From Vicugna vicugna (lineage: Eukaryota): a stretch of 64,000 nucleotides of DNA. The position numbers and the translations under genes were made by a program. The stretch is from assembly GCA_013265495.1 (NCBI GenBank), contig MU058213.1, forward strand, positions 4,984,854 through 5,048,853, written 5' to 3'. Below, one piece after another: positions 1-64,000 of this stretch. How positions within the stretch are numbered: position 1 is the stretch's first letter; each line of letters begins with the position of its first letter. The notes under the pieces were generated by a model. That model did no database searches. It was not told where the DNA came from and worked only from the letters and a program-made list of their open reading frames with translations.

Positions 1-8
1 TTGAGCTC

Positions 9-390
9 TGTATTAGCCAGCGTTCTCCAGAGAAACAGATCCAATAGTGTGCACTCACGTGTGTGTTTGTAGATAGATAATCACATCAGCCATTATCAGA
101 GAGATTCATTTTAAGAAATTGGCTCACATGATTATCACTGCCAGGTAGGCCAGCAGATTAGAGACCCAGGAACTTGCAGCTGAAGTCTGAAGGCCGTCTG
201 CTGGCCCAATTCCTTCTTGCTCGGGTGAGGTCAATCTTTGTTCTCCTAAGGGCTTCAACTGATTGGATGAGGCCCACCCACAATATGGAGGCAGTCTGCT
301 TTACTCAAAGTCCACTGACTTGAATGTTAACCTCACCTAAAAAAAACACCTCCACAGAAACAGCTAGAATAATGTTTGACTAAATTTCTT
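9..390 (-). mobile_element. MLT2-type (ERVL) LTR fragment
   Basis: Starts TGTATTAGCCAGCGTTCTCCAGAGAAACAG and includes GATTGGATGAGGCCCACCCACA and AATAATGTTTGAC, hallmark segments of reverse-oriented MLT2 LTRs; boundaries approximate. Confidence 0.8.
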
Positions 391-982
391 TACTGGCTAA
401 GCCTCTTGGTTACCGACTAGAAAACTAGACAGTTGGTGCATTGGTTGTTCAGAATTCAGATTTGCATTACGACAACTTGAAGTCCTAAGCTCTGTTGTGT
501 AAAAGATTCTATCCCATACCACTGAAAATATCTTCACAGTAATTATGGTTAATGTTTATATTAAAAGCTTAAGATTTGTATATATAAAAGGGACATTTCA
601 TTAAGAGGAAGAGGAATATGGGGGCAAGGCGAAGAGAAAAATATGAGAGATTCCATCAATTAGTACCTGCTATATGCATTAGGGGAGACAGAAGTACAAA
701 TATAGCTCCTCAACAGAATTCTGACTTCACAATTTTGTTCGAAACGAAATCGCCATGCACAACACAACTGGAGAAGCATTACGGGTTCTAAGCACTATAG
801 TTGTTATGCTCAAAGAGCAATTTGGGTTGGAATAATCTAAGAAGGCTCAGGGAGGAGGTGAGACCTGAGCTAAGGTTTATAATGGGCTGGGGGAAAAGGG
901 ACAGCCTTCCACAAAAGCAAAACAGCAGGCGGGGTGGTGGGGGGCAAAATTCTGAGGCTTGAAAGAAAAGCATCCTTGCTTT

Positions 983-1626
983 TGAGACAGAAACGAAGGG
1001 GACAAGGCAAACCATTCAAGAAACGACACAGCAATTGACACCAATGTGGCGTAAAATTCAACTCCCAACAGGCCTTGAGGCCCAAAATGGCAGGAGATTT
1101 GACTTCTAATAGACCTTGAGCTTCATTATACTTCATTATACACTCATTGTAATACATGAACATGGTAAATGACACACCCACAGGTGCCATGACAGTCCCG
1201 AGGCTAACCATAAAAGGTCAAAAAGTGGGCAGTGGCCCAATTCCTGAGAATCCTAGGCCCTTCCCCTAAAGTAGGTGGAGTAATTCTCCCACTTGTTAGC
1301 AATACAAAGCTACTGAGCCCATAAAAACTTGCAACACTGTGCCTCTTGGCCTCTTGCTCCCCCACCTTCCAAAATGGTCCGCTTGTCTATGGAGTATATC
1401 TACTGAGTACCCAACCCCTACACCTCATGGCCTTTCTCTTGCCTTCTGAAAATGCCTGCACTCTGTCTATGGAGTATGTATCTTTTTGAACAAATAAATC
1501 TACCTTTACTCAACTGGGGCTCGCTCTTGAATTCTTTCCTGCATGAAGCCAAGGACCCACATTGACGGGACACATCGCAGGGACTCAACTGAGACCTGGG
1601 ATACGGCTATCCTCTCTCCCGCGTCA
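983..1626 (+). mobile_element. Solo ERV1 LTR, MER41-like (artiodactyl type)
   Basis: TG (983) ... CA (1626) termini flanked by 4-bp TSD CTTT (979-982, 1627-1630); MER41-like blocks ACACACCCACAGGTGCCATGACAG, TGTCTATGGAGTA (twice), TTGAATTCTTTCCTGC; AATAAA at 1493-1498. Confidence 0.8.
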
Positions 1627-2249
1627 CTTTGAGGGCACCTGTGGCCCAGGATCAGAAGGGGTTCAGTACTGTGGGGGAAATAAAGGCCTTCAGCTGTGGT
1701 CAGGGAACGGGATGAGGAAGGCTCCAGGGGAGCTTGCCAGGGAACAGCCACCTGACATGGGCTTTACTCAAGTATTTCTCATTTAGCTAGGGCTGGAGCA
1801 GGTTACTGAAATCCTTAGGCTTCAAAGCAGAGCTTATTTGAGAATTTTGATACATTAATTAATCTGATCAGAATGGATTAGATTGCAATGATACAGACAT
1901 AGCTGCAACTATGCTCCCTAAAATAGCTTCAGATTTTATCTACAGATTCTGTCTGATTGGGAGGGAACTGTCTCTTGTTTATTATAGCACCTTACATAGG
2001 ATTCAGAAAATGCAAATTTTCCATATCAGAGAAGAGGGGTTTCTGATGTTGGAGTTTATGGGGTCTTTTAAATCTCCCAACTGATGTCTATTGTGACTCC
2101 AGCATGCTTCCTGGTATCTCCTCGGGGACACAGCTCTCCAGGCTGAACTATAAAGAAAAGGTAAGGGTTAGGTGTGATGCTTACTAGACTGCTTTCCCCA
2201 ACAGCCTAAAAAACTTTCTAACAATTTGGAAGAAGGGGATTTTCAAATT

Positions 2250-2390
2250 GGTGTGGTAGAAAGAGCAGCTGGACATCTGAGTTTAAAATCTGGTGCTGTC
2301 ACTTACTAGTTTTGTGCCCTGGGGAAACTTGCTTCAGCTTTTGTGCCTCCGTTTTTCTATAAGCAAAATTGGGAACTGAGGGAGAGGTTC
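2250..2390 (+). mobile_element. MIR SINE fragment
   Basis: TCACTTACTAGTTTTGTGCCCTGGGGAAAC...TGTGCCTCCGTTTTTCTAT resembles the MIR core. Confidence 0.6.
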
Positions 2391-3065
2391 TCAACTGGCT
2401 TGTACAGCACCTCCCACCCCCATCACCCCTTGTGGGTCTTTGGAAGCGTGTGTGTTGGGTGGGGGTGCGTTTGGATTGTTATGAGGACTCGGGAATGCCA
2501 AAGCTACTACTGGACTGAAGCCAAACACCAAATGTCTTGCAGTGCCTGAAGGAGTGCCGCAAATGAAGAAAAGCCCCGCTCCCACTGCCATAAAGCCCAT
2601 TACGAAACGCCGATGGTCACTGAGGATCCTTCCAACTTTAACATTTGAGGGCTTCTAAGCCTTGGGCTGGGCGGGCCACGCCATAGGCCGGCGCTTCCCG
2701 TGCGCCGACCGGCACATTCCCCTAGCCTCACCACTGGGCAACTCATCACTCAGGTTTCCACTTACGTTTCACTTCTCAGAGATACCTTCTCTGTAGCCCA
2801 CATCCATCTTAAAATTGCATTGTTTTCCTCGGTAGGCTCCTTCAGGGCAGGGGCCGGGGCACTCACTACTTTCTGAATAAACACGTGAAGAGCGGATGCA
2901 CAGAAAAAAGACAGCTCGCAAGCGCGCCCGGCCGGCACGTGACGTCACCCCGAAACTCGCGTCCCCTCCCGCCCCTCTGGTCCCCACCTCCTCCCTGTCT
3001 GTGTTTGTTTCCGGCGTTTCAATAAAGCTCGATTCGGCTAGAAGAAGACCTGTCCTTCCGGGAAA

Positions 3066-3293
3066 ATGGCGGCTCCCGCTCGTGCCCCGGAGGCCCCGCC
3101 GGCCGCGGATCCGGCGCCAGCAGCGGGGGCTGCCGAGGACGCCGAGTGCCCGCCGCCTCGCCAGCCTCAGCCCCCGCAGAATGTCCTCGCTGCCCCGCGG
3201 CTTCGAGCCCCAAGCTCCCGAGGACTTGGGGCAGCGGAGTTTGGCGGAGCTGCGGGAGATGTTGAGGCGCCAGGAGAGACTTTCGCGCAACGT
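3066..3293 (+). CDS. POLR2M: Alternative-frame overlapping ORF of POLR2M, part 1 (GRINL1A isoform 4/5-type protein; [12 protein letters not shown]...GETFAQR, 76 codons)
   Basis: ATG 3066 in strong Kozak (AAAATGG); 228 nt open to the exon 1 donor at 3293; closely resembles the recalled human alternative-frame GRINL1A protein (MATPARAPESPP...GETFAQR). Confidence 0.75.
3181..3293 (+). CDS. POLR2M: Gdown1 (DNA-directed RNA polymerase II subunit GRINL1A), coding exon 1
   Basis: ATG 3181, [37 protein letters not shown] matches the Gdown1 N-terminus; donor GT|GTAAGC with intron starting at 3294 (phase 2). Confidence 0.96.
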
Positions 3294-4429
3294 GTAAGCG
3301 TGGGTCCCGCGAGTCACCGCCGGGCTCCTTGGGTTCGGGCTCCCCGGGACGCGTCCTCCCTTCCTCCCCTCCCACCTTACGCCCCCCACCTCACCCCTAA
3401 CCCCGTTCTCTTACCTGGAAGGTGACCTTGCTTCAGGCGGGTCCGCTCCAGGCGCGCGGGCCAGCGGCCGGCCTGCAGCCGCAGAGCCGACCCCTTCCGG
3501 CCGGACACCGACCACCTGCGGGATGGCTTCCGTGCTGACCAGCTGCGGAGCATTTCAGCTCGTCAGCTCCTCGTGGTTTTACTTATTCAGCTCCTGTGTC
3601 GGTTTTCTGAAGGGAAGATCTGTATCCCAAATTCTTTTGTGCCCCCCTCCCCCCGCAGTCGTGCCCCAAACATCTTGTCAATTTCATTTCTAGACCCTAT
3701 TTTTACAGAAACCTAGGACATGGGAAGAGTGGGATAAAAGAGGGGTTTATTAGGCAAAGAAAGTTTGACTCACACTCAGCTGGTGGACTTCACGGATTTT
3801 ACCGGGGGATCGATATAATGAAAATGATTTTTCAGGAAGCTTATTTTAGCAGGTTGGTGCAGGATAGTTGGAAGGGAAAAGAGGCAGAAGACGGTAGGAG
3901 GATATTTTCAGAGATGTTCCCAACAAGGGGATTTTTAAAAAGTGAACTAGAAGGGTGGTTGTGGGATTGGGAAAACTGCATCAGGTGTGGACTAATTTGA
4001 ACATGTAGTTGAGAGACGGCTGAAGTTTCTAGACCGCGTGGAGCACCACTAATAAAAATAGGAAGGCTGGGGGAGGGGAATAGGTCCCAGGTTGACTTCA
4101 CTTAGGCGAACTGATTTGATGGGAGAGTTAATTATTATCTAGTTAAAAGCTGGAGAAGTGATCCCGAGGCTCAAGAGAGAAGAGAAGGCTGGGAATATAC
4201 ACGCATCTCAGTTGGAGAGGGAGAGTAATAGTTGAAATTGGGGAAATGATTGTAGTGTCAGAAAGAATAGAAAGCCTGAGATGGAACCTTCCCTATTTAT
4301 TGTGTAGTTAAAGAAAAGAAAATCAGAAAAGGAACTTCTATCACTCAGACAAAAGGGCAAATCATCATTTGGGGGCTTCCTGGTAGAGCCAGCTGTTTTG
4401 CCTTTGTGAGAATGGGTTTTTGATCTGTA

Positions 4430-4783
4430 GGCGTTAGTTAACTTTTGGTCTCAGGACTCCTTTTACTCTTAAGATTTAATTGAGCATCCCAAAGAGCTCT
4501 TGTCTTATGTGTGTTTTATCTACTGATGTTTATCATTGTCTTAGGAATTACAAGTGAGAATCTTTAAAACAAAAGATTACCCAAGTACATACTTTCTGTT
4601 AGCCATCAGAGCAGTGATGTTGTTATATAACGTGTAGCTTCTGGAAAACTTCTCTGTACTCCTGTAAGAAAATAAGAAATGGCAAATAATGTCTTAGTTT
4701 TGTTATAAAAATAGTTTTGACCTTGCAGATCCCTCCATTCCCCTCCCCAGGAAAGCCTTTGAGATCACACTTTTAAAACTGCT
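4430..4783 (-). mobile_element. hAT-Charlie MITE (MER102-like) in intron 1
   Basis: AACTTTTGGTCTCAGGACTCCTTTTACTCTTAA...GTAGCTTCTGGAAAACT...AAAATAGTTTTGACCTTGCAG matches the recalled MER102-type consensus in reverse. Confidence 0.65.
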
Positions 4784-5054
4784 GATTTTTGGAATGTCAT
4801 ATATGTTTAAAATACTTTTGTTGAAATTCTAATTAGATGAGACAGATGAGGCCTATTCCCTATTTTTCCTGCAGCCCCTTGTATTTTGAGGGGTATTTGG
4901 ATAATGATTCTGTTGTTTTATTTCTCTTTTGGGGTACTTGGAAATCACATTTTTGACTGTTTCCTCTCCCTTTGAGAATTATGCTTTGTCTTGATATCTC
5001 AAGTTTAAAAACATGGCTCTCTCTTATGTATACATGTTCTTTTCCTTTTGCCAG

Positions 5055-5087
5055 AAAATTCATTTGCAAATTGCCCGACAAAGGTAA
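5055..5087 (+). CDS. POLR2M: Alternative-frame overlapping ORF of POLR2M, part 2 ([14 protein letters not shown])
   Basis: Splicing 3293 to 5055 continues the 3066 frame: AAA ATT CAT TTG CAA ATT GCC CGA CAA AGG TAA, giving 86 aa in total; the same C-terminal decapeptide is recalled for the human isoform. Confidence 0.72.
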
Positions 5088-5702
5088 AAAGATCTTAGAC
5101 TCTGTCGCCAAACTGAAAGCTGCCATTACAGAGCGTGAAGAAATTCAAGGAAGAAGTGGACTCTTGCATCCCGTTAGTTTAGACTGTAAACAGAGGCAGA
5201 AGGCAGTTGCATTTGTTGATGTGGACACAGAAAAGGCCCAGAACTCTGACCAGATACTTGATACTTCATCACTAGTTCCTGGCTGTTCCTCTGTAGCTAA
5301 CGTCACGCCATCTCAGACAACCTCACGACAGCAGGAACCTGTCCATCCTCCCCGCAGAGGCAATGCAGAGGCCCCCGAGGTTGAGTTCACGGTGAGCAAG
5401 TGCCCAGCTTCGGGCAGCAGAGCTACCACACCTCCCTCGGCCGAAGCTCGTGCGCCTCTCCCTCAGCATCGTGTTGCTGGTCAAGCGGAGGATAGTTCTA
5501 GCAGCTCTGACAACCAGTTTATTGATAGATTACAAAGGATCACGATTGCAGACTCAAGTGAACACCGCTCAGAAGAAAACACGAGTACTGAGAACTTGAC
5601 TGGCCTTCAGAGCGAGCCACAGAGGAAGCCTCATTACATGGAAGTGCTAGAAATTCGAGCCAAAAACCCCCTGCCCCCACCACATAAATTTAAAACCAAT
5701 GT
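5055..5702 (+). CDS. POLR2M: Gdown1 coding exon 2
   Basis: Acceptor TTCTTTTCCTTTTGCCAG (AG 5053-5054); encodes [13 protein letters not shown]...[12 protein letters not shown]...KPHYMEVLE...KFKTN; donor GT|GTAAGT with intron starting at 5703; 648 nt, phase 2/2. Confidence 0.97.
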
Positions 5703-7049
5703 GTAAGTACATCGGCCACAGAAGCATACTACTTGTTAAACTCTGGACCATGTGTGAGAACTGCCTGCGGTTAGCAATGAGCAGATTGTGGAAACTCTAG
5801 CCTGGCTGGAGCAGAGGGGTCATGTTGAGAAATGCTGTAGTTTTTTAGCCAAATAATTGAAAAACTTTTAAATAGCAGCTAGAGTATTAAATTTCAGGAT
5901 ACTTGGGCGATATTTCATATTAAACAGAGAATTTATTCTGATTTTTTCCCAGAACCATTTTCTGCTATATTGCTCCCCCTTTGATGAGAATTTCAGCTAA
6001 GGGGAAAACGGTTGCAGGAGCTGATGGACTTTCTCAGCAAAAAATATTTGTGTGTACGCTGTACGTGGGCAGCTGGTGCCGTGGCGACACAGAAGTAAAG
6101 ATTCTGCTCCTCATAGAGTTTAGGACCTAGATGAGGACCCAAGTCTTACATAGCTGGAAGAACATTAAACTGTATAATCATTTTAGGGGGAGGGAGCTGA
6201 GAAGGGGTTAAAAACCTGAAAACATCTGGGCCGGGACTGGGCTGGGGGTAGGAAATTAACCCTGCTTCTAAGTTCTGAGTCATAGTTTTATTTCTGACAT
6301 ATTCAGGAAAACAAAAGCTATCCGAAGAGAAAAGAGAAATGCAAATAGAACACCCAAGTGAGGGAGTAGATTTACAAAAATGTAACACCAGATACAAGTC
6401 TAACCACTGTGCCTTTCTTTGAAAAATGAAAGTCTACAGTTAAAAATACCTAAAACCAATTTTTATTCTTATAGAGACTTTCAAGTTTAATTCTCTTACC
6501 ATTATTTTTTTAATCTCAAAATTATTTCTCCCACATAGAAAATGAGGATTATATTACATTAATTTTTGGTTAGGAATAAAAGGGAATCTTTAAGTAATGG
6601 CTTGTGTGTAGTGAGGTATCTTTCCTTACTTCTAGGTAGACCAAAAGCCAGAATCATCATCTAGTCAACACATAAAACAGAAAATACTGACCCCAGTTCT
6701 GTGTTGTGGTCTTTTAGCTGGGAGTGGGAGGAGGTAAAGGAATGCCAGTGAGGGTTAGCAAGGGAAGGTCTACAAGAGACAGACAGACACTTGGGTGCAG
6801 TTATCGGTAAAGCCTGGGCCTTGATGGGTCGGTAGGCCTTGGACAAATGGAGGTTGGAGGGTGGGATGCGGTGGTGTCCTTTGGCTCCTTTTCGGCTCTT
6901 CCTTTGGCCTCTCCTACATGCTCTTCTAGATGCAGGAAGCTGCCCCTCGTCTACTTCTAGCCTGGTCTTCCCAGAACTTCAGATTTGCACGTCCAGTTCC
7001 CTGTGAAGCCTGACCATGCGGGGCTGTTCTGTGGCACCTTAGGCCTATC

Positions 7050-7716
7050 ACGTGCAATGCAGAACTCATTTCTTCCCGAACTACTTTCTCCCCTATCCCC
7101 TAAATGAAGAGTGCCACCACCTCCTTTCTTTCCCTCATTTCTACCTCTGCTTGCCACGAGGACCTACACAGCTGATTTCCTGGACCTTCACCTCCCATTA
7201 TTCCTGGGTTCATCCTCTCTCCTATGAAGGTGAAGGCTATTATCCCTCTCTTGGGCTGTAGTTGTGGTTGGTCCTGGCCTAGTCTTAACTCCACTGGTCC
7301 ATCCTCTCCACTGCTGCCAGAGTGCAGTTTGCAGACTGTAAAGCTGAACCTGTTCATAGACATCTTCACAGTGGGCTGGACCCAGCCTGCTCCCCAGCCT
7401 CCTCCCACTGCCTGTCCTGTAGTCCCCACCCCTGCTTCCCGTGCGCCGCAGCGGGTCCCCTCGCACCCGCCGCTGGGATGCCCTTCTCCCCTCATTTCCT
7501 GAATACTTACTATTCCAAAACTCCTCAAAGTGCACTCTTGAAGCTCTTCTGACAACCTCCCCCTGTCCTATTCCAACTGGGTGTTCCCTTTTTTTTGTTC
7601 CAGCATACCCTGTGTGGGCCCGTGTCGTGGTCCCTGTGATATGATACTGCACTGAGGGCTGACAAGTTTATTTCCCTCTGCTGGGCAGTAAGCCCCTTAG
7701 CAAATGTTTTTGAATG
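7050..7716 (+). mobile_element. L2 LINE 3' fragment in intron 2
   Basis: Pyrimidine-rich degenerate L2-like body ending in the typical tail AGCAAATGTTTTTGAATGAA. Confidence 0.55.
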
Positions 7717-8033
7717 AAAAAATAAAAACAGGTTTCAGTTCAAGTATAAGCTTTGAAGAGAGAAGGGAAAGACTCCTACTTGTTAGAACAACGAAATGTC
7801 AAATTACTCTCCAAAAACGTGCCAGTTGCAGTAGTTCTGTTTTTGAGGTAAATATGTTAGAAAAAGGACCAAGTTTTATCTACACAGGTAAATAGTGGTA
7901 CAGTGCTTACTGTCACCTTTGTAGAAGAATTAACTGCTCAGGTTACAGGCCACTTTCGTGTGTGCGAATGTTGCGAAGGTGTCTGTGTAAGGAAACCAGT
8001 CTGATGGTGTGACGGAAGTTTTCCCCCCTCCAG

Positions 8034-8238
8034 GTTACCTTCACAGCAGCACGACTGGTCGAGTCACTGTCAGAGGCGAGGGTCTCCTGTTTGCTCAGAG
8101 GAGAGGCGGCTCAGGGACAGGAAGCACCTTGATGACATCACAGCAGCCCGGCTCCTGCCGCTCCACCATCTGCCTGCACAGCTGCTCTCCATAGAGGAGT
8201 CTCTGGCACTTCAGAAACAGCAGAAACAGAGCTATGAG
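8034..8238 (+). CDS. POLR2M: Gdown1 coding exon 3
   Basis: Acceptor TTTTCCCCCCTCCAG (AG 8032-8033); encodes [68 protein letters not shown]; donor GAG|GTATTT; 205 nt. Confidence 0.97.
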
Positions 8239-10019
8239 GTATTTAGAGGATTGGTTGTGTCTTGTCTGCATGTCAGATGCGGCTTACATGAGTCCGAACT
8301 TATTCCTGGAGGTTCAGGGAGAGCAGGGTTTAGTAGACTGCACGAGGTGCTAGAGATGTGGGCATCTGTGCATGCCATGAGCTCTCAGATGTGTGCCTCT
8401 AGCTTGCAGTCTTGAGGATGCTGGCACTGTAGGAAACGGTCCAGCTGCCTGTGACACCAAAGTGGTGTTTGCTGGGAAATGTGCAGAGACCACTGTGAAA
8501 TTTCATGGCTCTGAAAAGCCAGACCGTCAGGTAGCAGTAGCATCGCTTTTTGGTCTTCCACCTTGAGAAACCTGCGTGAGAACGTGTCAGTGGTGACGTT
8601 TAACCTGGAACCCTGCTAAGAGTCAGGGCAGTGTGGTTTCCAGGCTCCAGTCTCCTGTGGTACCGAGGAGACCATGAGATGGGTGGGAAGTGGTGTGTTG
8701 TCAACAGACAGCTGGACACTAAGCTTAACAGCAAATCTGCGGGCCCTTGTGAAGACAGAAGAATCTCTTACTTTCGTTCACTGAATCAGTTTTGGAGCGT
8801 TTTCTTCACGATCTGTGTGTTCTGCATAGAACTTTAAATGTGTAAGTTGACAGTTTGTGTACAGGGTAATGGGATGACAGAAGGTAAGTGAGGACCACTG
8901 AGAGAAAAGAAAGGGTCTGATTTTCTTAGGCAGCGATCATTTGAGCCTCCAGGAAAACAGCTGCCAGACCTAATGCTGCTTGGCTAGGCTTTAATCGGGT
9001 ACTGTAAACACCAGTGAATGCAGACCTAGCTTGTTATTCTGCCTGGGCTTTTCATAGAAGCCCAGGTAGCACGGATGGGCATTTTTAAGGCCTTCCTTTT
9101 TAAAAGCCATTTTTCTTCCTCTCAGTGCATTGAAGTTATTGCCTAGTTGTCACTGAGCCTGGAGGAATTGTTTTTTAAATTGTCTATGTGGCCTTCAGTG
9201 TCTGTCCTGAGATATTCGTAGGCTGAATTAAACCCTTCAGTTTGAAATTGGTTTCCCTGGCAGAGTGGTAGTGGTAGCAGCAGCTCCCACTTCAGTCCCA
9301 CCTACCCACACTGCCCGTGGCCCGAGGGCAGGGACAGGAACAAGCTCAGGTGGTCTGGGGGCAGCATGGGCAAGGCGAGGAGCCGGGTCAGGAATGAGCA
9401 CCGCCACCCGCCATCAGCTGGTGACGATGTCCTTGGGTGTATATACGCACATTGCCAGTGTCTGAAACTTAACTGAACTTTTGACTGCATGGTAATATTC
9501 ATGGGAGTTAACTTGAAGAGTGACAATCAGTTTTTAGTGTTAATTCTTTGATTTTCATTGTGGTGTCGAAATGTACCTCTCAGGCCTAGAAGCCATGATT
9601 TAATCCAGGGAGAAAGATTCTTCCCCTTGGAGAATCAGTATAGCATTGGTGATTTTTGACATTTGACAGTTGAAATTGTTCTGTAAGTTTGTACATACAG
9701 ATCAGGTGCCCACATACTTGAAAATGTGTCTGTATTTATAACCATTGAAGTGCCAAGCTGATGACTCAGTTTCTCCTGTAGAGGTGGGATGTTTCGGTGC
9801 ACATTGTTTATGGCTGCAAGTCTGTCACCACCGCCACAGCAGGCTCGTAGCTCTCCCCAGCCTTGCCCTGTGGTGTCTGTGGTGGGCGCAGTGCTGTAGA
9901 GAGCGCCCAGTAGAGCAGAAAGCCCCTTTAATTCGAGTCTGTTCCAGTGACTTCCCATTGAAAAATTGTAGGGATAAGATGCGCATGTGTAACTTTCTGC
10001 TTTGCTTTCTGTTTTAAAG

Positions 10020-10166
10020 GAGATGCAAGCCAAGCTGGCAGCACAAAAATTAGCTGAAAGACTGAATATTAAAATGCAGAGCTATAATCCAGAAGGAGAA
10101 TCTTCTAGGAAATACCGAGAAGTAAGGGATGAGGGTGACGATCGGTCCTCGGATGATGAATTCTGA
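10020..10166 (+). CDS. POLR2M: Gdown1 coding exon 4 (terminal)
   Basis: Acceptor TTTCTGTTTTAAAG (AG 10018-10019); [51 protein letters not shown] at 10164-10166; spliced CDS 1113 nt = 370 aa. Confidence 0.97.
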
Positions 10167-11510
10167 AGATGGGTGTCCGGATAATCTCCTGCATCTCTGC
10201 CTGTTGAGATCTCATTATCTTCCATCAGACTTTCTAACAAGTATCAAGATCAGTGTCAGACCTTGTGGAAAGAATTTTGTAAAGGTACACAAAGGAAGCT
10301 ATGAAAGTAGCCCACTTTGAGAAGATAACTTTCATGTGCTTGAAAAGTTTAAAAATTGAATATTGTGCTTAATCACACTGTATTAAAGTTTTGCAGTATG
10401 TCATCTGTTGATCTGATATGTTAGTGTACACTAGAGCACATTTTTTTCTCTAAGCCAAATAAAAGCAGGTGACCAACCGCTTTTCTCTTTATTCTTACCT
10501 CTGTCAAGTAGCATTTATTACATGTCTTTCAGTGAATTATTAAGTTGTCCCAGGCCATCAACTACAATGAATTAGGAAGACACAGGCCCCTCCCTTTCTG
10601 AATAATGAAGGGAGCAACGTAGAGAATTTTGTGCATGTTTGCATGGGACATGCGGCGTTGGATGTGAGATACCAAGGAAGACGCTCAGAGAAGATTCTTA
10701 AGTGTTTGTTTCCTTCTTCTGTCTTTCCTTAGGAAGAATGTTTTCCTTCTGATTAGGAATAAAGAGTCCTTTTAGTTGATGCTGGAGGGTGGGTCTAGGT
10801 GACCAGATTTGCCTGGAGTAACATGAGCTGTAGGAAAAGCCCAAGATGACGGACGTAGGTGAAGGGAGAAGCGGTTCTCCTGCCTGGCCTGACTTGAGTT
10901 CATTGTACTAACAGATGATAGGTTCAGTTTGATAAGAAAACCAGTTTTTTTTTAAAGCTACAATTGGTTTGTTATCAGTATATTGCTTTCCCATGCAAAA
11001 AAGAGGGTTACATGAGCTGCAGAAACCTTAATCTCATATATATACACACATATGTAATTTTAAAGGATTATGTGGTTGTCTCCAGAGAAATTAACACGTA
11101 TGTTATCAAAGATTTCTTTGTCTAGTATGTTGGCGCCTTTAAACAGTGTTGAAAGGAAGAATAAAGTATTAATTACAGCAATTTCAAAATGCTAATGTGA
11201 TGTTTTAGTGGTGCTTAATTAAATCTAGCTTAACTTTAAAAGAACTTTTCATATACACCATCTGAATGAAAATACATTCCGGCCGCTGTACGTGTGATGG
11301 GAGGGGCTCAGTCCCATGGCCTGCACTTCGGGAGCGGCTCCTGCTTCCCAGCTCCCTTTTGCCCCCTCCCCGCAAAAAGCAAATGTGAAAGTACACTGAG
11401 GGAACAGTTTCATTAATTTTACTTTTAAAACTAATTGTAAATGATTTCATAACAAAGTTCTTTGCTGTTTCTTCTTTATAGAATAAAAATACATGTTATT
11501 TCTGGAAAGC
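10167..11510 (+). terminator. POLR2M 3' UTR with tandem polyadenylation signals
   Basis: AATAAA at 10458-10463, 10758-10763, 11160-11165 and 11482-11487; repeat-derived sequence begins shortly after the last; which signal is used cannot be read from the sequence. Confidence 0.6.
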
Positions 11511-11639
11511 TGGGTAACACGGGAGGGCTCCATGCACACTCACACAGTCCCCTGTAGTCCCACCTCCGGAGAGAGGGCCTCTGTTAGCATTCGGGCACGC
11601 GTACACGGACGGACTTTTCTCTGCATAGCTCTGCATTTA

Positions 11640-14007
11640 TATTTTCAGCAGTGTAATCATACTATGCATCAGTTAATAGTCTGCTCTATATATTGTAAAC
11701 ATTTTCACATACTAGAGATTCTGCATTTCAGATAGCTGCAGAATAACTTCCATTTTATGGGTGTATGTTAACTTTCAAAATTATCTTGTTTCACAGTTTG
11801 TTAATTATAATGCAACCTGAAAACAGGGATGCAATCAACATCCTAAAATGCCATCACAGCTGAATACAAGTGGTCTGTTTCCAAAAGGCACCTTCCTAGA
11901 AGGGACTTGCTGGTGAACACTTAAGTTTTTGAGACTTGATGTACATCACACACTCATGAAGATGGCCCCTTGGCATTCCCACTAGCCATAAAGGAAACTC
12001 CCAGAATCGCAAATTGCTATTTAAAATCTTTGCAAATTGAATAATTGTAGAAAAGGACTACCTTTGAAATGTGTGTTTTTTGATTATGAATGAAGGCTAA
12101 GTGTTTTTCATGTTTGTTGACTATTTACGTCCATGGTTTGAGCACTGCTTATTCATGCCCTCCTGTATTCTCTTGGAGAGTCTGCCATTTTTATTGGCTT
12201 AGAGGTTCTTTATGAATTAAGATGTCCATCTCTTGTTACATATTATTGTTTTTGTGTGTCACTTGCCTTTTAATACAATTGATGGTGTGTTTGGTGTAGA
12301 GCTTGTTTTCTTTAGGAGTCCACCTTCTCAGGGGTGTGAGAGCAAGCCTTTACTACCCCGAGGTTGGGTATGGATTTATCCTTCTTTTAGTCATTTTTAA
12401 AAATTCACTTTTATACTTATCTTTAATTCAAAAGGAAATTTTTAATCCATCTCAAATTTATTTGGGAATATTGCATGAGGTGAGATTTTAATTTTTTTAA
12501 ATTTAAACTGTAATGAGTGCTATCATAGAATTTTAAATTCCTATGTGTCTTTTGTATCTTGGCCCTGTTTCTGGGCCTTCTAGTTTTTCCCACACTAGTT
12601 TAATACTTACAGCTTTCATCAGTGTTAATATTTGGTAGTACGAGTTCTTGTTTTTTTAAATTTGGAGAAGTATTCAGAAAAGTACATAAAACAGATGTGC
12701 ACTTTAGTGGATAAAGCAGACAACTATGTAATGACAAACCAGGTGCAGAAAAGCTATTACCAGCACTTCCAGATTGCCCTGTGTGTCCCCTCTAGCCTCC
12801 CCTTTGTCCCCCAGAGGTGACTACTATCCCGATTTTATGGTCATACTTCCCCTTTTAAACGGTTTTACTGGCTATGTGTGCAGCTGGTTATGAGTCGCTA
12901 CTTTTGACTTATAAAAATGGAATCATACTGTATGTTGTGTCGGTGTCTTTCACTCAACATTGCTTATAAAATCCATGTCATGTGTTGTGTGATTTATTCA
13001 TTTTCACTGCTGTGTGATTTGCCATTTCATTGCTGTGATGTTTTCAGTCTTACGGGGCTGCAGTGTGCATCTTCGCACATGTAAACACGTGACTGTACGG
13101 TATTTACCTAGGAGTCTAACCGCTGGATTAGGAGGTAGGCATGTCGTTCACGTTTCATATCCCCCTACCCCCACTGTGTTATGAAGAGCTTCATTTCACT
13201 AACACCTGATACTGCCAGACTAATTTTAGCCAATGTGATTTTTTATAGAGATGTCTGTCATGGTTTTATTTTTGCATTTGCCTAATTAGGAATGGCATTG
13301 AGCATTTTATATGCTTACTGGTCACTGGATTTCTTCTTTTGAAAAGTGCCCATTCAAAACTTTTGTCTGTTTCTGATGTCTTCCTGTCAGCTGTTTTTTT
13401 CTCACTGATGTGTGTAGGATGCATTTTTTGATACTAGTCATCATTGAGTTATATTTTGTAAATATCTCTCCTTCTCTGATTACTTTTCATTCTTTTCATG
13501 GTTTTTGAATGAACAGAAATCCTTAATTTCAATGGCACATCTATCCATCTTTTCTTTTATGTTTAGTGTCTTTTGTATCTTGTTTTAAGGAGTCTTTCCC
13601 TATCCTGAAGTCATGAAAACATTATCTTTTAAATTTTTTTCATTTAAAAAGTGCTTTATAATTTTTGCCTTTCCCATTACATGGCATTTTGGACTCTTCC
13701 TGGCATGTATCTGTGGCTGTGCGAGGCAGGGTTCGTCTGGGCAGCCGCTCGTCCCAGCATCACATGGTGTACTTCCTCCGTACAGCAAGCATCTGTGTGT
13801 GCTCGCGTTGCTGCCTGCGTCTCTCTGTTTCTCCGTTCTGCTTGTCTGTTTGTGCTAATGCTACACCACTGTATTCATGATAGCTTTAGGATACGGCTGG
13901 AATCAAGCCTGCCATCATATTCTTCAAAAATGGCTTGCCTTTTTTTTTGACTGTTTTCATTTTTTTTATTTAAATAAATGTCAAACTCAGCTTGCCATGT
14001 TTCACAA

Positions 14008-14071
<64 letters not shown>

Positions 14072-14210
14072 TTATATATATATATATCTCCTTGGTAGTG
14101 CAGATCTCCACTTCAAAAAAAATGCCTGATATACTGTCAATTAACTTTCTATTTCTATGTTTGAGACTTAGGAGATAGGAGATTTAGAAACTTGCCATTT
14201 ATAAATGAAC
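11640..14210 (-). mobile_element. Cluster of old L1 (L1M/L1ME-like) fragments
   Basis: T-rich degenerate L1 antisense hallmarks such as ATAAAAATGGAATCATACTGTATG, TTTTGCATTTGCCTAATTAG, GAACAGAAATCCTTAATTT; boundaries approximate. Confidence 0.65.
14015..14087. repeat. Compound microsatellite (AT)~20(AC)~8 then (AT)n
   Basis: Directly visible dinucleotide runs. Confidence 0.95.
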
Positions 14211-14229
14211 TCACTCTTTCAACTAGGAT

Positions 14230-14786
14230 TGTTACAGCAGGCAGGTAGCTAGATATGAGCAGAGAAAGGGGGACACAGGCCAAACGGCAGGAAACCATAC
14301 ATCTTGTGAACAATGGGGGTCCTTGGACAGATCAAGAAAAGCAGGAACCTCTGGACTGATAAGAAGCCATACCGTCTGGGGTGACTAGTGTCCTGGAGGC
14401 AGGCTGGGAAAGATGGGACAAGACAGGACTTCCACCATCTGAGTGTAACCTTTCGCTCCTTATACCCCCCAACCAAATGTAACCTTTTGTTCTTTATGGC
14501 TTCATCTGACTTCCCCATCAAGACGAAATAAGGACAAAAATCCCTCCTCCCCGCCAAGAAAGGGGAGCTGGAATGAAGATCAGAAAGGACGACCCCGAGT
14601 TTCCCTGCCCACTCATTTTTACGTCCCTATAACCAGCTTGCCAAAGCAGCGCGCGGCTATCGGCCCGTTCTTCCCTTGAGAGAGTACTGCCTACCCCTTC
14701 ATAAATCCTTGCTTTGCTTTCTTGACCTCCGTGTCTCATTTCTGCATTCCTTCTGCAAGGAGACAAGAACCTCCTCCCCGACAACA
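14230..14786 (+). mobile_element. Intact solo ERV1-class LTR (557 bp)
   Basis: Inverted termini TGTT...AACA; exact 4-bp TSD GGAT (14226-14229, 14787-14790); TATAA at 14628-14632; polyA-like CATAAA at 14700-14705; retained CpGs. Confidence 0.88.
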
Positions 14787-16723
14787 GGATGACTATTTTC
14801 AGTCTATTCAAGTCAAACAGAAAACTCAGAACACTGTTGTAGTGTGAATACCTAAAGCACTGTGTAGTCTTGATTGAGAAGCGTTAGCAAGTAAGGTAGA
14901 ATTTTAGAAAAATACTGAATTTAGGTTTAAACCAGGAAAATGGAGTGAATCTGCAGTCGTGAACTTGTCCTTCAATTCTCAATGGGGGAAGAAAGTTAGG
15001 TGCTGAAGTTTGGAGCTTAACCTGATCTGTGGAAGATGTTATGAGGCTTAATCTTGTTAAATAATAGTTATCTACAGGGTAATTTTCATTTCATAGGACC
15101 TGTCTCTAATTAACAGCACATTCTCTGGGGAGCCAGGAGCTGTGAGTCAAGGTGGAAGGCAGGTAGCTTGTGGGACTATCTCGACTTCCTGTAACCGGGA
15201 TGTTGGAGTGATTTGCTCAAGGGCACTCAGGCAGCCAAGAAGAGATCCAGTACTCAAGATTTCTGGGCACCGGACCACATGGCCTTGCACACGAATACCA
15301 CAAATCAAGGTTGCATTTGGGCTTTAAAAAGTGCTAATGCTAGGCAAAAGCTCAGGTTACTCTGAGGGCATCTGTCAGATCGCTAAGAGAAACTTATACT
15401 ACAAAAGAGCTTTTTTCCTTCTGATAATTTTTGTATTCGGGACGTTTTCTTTTTCATCATCTTAGAACTAGGTGACCATGTTGGCCCCCGCTGGTGTCTT
15501 CCCCCTTCCCTCCTCAGTTGGTAGTTGGCTGCATAAGCCATTTTAGGAGAAGAGATCCAAGGGAAGGGGCCATCAGGTATCATGGGCTTTATTCCAAGGA
15601 CCACGTCTAATCCGGCAGTTTACCCTTTGCCGGCCTCATGACAATTTGTAACACTAAAAGAACGTAGTTGTTAGGGTAAAAAAAAAAAGATTCTGTCTTT
15701 GACGGGCCAAGTCGAGAGTGCCTGTACTAAATAAATGAAAGGATTACGTGTCCGGCTTTTATGAGGAGCATATAGAGTCATCTATGGAATAGGGCAAATT
15801 GCGTTTCTGACTAGCTCTTTGACAGGGAGGAGAAACGTCAAGCTATTATTTTAATTTCTGGCTAAAGTGAGGAAGCTTTGATACAGGGCCGATGAAATAA
15901 ACCTCGTGTCGGGTAAAACTGAACTAGAGCCAGACCACAAATCAGAAGCGATTCTGAAAGTACAGCCTAAAAGCCTGAACAATTAAATATGATCTATTAC
16001 TTCCCAGATGATTTTAGAAAACTTGGAATCAAAAAAGGCGAAAAAGAGGGTAAGCCACTGGAATAGCATTAGATTATTAGATTTAGGATTTAAATGCCAC
16101 TATTTCCTTTGAATCCAGTGGGAAGTTATGCACTCTCCTGACTATTAAGTCTGCAAGAGGAGGTCAGCGACCCCTTATCTAATGTATGGGGTATGTTTGG
16201 AGAGAACAAAATTTCAAAGTGTGGTCTTTATAGAACACTTTGAGGTCGGAGAGAGATTCTATATGAAAACCTTATTGTAACGATGGTAACAATTATGATT
16301 GAAGTAGTTTAAGAGGTACCTTTTGGCATCCGAAGTAAAATGTTTTTAAAATCATCACCATATGACGCTTTTAATTTAGTGTTAAAATTAACTGAGAACA
16401 ATAGAGACTCCCTAAAAAAGCTATTTTGACAAGGGGAAATTAGGACATTGAGCTAAGGAGAGACCCGGCTTCGTATGGAAAAACTTCCCATTATTAAGGC
16501 AAAAGAATGAGAGTTGTAAATCAAATCCTTACTCAGAGCTTACAGAAAAGTTCTTTGAAAGACGGAGACTCAGCTTGGTACTTATAAACTCTGTCTGAAA
16601 ATATTGCTAGTAAATACATCAGGTCTCTTAATCAGTCCCACATATATGTGTACTGAATTAAATAGCTCTTCTAGTGATGGGGTTGTAAAAATGAAAGCAC
16701 ATCTCCTATTGATTATTTAGATT

Positions 16724-16798
16724 CTTTTTTTTAATGGAGGTACTGGGGATTGAACCTAGGACCTTGTGCATGCTAAGCATGTGCTATGCCCACCACAC
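16724..16798 (-). mobile_element. 5'-truncated tRNA-Ala-derived SINE (camelid Vic-1 type)
   Basis: Minus strand reads ...CATGCTTAGCATGCACAAGGTCCTAGGTTCAATCCCCAGTACCTCCA plus an A tail; TSD TATTTAGATT at 16714-16723 and 16799-16808. Confidence 0.85.
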
Positions 16799-17581
16799 TA
16801 TTTAGATTTTTAATAAAGATTTCTTCTCTTCTTCAGCTACGTTTAGCAGGGTCAAAATGAACCACACTGGGAAACTGACTGGCAACAGAAGGCAAATAAT
16901 ATCTCAAATTAGCATCTTTAGTTCTTAGGGAAGGAAGGGAGCTTAGATATTATTTTCCACATCCTATAAATGGGGAAATTGCGGCACAGAGAAGCATAGA
17001 GACTTGCCTGTGGTGCAGCCGATTCTGACAGAGCCAGCTCTTTCTGCCCTAGCTTGTTTGCCTAATGTGAAGTCCACTTATAATAATTCCTTAGCACATT
17101 TTTACAAAATTCCAGAAAGAGCACAGTGCCAGAAATCTGTTTTCTAATTTTAAAACTCTAGAAATATTTAATTTCCTTAGATATTCTTAACTATAGCAAC
17201 TAGGTTCAATGACTATAATTTTCTTGAAATAAAAATGGTAATGTATCAAAAATAAATTAGAACAGACAACGTACTTCTTGTTATTATAAGTGTGACCCGA
17301 TTTTTTCTTTCCACTGCCTAGCCTTCTGTTTTGAACGTCCCCGCTTTCACAACGCCTCTTCGTTTAGTCGTCAGCAGGCTGACTTTGGTCAGCTCACCAA
17401 AGGCTCTCACCAGTCCTTCTGAGAGATCTCAGTCTTGTATCACCCTCTGAAGGTGTCAGGGGTCTTGGGTTTGAATATCATTGCTGGTTAGTCAGCACCA
17501 TTAATCAAAATTCCAGGAAGTCTAATGGCTTCTGTGAAGCATTTGGACTTCAGCGGAGTAATGCTTCTTTGAGAATTCTTC

Positions 17582-17900
17582 TTTTTTTAAATTGAGGTAT
17601 AACTGACATAACATTAGTTTTGAGTGTACAACATAATGATTCACTATTTGAATACATTATGAAAGGATCACCACTTTAAGTCTAGTTACCATCCGTCTCC
17701 ATACGTAGTTACAAAAATTTGCGTGTTTGATGAGAACTTTTAAGATTTATTCTTAGCAACTTTCAAATATGCAATACAGCATTGTTAACTATAGTGGCCA
17801 TGCTATGCATTACGTCCCCGTGGTTTTTTATGGTTTATTTATTTTATAAATGGAATTTTGTATCTTTTTGACTCCCTTCACCTATTTAATCCCCCTGCCC
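17582..17900 (-). mobile_element. L1 3' end (L1MA9-like)
   Basis: T tail then AATTGAGGTATAACTGACATAACATT...GAGAACTTTTAAGAT...CTTAGCAACTTTCAAATATGCAATACAG...TTAACTATAGT. Confidence 0.8.
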
Positions 17901-18469
17901 CTTAAATTCCATTTGAATTAGTATGTTAGTGAAGCGTCTGTGACTACACTAACGAGCAAACTAAATTTTGTCCCTCTGGATTGTTACCTTTCTCTCTCTC
18001 TCTGGGACCAAGGAGGATTTCTCAGAGCTTCCTGGGTCTTCCTGCTCTGCCCTTGGCAATGACCTCAGTGTTCTGAACCATTTCCTCTGTATAAAAGTTT
18101 CTCTTAAAATGGAAAATCTCAGAATAGGGCAAATTGCGTTCCTCCAGTCTATGGCTGCCATGATTTCCTCTGGGAGAAAATCTGTTTATCCGTCAGAGTT
18201 CTATGTGAGAATGCACATTATCTGGAAGGTAGCCAAACATCAGCGAACTCATTAGTTAATCTCTCCCTGGATATCAGTTTACTAGATGACTTTTTCTTGA
18301 AGGGAAGTGGAGCTTAAGGAAGGGGAGATGGAACAGGCAAGTTTTGAGGAGAAGGAGGGTGGAGAGGAAATGAGAATGGAGGAGAAGGACAAGGATGGGA
18401 AGGAGGCCTGGATGGACCCTGAACAGCACAAGGACAGCAAGGAAACATAACTTGTGAGAGTGGTCCATC

Positions 18470-19745
18470 TCAGTGTCCTCAGTCCCTCCCATTTTCTCTT
18501 GAACCCACCCTAATCTCAAGTGTTTGCCCCCAGTATTGTCCCTAGAAAGCTTGTGTCAAGCCCATCAAGGGCTTTCATGTTGCTCAGTTCAGTAGTTAGT
18601 TCTCAGTTCTGCTGCTTCTTGACCCTTTGGAGAATTTGGCATAGTTGATCCTCTCCCACTTTTCTGGAAACACTTTTGTTCTTAGTTTCTGGAACACACC
18701 ACTTTCTCTTGGAAGCACTTCATGACTGCTTGCTCTTGTCTCCTTTGCAGGTTTATTCTTACCCTCCCAGTCACGAAACACAAATGCCCAGCGATCTCTC
18801 CTTGAACCTCTTCTCCACCTATGCTCACTCCTCTGGTGACCTCATCCAGCCCTGCAGTCTTACATCCTGCTGGTACATGAGGACTCCCAAGCTCCTCCCT
18901 CCAGCTCTGACTTGCAGAGTCACATTCAGCTGCAGCAAGTGTGCTCTGAGGCCGGGCTCTCAGACTAGGAATCAGGATGTGTCGGCGGTGGTGGCGGCAG
19001 CAGAGTTCTTGCTCGGCTATTAACAAAACAGATATTCTTGGCTAAGTCACTTCTTGGGATTGGAGTGTTCCAGTTTCTAAAATGAGGGACTTGGAACAAA
19101 TTAGCATCTCCCAAAATGTATGTCTTCAAACAGAAGTCCTGAGGAAAATGGGATTTGGTGGTCAAATGAGCTCCCATGCTGTTGTCTGGATGGTGGCTGG
19201 GGCCTCCGACCTCACCCTGGCCCATGTCACAGAGGCTTCCGCCACAGCAGCCAAAGTAAGTTTTTAAAGACATCATCAGATCGGGTCATTTTTCTGCCCC
19301 AAACCCTCCAGGGGCTCCTATCTCGCTCAGAATAAAAGCTAAATTCTTTTTGTGCTAATAATGACCTACACAACCCTGGTGGCCCCACCCTGGGTACATG
19401 ACAGTGGCGTCCGAGCTCCCCAGCGTCCTTGCTGTGGCTATAACGTGCAGAGAACGTGCCCACCTAAGGGCCTTCGCGCAGCTGTTCTCTCTGCCTTGAG
19501 TGATATTCCCCGACACCTGACCCCTCATTTCCTACAAGTATCTATCCACAGGTCTCCAAATCAGGGGCGCCAGTGAATATAAAATAACCCCCCTTAGCTG
19601 GTTTTATTTTTCTCCACAGCATTGTGCATTTCCCTGTTTATGGCCTGACTTCCCCCACTACAATGAAGTTAGGAATTTTTTTGGTTTTGTTTATTGCTGT
19701 ATCCCCAGAGGCCTCGAGCAATGCCAGACATAGCCGGCACGCAGT
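18470..19745 (+). mobile_element. L2 LINE fragments
   Basis: Degenerate L2 blocks (CAGTTCTCAGTTC...CTTGACC, CTCTGGTGACCTCATCCAG, CTCAGAATAAAAGCTAAATT, TTTATTGCTGTATCCCCAG); interrupted. Confidence 0.6.
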
Positions 19746-21664
19746 AACACCTTGATAACCGAACAAGGGAGCGAAGGAGCAGATGGCCGGGGGTGGCTGG
19801 AGAGCCGCCTCTGCCCTGCCCATGGGGACCCCCGCGCTCCCGTGTGCGGTCCTGATGCCCGACACCCAGGGGGCCATGTGCTGCGGAGGCCACAGCTTCA
19901 CATCTGTGGTCTCTCTTACTTCTCTTACATGTCCTGGGAGGGATGTATTACCATTCCAGCGTTTTCCAGAGAAGGAAACAGAGGGTCACGAGGGAGTGGC
20001 TTTCTCAAGGTCGCACGCTATTAAGACCTACATCTGTTTTAGTCTAAGTGCAGTGCCCCTTTCAATTTCCCATGCTGCCTTTGCTATTGGCTTGAGTTCC
20101 AGACAGCCAGTGCCTGGCTTTGCCGGGGGGCGGGCAAGGAAGGGGCAGTGGAGAAGCCTTACACTGCCCGGGTGGAGCCTCCCCCTGGTCCTGACAGCAG
20201 GGCTGGGACACGCCGTGCCTCTCACAGAGGTTTGCCTTGATTAGATGAGACAGCAGGGGGAAAAGCATGAGGACGGCCCAGGCGACAGCCCTTCTCTGGC
20301 TCTTTCGTTTCAAGGGCTTTGATTCCACCCCCTCCGGCCACTGCCTCCCCCGGCAGCTCAGCCCCGCCACTTACTCCCCGGTCACATTACTTAAGGGCTC
20401 TAAGCTTCTTCATCTGAAAAGCGGGACTGGTAAGAACAGGGTCACCATCATGGGCTCGTGGTGCGGATAAGATAGTCCTAAGTTTACAGCAACTGTTAGC
20501 TGTTGTTCTTCCCGCATCCAGCCTGTCCCTCAGAGGAGAGCTCGCTCCACACACGGCCAGCCCTCCACCCTCTGAGAACACAAGAGCCAGGCTGCCTGCC
20601 TGGAGCCCTCCCATGGCGCCTGGCTTTGCCCCTCAGTCCTCAAGAGGGATTCTAATTTCACACGTCACAGAAGCAGCAGCATTCAAAGACAGAGAACTAG
20701 ACATTTCTTCAGTGATGGGGTGGTTCTATCACACTGTAGATCCTAAGGCTGGGAGCCAGGGTGGAGGAACAAGGTTCCAGGCAGAAGGCCACTTTGAAGG
20801 GATGACAACATAAACATTCAGCTTTGGACTTGAACCTGTGGGGATCCTTGCTGACCTGTCTAGTGGGCTGTTGGAAAAGTAAGCCTAACCCTTGGGAAAT
20901 AGTTCAGGACTGGAGACCAAAGAGGAGGCCCCTCCACATGGAAGGTGGTTGGAGCCCACAGCGTCGAGGCGAGGGAGAGCACAGAGCAGGAGGAGAGAGG
21001 ACCAGAGACAGAACCACGGGAAGCACAGTAGAGGGTGGGCTGGGGCAGGCAGACAGGCAGCAGCCTCGAAGTGGATTCAAATCCTGCCCTCACAGAGCTT
21101 ATAGAGCTGCCACACGCATAAATGATTCTTGCCCAAAGTATACAGGTGATGAGGAGAGACCAAGGACCTCCCAGGTGTGGGGGCCAGGAAGACTCTGTGA
21201 AGGAGGGAGTTTGAACTAGGCTTTGACTCACAGGTGGGGTGTGGACTGTGGGAAGGGGAGACGGTTAGACGCAGCGTTAGCAAAGGCCAGGAGGCTGGGA
21301 ACTCAGGATGTCTGGGAAACCCTGAGGAGGTGGACAGTATCTAGCCAGAAGAACTCATGGAATAATGCAGAATTGGATTTGAATTCAAAAGCATTAAAAA
21401 AAATACATGAGTCACAGATTGAAATTTGGGGAGCCTTTCAAATGAACACTACGGCTGCAGATGCTGAGATGGAGATTACTGTGCAGGACATCAATGAGGG
21501 GGCCTCCTGGAAGGAGCACCTGTGGGAGGGAAGAGACAGACGCGGGGTCAGGTGTGGGGGAAGGTGGGACATGCTGAGGCCTCACCAAAGGCCTCAGGTG
21601 GCCTCCCAGGGAACTAGGCATTTGGATGGCCCTGTAGAGCAGTTTCCCTATGGGGGGGTGGGGG

Positions 21665-22110
21665 TCTAGAGGGTTAAACAGTGGTCACAAAAAGATATGT
21701 CCACTTTCTGTCCCTTGGGACCTGTGACCTGATTTGCAAATGCAATTAAGGATCCTGAGATGTGCTCATACTGCGTTTAGCGTGAGCCCTAAATTCAATG
21801 ACCAGGGTCCTCATTAGAGAAAGAGAAGGAGATTCGACACCCAGACACGCAGGGGAGAAGGCTCCGTGAAGATAAAAGTGGAGACTGGACTGACACATCT
21901 ATAAGCCAAGGAGCACCAAGGACTGCCTGCAGCGCCAGGGGCTAGGAGAGAGACCTGGAACATTCTCCTTCAGAGCCTCCGGCAGAACTGACTTGGTGAC
22001 ATCTTGATTTCAGGCTTGCGGTCTCCAGAACCGTTAGAGAATAACCTTCTGTTGTTTTCAGCCACCCGGTTCATAGTGATGAGTTACGGCAGCCCTGGGA
22101 CACGAGCACA
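21665..22110 (+). mobile_element. MaLR LTR (MLT1B/C-like)
   Basis: AAAAGATATGTCCAC...GCCCTAAATTCAATGAC...AAGCCAAGGAGCACCAAGGA...TCTCCAGAACCG..AGAGAATAA..TTCTGTTGTTTT.AGCCACCC...TTACGGCAGCCC. Confidence 0.85.
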
Positions 22111-22319
22111 GGGGGCCAGGGCTTCTTACCATACCTGATCGGTTACTGGGTGTGGGCCCCCCTGGACTGGAGCCTGGGCTTAGGTGAGCCTGTTTTCTGC
22201 AGCAGGAGCAGTCCCCTTAGAGGGCTGACAGCTGCGGGCCCTCGTCTGAGAGCACTCCCAGCACCCTGGGGAAGACGGCTTTCATTCCTGGGGAGCATCT
22301 GGACAATGCGTTATAGCAG

Positions 22320-22600
22320 CCACATCTCTGCCCCTCAGTTTTCCCATCTACATAATGGGAATAACACTAGGACCTATCTCATAAGGTTGCTGGGGTATGA
22401 AATGAGGTGATAGTCCTAGTAGCTGACACTTAATTGAGCGCTTACTGTAAATGTGCGGCACACCTGTGCCTGAGTTCATACTTGAATGTTGCCCGGCACA
22501 TATAAGCATCACCCAGGAAACAGAAGCTACCCTCGTAGAGGGTGTTTTCCAGGGTCGCACAGCTGCCAGATCAAAACCCAGATTTCCCGACTCTTGGGCG
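22320..22600. mobile_element. Adjacent MIR fragments
   Basis: CCTCAGTTTTCCCATCT...ACCTATCTCATAAGGTTG followed by an opposite-orientation MIR-like segment. Confidence 0.55.
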
Positions 22601-23282
22601 AACCCTTCTGTCTGTAATAGGCACTCTCTCCGCAGGGGCCTCAGCAGGTCTTTTCATGACATGAATAGTATTTTCATGCAGTGAAATAAAATCTGTGCTT
22701 CACACAAAAGAAAGGTTCTTCTGCCTTGTCATCTGAAGGGAAGAGCTCTGAGTTGTCTGAAATTCACTCACACTCTCACAGGCAGACTCCGTGTGACCAA
22801 AGACATTAATTCGCGAGACAGGCTGGGGCCGGAGGGGCAGCTGGGGCTGGGCCCGGGTCCCTGCTGCCTCCAGCTAATTGGCCCCGCGGGCCCCGCTCCC
22901 AGCATCTGCTGACAAGGCATTCCTGAGATGTGGGGAGAGGCCAGACACTATCGTTTTAAAGAGGACAAAGTGAAGGACAGAGAGATTAGCCGATTTGCCC
23001 TCTTAATTATGTGGTGAGCTAGAGACGGAGCCAAGAATTGAATCCAGATTTCTCAAGTCCCAGATGCGCTTTTTCATCAGCGGGTCCTGCCACATTCCTT
23101 CCCGCGGAACTGCCCCCTCTCTGTGTCCCAGAAACACATACCTGGGTTGAGAGCTGGGTGTTCCAGCTCTCCTTGCATTATACTGATTTTTTGAAAAGAA
23201 AGAAAGAGAAAGTTCTTACCCTTGATAATGGTCCCTTAATTAAGAATAGCATAGATGACGCATAGATTGCTTAAATGCTCTT

Positions 23283-23386
23283 TTTTAAGAAAGTGAAGTA
23301 TAGTCAGTTACAGTATGTCAAATTCTGCTCTACAGCATAATGTCCCAGTCATGCATATATGTGCATATATTTGTTTTCATAGTCTC
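23283..23386 (-). mobile_element. Very short 5'-truncated L1 3' end with long TSD
   Basis: TGAAGTATAGTCAGTTACAG...CATATATTTGTTTTCATA flanked by AGATTG(C/T)TTAAATGCTCTT at 23264-23282 and 23387-23405. Confidence 0.8.
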
Positions 23387-23683
23387 AGATTGTTTAAATG
23401 CTCTTAACCACATCTATTTTTCAAGAATTTGGGCTTGGCATGTCCAGTACCCAAATAAATGGAAGGGCTCTTCAGATCTGACCCCGCATGTCTTCCCAGA
23501 AGAACTGGCATAGAGAAACACCCTGCAAGTTATTCGCATTACAAATTTTCTCCTCCACTCAAAAATCTGAAATAAAATTCATGTTGACACAATCTGGAAC
23601 TAGGAACAGGGGCCATCCAGAAAGTTCTGTAAGCAACCCTCTCCACCCAGAGGGCACCGTAAGAACAACGCTGTGGACTTTCA

Positions 23684-23697
23684 CCACTAGAGGGCTC
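23684..23697 (+). promoter_or_regulatory. Candidate CTCF site (forward)
   Basis: CCACTAGAGGGCTC closely matches the CTCF core CCASYAGRKGGCRS; weaker copy CACCCAGAGGGCAC 40 bp upstream. Confidence 0.5.
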
Positions 23698-24734
23698 GGC
23701 CTGAATGACACTTTAAAATGTTCCGAGGACAGTCCTTACCCATTTTCAGATTTTCAGACAAAGTTGGTCCCAACAAGGTAACTTGCCACAGATTATTGTT
23801 ACTGTTCACTTTCGGTACATTAAATATATGTCCCTGCCTTGTGCTCCCTGCCCCCAACTAAATTTTATACTTTAAAAGTATTGGCAACACAAGACACAAG
23901 ACTAGTTTGCTAACTTTGTTCAAAGTGGTTACTGACCACACTGTTTTGGTGACTCTTCTTGTGAGACCACTGAGGTCAGTGCCATCTCATGAGGCCCCTT
24001 GGGGACCGTCCTGTCTGGTCTCCTCTGTCAGCCCCTTTGTTCCTGCCTGAATCTTCTTTGGAAACAGACACCAATTTTCTCTTCGTGTCTTCTGGTGCTG
24101 GGGGAAGCGGGTGCTTAGTCATTCCTTCCTTCTAAGAGCTGAGAAGTTCTTCAGGGCAACAGCTAGTCAGTTTGTCCCACTGGTCATTCATGCATTCACG
24201 CCTTCATTTCTTCAGCTGACGTGCACAAACCGCCATTACCCACCAGGACTACAGGGCTAATCCTTGACCTCTTGCAATGAAAGTGGGGAATACTAATAAT
24301 TACATATCTGGGAAGTGTGATGTAAGGGTGCTATGGAAACAGGAATTCTCCTCACCCTTCCTCCGGGAAAATTGTTCACTGCTCCCTTTACACTCTTCCT
24401 CTCAAAAGAGACCACATCTTGCTAAAATAATTGTAGCACATCACCAGATACTGCTGTATTAGCTCAATTGAAGGGTGTGGTCTTTGGGTTCCACTTGAAG
24501 CAAAAATATATCTATTAGCAAGACAGCAATAAAAGTGCTCTGAAGGCGAGTCCTAAACTCTTATGCTGAGATAGATTGGGTGGGCAGGGTCGGGAGAGGG
24601 TGGGAAGGTGAGAATGGGAGAGGAGACTTCCTGCTTCGCTGCTAATAAATTAAATGTGTGGCCAAGTCACTTAACTGCTAGGGATCTGAACTGTCCAGTT
24701 TCTCAGATGAAGGCCCTGGACCTGGGGAAAGCCT

Positions 24735-24980
24735 TTTGAAGATGTGTCTCTTAAAACAGAAATCCTGAGGAAAAGGAAACTTGGTGGTGGTCAAAGGAGT
24801 TTGGGAAATGCAGCTTCATCTCTTTCCCCCTCACTCACTATCTCATGGAAATTCAAAATCACCTTAGCACACTAAAGGTTTTGATAGGTTCTAGAATGAA
24901 AAGCCTGTTTAACTTTATTTAACTCAGCATTTCACAAGTGTATTTGCCTGGAGATCCAATTTTATGTAATACCTATTAAT
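24735..24980. mobile_element. hAT-Charlie MITE (MER112-like)
   Basis: TTAGCACACTAAAGG...CCTGTTTAACTTTATTTAACTCAGCATTTCACAA resembles recalled MER112. Confidence 0.55.
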
Positions 24981-27339
24981 ACAGAAATGTTAGACTTGAT
25001 GTCCATTGAAAAGCCAATAAACATTTATTGAGCGCCTACTTTGTGCTAGGAAGTTACCTCTCGGGCTGTATTACATGAGTTTATGGATCTCATGATTTAA
25101 TCACACAAACAGCGTGGACGGAGATTTTTCCACAGATAAGACCTTCTAATTAATCTGTGCACAGTTCCCAGGAGTGATTTCCTCCCTTCCAGAGGGCACT
25201 GTTTAATAGCATTAGTGGTTTTTCACATTGGTGCCAAGTTTTTTCTTCACATTATATTGGCGTTCAAATCAGATTTAATTCTTTTAAATTAATAGAGGGA
25301 ACAGCAATGGCTAAGTAGTGTTAACCTCGTGCAGATTGTAACTGCCCACTGGATCCTAGCCGAGGCTTGACCGAGGATGCAGATACACAAGATTTTCTTG
25401 GAATGTTTACATAAACTTCATTGACTCATGACTCCTTTCCTTGGGTTCTAGGTGCTTTAACGGTTTGGGTAAAATTCAGTTAGTTTTGGAAAAGAGGAAC
25501 TTTCAGAGCATGTTTCTTTTGTACAGCTGATTAAAAGCAGAATTCCTATCTGATCAGCTCAAAAATAGACTCATTTTGTCTTCTGTCACTTTCACATGAA
25601 GGCCAAAGACATCCTCTTTAAAATGTTCTCCCAGGTGTCCCAGGAAGTGAGTTTTGACAGAGAGCCTGGTTTCCTTTATTTTAAAGTCATTCTACTTGAA
25701 GTTTTTTAAAGAAGACAGGGTATGAGAGACAGAAGGAGGGGAAGGAAATGCACACGGGTTCATGGTGAGAAATCCCATTGCTTGTTCTAATTTTACCTTA
25801 TCTAACATTAGGGAAAAAGAATGGGCAGGAAGTTTGAATCTGCACGTTAGGCATTCCAAAATCTGGATTCTGTATTCTTTTTTATGCTCTGAAATTGACT
25901 TTATGCTGCTGATGGTAATGCCAAAATGTTAGCTGCTGATAAATATTATCTTTGTGGAGACACAGGGCATCATCGTATGTGAAGTCTGCAGACTAATTTT
26001 TAATGCAAGCCCAGCAGATTTTTGTGGATACGGGCCAGGAATTTTAATGAAAGAAAACATCAAAGATGCAGAAGAAATGAGAATATTAGTCAAGGAAGAT
26101 ACACAGCGATGCTCTCTGATAACCCCTGTTATTGACATTAGAACTCTGTGGGAGCAACTTAAATAAACATCTGGACACTGAGTTTAGACATTTTCAGTGA
26201 CAAACCCCAGACAGATCTTTTCGACTTGCAATAATAAATATTTCAGAGGCTATATGAATCAACTGAAAATCCTGTTTTCAATTATTCTAGTTTTATAAAT
26301 AGAGCATAGTTAATTATTCAAGTATAGAATTTCTTTTGAAGATTAGGTGAATTTTATATTTCCTTTGTCCATGTTATACTTCAGTTTTATTATTCATATC
26401 AAATTTATGTCTGTGTGTTCAAAAATAATATGGTTAGCTTGCCAGATACTATTAAATCAGAATCCAGCTGAGCTTGATTTTTTTATTATTGTATTTTCAG
26501 GAAAGACTCTTTTACGGCCCTCAGCACTGCTGTGCTGTGAACTTCTGCAGCATGGCCAGCTCCGGCGAACACAACAGTGACAGAGAAACGGGAGGAGGGA
26601 CTCCCTAGGTCTTTTTTAACCAACCTCCTTTGATTGCTTGGAGATGTCTGGCCATTAGTTAGGCAGGAAGGGACCAGAGGGGCAGCAAGTTGGTGAATGC
26701 TTCAAGAGTGCAGAACTTGATGAAAAGACTGACTCAAGCAAAAATAGCTAAGGAGTCCATGACCAAAGTGGCTCGAATGGTCCTGTTGGTTGCTTCAGCA
26801 CCTTTTATAAAATGCATACAGACTTTCCCCTCAAAGTTGAAAATAAGAAAGAGAAATGTGATGAAGTGCCTATATGACCTCCAGAGAGCCTAAACTCTCG
26901 CGCGTGAACCTTTAGCATCTGCGGCAGACAGTCCTCCATGTTTATGACCCACTCTGGCGCTGAGACTGGGACAGGGAGAGGGTCGTCCTGGTTAGAGGTT
27001 GGCTTAACAGCTGTTGGAAGCTTGTCATGTGGCCCTTACCAGAATGTATTTGTGAAACAGTTACGTACACCCTGGTTCTCTCCCAACCCGACCAGACAGC
27101 AAACTCAGGGCCTGGGACTAGCTCTTCCCTGGATCTGGCTCGGAGGATACCCTTTAAAAATGCTTTGAGTTAAGAGGTCCTAGTTCCGCTTCTGGTCATC
27201 TGGGGGAGGAGAACGTGTTAGGCAAGCCAAGCCACAGTATCTCCATCGTCCAGTTTTAAATTTAGGATGTGATCATCGTAGCCAACATTCATTGAGTTCT
27301 TATTCAATACACGGCACTGTGTTAGGAGCAACATTAAAG

Positions 27340-28620
27340 AAATATATGTATATAATATAAAAAGTCAACTGGAAGGTTTATAATAAAAAACAGCAACCCT
27401 CCTTCCAAAATTTATCTCATTTCTACAGCTACTACTTGAGCTGCTTCTCAGTTATTTATCTCCAGATTTCTAAATAACATGTTCATGATGCCATCATTTA
27501 ATTTTGACAACAGACACTATCTACTGATTGAAGAGCGTGGTTTAGCTCCTGTACCCATCCACCCTCTCACATTTCTGCTCCTCTCCTTCTCCCAAATTTT
27601 GACTAAATACTCAGTGTTTACAGATGTAAACCACATTTTCTATTGACAATACTTCCAAAGTATTGTAAGGTTCCACGTCCTTTTTTATATGACTTGCATT
27701 TGCTTTGGAATTCATAATCACTTTGTTTAGGTGTTTGCTTGATTTTTTATGTGCCTGGAAAAGGAAGCCTCCAATGTTCCAACAGAAGCATTACGCTCCA
27801 CTCCATGTTGTCAAACAAGTCAGGTTAACTTCAGTTCTTTTTCACGTGGAGCCTTCCCTGTGAGAGCCCCTTGTCCTGCTCCACTCTGGGCAGACTGGTC
27901 TCTTGGTCGGTCACATGCAGCCATCCGGAGCCTTCCCTTCTCTCATCCTGGAATTACCTTTACCACACTCTTGTGTCTGATACTGGAGCCCATGTCGTCT
28001 TTTTTTCCCTTAAGTTTTGAAAAACACATTTCCCATCCAATATAGCAGCAGCAGAAAGGCTGAATTATCCTTATGCTTGATTCATAGTTTGGCTGGGTAT
28101 AGAATTCCAAGAAGGAAATCATTTTCCCTTTGGATCTGAAGGCATTTGTTTCATCCTGATCCCAAATCCTTTGTATATGACCTCTCTCTCCCCTTCTTTC
28201 AACATTTAGGCTTTTTTAAATTCCTAGGATATTGAAATCCATGATGACCACCTTTGACATTAGCCACTCCCCGACTTTGGTGGACTTTTGTTTGTTTGTT
28301 TTTGTGGAGCTGTGGGGAGGGTAGCTACTGGTCGGATCTGTCCAGTCTAGAAAAGCATGACTTCATTTCTGGGACGTTTTCTTGTATCAGTTATTTGATA
28401 ACTTATTCCTTGCCATTTTCTATCTTCTTATTCTGGAACTGTTGGGCAGGCCATGGATCTCTTGGATGATTGTTATACTCTTGTTCATAGTCATTATAGT
28501 TCTCATTTTTGTTTCATTCTGCTCCTTGAAGTATCTGTTTCTTTCAAGTGCCTTTTCTGCCCTATTTGCTTTTGATCTATCATGTTAGAGGCCCTCTTCT
28601 GATTTCTTCCATCTTGGCTC
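27340..28620 (-). mobile_element. Old L1 (L1M) fragments
   Basis: T-rich degenerate sequence with the L1 hallmark TAGTTTGGCTGGGTATAGAATTC...AAATCATTTTCCCT. Confidence 0.6.
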
Positions 28621-29459
28621 TCTTGTTATTAAAAAGTTGAGGGGAGGTGCTGTGCCTGGGCCTAGAGTGATGGGGGCACCCAGCCTTCCTGGGGGAGATC
28701 CCCAAGAGTCAGCCCTGTCCATCTTTCTCTTGTGCTGGCCGGGCTCTTCAGAAAGCCTCCTGCCCATGGGGTGTGCCCCTGGCTGCCAGGATTCAGAGAG
28801 AACTGGGACTCTCACTGTTCAGCTTGCCATCTTTCACTCTCTCCCCCTATTTTTAGTTTATTGCCTCTCCCCACCTTCACTGTGCATCCTTGAGTGTCCT
28901 TCAGTGCCTACTGAGTGTCCCTGAGTCTGTCCCTCTCTGGTCTCTCTCTAGAAGGTGACCACCGCATTTAAGTGCTGAGGGAAGGGGTGTGGGCGTCTGT
29001 CTAACCCTCTGCACACCATTAGTGAGTCCTCCAATTTTTAGACTACAGCTCTCACACTGACTTGTAGAGAGTCCCTCACCCCCATTTCTGAACCTTCTGG
29101 GGGTCAGTGGTGTGAACTGGCTCACTTTTTATTGGTTTCTCCTGCTCTGTTGACAGTTCTGTATCAGCGTTCCCGACCCTAGCAGGTGGGTTGGTATAAT
29201 CTTTACTCTTTTACTATCATTTCAGTCGGGCTTCAGAAGAGCATGGATTTAAGTGCATGTACTCCATCCGCAGTGTTTAACTGGAAGTCTGAAGCAGTCT
29301 TCTGATAAACTTACAGTGCAGGAATGATGATTATCCCTGTCTTACACAAGCTGCAACAGGCATAGTTGAGGTCACACAGCCAGGAAGTGAGAGTTGGATC
29401 TTAAACCCAGCTCGGTGTGACACTTTGCCGCAGAGGACAGGACTCCGTGGTCTCCAAAG

Positions 29460-29636
29460 CAGTGGTTCTCACCCTTGTTTGACACCAGAACCACCCAGGG
29501 AGCTTTAAAAAATATTAATACTTGGGCCACACTGAAACTAATTAAATCAGAGTCTCTGAGGAGGGACTCAGGCACTGATGGTTTTTAAGAGCTCTCCCGG
29601 GAGATTCTAATGTGCATCCTGGACTGAGAACCACTG
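29460..29636. mobile_element. MER5A-type hAT-Charlie MITE
   Basis: Perfect 12-bp TIRs CAGTGGTTCTCA / TGAGAACCACTG; internal AATCAGAGTCTCTG and GATTCTAATGTGCA. Confidence 0.88.
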
Positions 29637-29803
29637 TTCTGAATTCTCTTCCAGCTCCAGATTCTTTCTACCACTTTCATTTCAGAGCAGAGGATGACCC
29701 TGCAGTGGGACGGTCTGGACCTCCCTGTGAAGCTCCCCAGGCCCCCTCCTTAATTACCCTCCATCCCTCCACCGCGTTCACTTTGTCACCAGCTCTATTC
29801 AGA

Positions 29804-29986
29804 CAGGGTTGCCAGAAATAGCAAAAATAAAAACAGGACTCTTAGTTAAATTTGAATTTCAGATAAACAACAAAATTTTTTAGCCTAATGTTCCCTGTTT
29901 GTGACATACTTCTACTAAAAAATTACTTGTTGATTCTTTAAAATTCAAATTTAATGGCGGGTCCTGCACTCCATCTGGCAACTCTA
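29804..29986. mobile_element. MER53 palindromic hAT MITE
   Basis: AGGGTTGCCAGA...AGTTAAATTTGAATTTCAGATAAACAAC...AAATTCAAATTTAA...TCTGGCAACTCTA. Confidence 0.88.
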
Positions 29987-30499
29987 TGTTCCGAGCTACA
30001 GAATGCTCTGCAGAACACTCCAGGTTGATAGAACTTTCTTTCTGGAAGCGGGCAGCCTCCTAGCCTCCTGTGTCCCCAAGGCACCCGTGGCATTGCCCGT
30101 CCACCTCCCCCTGCCCTCCCCCAGAGTGGAATCCAGTGACTGCCCATCTCATCTCCTCCTTTTACTGACCCCACGCTCATGTCTCTCAATGACCTCTTCC
30201 GATATGTCTTATTCATTTTCCCCTCTGTGTCCCTAGAGCCCTTTGTTTGAGACGACGAACAGACCGAAGTTCCGAGTTCATCGTGTGTCCTGTGAGATAC
30301 CGCACATCTGCTTTCTCGATTTGCCTGAGCACACCTCCGGGGCTGAGACCTCGTCTTGTTCACGGTCACGTCCCTTCAGCACGTGTGTCTCCAGGGTGTG
30401 GCAGTGCAGCGTGGAGGCACTTAGGAAGCTGGGCGGTTGTGTCCCCTCACGCCCTCCTCCCTTAGGCTGCCAGCTGTCCTTTGCTTTGGCAAACCTCCT

Positions 30500-30645
30500 T
30501 GTCCTGGCAAGCCGAACTCCAGGGCATGCAATTTAAGGAGGCACTCACTCTCAGGTTCCTGCAAGTACTGCCCCTGAACTGGCACGACCCCGGGAGAGGG
30601 TCACCACAGCAGCGCCTGGCTTGCGTCACTCTAGTCTGGCCTGAC
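30500..30645. mobile_element. MER96-like hAT-Tip100 MITE
   Basis: AATTTAAGGAGGCACTCACTCTCAGG...GCACGACCC...GCTTGCGTCACTCTAGTC. Confidence 0.7.
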
Positions 30646-33600
30646 TCTTAGGGAGGGAGCACCTACTGCCTGGCCCCGAAGACAACAGGCCTGGAGCATC
30701 CAAGTAACAGAGCGTGTTTCCCAATCCCCGCTGCTCGGCGCGTCTCCCGGTCTCACCCATGGCACATGAACGCTGAGGCCGTGCCTGCAGAGGCGACGGT
30801 GGGGCCACTGGCACAGGGTGAGAGCGAAACATACAGCCCAGGTACACAGAGGACTCCCCTAACTTTCTAAGGTCTATTTGTCTGTAGACAAATATTTAGA
30901 AAATTAGTAGTAAAAATGAGAATCAGTTCCTGTTCTCAAAGAGGTTATGGTGTGTATCTTAAGTTAAAATTATATACCTCTCAGTTCATAAAAAATATAT
31001 CCTTCCAAAACGTACAACAGATCACAAAACTTTCTGCATTATCTATAGCAGAAATAAGGTCTTTGATGCTGTTAACGGGCCGTGTTATTGCAGAAGTCAC
31101 TTAACCTCATGGACCTGCGTTTCTTTGTAAGATGGGGAGGCTCAGATGAGACAATCTTTAGACCCGTCTGTATTTTAAAACTTCCAGGATTTCCCTTATC
31201 TTAATATTCCATTCCCTACTAAACTTATCTCCTACCAAGTGACAAAAATATTTCTATTTTGGAGAGCTTTCCTGATTTATCACGTATTTTAATCTAGTTC
31301 CATATGCCGGCACTGCTTTGTCTAAAACCTGTATTATAATTTTTTAAATGCAATTTGTCCTTTATAACTCTTTTCTATGTCCCATAAAAATGATGGATAG
31401 GGGAAGGCAGATAAAGCTACAGATCAATCTCAGATTCTGATAATCTAATAAATGCTTTGAGCACCAATCTCGCAGTTTATGACCTCTTGCCAATTGATTT
31501 ACGGCCTTGCAGTAAATTTTCTCTCCCACTTACCCAATATTTATTGGAACATCTTGCTCTTAACAGACAAAGTACTGTATAAAACATCTGTCAAAACAAA
31601 AGGCAATTCAATTAAATATCTTTTACTTCTAAATCTACTTCTCCAGTTCTTTCCAGCATCCTCACTGCAAAACAACAAGCCATGCTATGGACCACCCTGG
31701 AGCAAGGTTTCAGGAACACAGAACGTACCAGAAGAATCAGTAGAGCAAAAGCTAACCTGAAAGGAGTGAAAAATCCTTATTTACTCCACATTAGAGGCCG
31801 GACCCTGCCCGTACTAATGCCCGGACTGGCCTAGCAGTTCCTGATTGGTAATGGCTCTGTTACTCTTTTCCCTCCTCACAGACCCCACAATTTCAATGGT
31901 TCTCTTTAGAAACAAACCTAATTTACTTGGTGGGGAGTAGCTTTGTTATCAACCCAAACATGTACGCCTCACCAACTTTCCTGGTTAGTCTGTGATAATC
32001 CACGTTCACTCACAGGGTAGATACAGCCACAAACAAAGGAAAAGAAACATATGTACAATTTCTTTAGGTGCTGGGAGGAATCGAAATACTATGTCTCTCC
32101 CTTCCACTGTCTTTGAAGGAACCACTAATAGAAACTGATACATTTCTCAGTTAGATTCTCTTTTTCCTCCTAGCATTTCCAGTGGAGGAAAAAAGAGCCT
32201 AATTCTCCAAGAATCACAATAGCCAGAGGGCACCTCGGGGTTTCTGCAGCAGAGGTGGACGTGCCTGTTTGGCCGGAGGGTCTCCTCTGTGTAAGGGTGA
32301 GACGCGCTCCCATCAGTGTCCTCGACCCTTCATTTGGACCTGCAGACCCTCAGCTCTACTCCCACGGTCAGAGTATGGATGGTCTGGGTACGTGGCTTAG
32401 TGAGCCCTGAGTCACAACGTTTCCACCGTTTCAATTCCTCCAGAATTCAAGGTTTCAATTTTGTTCTTCTTGCTGCTAAATGCTCCCCAAATGTAACATG
32501 GGCCGGTGACATATTGAAAGCATATGTATGTTTACCTCCATATTGATGTCATTTCCTGTAACACCAGGAATCATACGTGAAGTGCGGGGAGGTGGGGCAT
32601 GAGTAGGGGGATCTGACAGGCAGAAGCAAAGGCCAAATGTAATCCAGGAGAGGACTCTGCAGTATTTTTGATGTTAAGGTTGAAACCTGAGATATATCCT
32701 TATCTTAAGGGGGGGAGGGGAAGCATCCTGTAGATGGACATCAAGTGTACTTGAACTATTTCCTTTTTGTCCTAAATCATGGAAATTTTGGAAACAGTCT
32801 TACCTGTAGACTTTCGCATTAATTGTCACTGTAAATGCTGAGAAACACTCCAGTGAAAGCAGGCGGACCTGCAAGACTCTGCATTTAACACCCACAACCT
32901 CCAAACCTCTCCGAGACCTGCCACCTTCCAGAGCAGACCTGGAGCACGTGAGGAGCAGCATGTGCAGGGAGGCCCCTACCTACTGTGTCCCTGTGTCTCC
33001 TGCCTTCTCAGGTAAAGCACAGCTGTGCCAAAAGCCACCTACTCAGGGCCTGTCTGCCCCAGTAGTGCCCCCTCACTGGCCTGTTTCCCACGGGCCCAGC
33101 GTCCTTCCCCCAGAGAGCATTAGGCTCTTCGATCAGAAGTCCCACTTGGGCATTGGCTGGCTGCCTGGCCTTGGGCAGGTTACTCAGTCTTTTGTGCTTG
33201 TAAATGGGTTTTGTGAAGATGAAATAATCTGGTGCATGCAAAGCACTCAGTGCGCTGATCAGCACCGTTAGGGGCGTAGTAAATGTTGATTCTTCTTAGC
33301 AGTGTGATAAACCTTTTCTGAGGGGAAGTACCCAGGTATGATAAGTGCCTCGGACACTTGCTTCTGCATCCTCACGTCAAAATGCCTTTGGCCAGAGTAT
33401 GGAGACTCCTGGATCTTCACTCAATGCCACCAGGAAAGGCAGCCTGAGGCGACTACAGCGTGCGACCATGAGGGAGGCCTCAGCCGTTCTCACCAGAGCT
33501 GGGAAGTCCACACGATGGCGGTAAAATTCACCAAAGCACTCCCGGAGCTCTGCTGGGCACCTCGCCTGCAGATGCCGCGGGGAGTGAGCAGAGCCGGTTC

Positions 33601-36087
33601 CTGTCCACAGGGGGCTTCCGGTCGGGAAGTGGGGAGAGGAGCCCACAAATCACTGCCCTGCAGGTGTCCGGCCATTTTCCTTCTATTCTGCTGGCTACAG
33701 GCACTGCCCTTCCCACGACGCTCACTCCCTGCCCAGCTCCACCCGGCCCCCACCCGCCAGAAGTTTGGGCCATCGCTCCCTGGTCTCACTGTGATGCCTC
33801 TCTGTCATGGGTCCCCACGACACTCAGGCTTTGGTCCTTGAGTGCACCGCCCCATGAGGGAGGTGGATGGGCCCAGCTGCAGGGTACAGAGGGCAGAGGG
33901 AAAACCTGCTTCGGGTGGCAGGTTCTTCACATGGTCTATCAGTCTGTGGTCTTCAGGTTGGGCCCAGAGGGCCCGGGTCCTCGGAAACTCCCTCTCCCTA
34001 GCATTCCAGTAGTTCCGCCATTTCGGAGAACATGACAGAACGTTCAGTGTGTGGGAGGCACTGTGCTAAAGCACTTCATACTATCATCTCAATGTTCTTA
34101 TCAGTCCTCAGAAATCAGCACTAGAATTATCCTGATTTTAGAGATGAGGACGTGGAGGCTTAACAAGGCTGGGGAGTGTGCCCGGTGCCTGGCGTTTGTC
34201 AGCTGCAGAGCTGGGGCTGAATTCCATTTCATAGTCTCTCCTCTCTTTCCAGTTCCATGTGGCTTCTGCTGGGGGCCCAGACACGTCTGGTGCTCCAGTT
34301 CTGTTCCATCCAAAACCTGATTTCTCTGCCTGACAGTTAAGGTCTTCGGTAGGCGGGGACCGGTCAGTCCCGTGCCATCACCTGTCCTCTCCTCTGCAAT
34401 CATCCCAGGCTGCTCTCTACCTCTGCACCAGCAGCTGGAAGCCCATCTCACCCCTGCAGCCTCCAGGAGACCTGACTGAAGTGGAGCTGCCTCCGCCATG
34501 GCCTCCAGGACCTCGCCTCCCTGATTCTCTGCAGCACTCCAGGGTCTCACGTGTCCACCCGCGGGGTCAGCTCTGCAAGCACGCGTCTGGCAGGACTCCT
34601 AGCGCTGAGACTGAGGGTGCTCGGGCTGTGTGTGCAATGTTGCCTCCGGTCAAGTCCGTGTTCCCCATGACACAGATGCAGTAAAAAGGCTTAACCACAT
34701 ATAGGATGTTGATCTGACACTTTGAATTATTACTCCTAGTTTGCTTGAGTTTACTGTTGCCACGTTGACCATTCAGACAATAACTCAACAATAAGAAAGG
34801 GCTGGGAAACCATGGCACAACGGTGCTCTGATGAAATGCACAACATTTGTCTGCTTGGATGCATGACCTACCACTTCGCAGTGTGCCATCGTGAGCCCAG
34901 GGACCTGTCACTTGTCCTTGGACCTGGTACCAAAACCTGCGTGCAGAGCGAGCCTTCACTCACCCCCAAGTGCAACCAACTGAAAGTGCTCCTCCTGGGA
35001 GGTGCCACCTTTTTTAACTGGAACCCAAGCCATAAGGAAAAGGTTTCATGGAGACACTGCAGGCATCTGCAGGCCAGGGGGAGCTTGCTTAGCCCCTAAA
35101 GTTACACCGAGGCTCCCCGAGTTCATCCTGGTGTGGATGTTTTTGTTACTCTCCAAGGGATAATTTTTGCAGAAAGATCTCAGGGTGGGAAGCTCGGGGC
35201 CCCACTGGCTGAGGGAGTTCCTGTGCCAGCTGATAAGTGTGTCTGTCAGCTCCTTGAGAAAGGGGCGCCCCATAACCTGACCTTGCTCTTCCCCTTACCT
35301 CGGGGGCTGCTTCTCTGTGGGCGCCCCTCCTTTCCCCCACCTGCTCGCCAACAACGGCTGCTTTCAGCCCCCGCCCTGCTCTTCGTCATGCCCTTCTCTG
35401 CAGGCTTGTCCGTTCTCCTGCTTTCATTAGCACCTCTTTGCAGATGACATGCAAGTCAACCTTTCCAGCCATGACCCCTTCCTGTGCCCCAGGCTGCAAG
35501 TCCAACCGCTGACAGGACATCTCCACTCACACCCTCGAGCCCCCAGCCTCGGTGCGTCCAAAGCGCCCGTCTCCACCTGCTCCCTCCCTCACCCACGTGT
35601 CCGTCTCCATCAGGGCTCCTGCTGGAAACCTTGGAGTCAGTTATCAAAAGCCTGTTGAATGCCTGCTGTGTGTCAGGCAGCATGCTAAGGCTCAGGGTAG
35701 AGAGATGAATAAAAGCCACGGCAAGACTTCAGGCGCTCAGTCTAGGGAAGGGAGAGAGGCCCCAACAGGTCCAGACTGTCCCTAGAGGAGAGCGGTGTGC
35801 AGGGCAGCATTGAACGGATGCCTCTTTGGGGAGGAGACTCTCAGTCTTGGCTGGCCTTGCCCTTCCTCCCCACCCCTACTGCCATCCTCTTGGTCCCGTC
35901 CCACATCACTCACACCTAGATTCCTGTTAACTCTCTTCTCTCTGTCTCCTTGATGGTGACTTTCTCTCCATCGCCAGCTAATTTCCCCAAACTCCTACTC
36001 TACCTACCAGTTTACTCTAATTCTCAAGAAAGAAAAAAAAACAAAAGACCACCCTGGTGCCCCATCCTCTCTCTGTAGCCTTATTTC

Positions 36088-36330
36088 AGCGCAGTGGTGA
36101 GCACACGGGCTCTGGGGTCAGGCTTACTGGGTTGGAATTTCAGCTCTGCTAGTTAATTGCTGTGGGCCTTTGACAAGCTGTTAACCATCTTGTACCTCAG
36201 TTTCCTCATCTGTAAAATAGGGACCATCATAATAATACCTACATTTTAGAGTTGTAAGGGCAGAATGCCTTAATCCCGGCAAAAATTACAGGAAGCACTG
36301 AGTAAGTGGGAGTTACTATTATTATTATTC
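36088..36330 (+). mobile_element. MIR SINE, near full length
   Basis: GCAGTGGTGAGCACACGGGCTCTGGGGTCAG...CCTCAGTTTCCTCATCTGTAAAATAGGG...ATAATACCTAC. Confidence 0.85.
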
Positions 36331-36753
36331 CTTCCTACTGCTTCCAAGCAGTGGGGGCCCCCTGCTCCTCTGAGGCCTCCCCACAGGCCTTAGGGATTCC
36401 TGTCTCTGTGTTTCTCATGATGGCACCCTCACCTGAGACACCAGGCTTTCCTCATTTCCTCATTATTCCGTTCCTGCCCATTTATCAGACCCAGCTCAGT
36501 TCCCTGAGCCTGCAGGTAATGTCCTCAGCTTCCTCAGTTCCCAGTGACTGAACTCTGTCACCTGGGCTTGGATCACAGATATAATAGAGACCCTTAAATA
36601 CAGTTCTTTGTAGACGTCCCCTAAATGTACTACCCCTCCTTCAGGCAAGCAGAACCTTAACACTGGCAGGGCAGCGTTTAACAAGAAAACACAGTCACCT
36701 CCTGTCTGGATCATGGGAACAGCCTCCCAGCTGCCATGTGCACCCCCTCTGAT

Positions 36754-36972
36754 CAGGGGTGGGCCACCTTTTTTGTACAGGGCCAAATACCAGCTATTTT
36801 AGGCACCGTGGACCATATGCCGACAACACAGCTCTCAAATCCTCAACTCTGCTGCTGCCATGAGAAGGTAGCCAGAGTCAATGGGTCGTTGTGTTCAGAT
36901 TAAAACTGTTATAAAAGCAGACGGTGGGCCCGACTGGCCCCGGCTGTAGTTTGTAGGGGACCTGGACCCCTG
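36754..36972. mobile_element. MER58A-type hAT-Charlie MITE
   Basis: CAGGGGT...ACCCCTG termini; AGGGCCAAATA...TATTTTAGGC, CTCAACTCTGCTGCTG, GTAGTTTG. Confidence 0.8.
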
Positions 36973-39429
36973 CTCTCGCTGAGATCCAGTCTGCTGGACA
37001 AACCCCACTGCTCAGCAAGCCTCCCTGAACTCCCCCAGGAACAGGTTTCCGTCCTGTCTGGGCTCGGGGAGCATTCAAGCGTCCTGGGGCACGGAGCTGA
37101 GCAAGCGCTCCTCCTCCGACAGCTCTGCCCCAGAGCTCAGCCAGAGAGGCAGGACTGGCCTGGGGGCTGAAGACACTCAAGCAAAAGGAAACCAGAATTC
37201 TCCTTCCCTTCTTCCTCCCTAACCCCGTGTCCATTCATGCTGCCCTCAGCCCTAGTCCCAGAGGTCAATAAATAGACATTTTATAACCACCTCATATTTT
37301 TATTATTAAGAAAGGAAATTAAAAGTCTCTTAAGTGTAGATAATACGAAGCTCACTAGACCAATGGACAACAGCCAGGAAATCTGAAACTTAGGGCTCTG
37401 AACTCCCCCACCAAGGGCCTGGGGCCTGCCATCTCCCCGGGCCGAGCCCTTCTCTGTGGGCCCAGCCGCTTTGCCCAGTCATGGTCTGGCATCTGTGAGG
37501 ATTCCTCCACCCGAGGCCCCTCCAACTCTTTGCCCTCCTAGAGGGTTAGTGGGGAAGGCAGTCGACTCCCTAACGGAAGGCCCAACTGCTAAGCCTTGGT
37601 TATCCCCTCTTAATGGAATCTTCCAGCAAAGACAGAAATGCCTCTCTGGGGGCTGCCCTGCTTACATTCTCCACCACCCCTGGGGTTGTCGCCCAGGGAG
37701 TTATTGTAATGAGAGAAGGTGAACTATTTGCCCTCCCCAGCACTTGACATATTGAACATTGGACCATGAAAGGTGACTTTGTTTATTTATTGAACTACTA
37801 TGGCTTAATGCTAAGAGGGGTTCCTGACGAGAACTGAAAAAAAAACCTCCTTTGGGGGATTAAATCTTTAAGCACCAATTGCTCTGTTACTAGTCAGTAT
37901 TTGAGGGAAAAAAACTCAGCGAAAGCTATATTCATTTGATATTGCATACGTTTTTCTGTATCTCACTGGGTACTCCGCAAGGAAATGCCTTCTCCAGAAT
38001 TTGACATCTGGTCTTAATATTCGAAAGTCTTTGTTTCATGTACTTTTGATAGACAACATTTTTTGTGTGTGTGTGTAGAGCATTCTGTTATTAGACTCTA
38101 TGAAATGTTGATATTAATCTGAGCTGCCCTGATCTTCGTGGAACACAGGCCAGTCTGAAACGTTCCTTGGGTGAATATTTGGGGGAACATGTTAGGGGTT
38201 GTACATTATGTAGTGACATCCTAACAAGGGCATCTGACTTGGCTTTGTGGAAACACGGTGTGTGCTTTTAACCCAGAGGTCCCCTGGGTAGGGCTGCTGC
38301 CCACTTCAAGTCTCTACAACAAACATATTGGGAGCTGTTAAAGGTAAGAGGTCAGAATTTACCTCCTCCACTCAGTGTTCCTGGAACCAAAGGAATTTAA
38401 GGTCTCTGTGAGTAGAGCATTGAATTGTATTTTGAAGGAGCCTTCAACCCTTTCTGGATCTGAACGGATTTCAGAGCTGAGGTCTGTTTTCTGAGAGCCC
38501 ATTTTCCAGAAAGCCAACCCATGCCAAGCTCAGAAGACAAGCTGCTCTCTGGACTTGGCCACGCCTGTTTGCAAATGGGCAAAAATGACCTGGTCGCATG
38601 AAGTGTGATGCCCATTGTCACTGCCAGCAGCTATAAGGGAACAAAAGTGTGCTCATGAAAGTAAAATTTAGGTTGATGAAAATGTACAGTGGGCCCATGT
38701 TGTGGAAAAACCATGCAGAGGATGTGTGGTGGGGCTGAGGTCAGGCAACTCGGCAGCCATCAGCATCTCCAGCCTGGACACCCCAGGACCTGGCTAAGGT
38801 CACAGCAAGTTAGTGTCAAGAGCAGGACTAGATCATGGGTCCAGGGCTGAGTCCCCGCTCATGAGTTACCTGGGGATGGAATAGATACACCTTCCCCAAC
38901 TGGAAATGCTGATTTCCATTTATACGGACTTGCTAACGTGGACTCCCTAGACTAGCAGAAAGGAACTAAGACCTGGACATTCAGAACCTTCGGGATATGG
39001 TGATGTGCGGACTTCTGCAGAACGGCCCCCAAGTGCCCCCTTCTCAATCTTCTTTCTACAGCACCTGCTTCACCCCAACGGAATGCCACAGGCTTTAAAA
39101 AAAATTTTTTTTAAGTCCTATACAGTTCTACACTTTGCACTAAACTTCATTATTGAGTGCTTGATTCACAGATGCTTTTAAGTTCACTGGAGAAAATTAA
39201 ATAGAAATGCACACAATACAATAGAAATGTACCGTCCAGTCTAGTAAATTAGATAGAATTAGAAACCTTGGATGAGAAAAATCCTAGCGCATTCCAGACA
39301 AAGGTTGGCAATGCCTCAAGAGAAAAAAAGATCTTTTAATCCCCAGAGTGAACATTCATTTTGGCGACCAAGGATAAAGACTTAGAAAGTTACAGGGTGC
39401 TCTCAGGGCCTTGTTTAAATTCTACTTAC

Positions 39430-39730
39430 TGATGGAAGGATCCCCAAGACATACTGTTCAGAGAAAAGAACAAGGTGGAAAACAGCGTGCACAGCATGCT
39501 ATCTATGGTTAAAGATTTTAAAGAATATCTATATCTGCATATTTTTAGAATCTATCCAGAGGATGCACAAGGGCTGGCAAGACTGCATCCAGGAAGGTGA
39601 GCTGGATGGTTAGGCCTAGAGCAAGAGAGGGACTTGCTTTTCACCGTGGAACCTTTTGTATGAACTACGTACATGAGTTACCTGTCCCCTCACCCCAAAT
39701 AATTTATTAAAACCAATAAATGAAAAAATA
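39430..39730 (+). mobile_element. Old L1ME-like 3' end
   Basis: ATGGAAGGATCCCCAAGACATACTGTT...GACTTGCTTTTCACCG...CCTTTTGTA with A-rich tail. Confidence 0.55.
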
Positions 39731-41892
39731 ACTACTCACTGAGCCCTCTGTTTACTCTGTGTAGTCTTTTGGAACCCAGCTTTCAAGAGAAAACAAAACT
39801 TACTGACCTGGTTTGTAGAAACAAGATTTGCTACACAGCCTGTCTCTAGACCAACCCACAGAGTCCAACACCATGATTCTTAACAAAAGAGTACAGTCTT
39901 TCAACCCTCTACCCCCTTGCCCTTTTATTTTAGCAGTCATGGCACAGGAAACTGTGAACAGGATGCTAGATACCAAAAATGGTTTGGTATTTACGCTGGT
40001 GGCTTCTAATGTTGACAAAGAGATGCCTCTATGTGTAGAAAGGAGATGGGCTTGGTTACTGAGAATCACTTGCAGAGGGAGAAGCTTACTTCCAAAGAAT
40101 GTAGTCAGAGGCAGGGGTCAGGTATATGGTTAATGATAAAATAAAGGGAATTTTCTAAAAATGTCACATGGGAGAAAGAAATGAGAGTCCAAGGGAAACG
40201 GGCCTCTATCATCCCTTAATATTCCAAATATAATTGCCAACTGACTCCTCAAAGGTTAGTGTGCACAGGTCATTTTTTAGTGGTCTATTTCTGTCATTAA
40301 CAAAATAATAATTTGGAAGGAGAATCTGTAATGATTCCACCGCAGAATTTAGGTTGCTTGGTTATTGTCTCCTTTTCTTCCATAGATCCATAGGGATCTC
40401 CTACGAATAAGGGGGAACAAACGTATTTCCTAAGGTTGGGAGTTTTAGGGGTTTGGTTTGGATCTGCTGTGTTGTTCTCTTGAGGGACAGGAGGTACAGA
40501 ACGGGGCATGGGTTTGGAGCCAGCGTCCGCTCCTGTTCTGCCACTTGGTAGCCACGCGATGTTGAATTTTTTAGTTTTCACATCTGTGCCAATGGGCTTA
40601 GGAATACTAGCTGGAAGTGCTGATCTGAGGACTAACTGTGCACTCTGGTATCCAGCACCTGTCTGTGTTCAGCACTTAGACAGGTTGCTTCCTTTTCCTT
40701 TGCAGAGACTCCTGAGATGAGAACCACTCTCCCCACGAGGGCTGCAGCCCCAGTCTCTTTTTACAAGCTGCCCGGGTAAGTGTTCCAGGACTCTGACCTT
40801 CCATGGAAATCAATGAGTGCTTGCTCAAAGGTCCCTGATGTGCTACAGATGGCATTACCTGTTAGAGACAGAACTTTCTCAAGAGGAGCTTGAATTTCCC
40901 TTTCTTGGAGAAATGCTATTTCACGGTCCCTCAGTAGATGTCAGCAGTACAGCAAACATCCCCTGTGCCACAGCGGAAGCAAGCTGGCTTTAAAAACAAC
41001 TTTTCCGATTTAAAAATTAAAAAACCAATGCTCCCCTTTGCAATTCCTTTCAGAAGTCCCGGAACCAAAAAGGTGAGATCTACTGGCCTCAAAGTAGATT
41101 TCTTGAGAGGTTTACCAAGGGCATATTTGCATTTTAAAGACCACCTTTTATTCTCGGTAATGAAAACATCATCCCAGAGATGGCTGGGGATTATAGCAAC
41201 CTTTTTAGAATTTTCTGCAAGTTTATCTTGCATTTACCCTCCAGGCAAGAGTGAAATAATAGAAGATGTCCAATATTTTGCTTCTTCCTGTGAAGTAAAT
41301 CAAAACCGTGGGAATGTTTTCCCCTGATTTAATTTACTGCTGTCTCCTCGAATTCATCTTTCATTGTATTCAATTAACCCTCTGATTGCAACCACAGACA
41401 ACTACAATGAGGTCAAAGAATAAGACAGAGTTTTCAGGAAAAAAGGGATGATTGGAGTCTGTGGCCAAGTAATATTTGGATGTGGATACCAGTCCAGGGT
41501 TTTGCACAGAACATTTCAGCAAAACATTTGGTCTGTAAGCTGACTCTCCTGCCCGTACCTTCTGCATTCTTGCCTGCCCCACCCCCAGGTTTGACCTGCG
41601 CTCCATCAGTACTGTGAAGATGGGGCAATGCCTCTATTACTTCAACCTTTGGTCCCTCACAATATGTCATTTTGTGGCCAAACTTGACTTCACACTAGGT
41701 CGGTTCTTGGATTTTGTTTCCCTTTGCTTCTGCCCCTCACAGCATTCTATGGAAGCTTCCGTCTGCAGTGGGTTCCTGCCCTTCCTGCTATGGTCTATGT
41801 TCTGGTTGGTGGGAACAGACCGTGCCCAAGGTTTGAGAAATAATAGGCACTGTCTTTAGGTAGCGAGCTCCTTGTCATTGGGGGTATTTATT

Positions 41893-42130
41893 CAGTGGTT
41901 CTCAATCATCCAGCACATTGAGATCAGCTGAGAAGGAAACAACTAGGTGACCAGTCATTCCAGTCTTCCAGGGGCTGTCCCAGGTCTAGAACTACACTTC
42001 TGTTCTAGGCAAATTGAGATGCTTGGTCATTTGACTGAGGCTAGATTCCATTCCCAGAGGTTCCGGTCTAAGTGAGCATTAGGGTTTTTAAAAACTTCCC
42101 AGGTCATTCAGCCAAGGTTTAGAACCATCG
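41893..42130. mobile_element. MER5A-type MITE interrupted by a MER81/MER94-like MITE (~41945-42031)
   Basis: CAGTGGTTCTCAA ... TTTAGAACCATCG ends; inner element AGGTGACCA...TGGTCATT with inverted termini. Confidence 0.6.
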
Positions 42131-42293
42131 ACCTTGAGGCCGAATGGCCATGGTCAGAAATGCTATAGGAGGGGTTCCTGGGAAAGCTGTAGGAAGAGGT
42201 GACAGCGAGTTTTCTGTAATTGTCAGAGCCTTGACCTGAGGATGTGGCCCATGTTTCTAAAACCAGCCATGTTACTCTCGTATAGAAAGGCCT

Positions 42294-42703
42294 GGGGCTG
42301 TGATTAGGCTGAGACAAGTGGGGTGTTGGCCTTGTGCACAAGATTTAGGGGGCATGAAAAACCACAGTAATCAACATAGCTTATATTTTAATATAATGTT
42401 TTAAAAAATGAATGCCAAAGATTCATGCTGAACAAAATATCAAGGCTTTAAATAAAGACTAGATCAGCATCAGTGCCAGGTGGAGACTGGAGACTGAGGC
42501 AAAAAGAAAATCAGGAATCCTTATCCTGTCTTTATTTAAAAGTTTGAGATTTTATTCCTCATGGGATTTTTTTTATTAATTTTGATTTGTTTGATGTTGC
42601 ATTTAAGTATTACATGTCTCAATGACTGACTTCATTTCGGTGCCCCCTTAAGTCTTGCCCCCTAGAAGGATCGCACATTTGCCTGACCCCAGTCTCCACA
42701 CTG
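42294..42703. mobile_element. MER96B-like palindromic hAT-Tip100 MITE
   Basis: Arms CAAGATTTAGGGGGCA / TGCCCCCTTAAGTCTTG and TTTAAATAAAGAC / GTCTTTATTTAAA are reverse complements. Confidence 0.75.
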
Positions 42704-43307
42704 GGAAAGACGTGCCTCTGAGTTCACCCAAACCTGGGGCTTCCCAGATGGGCCAAGTTGTCTCAATCCACCAACTTCAGAAGGAAGTAGGCTCCCTACA
42801 AGAAGGAAAGTGCCGGCGGGTGGGTCTGAGTGGAAGTCACAGGGCCTTGGAAGGAGAGCTGGACCTGGGGGTCTCAGCACGCCAGCCAGGGTGGGGCAGA
42901 CACAGGCTGCTCAGATTACCTATCAAAGGAAATGCTACGTTACTTGTAGGTTCCAGTTGATTTAAACTCCTACAGCCTTTTTGGTCAGAAATCAAAAGCC
43001 AACTGTGTTCCTTCATTTCCAGGATTAAAATTAAGCAAAAACAGAACACCGCCCCTCCCCCCCCTTTTTTTTGTTAAGTGGAATGGAGAACAGACAGTGC
43101 AAAAACCTGTCTTAGGCAGGCTTTGGGAGAAATGGGAGACAGAGGGCCAATCCTTTCCAGGGTTGGACAAAATTACCCGCTGGCATGCTTCTGGGCCCAG
43201 GGCCAGGACTGCAGTGTCAACGGCAGGAAACAAAGGCTTAGTCAACCCATGGTGCTGGGACCTCTTTGGACCAAGGGACCCCACAATGGAGGCCACCTCC
43301 TTCCCTT

Positions 43308-43341
43308 CAGCGCCCCCTGCTGGTTTGAATCAGGAACTGTG
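43308..43341 (-). promoter_or_regulatory. Strong candidate CTCF site (reverse) with upstream module
   Basis: Minus strand CACAGTTCCTGATTCAAACCAGCAGGGGGCGCTG: consensus core CCAGCAGGGGGCGC plus a CAGT module 12 nt upstream. Confidence 0.75.
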
Positions 43342-45029
43342 AAAAGTATACTTACAGACGTTTTCTTTTACTAATAAGGTAGGAATGAATCAAAATGTCA
43401 TTCCTTCTGCAACAGGGTTTAATGAAACAGAGTGAGGCTGGATTGGGATCCCAGTTGTACCCTGGCCAGTTGTGGGGTGTTGGGCAAGTCACTGAGCCCC
43501 AAAGACAATGATTCCCAGTCTGTAAATTAGGGAGAAGAGAATTTACCCTGCTGGCCCTAAAGGCAGTCATGAGACATACCAGGCTTAACAACGGTGGAGG
43601 CGCTGTATATAAGGTGTGAAGTCTCCACAAACAGAAGGCATGACTGTAGAGCACAGACTGAGGAGGGAGTAAATAACGTTAACAGTCACCACCACAATCA
43701 TGAGAACCACTCCTCTAGAAGACCTGTTTGCCACATATGGCAGGTTCCACCAAAGGCCGGGAGCCCTTCTAGGTGAAGCCTGGGTTTGGACCCTGACAGA
43801 CTCAGTGTCCTTACCTGAAAAAATAAGGACTTAAAAATGATGTATGTCTATCAGTACGTGCGTGAGTTTGAATACAGAAAGTTTTCCAGCTCCTATGTCT
43901 TTCAGGGATCTCTCTTTTCATACTCTGTCGTTTTGCTAAACCACTGAGCTGCCAGGGGCTGGGCGAAGAACCCCTGCTCCGTCCCTCCCTTCCCCAGTCC
44001 AGGGCCTCTTCCATTGCCTGAGGGACCTGCCATGTGGATAACAGTCTTAGTAATCATCCTCTTGTTCCCACAGGTATCCGTTAAATAAGAAATTCTTTTC
44101 AGCACCCCCTCCCCATTTATTCTGAACTTTCCACCAAGTGAAGATCTTTCCTAAACCAGGATCAATTTTGTTTGGGTTAAGATGATTCTGGTAATAGATA
44201 CACAGTCTGATCCTCCAGGAGGAAATGTCAGCATGTTACTAATACTGTTCAAAATACCTATACTGTCACATCTGTTTTCCAATTCATAACAGTCGATGTC
44301 AGTTTATTACACTGCTGTGTAGCACGTGGGGTTGTGTTTGCACTCCTCATGCGTGTTTTTACTGTATTGTAGTCAGGATGAATTATGCTTGAAGATTTGT
44401 AGATACTTTTTGTTCCTGATGGTCTAGCTTTGATTTATCATCAGTGTGACTTTGGTTACATGGTTAAACCAAACGCTGTCGTCTTTTTTTTTCATGGATA
44501 TTTTGGAATATGTAATGCTGATGAGTATCAGTGATTTAAGGTTGAGCACCCAGCTAACATTTCTATTTTGTAGTTAGATGTTTCTTTTATATCAATGAAA
44601 AATAAAAGACATGGAGTCACATTACCAAAAACAGCCCAAAATTGCTGAATATAGGATGTGTGTGTGGGGGAAGTAAATTTGAGGGAAGCCACGGGGATGA
44701 GGTTACGAAGGGCTTGAAATCGAATGCCAAATATTGCTGCTTTTTTCTGTGAACTAGAGAGTCACAAATCTGAATATCTACTGTGGCCAGGCAGCAATGT
44801 ATGAAGCAACAGAGAGTGAAGAGGTCCAGGATAAGAAACTGCATCTTTGATTGTACGCTTTCCAACCTGACACAATTTGCTTATACAATATGTAGGAAAA
44901 TTTTTTTCACTACAGAGAACTACACATTCTCATGGATTTTTTTTTTAATGTGCCCCTTAAACTCTGTTCTACTCTTGATAGAGGTAAAAGAGAACTATTT
45001 CTCCCTTCTAAGGAAAAGAAACGTGTATA

Positions 45030-45220
45030 CCGAAAACTAACATAACATTGTAAACCAACTATACTTCAATTAAAGGAAAAAAAAAAGCAACCCAAAGAAC
45101 TGGAGAGAATATTTGCAAATCACATGTCTGATAAGGGATTAATAGCCGGAATATACAGGTAACCTTAGAAGTACGGCTGGTTCCGTTCCAGACAACTGCA
45201 ATAAAGAAAATAGCAAAGAA
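45030..45220. mobile_element. Composite: short L1 3' tail, L1 ORF2 fragment and Tigger1 end
   Basis: AACTAACATAACATTGTAAACCAACTATACTTCAATT plus A run; GAGAATATTTGCAAATCACATGTCTGATAAGGG; TACAGG...GGTTCCGTTCCAGACAACTGCAATAAAG. Confidence 0.7.
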
Positions 45221-46484
45221 AACCACAAAAAAACAAAAAAACCCCTACACACAGGATCATACACAGCAAGTCACTGTCACTTCAAAGTCACAGCGGCTAC
45301 AGGGAGAGGTGGGGGCTGCGGCTGACTGCACTGTCCAGTCTCTGCCTAATGGGACTTCTGTTTGGCTCTGTTGAGGTGGTTGTTCTGGGGTGAAACATCA
45401 ACTCCCTGTGGGTAAGACTGAATTTTTGAGAAGTGTTGGAAATTCACTTTCTGTGAAATGTCTCCTTTTAAATGTTAGTGCAATACGAGCAAAAAAAAAA
45501 AAAAAACAACAACAAAGTGCTTGCAAAGCACGTGTGCACAAAGCACACACCTGGGCACTGGAGGCCACCTGGGAACTGCTGGTCTTAGACTGCTGCCAAC
45601 AACCAGGGAGCCTCCACGATGTAAGTGATGTGGTCCATTTACCTTGTAGGAAGATTTATGTCCAATAGCACATTAATACAAAGGGTGCTAATTAGTTACA
45701 GTAGTCTCATTGGCCTCTTTTCTTTTCTAAAGCATGTGTTTAACAAACACCCATATAGTGTTACCTGTATCCCAGAAACTGTTTAAAATGCTTTGCAAGC
45801 ATTCATTCCTTCTAACAGACACATACGATCTACGCTGTGACTGTCCTCATTTGACGAGAACTGAGACAGAAGGTCACAGAGCTAAGAAGGGACAGAGCTG
45901 GGTTTTGAACTCAGTCTGGTTCCAGGATGCGGTATTTAGCCACCATGCTGCATTGCCTCTTAACAATAGCTAAAACGTGTTAATATGCACTCAGAAGACT
46001 GTATGAGTGGGGAAGTTGAGTGTAACTTTTTGACACATGATCATAATTGGATTGTGGTTGAGGAGAGCATGGAGAAAAAAGATCTTTATTGGTTAAACAG
46101 CATTGCTAAAGGATGAGAAATTTCTCTGTGGAAAATCCAATTTGACAAGAATATATATATATAATGGAAGGACTCTGAAGTGCAGGAGAAGGCAAACCCT
46201 AGAGGCTTTCCCCAGATCTGGCACACTCTCTAGAGCCCCTTGATGGTACTTAGCTGTGGTGTGGCGTGGCGGAGGGAGTGGTTAGTGGAAGTTAGCTGTC
46301 TCTTTGATGTCTGTGGGGAGGAGTTATCCTGACCACCCACTGGATCCAAGGTTTCTCTCCCTTCAGCATGTGCCCTGCTCAGCACTGAGGCAGCCCTCCT
46401 CCCACTGCTGGTACCCCGGACGGACGGAATGTCTGCTTTCCTTGGGGCCACAGAGCAAGAAACTGAGGAGACACACGCTGGCTC

Positions 46485-46780
46485 CACCAGACTAAGGAAA
46501 CACCATAACTGAATGCAACATGTGACCTGGGGTTGGGTCCTGAACCAGAAAAGGACAAGTAGTGAGATAACTGATGACATTTTTCATGAGGTCTGTAGTG
46601 TAGATAGTAAGTCTTACGATAATGTTAGTTCTCTGATTTGATCACTGGATGTGGTTATGTAAGATGTTAACATTTGGGGAATCTGGATGAAGGGTATATG
46701 CAAATTCTTCATACTATTTAAAAAAACTTTTGGAAGTCTGACATTGTTTTAAATGGAAAAGATTTTTAAAAAGTAAAATA
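46485..46780 (+). mobile_element. L1MC/L1MD-like 3' end
   Basis: AATGCAACATGTGA...CCTGAACCAGAAAAGGACA...TGGTTATGTAAGATGTTAACATTTGGGGAATCTGGATGAAGGGTATATG. Confidence 0.75.
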
Positions 46781-46786
46781 ATGGAC

Positions 46787-46883
46787 TCTCTCTCTCTCTT
46801 TTGTAAATGGAGGCACTGGGGATTGAACCCAGGACCTTGTGCACGCTAAGCACACGCCCTACCACTGAGCTATACCCTCCCCC
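46787..46883 (-). mobile_element. tRNA-Ala(AGC)-derived SINE (camelid Vic-1 type) with (AG)n tail
   Basis: Minus strand GGGGGAGGGTATAGCTCAGTGGTAGGGCGTGTGCTTAGCGTGCACAAGGTCCTGGGTTCAATCCCCAGTGCCTCCA; A box TAGCTCAGTGG and B box GGTTCAATCC intact. Confidence 0.88.
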
Positions 46884-49800
46884 ACCTCAGGCTCTTATGA
46901 GGAGTGGGTGGACTCCTGTACTCCTCCCAGGTGTGTGGTGGGCACAGGTAGCAGGCCCCTGGGAGGTTCCACTGCAGCTGGGCATGAACTGCATTTGGAG
47001 AACCTCATGTGCTGTTGCCCTGGTTTTCCAAAGGACTTTGATTGACATCAACATTATTCACAGACCTGATTTTGCTCTCCTTCAATCTATGTATTAACAA
47101 AGGCTGTTAGGAGGACCCACCCCCGGATCACGTCATAGGGCCAGGGGAATTCAGGCACAGGGAGGACTCTGGAGCTGGACATGAAAGCTCAGGTGGCCTA
47201 GGTCAAAATCAAAGTGTTTCTGGCTTGGTTGGCTAATGGAGTGAAGATTCCAAAAATCAACCCAGTCACCATAGGCAGATTACTGGTTTCCAAAGAATTC
47301 AAACACAAGGGAATACACTTAACACTAAACAAATAAACTAGACACATGCTAAACTCTCTTTGATGACTCAGAAGGCCTTCAAGATTTTGCAGGAGCAACA
47401 TCACAGGCATCAGTGGTATTGATGCTACACACACATCTTGGCTCTCATCCTTCTCTAGAGACTGTCTGAATTCCTTCTGACCATCTTGTTTTCTTTCATG
47501 TGCAAATATCTCATGAAGTCAACATTCCATTTGGGGACTTTCAGTACACCTCTGTTAAGAGCCATAATGATTATCACAGAGGGAATATTAAAGACTAAAA
47601 ACAGCATTGGCCCCAAACCTTGATTTATTGCTTTTAATAATTCAGAAGAATTTGCATACATTAATTTTCTGTACATTATTAGGAGCACAAATTGGAGATC
47701 AAAAGGGTAGTAATGCCCCAAGAAGAAGAGGAGGTAAAGATTCAACATCAGGCTTCTTCCCATGCAAGGAAAAGCCCCTGGTTTACTTTGCTTTGAAGCA
47801 AGTGAAGGGCCAAGTTGGGTTCATTGCTTTCCTGACATGACGGGGTGAGGTCCCTGGGGAGTACTGCTCCATCGGTGTGCAGGGGCCTGGGCAAGAGTGA
47901 GGAGAATATGGGGAGAGGGACACGGGGATAGTTGCATTCTCCCCAGGCAGAGGGACACATGCTATCACATATACGCTCCAAGTCAGTTATGTACTCAAAA
48001 CCACGTTTAAGGCGCCAAATATATTTCACTTATCTGTATATGGTACAAAATACTGATTCTATTTCGTGTGGATATGTCTGTGCATCTGAAAATACTGTAC
48101 CACAACCCCTTGTTTCTTCTTGAATGCAGTGGTTGAGCTCCTCTGCAGAGGCCAAGCACATGTGAGGCTTGGCCGTCCATCCCCAGGGGGATGGGCACCA
48201 CTCCTGTCCTCAAGGGCCTTGACCTTGGCTGACGTGGGAAGCAGACGTCCCCCCTTCTCAGTCTGGGCAAATCTCTGTAGTTCTGTTCTCCCTCTACCCT
48301 GAGAGAGAATTCCATTCTCTTGATTGTCCAATCACCCCAGTGGGAACTTCAGAGTTTACTTTGATCGCTGTGAGAGTGGATTACCGCAAAAATTACTGCA
48401 AGCTGAAGCTCACTAGATGACTAGCCTGGTGGCCAGGGCAGATTCTCTCCACTTCACCCAGCTCCCCAGATAGGGGGCCAGGGTTTTATTTCACAAGTCT
48501 TCTTTGCAGCTGCTAAGGCCCCAAATGGCAGATTCAAAGTCATGATAGGAGCAGTTTCTACAGGGGGGTTAATAATCTGTGGCGTAGGGCCACTCGGTGA
48601 GCCTCTGTCTGATTCCTTCCCTTTGTTTGTTCAAAACACATGAACACGATACTGGAAAATACCTCCAGGCCTCTCCTTTGGCCAACTATTCACATTCACA
48701 AGAGAAGAAGATCGTGGGGAGCTTGGACCCTGGACTACTCCTGAGCACGGATTTCTCCATGTCCCCTTGGGTTGAAGTTGTGGAGCTATATCCCACACTT
48801 CCTCAGGGCAGATGTCATAAAATTAATGGATTCTTACTAGATACATGACTCTAACAGAGATGTTTCCATCAACTGATTTCTAGAATTGTAGATGAGAACC
48901 GTGTGGATTTGCAGGGAGGTTTCTGTCCTTCCCCTTCGGGTAAGGTTCTGGGGTTTCAGGTCAGAATTTAGTAGGGGCTCTGGCTTCTCCGTCAGTCCCT
49001 GTTGTATCTTGGAAGATGATTCACAGCTCAGGCCCTGAAGGGGCCCTGAGGAACATCAAGTTCTTCCCTGCCCTGGTTTCTTCCCACCACCGTCAGCTAA
49101 CTCAAGATCTGGTTCCTCTTTTTTCTGCCCAACCTGGCAGCACCCCTAGATTTTCCCACCTCTGGGCCCTGCTTCTACAATCTTCTTTGTTGAGCATGTC
49201 TTCCCATCTTTCCAAAGCCAGCTCAGCATCACAACCTCTTGAAGTCTCTGCCCACCTCCCCTCCCCTATACCATCACCACACCATCCTGGGACCCTCAGA
49301 TGCACTTGTGGAATTTGGCTTAGATTTTTTTCTTTTGCCTCAGTCCTTTGAGACAGTCTGAAAAAATTAAGGCAGAAAGATGAGGAAGAGAGATTGTTTG
49401 ATTCTATGCTGAAAAATGCCCTCTTATATCCTGCAGCAGCAAATCACGTTCTTCTGAACGCTACCCACTCCCTATTCTCTTTTAGATGTGGATCTAGGGC
49501 AATTCTAACATGCAATTCTGAATCTCTACCTGATAGGCGGTCAGTACACAAAGAGAACACAGCCCTTGGGCATTGAAGCCCTTTTAAAGCATCTTCACCT
49601 GGTAGTAAAAGTAATAATGCCTGCAACGAAACTTTTATCAACAACATTTTGTAGGGGAGGAGCCCAGCTTTGAGATGAAGCGGTTTGCTCATGCTCATGC
49701 AGAACTAGGGCTGGTGAGAGTCACTGTAGACACAGCTCTGCAGTCCAGCCAAGGGCTGGTGAGTGGAGCCGTGCTCTTCCTGCTGGGCACAAGCCTACAC

Positions 49801-52800
49801 CATCCTGCGCTCTCTCTCATTACAGCAGTGTCTTTCTACGACATCGGTAAATTCCAGGAGGGAGGGACATGGGGAGGAGCCATTGTTCTTTCTGTTTAAG
49901 GCCAGCCTTCTGTGTGGGCGGTAGAGGATGCTGCTTCCTTCACGTGATCTGAAGGACATAGGACATCTCCCAGAGCTGCTCCAATTCCACCATGAAGTCT
50001 GGGGTTTGGTTAAGGGTCTACTTTTGACCTTGGGCTGGGCTCCTTTCAGGTGTGCACGTATTAAGCAGGCCGCTTCATCCTTGCAACCACTGTCCACAAC
50101 CACTTTGTGTCTATGGATTTGCCTATTCTATTTATCGCAGATAAATGGTAATTACAGGCTATGTGGCCCACTGCGTCCGGCTTCTTTCACTTTGCATGTT
50201 TTCAAGATGAATTCATGTTGTAGCTTCGATCACTGGTTTTTAAACTTTCTTCTGAAAAGCAAATGCTCTCAAAGGAAATGGTGGTGGAACCTCAAGGTAG
50301 AACATAGATAGAAGCAGAGGTGCTCTGATGGAAGCAAGGCATAATTTCCTGCTTTCCCGAAAGCACTCAGCCTGGTGGTGGCCCCTGAACACCCCTGCGG
50401 GACTCCAGGCTTCACAGAGCCCGGCTCAAAGGGTCTATACAGATCCTCTCTCACCTGCCCCTAGGTGCAACGACCTTTCTCTTTTACTTCAAGAATGCAA
50501 AACACCCTACCCGTCGTTTTCACCTGAATTAGTTCACAACACCCCCTCTCTGAAATAATTCAGAGAGAGCAGAACATTGAGCAAATGGGAGTCAGAAGGG
50601 AGAAAAGCACAAATGGTTTGTACTGTTGACACCGCCGCCGTGGAGAAGCAGTGGGAAGAACAGGGGCTCTGATACCCTGGGGCGGGGGTGGGCTCCTGGG
50701 GAGCGGAGCCGTGGAGAAAGGAGGGGACTGCAGCCAGCACAGGAGGCTGCTCTGTAATATCGCTGTGGCCCAGCCCTCCAGTGATGGCCTTTACCGAGAA
50801 ATAGCCTTTCCTGTGAGGCCAAAAAAGGGCTGCATGGTCTGCAGCTGACCGGAGCTCTTCTTTCCCTGGGACATGATTGCCTTTCTGGAGTGAAAAAAAA
50901 TGCATGTAAATCTCTGTCCAAAGTCAATTATCTGGGATGCGGAGTAGTGTGTCTGCCAACGGAAACTGCAGGTCATCTGCCTGTGGCCTGGTATGTGGGG
51001 CGCCTCAGACAGCTTCTCTGGCTCTTCCCTCTGTCCTCATGGGGAACTTCAGGCAGCAGCTGCTGCCTCCCCGGCTGCCGTCCCCCCACAGCGCTCGCCC
51101 TGAAGGGGGAGGGGTTCTTCTGAGTTGCTGTCATCCACCCTGACTGCGCAGGGAAGCCAGCCCGGCCCTCGCCGCCTCCATCCCCGACAACGCCTGAAAC
51201 CAGCATGGGCTCTGGAAAGTGAGAGGAGACTGCATGGCCACCAGGAGACCCAGGGCTGACCACGGAGGCCCAGGGTTTAGTAAAGGCCCTGCCATCTCTT
51301 TTAAAGCTGGGTGTAATATTCCACCGGGTGTAATATGTTATCTTCATAAGCCTTAGTTTTCCCAACTGTAAAATGGCTGGCTGATTGGTTTCCATCTTGT
51401 TCCAGAACTTACTTTAGGCAACACTTCTGTAAAATTCTAAAGTTAGACTAGATGTTTCTTTTTTCTTTTTGTATATATTTTGGGTCTTCTATTTCCCTCG
51501 GTATTACTTACAATATTTAGCATAACCAGTGACCTCCATGCCTAATTACTATTATTTTTGTTAGATCAGATGTTTCCAAGTTCTTTGTTTGCTCTACAGG
51601 TTCTAAAGACTCTCATGCAAGATGATTGCTGATTTACAACTTAGAGGCTTAAGTTCTTCCAGCATATGTGAACAGCTATCTTCTCACCAGTCCTCTCTTA
51701 ACCCTGTTAACCAGTGGGGCAAGATTCCTACTGATGAATTTCCATCCTCTTTGAAAAGCTACCCAGATGTGAGAACCCAGTACAATGTGCGCTCCTTAAT
51801 GGGACCTTGGATGGAGAAGAAACAAAGCCAACATCCTACAATGGGTATTTTTGGGAACAACTGAGGTCTGAGACCCAGAGCTCCCCAAGTCTGCCCCAGA
51901 ATGTTCTTTGCTCTCCTCCCCGCTTCCAGCCCTCACTCCATCCTCCCCCGATGCTCTGGCCCGCTCAGCCGCTGCACCTTGCCCCTCCTGAACTCTCCCT
52001 TCACACTTCCCCTCCACCACAAGGCCCCTGAGACTTGATGGATTTGCTAGATCTGTACATGCCTGGGGTCCCTGTAGAGGCCAGGGGTCCCGGCTTCCGT
52101 GCTGTTCTCAGCCAACACACTCAATAAATAGCTTTGCATTGAACTCGGAAAAGTATTCGAATTTTACTGTGATGATGATTTTGTTGTTGTTAAAGACAAA
52201 GGTTCACATTCTGGGCCTCTGGCTCATCATTCAGAGGTGAGGGTGATGTGGGCATGGGGAGCCTGGAGCCTGACAAAGCCCAGCCTCCCCCAGGCTCAGA
52301 GCCCCATGTTTATTTTACAACAGTTGGAAGCATACAGGCTCCTTCCCAGACAGGTCAATCTATCAGGCGAACCTGTAGAAAGCCTCTGCTCGGCTGTGCC
52401 TGGTGCAAGGTCCTCGGGTGCAGCTTAAAAAACTACCTTAGCAACAGGATGTTGAGAGGCACTTTCCTTGTTGCCCTAGAAATGGTTACAAGGTTCCCCA
52501 AACTGGGGTGGAGAGAGATGACCACCTCTCATTCAGAAGAAACCCCCAAGAACTGGGGTCAAACTGCCCTCCAGGGCCAGCTTATCACAGTCAACTAACT
52601 GGCCTCTCCAACCCCCACCCCCAAGCAGAGCCGGGAGGAGAAGGGAGGGCTCTCTGGAATCACATCCGTGTTCATCAGCTTAATGGGATGCTGTGTTCGC
52701 ACCCTTTTCCCTGGCTCTCCTGAGCCCCAAAATAAAGTGTGAGGGGATGCAAAAAAATCCCATCTAAAGACGAGCTCTTCTTGCAAAGGGGAGACAGGCA

Positions 52801-52859
52801 TCCTGCTACCCAGGCGGATGCCTGCTTGAGCGACAGGTGTGTCCACTAGGGATCCGTCG

Positions 52860-53006
52860 TCAGTGCCTAGAGACAGTTTCGTTTGTCAGGAGTGGGAAGA
52901 TGCGACAGTTATCTAGTGGGTAGAGGCCAGGGATGCTGAACAGAGTCTACTACCAAGAATTATCTTGTCCAGAATATGAACAATGCCACAGCAGAGAAAG
53001 CCTGGT
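52860..53006. mobile_element. MER20 fragment
   Basis: ATCTAGTGGGTAGAGGCCAGGGATGCTG...AAGAATTATCT is a MER20 hallmark. Confidence 0.75.
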
Positions 53007-53324
53007 GTTCAAATAGCTATTGATCAAAAGGGAAGAGATGTCCTTATTCCTGGGGACACCCTAACGGTGGCATCCTCCCCAACTGTGGACCAGCACACCT
53101 ACTGCCATTCTACACCATGCACCTGTGAACCCTCCCACAAGACGTTCAGGTTGTGGCCCACATCCCTAGAGACCCACATGCTCTGACTATAGCCTGTTAA
53201 CTGTGTGGTCCCACACAGGCACTTTTGAAAGGGAAGCGGCTCTATAAAAAAAACTTGCTTTTTTCCCCACTTGCTACAATCATCTGGGGGAGATTTCAAA
53301 GCCTCCCGACACCACAGCCTCATC

Positions 53325-53428
53325 CCAAGTCAATTAAATCAGCATCTCCAGGGCGGAACCCAGGCATCTGATTGTTTTAACTCCCACTGTGATTGCAATG
53401 TGCATCCAAATTAGAGAGCCGCTGCTGT
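53325..53428. mobile_element. MER5A-type fragment
   Basis: AATTAAATCAGCATCTCCAGGGCGGAACCCAGGCATC...GTGATTGCAATGTGCA. Confidence 0.65.
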
Positions 53429-53599
53429 ACACAAGCCTCAGCCCCCTGGCGCGTGCCATCAGGTGAGCCCTTCGTCCCAGTAGTTGTGGAGCGGGGCCTG
53501 GCAGCCCAGCAGTGGCAGCCCAGCCAGGGGTCAGCAGGCTGACATTTGGAAGGTTGCTTTGGGACACCCATTTCAGGTATTAGCCATTTATCAATAGCT

Positions 53600-55130
53600 G
53601 GATTTATCACTTAACTGTTAAAAGGCATAATAAAAGGACCCCTGTAAGCTTGCCTACCTCCTAAGCTAAGAATTAGATTATTGCCCATATGTGGTGCCCA
53701 CCATCCTCTTCTCTTCTGTGCTTTGCCACCAGAGCAAGCAGTAACCCGAATTTTGTTTATGACTGTCTTCCCTTTAAAAGGGAAAAAAAGATTTTTCTCA
53801 AGGATATACAGATTCCTGAATAATACATTGTTCAGTTTTGCTTGTGTTTAATTTTAAAATGGTGGAATACTGGAAGTAATCTTTTAGGACTTGTTCTTTT
53901 CTTAACACTTCTTGTTTTTTTGCTAAGGTTCATCCTTATGCCACCTAAGAGGAGTTCACGCATTTTCTGTGCTGGGTAATTACCACTGTGTAACTATACA
54001 CAACGTGTTTATCCATTTTACTGTTATGGCCATTCGTGTCTTTTGACTTAATTTTGTTATTGTGAACAGGGCTGCAGACATTCTCTTTCACATTTGCTAT
54101 GTATACTTCAGCAAGAGTTTCTTGAGACCAGGGCTTCTCACATTTTAATAGGCATATGGGGATCTTGTTAAAATTCAGATTCTGGTTTAATTAGTCTGAG
54201 GGGAGGTCTCATAGTGAAACCAATGCTATGAATCCATGGACTACACTTTCAGTGGCAAAACCCTGGGATATGATTGGCCGACGTTACTGGGGGATGCCAT
54301 GCAGAGTTCTAAAGTGGTGGTACCATCTCCATTCCCAGCAGCCATGACTTGATACATACCTCCTCCAGGACTTGTTATTGCTGGTCTTGAGGCCTGAATT
54401 TGCACTTTCCTGACTGCTAACTAGGTTGAGAAATCCTTCACATGTTTATTGGTCATTCATATGTATCTCTTCTTCAGTGAAATGCCTACTCATGTCTTCC
54501 ATTCATTTTTCCTTTAGGTCGTTTGCCTTCTGATTAACTTGTAGTTCTTAACTTTCTTATATTTTTATTTAAATCCTTCACTGGCTGTGTATGTTGCAAA
54601 TATGGACACTCAATCTGTTTCTTCTTTTACCTTCCTTCATGGCGTTCTTCAATGAATAGAAATTCTTAATTTTAATATGGTGGAATTTATCCATCCTTTA
54701 TATGTAGTTTTTTTGTGTCTTTACAAAACTCCTTCAATCCAGAGAGTGAACAGATTTATGCCGATGTTAACTTCCTAGTTTTGGTGACATATTATGGTTA
54801 AGATGCTAACTTTAAAGGAGGTTGGATGAAGAATATAATAGGACTCTAACAGTTTTGAAACTCTTCTCTTAAGTCTAAAATGATTTCAGAATGAATTTTC
54901 CCAGTCTATCACTGTTATAAGGTTATAAAGATATTCTCCTATATTTGATTCTCTAAGTTTTGGCTTTTACATTTAGGTCCTTGGTTTTCTGGAATTGATT
55001 TTGAGGTTGGTATGAGGTGTGGATTTAATTCTGTGTTGCCCCACTGGGGTTGTCAATTGTTCCACCATAATTTTTGAATGCTGCTTCTTTCCCTAGTGCT
55101 CTGCAATACCGTCTTGGTCATACACCAAAA
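53600..55130 (-). mobile_element. Old L1ME-like region containing a MER5B-like MITE (~54128-54260) and a small opposite-strand L1 3' piece (~54765-54895)
   Basis: TGTTTATTGGTCATTCATAT, AATGAATAGAAATTCTTAATTTTAAT, TTTTACATTTAGGTC; GGGGATCTTGTTAAAATTCAGATTCTG. Confidence 0.65.
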
Positions 55131-55559
55131 ACACACAGGAGAGGGAGTCTTTATAGACCTTCAAGCTATATAGGAAGCAAAGAAGTTCTTCTGTGAAGTG
55201 TGCTCCTAAGGAGACAGCACCATATTCTCCCCAGCCCACATGCCCCTTTCTCAGGTTCCTCTTGTGCAGTAAGTTCAAGGGGACTGCTCTCCCTGGCCTG
55301 CAGCCCATTCAGAGCTCTCAGTTACACCCTGCTTAACTACATGCTGTTGACCATTAGGCCTTGTCAGTTCCGTCTTGATCATATTCTGTCTTTTGAATCA
55401 CACACTATTCAAGCTCGGAAGGAACCTGGGATGAATTTTCCAGGCTTTTCATTTTATGGTTGAGAAAACTTGGGTGAGTTAAGCAATGTATCCAAGGTCA
55501 GGCACCTGGTTGATGGAAGAGCTGAGATGAGGCCCCAAAATTGAGGCCAATTTTTCAAC

Positions 55560-56450
55560 TCCTCATTGCCCACTCAGATTTTTCCCCTCCTATGTTTCTC
55601 ATTCCAATTCACAGCATGTCGCTGTCTACCCAGCCTTTCAAGATAGAAATTTGGAGGTGCTCCTGGCTTGTCCCACCTTGACTTTCTGTAATTAGTCATA
55701 ACATTCTGGTAACCATGCCTCTGAAGTCGTCTTCAAATTTATTTTCTCACGTTCATTCCCACACCCACAACCCTACTTCATACCCTTGTCCATGCTCCAT
55801 TGGATTTCAAGAGCCCCCTGGTTTCTGGTCATGCCCCTCCTGCAATCCATTCACCTGCCAGCCTGCTCTTAAAATCCTCAACTTGAAAACGCTTGGCTGG
55901 TTGTTTAACTGCGCTGCTGCTTTCCTTAAAGACCTGTGTCTCCTTGCCAGTGGATGTCATTATGACTTTTCTCATCTGCTCCCAATTCATCTGCTCCTTG
56001 GGTTCATTTCTTGTCACCTTTCTCCTCCCCTCCAAGTGCCAGGGCTGTATCCACCCTGAACTATTGGATGCTCCTGAGAAACGCCACCCACGCCTGGGCC
56101 CCTGACACTCAGCACACACTCTCTCTGCCTGCAGCACCCTCACACCTTTCTCTACCTACTGCAACTGCATTCACCCTTCGAGACTTGGAAAAGCGCCGTC
56201 TCCACCGTGACGTCCTCCTGCATGCCTTACTTAGAGCTAATCGCTCTCACAGCGTTTTGTATGAGCCTATGCACCTCTGTTATGACAATGGTTTGCTCAT
56301 GTTCTGTATTCCATCCCAGTCTTTGAGCCTCTTGAGGTCTAACCATATTTTAATCATCTTTGGACCTCTACCGTGGGCCAGACCATCGAGGTACAATGTA
56401 TTATTATTGATCCAATCAATAAATATTTAAAGACAATGCTTAGGAAATGT
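55560..56450 (+). mobile_element. L2 LINE fragments
   Basis: Degenerate C/T-rich L2-like body ending TCAATAAATATTT. Confidence 0.5.
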
Positions 56451-56507
56451 TTCTTAACATTATTACATTCTTATTCTGCCAACATGTCCTTATACTGGCA
56501 TCACTTG

Positions 56508-56900
56508 GGGATTAGTCAGGACTTTTGTGGTAGCAAGTGCAGACATTCTATTTGCATAAACTTAAGCCAGATAAGAAGTATTGGTTCACATAATCTGCTG
56601 TGGAAAGGGCAAGGCAAGAGCTGGCTTTCCGGGCAGCTGGAACCAGGGATTCATGTGTGTTCAGAGCTCTACTCCGGACTCTGGCCTTTGGGTTTCTCTG
56701 CATAATGGCTTTATTCTTTCCCATGGGTTTTCTCGCAGGGAAGCTCTGGACCAATATTAACAGCAACATGGTAGAGAAAATAGCTTCTCTCCTAAGTCCA
56801 GGATGAAACATTCTGGACAATTCTGATTGGCTGACTTTGGGTCAAGGACATCTGGGGAAGTAGAGTCAGCTAAGGGAATGAACATAGTCAAAATGGGGGA
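56508..56900 (-). mobile_element. Old MaLR LTR (MLT1J/K-like)
   Basis: ATTAGTCAGGACTTTTGTGGTAGCAAGT...AACTTAAGC...ATTGGTTCACATAA; TCTGATTGGCTGACTTTGGGTCA. Confidence 0.6.
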
Positions 56901-58571
56901 GCTGATCTCACCAAAGATGGAAAGAATAACACTGGCAGGTTATAGTTGGACAACCCCCTCCCCTTAAACTTGTGTCCACGTAGAGGACCGGAGACAGAAA
57001 ATGACTTTGCTTTGTTGAGTTAAAGTGTTTGGACAAGAAAAGAGCATAGTGTTTGCACACTCAGCTGAAACACTGCACGAAACGAGTATGTCTCGTCCTA
57101 ATGAAGTTATTCCATCTTTTGGGCAATGTCTTCATGTTTGACAAGTACCAGGGACTTTAATTGAAAATTACTTCGGGAATCTTGCCAGACATTGCAAATT
57201 GAAAATATGAAAACCCTTCTCCTGGGTCAGGAGTATAACAAGCCCCATGTCAAATGTCATTACCCCACGTGCATTCTAGGACTGTGCAGGTGGGAAGCTA
57301 AGTGTTGATTGCATATTTTAGCCCAAGAATAATTTCCTGAATGGCAATTTGTTCCTTTATTTGATGAAACTGAGGTTTTCAACAGCAGTAAAATGCAATC
57401 TTTCCAGAATGTATTTCCGTAGGTTATGAAGATTGATTATGCTGCTTAGTGAGAGATTCATTATTTGGTTATTTAGACCATAATTTATTAAAAAAAAAAA
57501 AAAGTAAAAAGCTAATGATTTCCAGTTAGGAAGGTTTGCCCCGTGAGCAGTGGTATTTAGCTCAGCATTACTTCTAATTGATATAGTTCTGGGGGTGGGG
57601 TGGGGGGGCAAGAGACAGGCCTGTTTTAAGCCAAGCCATTGGCACTTTCTTGGCCCCCCTCATTTCTCTGGATCTCAGGACTGCACGACCCCCGCCGTCC
57701 CAACTGGAGGGGATCAGAATTTTGATTGTGGCCTAGAATGAGGGATTGGGGGCAGGGCAAAGGCATGGCTGGAGGCAAAACTGAGGCCCTAGACTATACT
57801 AAGACCCCAGGAGAGGCCAAAGGGGGAAAGAGCTGTGAGGAAGAAAAGTGGAGAAAGAATCAAGCCAGTGAGGCGTGAGCAAGTGAAGGAGAGAGAGGAA
57901 GGGGAGGAGATGGAGGGTCCCACACAGGAGTCCAGACCCAGGCGGCAGAGCACGAGCAGTGGGGTGAAGGCCGATCAAAGGGAGGACGGAGTCCCCTCTC
58001 CATTTGTAGGGACCCTTAGTACACATGTTTGCACTCAGCTCTGCGACCCCAGGGCTGCCTGTGCAGATCTGTCCAGCTTGGACCAGGCAGAGTCCTTTCC
58101 AGAACTTTCCAGCTGCTGCAACCCTCAACAAACCAGCAAACTAATCTGCTCCTAGCTGTGATGACTTTTAAAAAAAGAAAAAAAGTAGGGAGGAGGACTC
58201 TGGGAAGACTGCTGTTCTGATTTAGGAGGGGCCTTTGAGAAAAGAGGAGAGTGGCTACTCTTCCGTGCCCCAAATGCTGTACCTGCATGTGGCTGTCACA
58301 CACCAGACCTGTGCCTCCCAGAAGCCTCCTCTTGGGAGGCAGCCCACTGTGGTGAGAATGAAGGGGTAGGCAGAAAGTCCTTTGTTTCAGGACAGGAACC
58401 AGCTCTAGATCCTAGGAAAATTGCCCCCAAATTCCCAGAGCAGGAGTAGAGGTGGAGATGACCCTAAATACTCATTCTTGAGCCCGAAGTGGCTGGGACC
58501 TGACAGTCATGATCTCTTTCCAACCTTGTGAGAACCCCTCTGGGCAGGTTTTGTTGCTGCTGGTCTTTTCG

Positions 58572-59660
58572 TTTTTTTATTTTAAATTTTTAAATTGAAG
58601 TATAGTCAGTTTTTACAGTATTGTGTTACTTTCTGGTATATAGCATAGTGATTCAGTTATATATATATTCCTTTTCATATTCTTTTTCATGACAAGCTAT
58701 TACAAGATACTGAATATAGTTTCCTGTGCTATATGGAAGACATTTGTGTTTTATCTATTTTATATATAGTAGTTAGTATCTGCAAATCCCAAACTCCCAA
58801 TGTCTCCCTCTACCCTCCCTTTCCCTTCCTGTAACCATAAATTTATTTCCTATGTTTTTGAGTCTCTTTCTGTTTTGTAAATAAGTATATTTGTGTCATT
58901 TTTTAAGATTCCACATATAAGTGATATATGGTATTTTTCTCTCTCTTTCTAGCTTACTTCACTTAGTATAATGATCTGCAGGTCCATCCATGTTTCTGTA
59001 AATGGCATTATTTTATTCTTTTTTATGGTTGAGTAGTATTCCATTGAATACATATATGACATCTTTATCCAGTCTGTCTATGGACATTTAGGTTGCTTCC
59101 ATGTCATGTCTATTGTAAATAGTGCTCCTATGAACATTGGGGTGCATGTATCTTTTCAAATTAGAGTTTCCTCAGGATATATGCCTAGGAGTGGGATTGC
59201 TGAATCATAGGGTTAGTCTATTTTAAGTTTTTAAAGGAATCTCCATACTGTTTTCCATAACACTGCACCAAACTATATTCCCACCAACAGTGCAGGAGGG
59301 CTCCTTGTCTCCACATTGTCTCTGGCATTTACTGCTTGTGGACTTTAATGATGGTCATTCTGCCTGGTGTGAGGTGATACCTCGTTGCAGTTTTGATTTG
59401 CATGCCTCTGATAATTAGCAATACTGAGCAATTTTTCACGTGCCTATTAGCTATTTGTATATCTTTGATTGGAGAACTGCTTGTTTAGGTCTTCTGCCCA
59501 TTTTTGGATTGGGTTTTTTTGTTGTTGTTCTTGAGTTGTATGAGCTGTTTGTATATTCTGGAAGTTAAGCCCTTGTCAGTCACATCATTTGTAAATATTT
59601 TCTCCCATTCCGTAGGTTGTCTTTTTGTTTTGTTTATAGTTTCTGTTGCTGTACAAAAGT
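58572..59660 (-). mobile_element. Relatively young 5'-truncated L1 (3' UTR plus ORF2 C-terminal remnant)
   Basis: T tail plus AATTGAAGTATAGTCAG 3' end; minus-strand peptide FCTATETINKTKRQPTEWEKIFTNDVTDKGLTSRIYKQLIQL is L1 ORF2p; possible TSD GTCTTTT. Confidence 0.92.
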
Positions 59661-62324
59661 CTTTTTTTGTTTTGAATGCAGGTTTTATCAACTCTCTCCT
59701 ATGGAAAGGAAACTGAGGCTCCAGAGAGCCGAGTGTCTTATCCAAGGCCTCTACTCTGGGATGGGGGGCGGGATGAGCCAGTTTGGCTCTGAAGCCCCAG
59801 CTCTTTTGTTTACACCTGGCTGTTCTCCAGCTGGTCCACGGGCCAACTGGAGCCAATGACCAACCAATTTACTGCATGTGTGAGCAGAGGCCCTGCATTT
59901 GTGTCAGACTAGATAACCACTTATTACAAAGGCCACTAAACGTCCATCGCTTCAGCACACTTTACGGCCTCGTGCTCATGTGAGTCAGACCAGGCACCCC
60001 AAAGCAGGTGAGTAGGAGGTGCTTTAGGTAGAAGGAGCATGGGAAAATGCTAAATGGTGTTTGATCTTGGTAACCTAGCATCACTTGCCACCGTATCTCA
60101 TGAAAAGTTAACCGACAGTTTTGAGCTCAACCCTCCAACCCTGCCCCCGGTCAAAGAACCTACGGGATACCATTTGAGGAGGCTTTCCAGGCTGCATGGG
60201 CGCAAATAACCCCATCACTGTGATCAAAGAGAGGGTGAAAAAGTGGCATATTCAGTGGAGCCCTGCCAAAGGCAACTCCCCATTTGAACCTCAAAGGAAT
60301 CCACTGGGAGAAGCAGAGTCACTGGGGGAACAGAACGTCCTTTGTTGTTCCTTTGAGATGGTCCCAACCCAGTTTCCACAAAGTCATGCTTTAAATTCCT
60401 TCAGCATTCTTACATTTCCTTATTATAGTGTTTCCAAGGAAAATCTTAAGGTCTCAGCACCCAGGGATTTCATTTCCAAAGATACAACTGCAAAGTCCAT
60501 TCAAGTGGTTCTTAAAAAAATAATAATCATTCATTTTTTTAAAAAAAGTATTGCTCTGTAGTGACAAATTTCACAACTCACTGTTTTGCCACATGTCGCT
60601 CTTGAGAGCTACATTCACTGATTTCTTTTCAAGTCCATGTGGGCTGGGTGGACGGTTTTTTTTGATGCTTTTCACATATTACAGTTGACCATGGAGGAAG
60701 AGAAAATTTGATGAGGCTGCCTCTGGATCTGAGAAAAGTGGAATGGGTTTTTATGATGCATTTCCAGCTGGCAAAGGCAACACTTGGTCCTGAATACGAA
60801 GAGGAGGCTGGGCAGTAGCAATGAGACTTTGCTGTGCATTCACAGTCTAGGTGGGTTTCATTGAGCTGTAAGCGAGAAACTCACATTTCAAAACATAATC
60901 AGAAAACAGGCACAGAATAAGAGAATGGTATCCAAAGACGTGACTTTTTTTTTTAATGACCTATTTTAGCTGAGTGATTTTCAACTTTGGAAGGTCAAGA
61001 CCATGTCCTCTTTGATCTGTTGTGTGTCCCCAAGACCTAGAACCAGAGTCTTCCTTTATGTCTGTACAAACTGTGCCCTGCAAAAAGCGACTTGGCCAAG
61101 GGGTTACAACGCTACAGTGTACCTGCTCTCGACTTCCCAGACCACGAGTCCTGAGCTTTCAGTCTCCGTCCTTATTCATACAGCCTGGCTTGGTTGTAGC
61201 TCTGCCCTTCAATTACTAAACAAAAAGTCAACTGGCTGATCTTGCGTAAGCCACAAAAACTGTTTCTTCACCAACGAAGTTCTACAGAGGCCTAGTGTAT
61301 AAGACAACGGTGAGGTTGAGATTAAAACAGAAAACACTTTGTAAAGGCCCACATGACTGTGGGATATTTTTCTTTTGGTGGCACAGAGCCTGCCAAGCTT
61401 CTATCATACCAATACCCCCAAGTCACGCATCCATCCCTTCTCAGAATTTACAGCTCCACGTTTACACGGAAAAATTTAGTTCTCAGTGAAAAAAGAAGTA
61501 TTCCCAGTGCACCTTTCAGTCTCATTAACCAAACCCAGAGAACATTGGTTATTATTTTCTCTCCTAAGTGGAAATCTTAAGAGCAGGCTCTCTGAAATAA
61601 TTGCCCTTTTGCAATATTAGAAATATTTCAATAGTGACAGCTTGGAAATGCTTTAACTTTTAAATACTTAAACCAAATAATAAATAAACCCTCGTGATGA
61701 ATGTTTCCAGAAGGGACGATTAACATTATCCTTACAGCTGTTCATGATATAATATCAAAATGAAAAACATGCACGAGAAAAACAGCAAGCCCATGCTGAC
61801 TTCACGGCGCTTTTTCTGCAAATAGCTCTAATGTGAAGACATCCTCGGTAAGACTTAACCAACAATATTTCATCTGATCATCATTTAGCCAAACCACAAC
61901 GATACTCCCGAGGCCTCTTCAGTTTCACTGACAGCATCTGTCATTTCAGTTACTGCAAATGTGAGTTCTTGCAAGGATGCTAGCAGGGTGCTCTGTGGCC
62001 TGAAAGGAAAACGAATCTCCCCTTTTCCGATTTTTAACTTCTTATTTCCAAGGCAGGACTCGACAGTAACTCAGGAAGAGAGGTTTGTTGTCATTGTTGT
62101 TGTTTTGTTTGTTTTGGGTGGAGGGCTTTAATATCAGTACGCATCTAGGCAAATGCATATGTTCCTGATTTAACCGTGTACCTGAGCTTCAAAATAGCAA
62201 GAATTCCTGTTTACATCAAAGGTGGTTTTAAAGAACCGAAAGTCGAACTATAACTTAAAACAATCTATAATCTTACTAGTCAATAATTTATTGGCAGAAT
62301 TCCATAGTAACGTGCAATTTTATG

Positions 62325-62520
62325 AGAGTAATAATAATTACCATATGTGTCAGACGCTGTGCCAGGAGGCCTTCAATTCCTTGTCTGACTTAGTCTTCGT
62401 GACAACCTTTGTGACAAAGGTATGACTTTTTTTCATTTTGAAATGGAGGAAATGGAGGCTCGGACCAGTCGCTAGAATGCGGGGCTCCAGCCCAGGTCGC
62501 CCTCCTTGGAAATCTGCCAC
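62325..62520 (-). mobile_element. MIR SINE
   Basis: ACCATATGTGTCAGACGCTGTGCCAGG...TAGTCTTCGTGACAACC...CATTTTGAAATGGAGGAAATGGAGGCTC. Confidence 0.65.
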
Positions 62521-64000
62521 GTCTGAGCTGCTGAAGGAGCTGGCGGAGATGCGGTCACCCTGAGCTGTTGAGAGCATCTTAGGCTGAGAAGAATGCCACT
62601 TGCTTTCTTCTGAAGTGGGTCCCAGTGTGGCGGTGGGGGAGGGGCGCACTCTCCTTAAGACCTGGCAGTTTAGTCTCACCTTCCCAGGCTCATCAGGATG
62701 GCATCTGTCCTGGATTGAACGTCCTTCCCCCGGAGTCTGCCCACTGCCTTGCTCCGACCGGCTAACAAACTCCTGATAATCTGGAAATGTTCCGAGAAGT
62801 GTTATGGAGGGAAGTGGGGCTTTGACTTTGGACAAATGCTCCGTGTTAGATGGGCTCTGGTTGACATACTTGTGACAGGCAAGGGCAGGCCAGAGGTTTG
62901 GGCTCCAGGCAGGTGGGGAGACCAGACTTAGCTTCTGACTGCACTTCTCGTGGCAGGGGAGGCTGCCTTGTTGCTCTCCTGGGCATACTGTTCATCAAGG
63001 GGCCCGTGGAGCCCCCACCCTCTGGGACCTTTCCTCACATCCAGGCAAGATAGCTCATTCTGGAGGGTGTTGCAGGAGCTGAGTTTGGGTACCAGCACCT
63101 GAGCTGCAAGTTTTGTTTATGTAAGAGAAAATATTCCCACGCTATTCAAGCCCACACTGATCTCGAAGGTAAGGCTGGGCTTAAGCCAACAGGGATCTGA
63201 AATGAGAGCAGTTGTGGTGAAAAGCCCATGAAATACAGCACTCGCGGGTAGCCACGCTCTGCAGGCTACAATTTATGCTGTTTTCTGCTTCTAGAATTTA
63301 TCCCCAACTTTCAGTTTTTAGGAGGCTTCCACTTGGAGAGTGAAATATCTGAATTCTGGAAAATCTAACTTCTCCTCGTTGCGTGGCTCAGTCTAACCTG
63401 TCTTTACAACCCCACTTAGACGTGCCTCTCCAGGATGCCTTCCTTGACGCCCAGCTCTGGTTTAGTCCCCGACTACGAGCTTCCACAGTGACCTGTGCTG
63501 TCCCTTAGACGTCTGAATCATGACTGTCTGTTTCACCTCTGCCTCCTCCCCTGAGGGAGGGCACCGCGTCCGGCTTCCATTTTTGCAGTGTATCACTACA
63601 ACACTGCATATGGAATGATGAGGGTCATTACACAGACCCAGGAAACCACTCCAGTTGCCCTGAGGTGGGTAAGTTCATGTCAAAAAAATTTTATATAGCC
63701 TTCACCAAGGAACAGATTTACTTTTGGGATGTTTATAGATTCATGATACCATGGAATTTGTACTGATGCGGGCTCTTCTTCCCTGAAGTTATACTTTCTA
63801 CACTTAAAAGTTTATTGGCCTCTCCTCTCACAGCATTAGAATCTTCAGTATCTGACTTTCTTTGGTGAAAGTGTGCTGGGTCTTCTTGAGCAGGAGATCC
63901 ATTAAATAACCGCAGTGAACATACCTAACCATCAAAATGTGGTTTTTCTGAAGCACAGCCCTTTTATTTGGCGGAATCTTCACCGTGGTCTCATCAGTCG

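What the first reader, a model, noticed from the sequence alone, without database searches (positions are those of the whole stretch)
3066..5087. Dual-coding POLR2M: an 86-aa overlapping ORF appears more constrained than Gdown1 in exon 1
Seen in sequence: ATG 3066 (AAAATGG, strong Kozak) lies 115 nt upstream of and out of frame with the Gdown1 ATG. It stays open through exon 1, uses the same splice sites and ends [13 protein letters not shown] at 5087. Recalled knowledge, to be verified: human GRINL1A has an annotated but essentially uncharacterised alternative-frame protein, MATPARAP...[38 protein letters not shown]...[10 protein letters not shown]. Against the recalled human sequences, the 38 overlapping exon 1 codons differ at 6 residues in Gdown1 (C2S, A17G, V22A, K29R, L36S, E38V) but at only 1 residue (N to D) in the alternative frame. 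All six Gdown1 changes can be explained by codon position 2 substitutions, which are the wobble positions of the alternative frame. Inference: purifying selection acts mainly on the hidden microprotein, making the mRNA functionally bicistronic.
Basis: partly seen in the sequence, partly recalled or inferred. Interest (0 to 1): 0.85.

Follow-up and report, generated by a model that had tools for sequence, protein, structure and literature searches.

The report
Known dual-coding first exon of POLR2M
The alpaca POLR2M gene carries a second, out-of-frame 86-codon reading frame over its start, the counterpart of the human small protein Gdown3, and mammals have conserved that hidden frame better than the overlapping start of the main protein.

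Summary
The window is the alpaca (Vicugna pacos) POLR2M/GRINL1A locus. The ORF geometry is as described: ATG 3066 in AAAATGG, 115 nt upstream of and out of frame with the Gdown1 ATG 3181, same splice sites, TAA at 5085-5087, 86 codons.

An open frame here is not remarkable (P about 0.33). Its conservation is.
- Human versus alpaca: 6 Gdown1 changes, all at codon position 2, against 1 change in the other frame.
- Across 94 mammalian Gdown1 sequences, 119 of 166 replacements (72%) in codons 2-38 are silent in the alternative frame, against 32% in a control region (p=2e-23).
- In seven matched lineages, Gdown1 differs from alpaca at 43 residues and the alternative frame at 13.

Gdown1 is also constrained: changes that alter both frames are rarest, and some columns never vary.

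The feature is already known. The human orthologue is deposited as Gdown3 / 'Alternative protein GRINL1A'. It has been detected by mass spectrometry and ribosome profiling.

Only the cross-mammal asymmetry of selection appears to be unreported. Codon positions were inferred from proteins, not from DNA alignments. Alpaca transcripts and translation were not tested.

The parts
3039..3041 (+). In-frame TAG upstream of the alternative ORF; ATG 3066 is the first ATG after it
3060..3070 (+). Start context of the alternative ORF, GGGAAAATGGC (A at -3, G at +4); the ATG is at 3066-3068 and is the first ATG from at least 2950
3066..3180 (+). Non-overlapping N-terminal part of the alternative ORF (codons 1-38 plus the first base of codon 39), Ala/Pro-rich. 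It is moderately conserved, with length changes of whole codons (35, 36, 38, 40 or 45 residues in 46 sequences)
3181..3183 (+). Gdown1 (POLR2M) start codon, context CGCAGAATGTC (A at -3, T at +4); second ATG of the leader
3180..3293 (+). Dual-coding stretch in exon 1: alternative-frame codons 39-76 over Gdown1 codons 1-37 plus 2 nt. Gdown1 codon position 2 is the wobble position of the alternative frame
3294..3299 (+). Splice donor GTAAGC of intron 1, used by both frames
   Evidence: junction confirmed by P0019
5036..5054 (+). Pyrimidine tract and AG acceptor of intron 1
5055..5087 (+). Exon-2 part of the alternative [13 protein letters not shown] plus TAA (5085-5087), overlapping Gdown1 residues 38-49
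5055..5703 (+). POLR2M exon 2 in the Gdown1 frame (residues 38-254, the first base of the exon completing codon 38). Residues 51-250 served as the control region
8020..8313 (+). Approximate further POLR2M coding exon (tblastn match to P0019 residues 250-348; borders not refined)
10020..10163 (+). Last POLR2M coding exon (tblastn, P0019 residues 323-370, 100% identity)

Best explanation
Exon 1 and the first 33 nt of exon 2 of alpaca POLR2M encode two proteins in two frames.

How it most likely works:
- The first AUG of the mRNA (3066, strong context) opens an 86-codon upstream overlapping ORF. This is the orthologue of human Gdown3 / 'Alternative protein GRINL1A'.
- The second AUG (3181, weaker +4 base, no AUG in between) opens Gdown1.
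- Scanning ribosomes should initiate mostly at the first AUG and make the small protein. Ribosomes that leak past it make Gdown1. Re-initiation is impossible because the small ORF ends inside the Gdown1 coding sequence.
- The small ORF is therefore both a product and an unavoidable brake on Gdown1 synthesis.

What is shown:
- The geometry.
- Orthology to the human protein.
- Purifying selection across placental mammals on the amino-acid sequence of the alternative frame in the overlap.
- Weaker, patchy selection on the Gdown1 N-terminus.

What is taken from papers, for human cells only: the product is translated and accumulates.

What is inferred: leaky scanning, the brake on Gdown1, and any action of the peptide in trans. 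The peptide is predicted to be disordered apart from a basic C-terminal helix.
For: Geometry.

Orthology:
- The exon-1 part P0001 is 88% identical to human P0189, in the same position and with the same splice.
- P0189 is named 'GRINL1A downstream protein Gdown3' and 'Alternative protein GRINL1A' by its sources.

Selection on the alternative frame:
- In 94 distinct full-length Gdown1 sequences, there are 166 parsimony replacements in codons 2-38. Of these, 123 are at position 2 only, 36 at position 1 only and 4 at position 3 only.
- 119 of the 166 (72%) are silent in the alternative frame. In the control (residues 51-250), 612 of 1909 (32%) are silent in the same shifted frame. No 37-codon control window exceeds 38%. 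Fisher odds ratio 5.4, p=2e-23.
- Mouse, with both proteins from the same species: 8 inferred base differences from alpaca, all at Gdown1 position 2.
- Eight-lineage tree: 5, 20 and 5 changes at Gdown1 positions 1, 2 and 3 (chi-square p=5.5e-4).
- Seven matched comparisons: 13 residue differences in the alternative frame against 43 in Gdown1.
- 51 alternative-frame sequences give only 14 distinct overlap peptides.
- Conservation gradient: overlap 94%, N-terminal half 76%, intron read-through 53% mean identity.

Spliced forms that include the upstream ATG occur in 9 of 51 sequences.

Human translation, from papers:
- HeLa peptides [24 protein letters not shown] and IHLQIAR on NM_015532, AltORF nt 25-283, RefORF nt 140-1244.
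- riboHMM dual-coding example with 4 peptides in the alternative CDS and none in the annotated one.
- Peptides from a POLR2M upstream overlapping ORF.
- Gdown3 detected in SH-SY5Y and A549 cells.
Against: - No DNA of other species could be fetched. Codon positions are inferred by minimum change from the alpaca codons.
- In 6 of the 7 matched comparisons the two proteins come from different species of one genus or family. Four of these 6 show 1-2 incompatible codons.
- The alternative-frame sequences are ORF calls found because they resemble the query, so lineages with a broken frame would be missed. 5 of 51 lack the MA[AT]P start.
- 'More constrained than Gdown1' is marginal per available mutation (7 of 78 against 19 of 94, p=0.054).
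- The N-terminal half of the small protein is only moderately conserved.
- In Microtus the TAA is absent and the ORF runs to 129 aa.
- No relative was found outside placental-type sequences.
- No Pfam family, no Atlas look-alike, low-confidence fold.
- Nothing was tested for alpaca RNA or translation, and the position of the transcription start relative to 3066 in alpaca is unknown.
Confidence: 0.78

Rival explanations
1. Conserved-peptide upstream ORF acting only in cis. The amino-acid sequence is selected because the nascent chain stalls or tunes the ribosome and so sets Gdown1 translation. The released peptide has no function of its own.
For: The upstream overlapping geometry forces competition with the Gdown1 AUG. 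Peptide-level conservation is what defines such ORFs. Related overlapping ORFs (oPIDD1, oSFRP4) repress their main ORFs in reporter assays.
Against: Conservation covers at least 38 residues plus the tail rather than a short arrest motif. The product is detected by mass spectrometry in several human cell types, so it accumulates. No stalling data were seen in any paper read.
Confidence: 0.13
2. The selected product is not the 86-aa protein but longer isoforms that start at the same ATG in the same frame. Examples are human Q6EEV4 'isoforms 4/5' (148 aa) and a form that joins the alternative-frame N-terminus to the Gdown1 C-terminal region.
For: P0180 (Q6EEV4, 148 aa) and great-ape relatives share residues 1-76 and the [10 protein letters not shown] end. 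P0152 (228 aa, MetaClust) joins alternative-frame residues 1-69 to the Gdown1 frame.
Against: In alpaca the frame reading on into intron 1 stops at 3423-3425. Intron read-through translations are only 53% identical on average. The P0152 junction has no GT at the exon-1 side in alpaca (read by eye). Spliced 83- to 86-aa forms (96 aa in one variant) occur in several lineages.
Confidence: 0.06
3. There is no second coding frame. The conservation comes from nucleotide-level elements (promoter-proximal sequence, CpG island, RNA structure, splicing signals) and the ORF is open by chance.
For: A 76-codon open frame has P about 0.33 at this composition, and all six frames are open locally. CpG observed/expected is 0.94.
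Against: A three-base periodicity, with variation concentrated at one codon position and matching the degeneracy of the alternative frame, is not expected from non-coding elements. At two-fold codons of that frame I count 28 silent and 4 non-silent position-2 changes, by hand from the table. On the eight-lineage tree the positions show 5, 20 and 5 changes. Human peptides exist.
Confidence: 0.03

Closest known systems
Human Gdown3 / 'Alternative protein GRINL1A' (GenBank AAQ82540.1, UniRef L0R6H6; P0189, 86 aa)
   Same: Same gene, same upstream ATG 115 nt before the Gdown1 ATG (human NM_015532: AltORF nt 25-283, RefORF nt 140-1244). Same frame, same splice and same 86-aa length. 88% identity over the exon-1 part, and the exon-2 part reads [10 protein letters not shown] in both.
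   Different: Eight substitutions in the N-terminal half and D65N in the overlap. Translation is shown only for human.
Human Q6EEV4 'DNA-directed RNA polymerase II subunit GRINL1A, isoforms 4/5' (P0180, 148 aa)
   Same: Same start, same frame, same first 76 residues and the same [10 protein letters not shown] end.
   Different: It carries a 62-residue extension of exon 1 read from what is intron in the 86-aa form. In alpaca that extension is closed by a stop at 3423-3425.
Other mammalian out-of-frame upstream overlapping ORFs with detected products (oSCRIB, alt-RPL36, oPIDD1/altPIDD1, POLGARF)
   Same: An ORF that starts in the leader, overlaps the main coding sequence out of frame, is translated beside it, and is expected to lower main-ORF translation.
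   Different: POLGARF starts at CUG (abstract). Several others grew by C-terminal extension in mammals, a trend the authors did not see for Gdown3.
Classical dual-coding loci such as INK4a/ARF and GNAS XLas/ALEX (recalled, not checked here)
   Same: Two proteins read from one exon in two frames, with asymmetric constraint.
   Different: Those use different promoters or first exons, or much longer overlaps. Here one leader and two AUGs 115 nt apart suffice.

Membership tests
Upstream overlapping ORF (uoORF) / dual-coding mRNA | AUG upstream of the main AUG, out of frame with it, with its stop inside the main coding sequence | tested here: met
   ATG 3066 against 3181 (115 nt apart); TAA 5085-5087 lies within Gdown1 codons 48-49
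Upstream overlapping ORF (uoORF) / dual-coding mRNA | Both AUGs lie on the same mature transcript (transcription start upstream of the first AUG) | tested here: inconclusive
   Not tested for alpaca. Elsewhere, 9 of 51 alternative-frame sequences are spliced forms that contain the ATG, and in human NM_015532 the ORF starts at nt 25.
Upstream overlapping ORF (uoORF) / dual-coding mRNA | Translation of the upstream frame | not testable with these tools
   Known only from human papers: peptides in HeLa and lymphoblastoid lines, an unspecified shotgun data set, and SH-SY5Y and A549 cells
Upstream overlapping ORF (uoORF) / dual-coding mRNA | Frame-specific purifying selection in the overlap | tested here: met
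   72% against 32% of Gdown1 replacements are silent in the shifted frame, p=2e-23. Changes at positions 1, 2 and 3 are 5, 20 and 5. 13 against 43 residue differences. Codon positions were inferred from proteins, not from DNA alignments.
Orthologue of human Gdown3 | Sequence similarity with the same genomic position, frame and exon junction | tested here: met
   88% identity to P0189 over the 76 residues of exon 1, the same exon-2 tail, and the locus identified as POLR2M by a 100% match to alpaca protein GRINL1A
Conserved-peptide uORF acting through the nascent chain | Peptide sequence conserved | tested here: met
   14 distinct overlap peptides in 51 sequences; 28 of 38 overlap columns invariant in 17 sequences
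Conserved-peptide uORF acting through the nascent chain | Sequence-dependent ribosome stalling that controls the main ORF | not testable with these tools
   No data in the window or in the papers read
Any Pfam protein family, for the small protein | Match to a curated profile | tested here: not met
   0 families at E up to 1 for P0189, P0001 and P0180. Gdown1 itself matches PF15328.

The most novel reading that the evidence does not exclude
Gdown3 is a trans-acting small protein conserved across placental mammals. Its sequence has been held more tightly than the Pol II-binding N-terminus of Gdown1 that it overlaps. On this reading, roughly the first 22 residues of Gdown1 evolve largely as a by-product of the other frame, and the two products of one mRNA are functionally coupled, for example in controlling how much Pol II carries Gdown1.
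Probability: 0.35. Interest if true: 0.55.

Novelty: already known. Interest (0 to 1): 0.32.

Why it matters
Gdown1 controls whether RNA polymerase II depends on Mediator and is kept at low levels relative to the polymerase. This is established knowledge; the one paper read here calls it a Pol II interactor held mainly in the cytoplasm.

A first AUG in strong context that opens a different, conserved protein means two things:
- Gdown1 dosage is probably set partly by leaky scanning.
- Mutations, knock-outs or N-terminal tags placed in POLR2M exon 1 hit two proteins at once. One of them has no known function, yet it has been conserved across placental mammals.

The asymmetry of selection measured here gives a reason to test the small protein itself. 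It also warns that missense predictions for the first 38 Gdown1 codons should be read in both frames.

Tried and rejected
- DNA of other mammals. A scan of metagenome contigs with the alternative-frame alignment matched 106 stretches, none confirmed. I did not use the second scan because the same conserved peptides had already failed. The genome collections hold prokaryotes only. No true dN/dS or PhyloCSF could therefore be run; parsimony on proteins with the alpaca codons was used instead.
- RNA evidence in alpaca. Runs were found (20 of 24 listed rows hold part of the stretch, 4 of these on record as RNA, with shares of 0.47-0.48). The lay was not carried out, so nothing can be said about the transcription start, splicing or expression in alpaca. 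The shares of unlaid runs are not evidence.
- More distant relatives. A profile search of 1.84 billion representatives gave 10 hits, all seen before. This is weak evidence, because the library holds ORF calls only.
- Fold and family of the small protein. No Pfam family. AlphaFold2 gave mean pLDDT 67 and pTM 0.21, with only a helix at residues 73-85. The best ESM Atlas score was 0.79, below the tool's lead threshold. No fold search was run on so weak a model.
- Earlier notes of this scan: none.
- Supplements. Those of PMC5570006 could not be read. For PMC5703645, 12 of 22 files were searched, with no POLR2M or GRINL1A.
- An ORF that is simply open by chance was considered and rejected as the whole explanation.
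- First version of the count. 54 sequences, selected with a narrower pattern, gave the same direction: 87, 30 and 1 changes at positions 2, 1 and 3, p=5e-8. It was replaced by the 94-sequence set.
Full report
WHAT IS THERE

The window is the alpaca POLR2M (GRINL1A, Gdown1) locus. The exon-2 translation is 100% identical to 'protein GRINL1A [Vicugna pacos]' (P0019). P0019 matches the window at 3181-3294, 5056-5703, about 8020-8313 and 10020-10163.

- ATG 3066 sits in GGGAAAATGGC.
- It is the first ATG from at least position 2950 and follows an in-frame TAG at 3039.
- The next ATG is the Gdown1 start at 3181, in CGCAGAATGTC.
- The 3066 frame gives 76 codons to the exon end at 3293 (donor GTAAGC). 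After the acceptor at 5054 it reads [10 protein letters not shown] and TAA at 5085-5087.
- Because 3181-3066 = 115, Gdown1 codon position 2 is the third position of the alternative frame, and Gdown1 position 3 is its first.

IS IT MORE THAN CHANCE?

The open frame alone is not. At 74% G+C, a 76-codon frame stays open with probability about 0.33, and all six frames are open for more than 100 codons here. The case rests on conservation.

The human 86-aa protein (P0189) was retrieved as a cluster member. Its sources name it 'GRINL1A downstream protein Gdown3' and 'Alternative protein GRINL1A'.
- In the 38 overlapping exon-1 codons it differs from alpaca only at D65N.
- Human-type Gdown1 was read from PDB chain 28jc_M. 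It differs from alpaca at S2C, G17A, A22V, R29K, S35L and V38E.
- With the alpaca codons, each is a single change at position 2.
- The 6-to-1 count is therefore right. 'L36S' should read residue 35.

ACROSS MAMMALS, GDOWN1 SIDE

No DNA of other species could be fetched, so I worked from proteins.

Method:
- The search found 173 proteins and listed the best 120. From these and the cluster members, I kept the 94 distinct sequences of at least 300 residues that start with M and have the KF[IT][CWY][KR]L[PF] motif at residue 39. All others were dropped as truncated or alternatively started.
- A FastTree tree was built from the columns after residue 50.
- Replacements were counted by Fitch parsimony.
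- Each replacement was assigned to codon positions by minimum change from the alpaca codon.

| Region | Events | Per codon | Position 2 only | Position 1 only | Position 3 only | More than one position | Silent in the alternative (shifted) frame |
|---|---|---|---|---|---|---|---|
| Codons 2-38 | 166 | 4.5 | 123 | 36 | 4 | 3 | 119 (72%) |
| Control, residues 51-250 | 1909 | 9.5 | 727 | 769 | 138 | 275 | 612 (32%) |

- Sliding 37-codon control windows gave 28-38% silent, and a position-2 share (position 2 over positions 1 plus 2) of 0.43-0.54. The overlap gave 0.77.
- Fisher tests: odds ratio 3.6, p=1.7e-12 for position; odds ratio 5.4, p=2e-23 for silence.
- The changes are often chemically radical (Q/P/R/L, L/S/W, M/T/R). 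That is what free variation of a middle base produces.
- At two-fold codons of the alternative frame I count 28 silent and 4 non-silent position-2 changes, by hand from the per-column table.
- In the exon-2 part of the overlap (codons 39-48), 11 of 13 events are silent in the other frame.
- An earlier run on 54 sequences gave the same direction.

ACROSS MAMMALS, ALTERNATIVE-FRAME SIDE

Two searches with the exon-1 peptide found 16 and 19 proteins, and cluster members added more.
- 51 sequences carry the APGETFAQR anchor. They give only 14 distinct 38-residue overlap peptides.
- 46 of the 51 have the MA[AT]P start. The distance from that start to the overlap is 35, 36, 38, 40 or 45 residues, so the length changes are whole codons.
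- 5 of the 51 lack that start.
- 9 of the 51 are spliced forms with the exon-2 tail, so mature RNAs that contain the upstream ATG exist in several lineages.
- Named members include Mus musculus, Microtus ochrogaster, Dipodomys, Saimiri, great apes, a bat and a pangolin.
- A profile search of 1.84 billion representatives found 10 proteins, none new and none outside this group.

MATCHED COMPARISON

For seven lineages, both proteins are available from the same species or a close one. I derived the minimum-change DNA compatible with both frames.
- Mouse (same species): 8 base differences from alpaca, all at Gdown1 position 2. The alternative frame differs at 1 of 38 residues and Gdown1 at 8 of 38.
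- Over the seven lineages, the alternative frame differs at 1, 5, 1, 3, 1, 0 and 2 residues. Gdown1 differs at 8, 7, 5, 3, 5, 8 and 7. The sums are 13 and 43. The alternative frame is the lower one in 6 comparisons, with 1 tie (sign test p=0.031). All comparisons share alpaca, so they are not independent.
- Four comparisons between different species showed 1-2 incompatible codons.
- On a fixed eight-lineage tree, the changes at positions 1, 2 and 3 number 5, 20 and 5 (chi-square p=5.5e-4; position 2 against 3, p=0.004).

| Class of change (eight-lineage tree) | Observed | Possible mutations |
|---|---|---|
| Silent in the alternative frame, replacing in Gdown1 | 19 | 94 |
| Replacing in the alternative frame, silent in Gdown1 | 7 | 78 |
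| Replacing in both | 4 | 159 |

- The first two classes differ at p=0.054. The third is lower than either, at p=4e-6 and p=0.044.

Reading: both frames are under purifying selection, and the alternative frame about twice as strongly.

IS GDOWN1 UNCONSTRAINED HERE? NO.

- E23, L24 and Q31 show no change in 94 sequences, although any position-2 change there would be silent in the other frame. S2, Q11, Q18 and R25 show 11-16 changes.
- The replacement rate is half that of the exon-2 control.
- The Pfam model for Gdown1 starts at residue 27.
- A recent preprint assigns the Gdown1 N-terminus to an RPB10-binding domain (passages only).

THE SMALL PROTEIN ITSELF

- Mean pairwise identity among 26 read-through sequences (325 pairs) is 94% in the overlap, 76% in the non-overlapping N-terminal half and 53% in the translated intron. 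The conserved core is residues 39-86.
- No Pfam family and no useful Atlas look-alike (best score 0.79).
- AlphaFold2 on six sequences gives pLDDT 67, pTM 0.21 and one helix at residues 73-85. This suggests a disordered Ala/Gly/Pro-rich chain with a basic C-terminal helix.

WHAT IS KNOWN

- PMC3741303 (search listing and rows of supplementary files 1 and 4). GRINL1A, NM_015532, AltORF nt 25-283, RefORF nt 140-1244.
- PMC4940163 (passages and the Figure 3 legend; the figure itself was not seen). POLR2M is the illustrated example of a dual-coding region. All four distinct peptides that map uniquely to the gene match the inferred alternative-frame CDS, and no spectra match the annotated CDS. The paper ran genome-wide dN/dS tests, but the text I saw does not say how POLR2M scored.
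- PMC5570006 (one passage; supplement unreadable). Peptides from an upstream overlapping ORF in POLR2M.
- bioRxiv 10.1101/2025.07.27.667088 (abstract, passages, section 8; Table 1 is an image and the supplements are closed). 'Gdown3' is listed as a previously reported product of an overlapping ORF of POLR2M variants 1/2. It was detected in SH-SY5Y and A549 cells, and it shows no C-terminal extension trend.
- The original description of the Gdown transcripts (Roginski and colleagues, 2004) is recalled, not seen.
- Searches found no paper in the held library that reports frame-specific selection for this gene or any function for the small protein.

MECHANISM

Shown:
- Two AUGs 115 nt apart with none between them.
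- The first has the stronger context.
- The first ORF ends inside the second.
- The peptide sequence of the first frame is under selection.

Inferred from the scanning model of initiation (established knowledge):
- Most ribosomes start at 3066.
- Gdown1 depends on leaky scanning, or on transcripts that start downstream of 3066.
- Re-initiation cannot contribute.

Open:
- Whether the peptide acts in trans or only as a nascent chain.
- Whether the longer primate isoforms matter.

VERDICT

The feature is already known. The cross-mammal asymmetry of constraint is a modest addition, and it still needs real codon alignments.

Noticed in passing
window 46808-46879 (-): A tRNA-Ala (anticodon AGC) gene or tRNA-derived element: Rfam tRNA 53.4 bits, and ARAGORN agrees.
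   Followed up: partly
window 3294-3425 (+): The alternative frame reads on into intron 1 for 43 codons and stops at 3423-3425. In human, Q6EEV4 (148 aa) uses a 62-residue extension of this kind before the [10 protein letters not shown] tail. That isoform cannot be made in the same way in alpaca.
   Followed up: partly
P0018 (Microtus ochrogaster) and P0155 (unnamed): The alternative ORF lacks the TAA after ...ARQR. It runs on to 129 aa in the vole, and in P0155 it passes into the Gdown1 frame (406 aa), which looks like a retrocopy or a model with a frame shift.
   Followed up: no
P0017, P0185, P0192 (unnamed, same 90% cluster as human P0189): Variant N-terminus: an ATG further upstream in a third frame runs into the alternative frame, which implies a frame shift within the non-overlapping half. 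59 contigs carry P0017.
   Followed up: no
P0152 (MetaClust, 228 aa); maps to window 3147-3314, 5572-5703 and 8020 onward: A protein that joins alternative-frame residues 1-69 to the C-terminal part of Gdown1 in its own frame, using a junction inside exon 1 and inside exon 2. It may be a rare isoform or a cDNA artefact.
   Followed up: partly
window 2936-2947, 3009-3014, 3056-3061 (+): CACGTG overlapping a palindromic TGACGTCA lies about 120 nt upstream of the first ATG. Two TTCCGG motifs follow, the second ending 5 nt before that ATG. The motif names (E-box, CRE, ETS) are recalled. The site is probably the core promoter, so some transcripts could start close to or beyond 3066.
   Followed up: no
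P0156, P0157 (Heterocephalus glaber 'GRINL1B'): Predicted proteins of a paralogous copy read the alternative frame and then switch to the Gdown1 frame. This looks like gene models drawn through a retrocopy.
   Followed up: no
window 3259-3261 (+): A third ATG, in frame with Gdown1 (Met27). Many unnamed ORF calls of Gdown1 start there. It could serve as a further leaky-scanning start.
   Followed up: no
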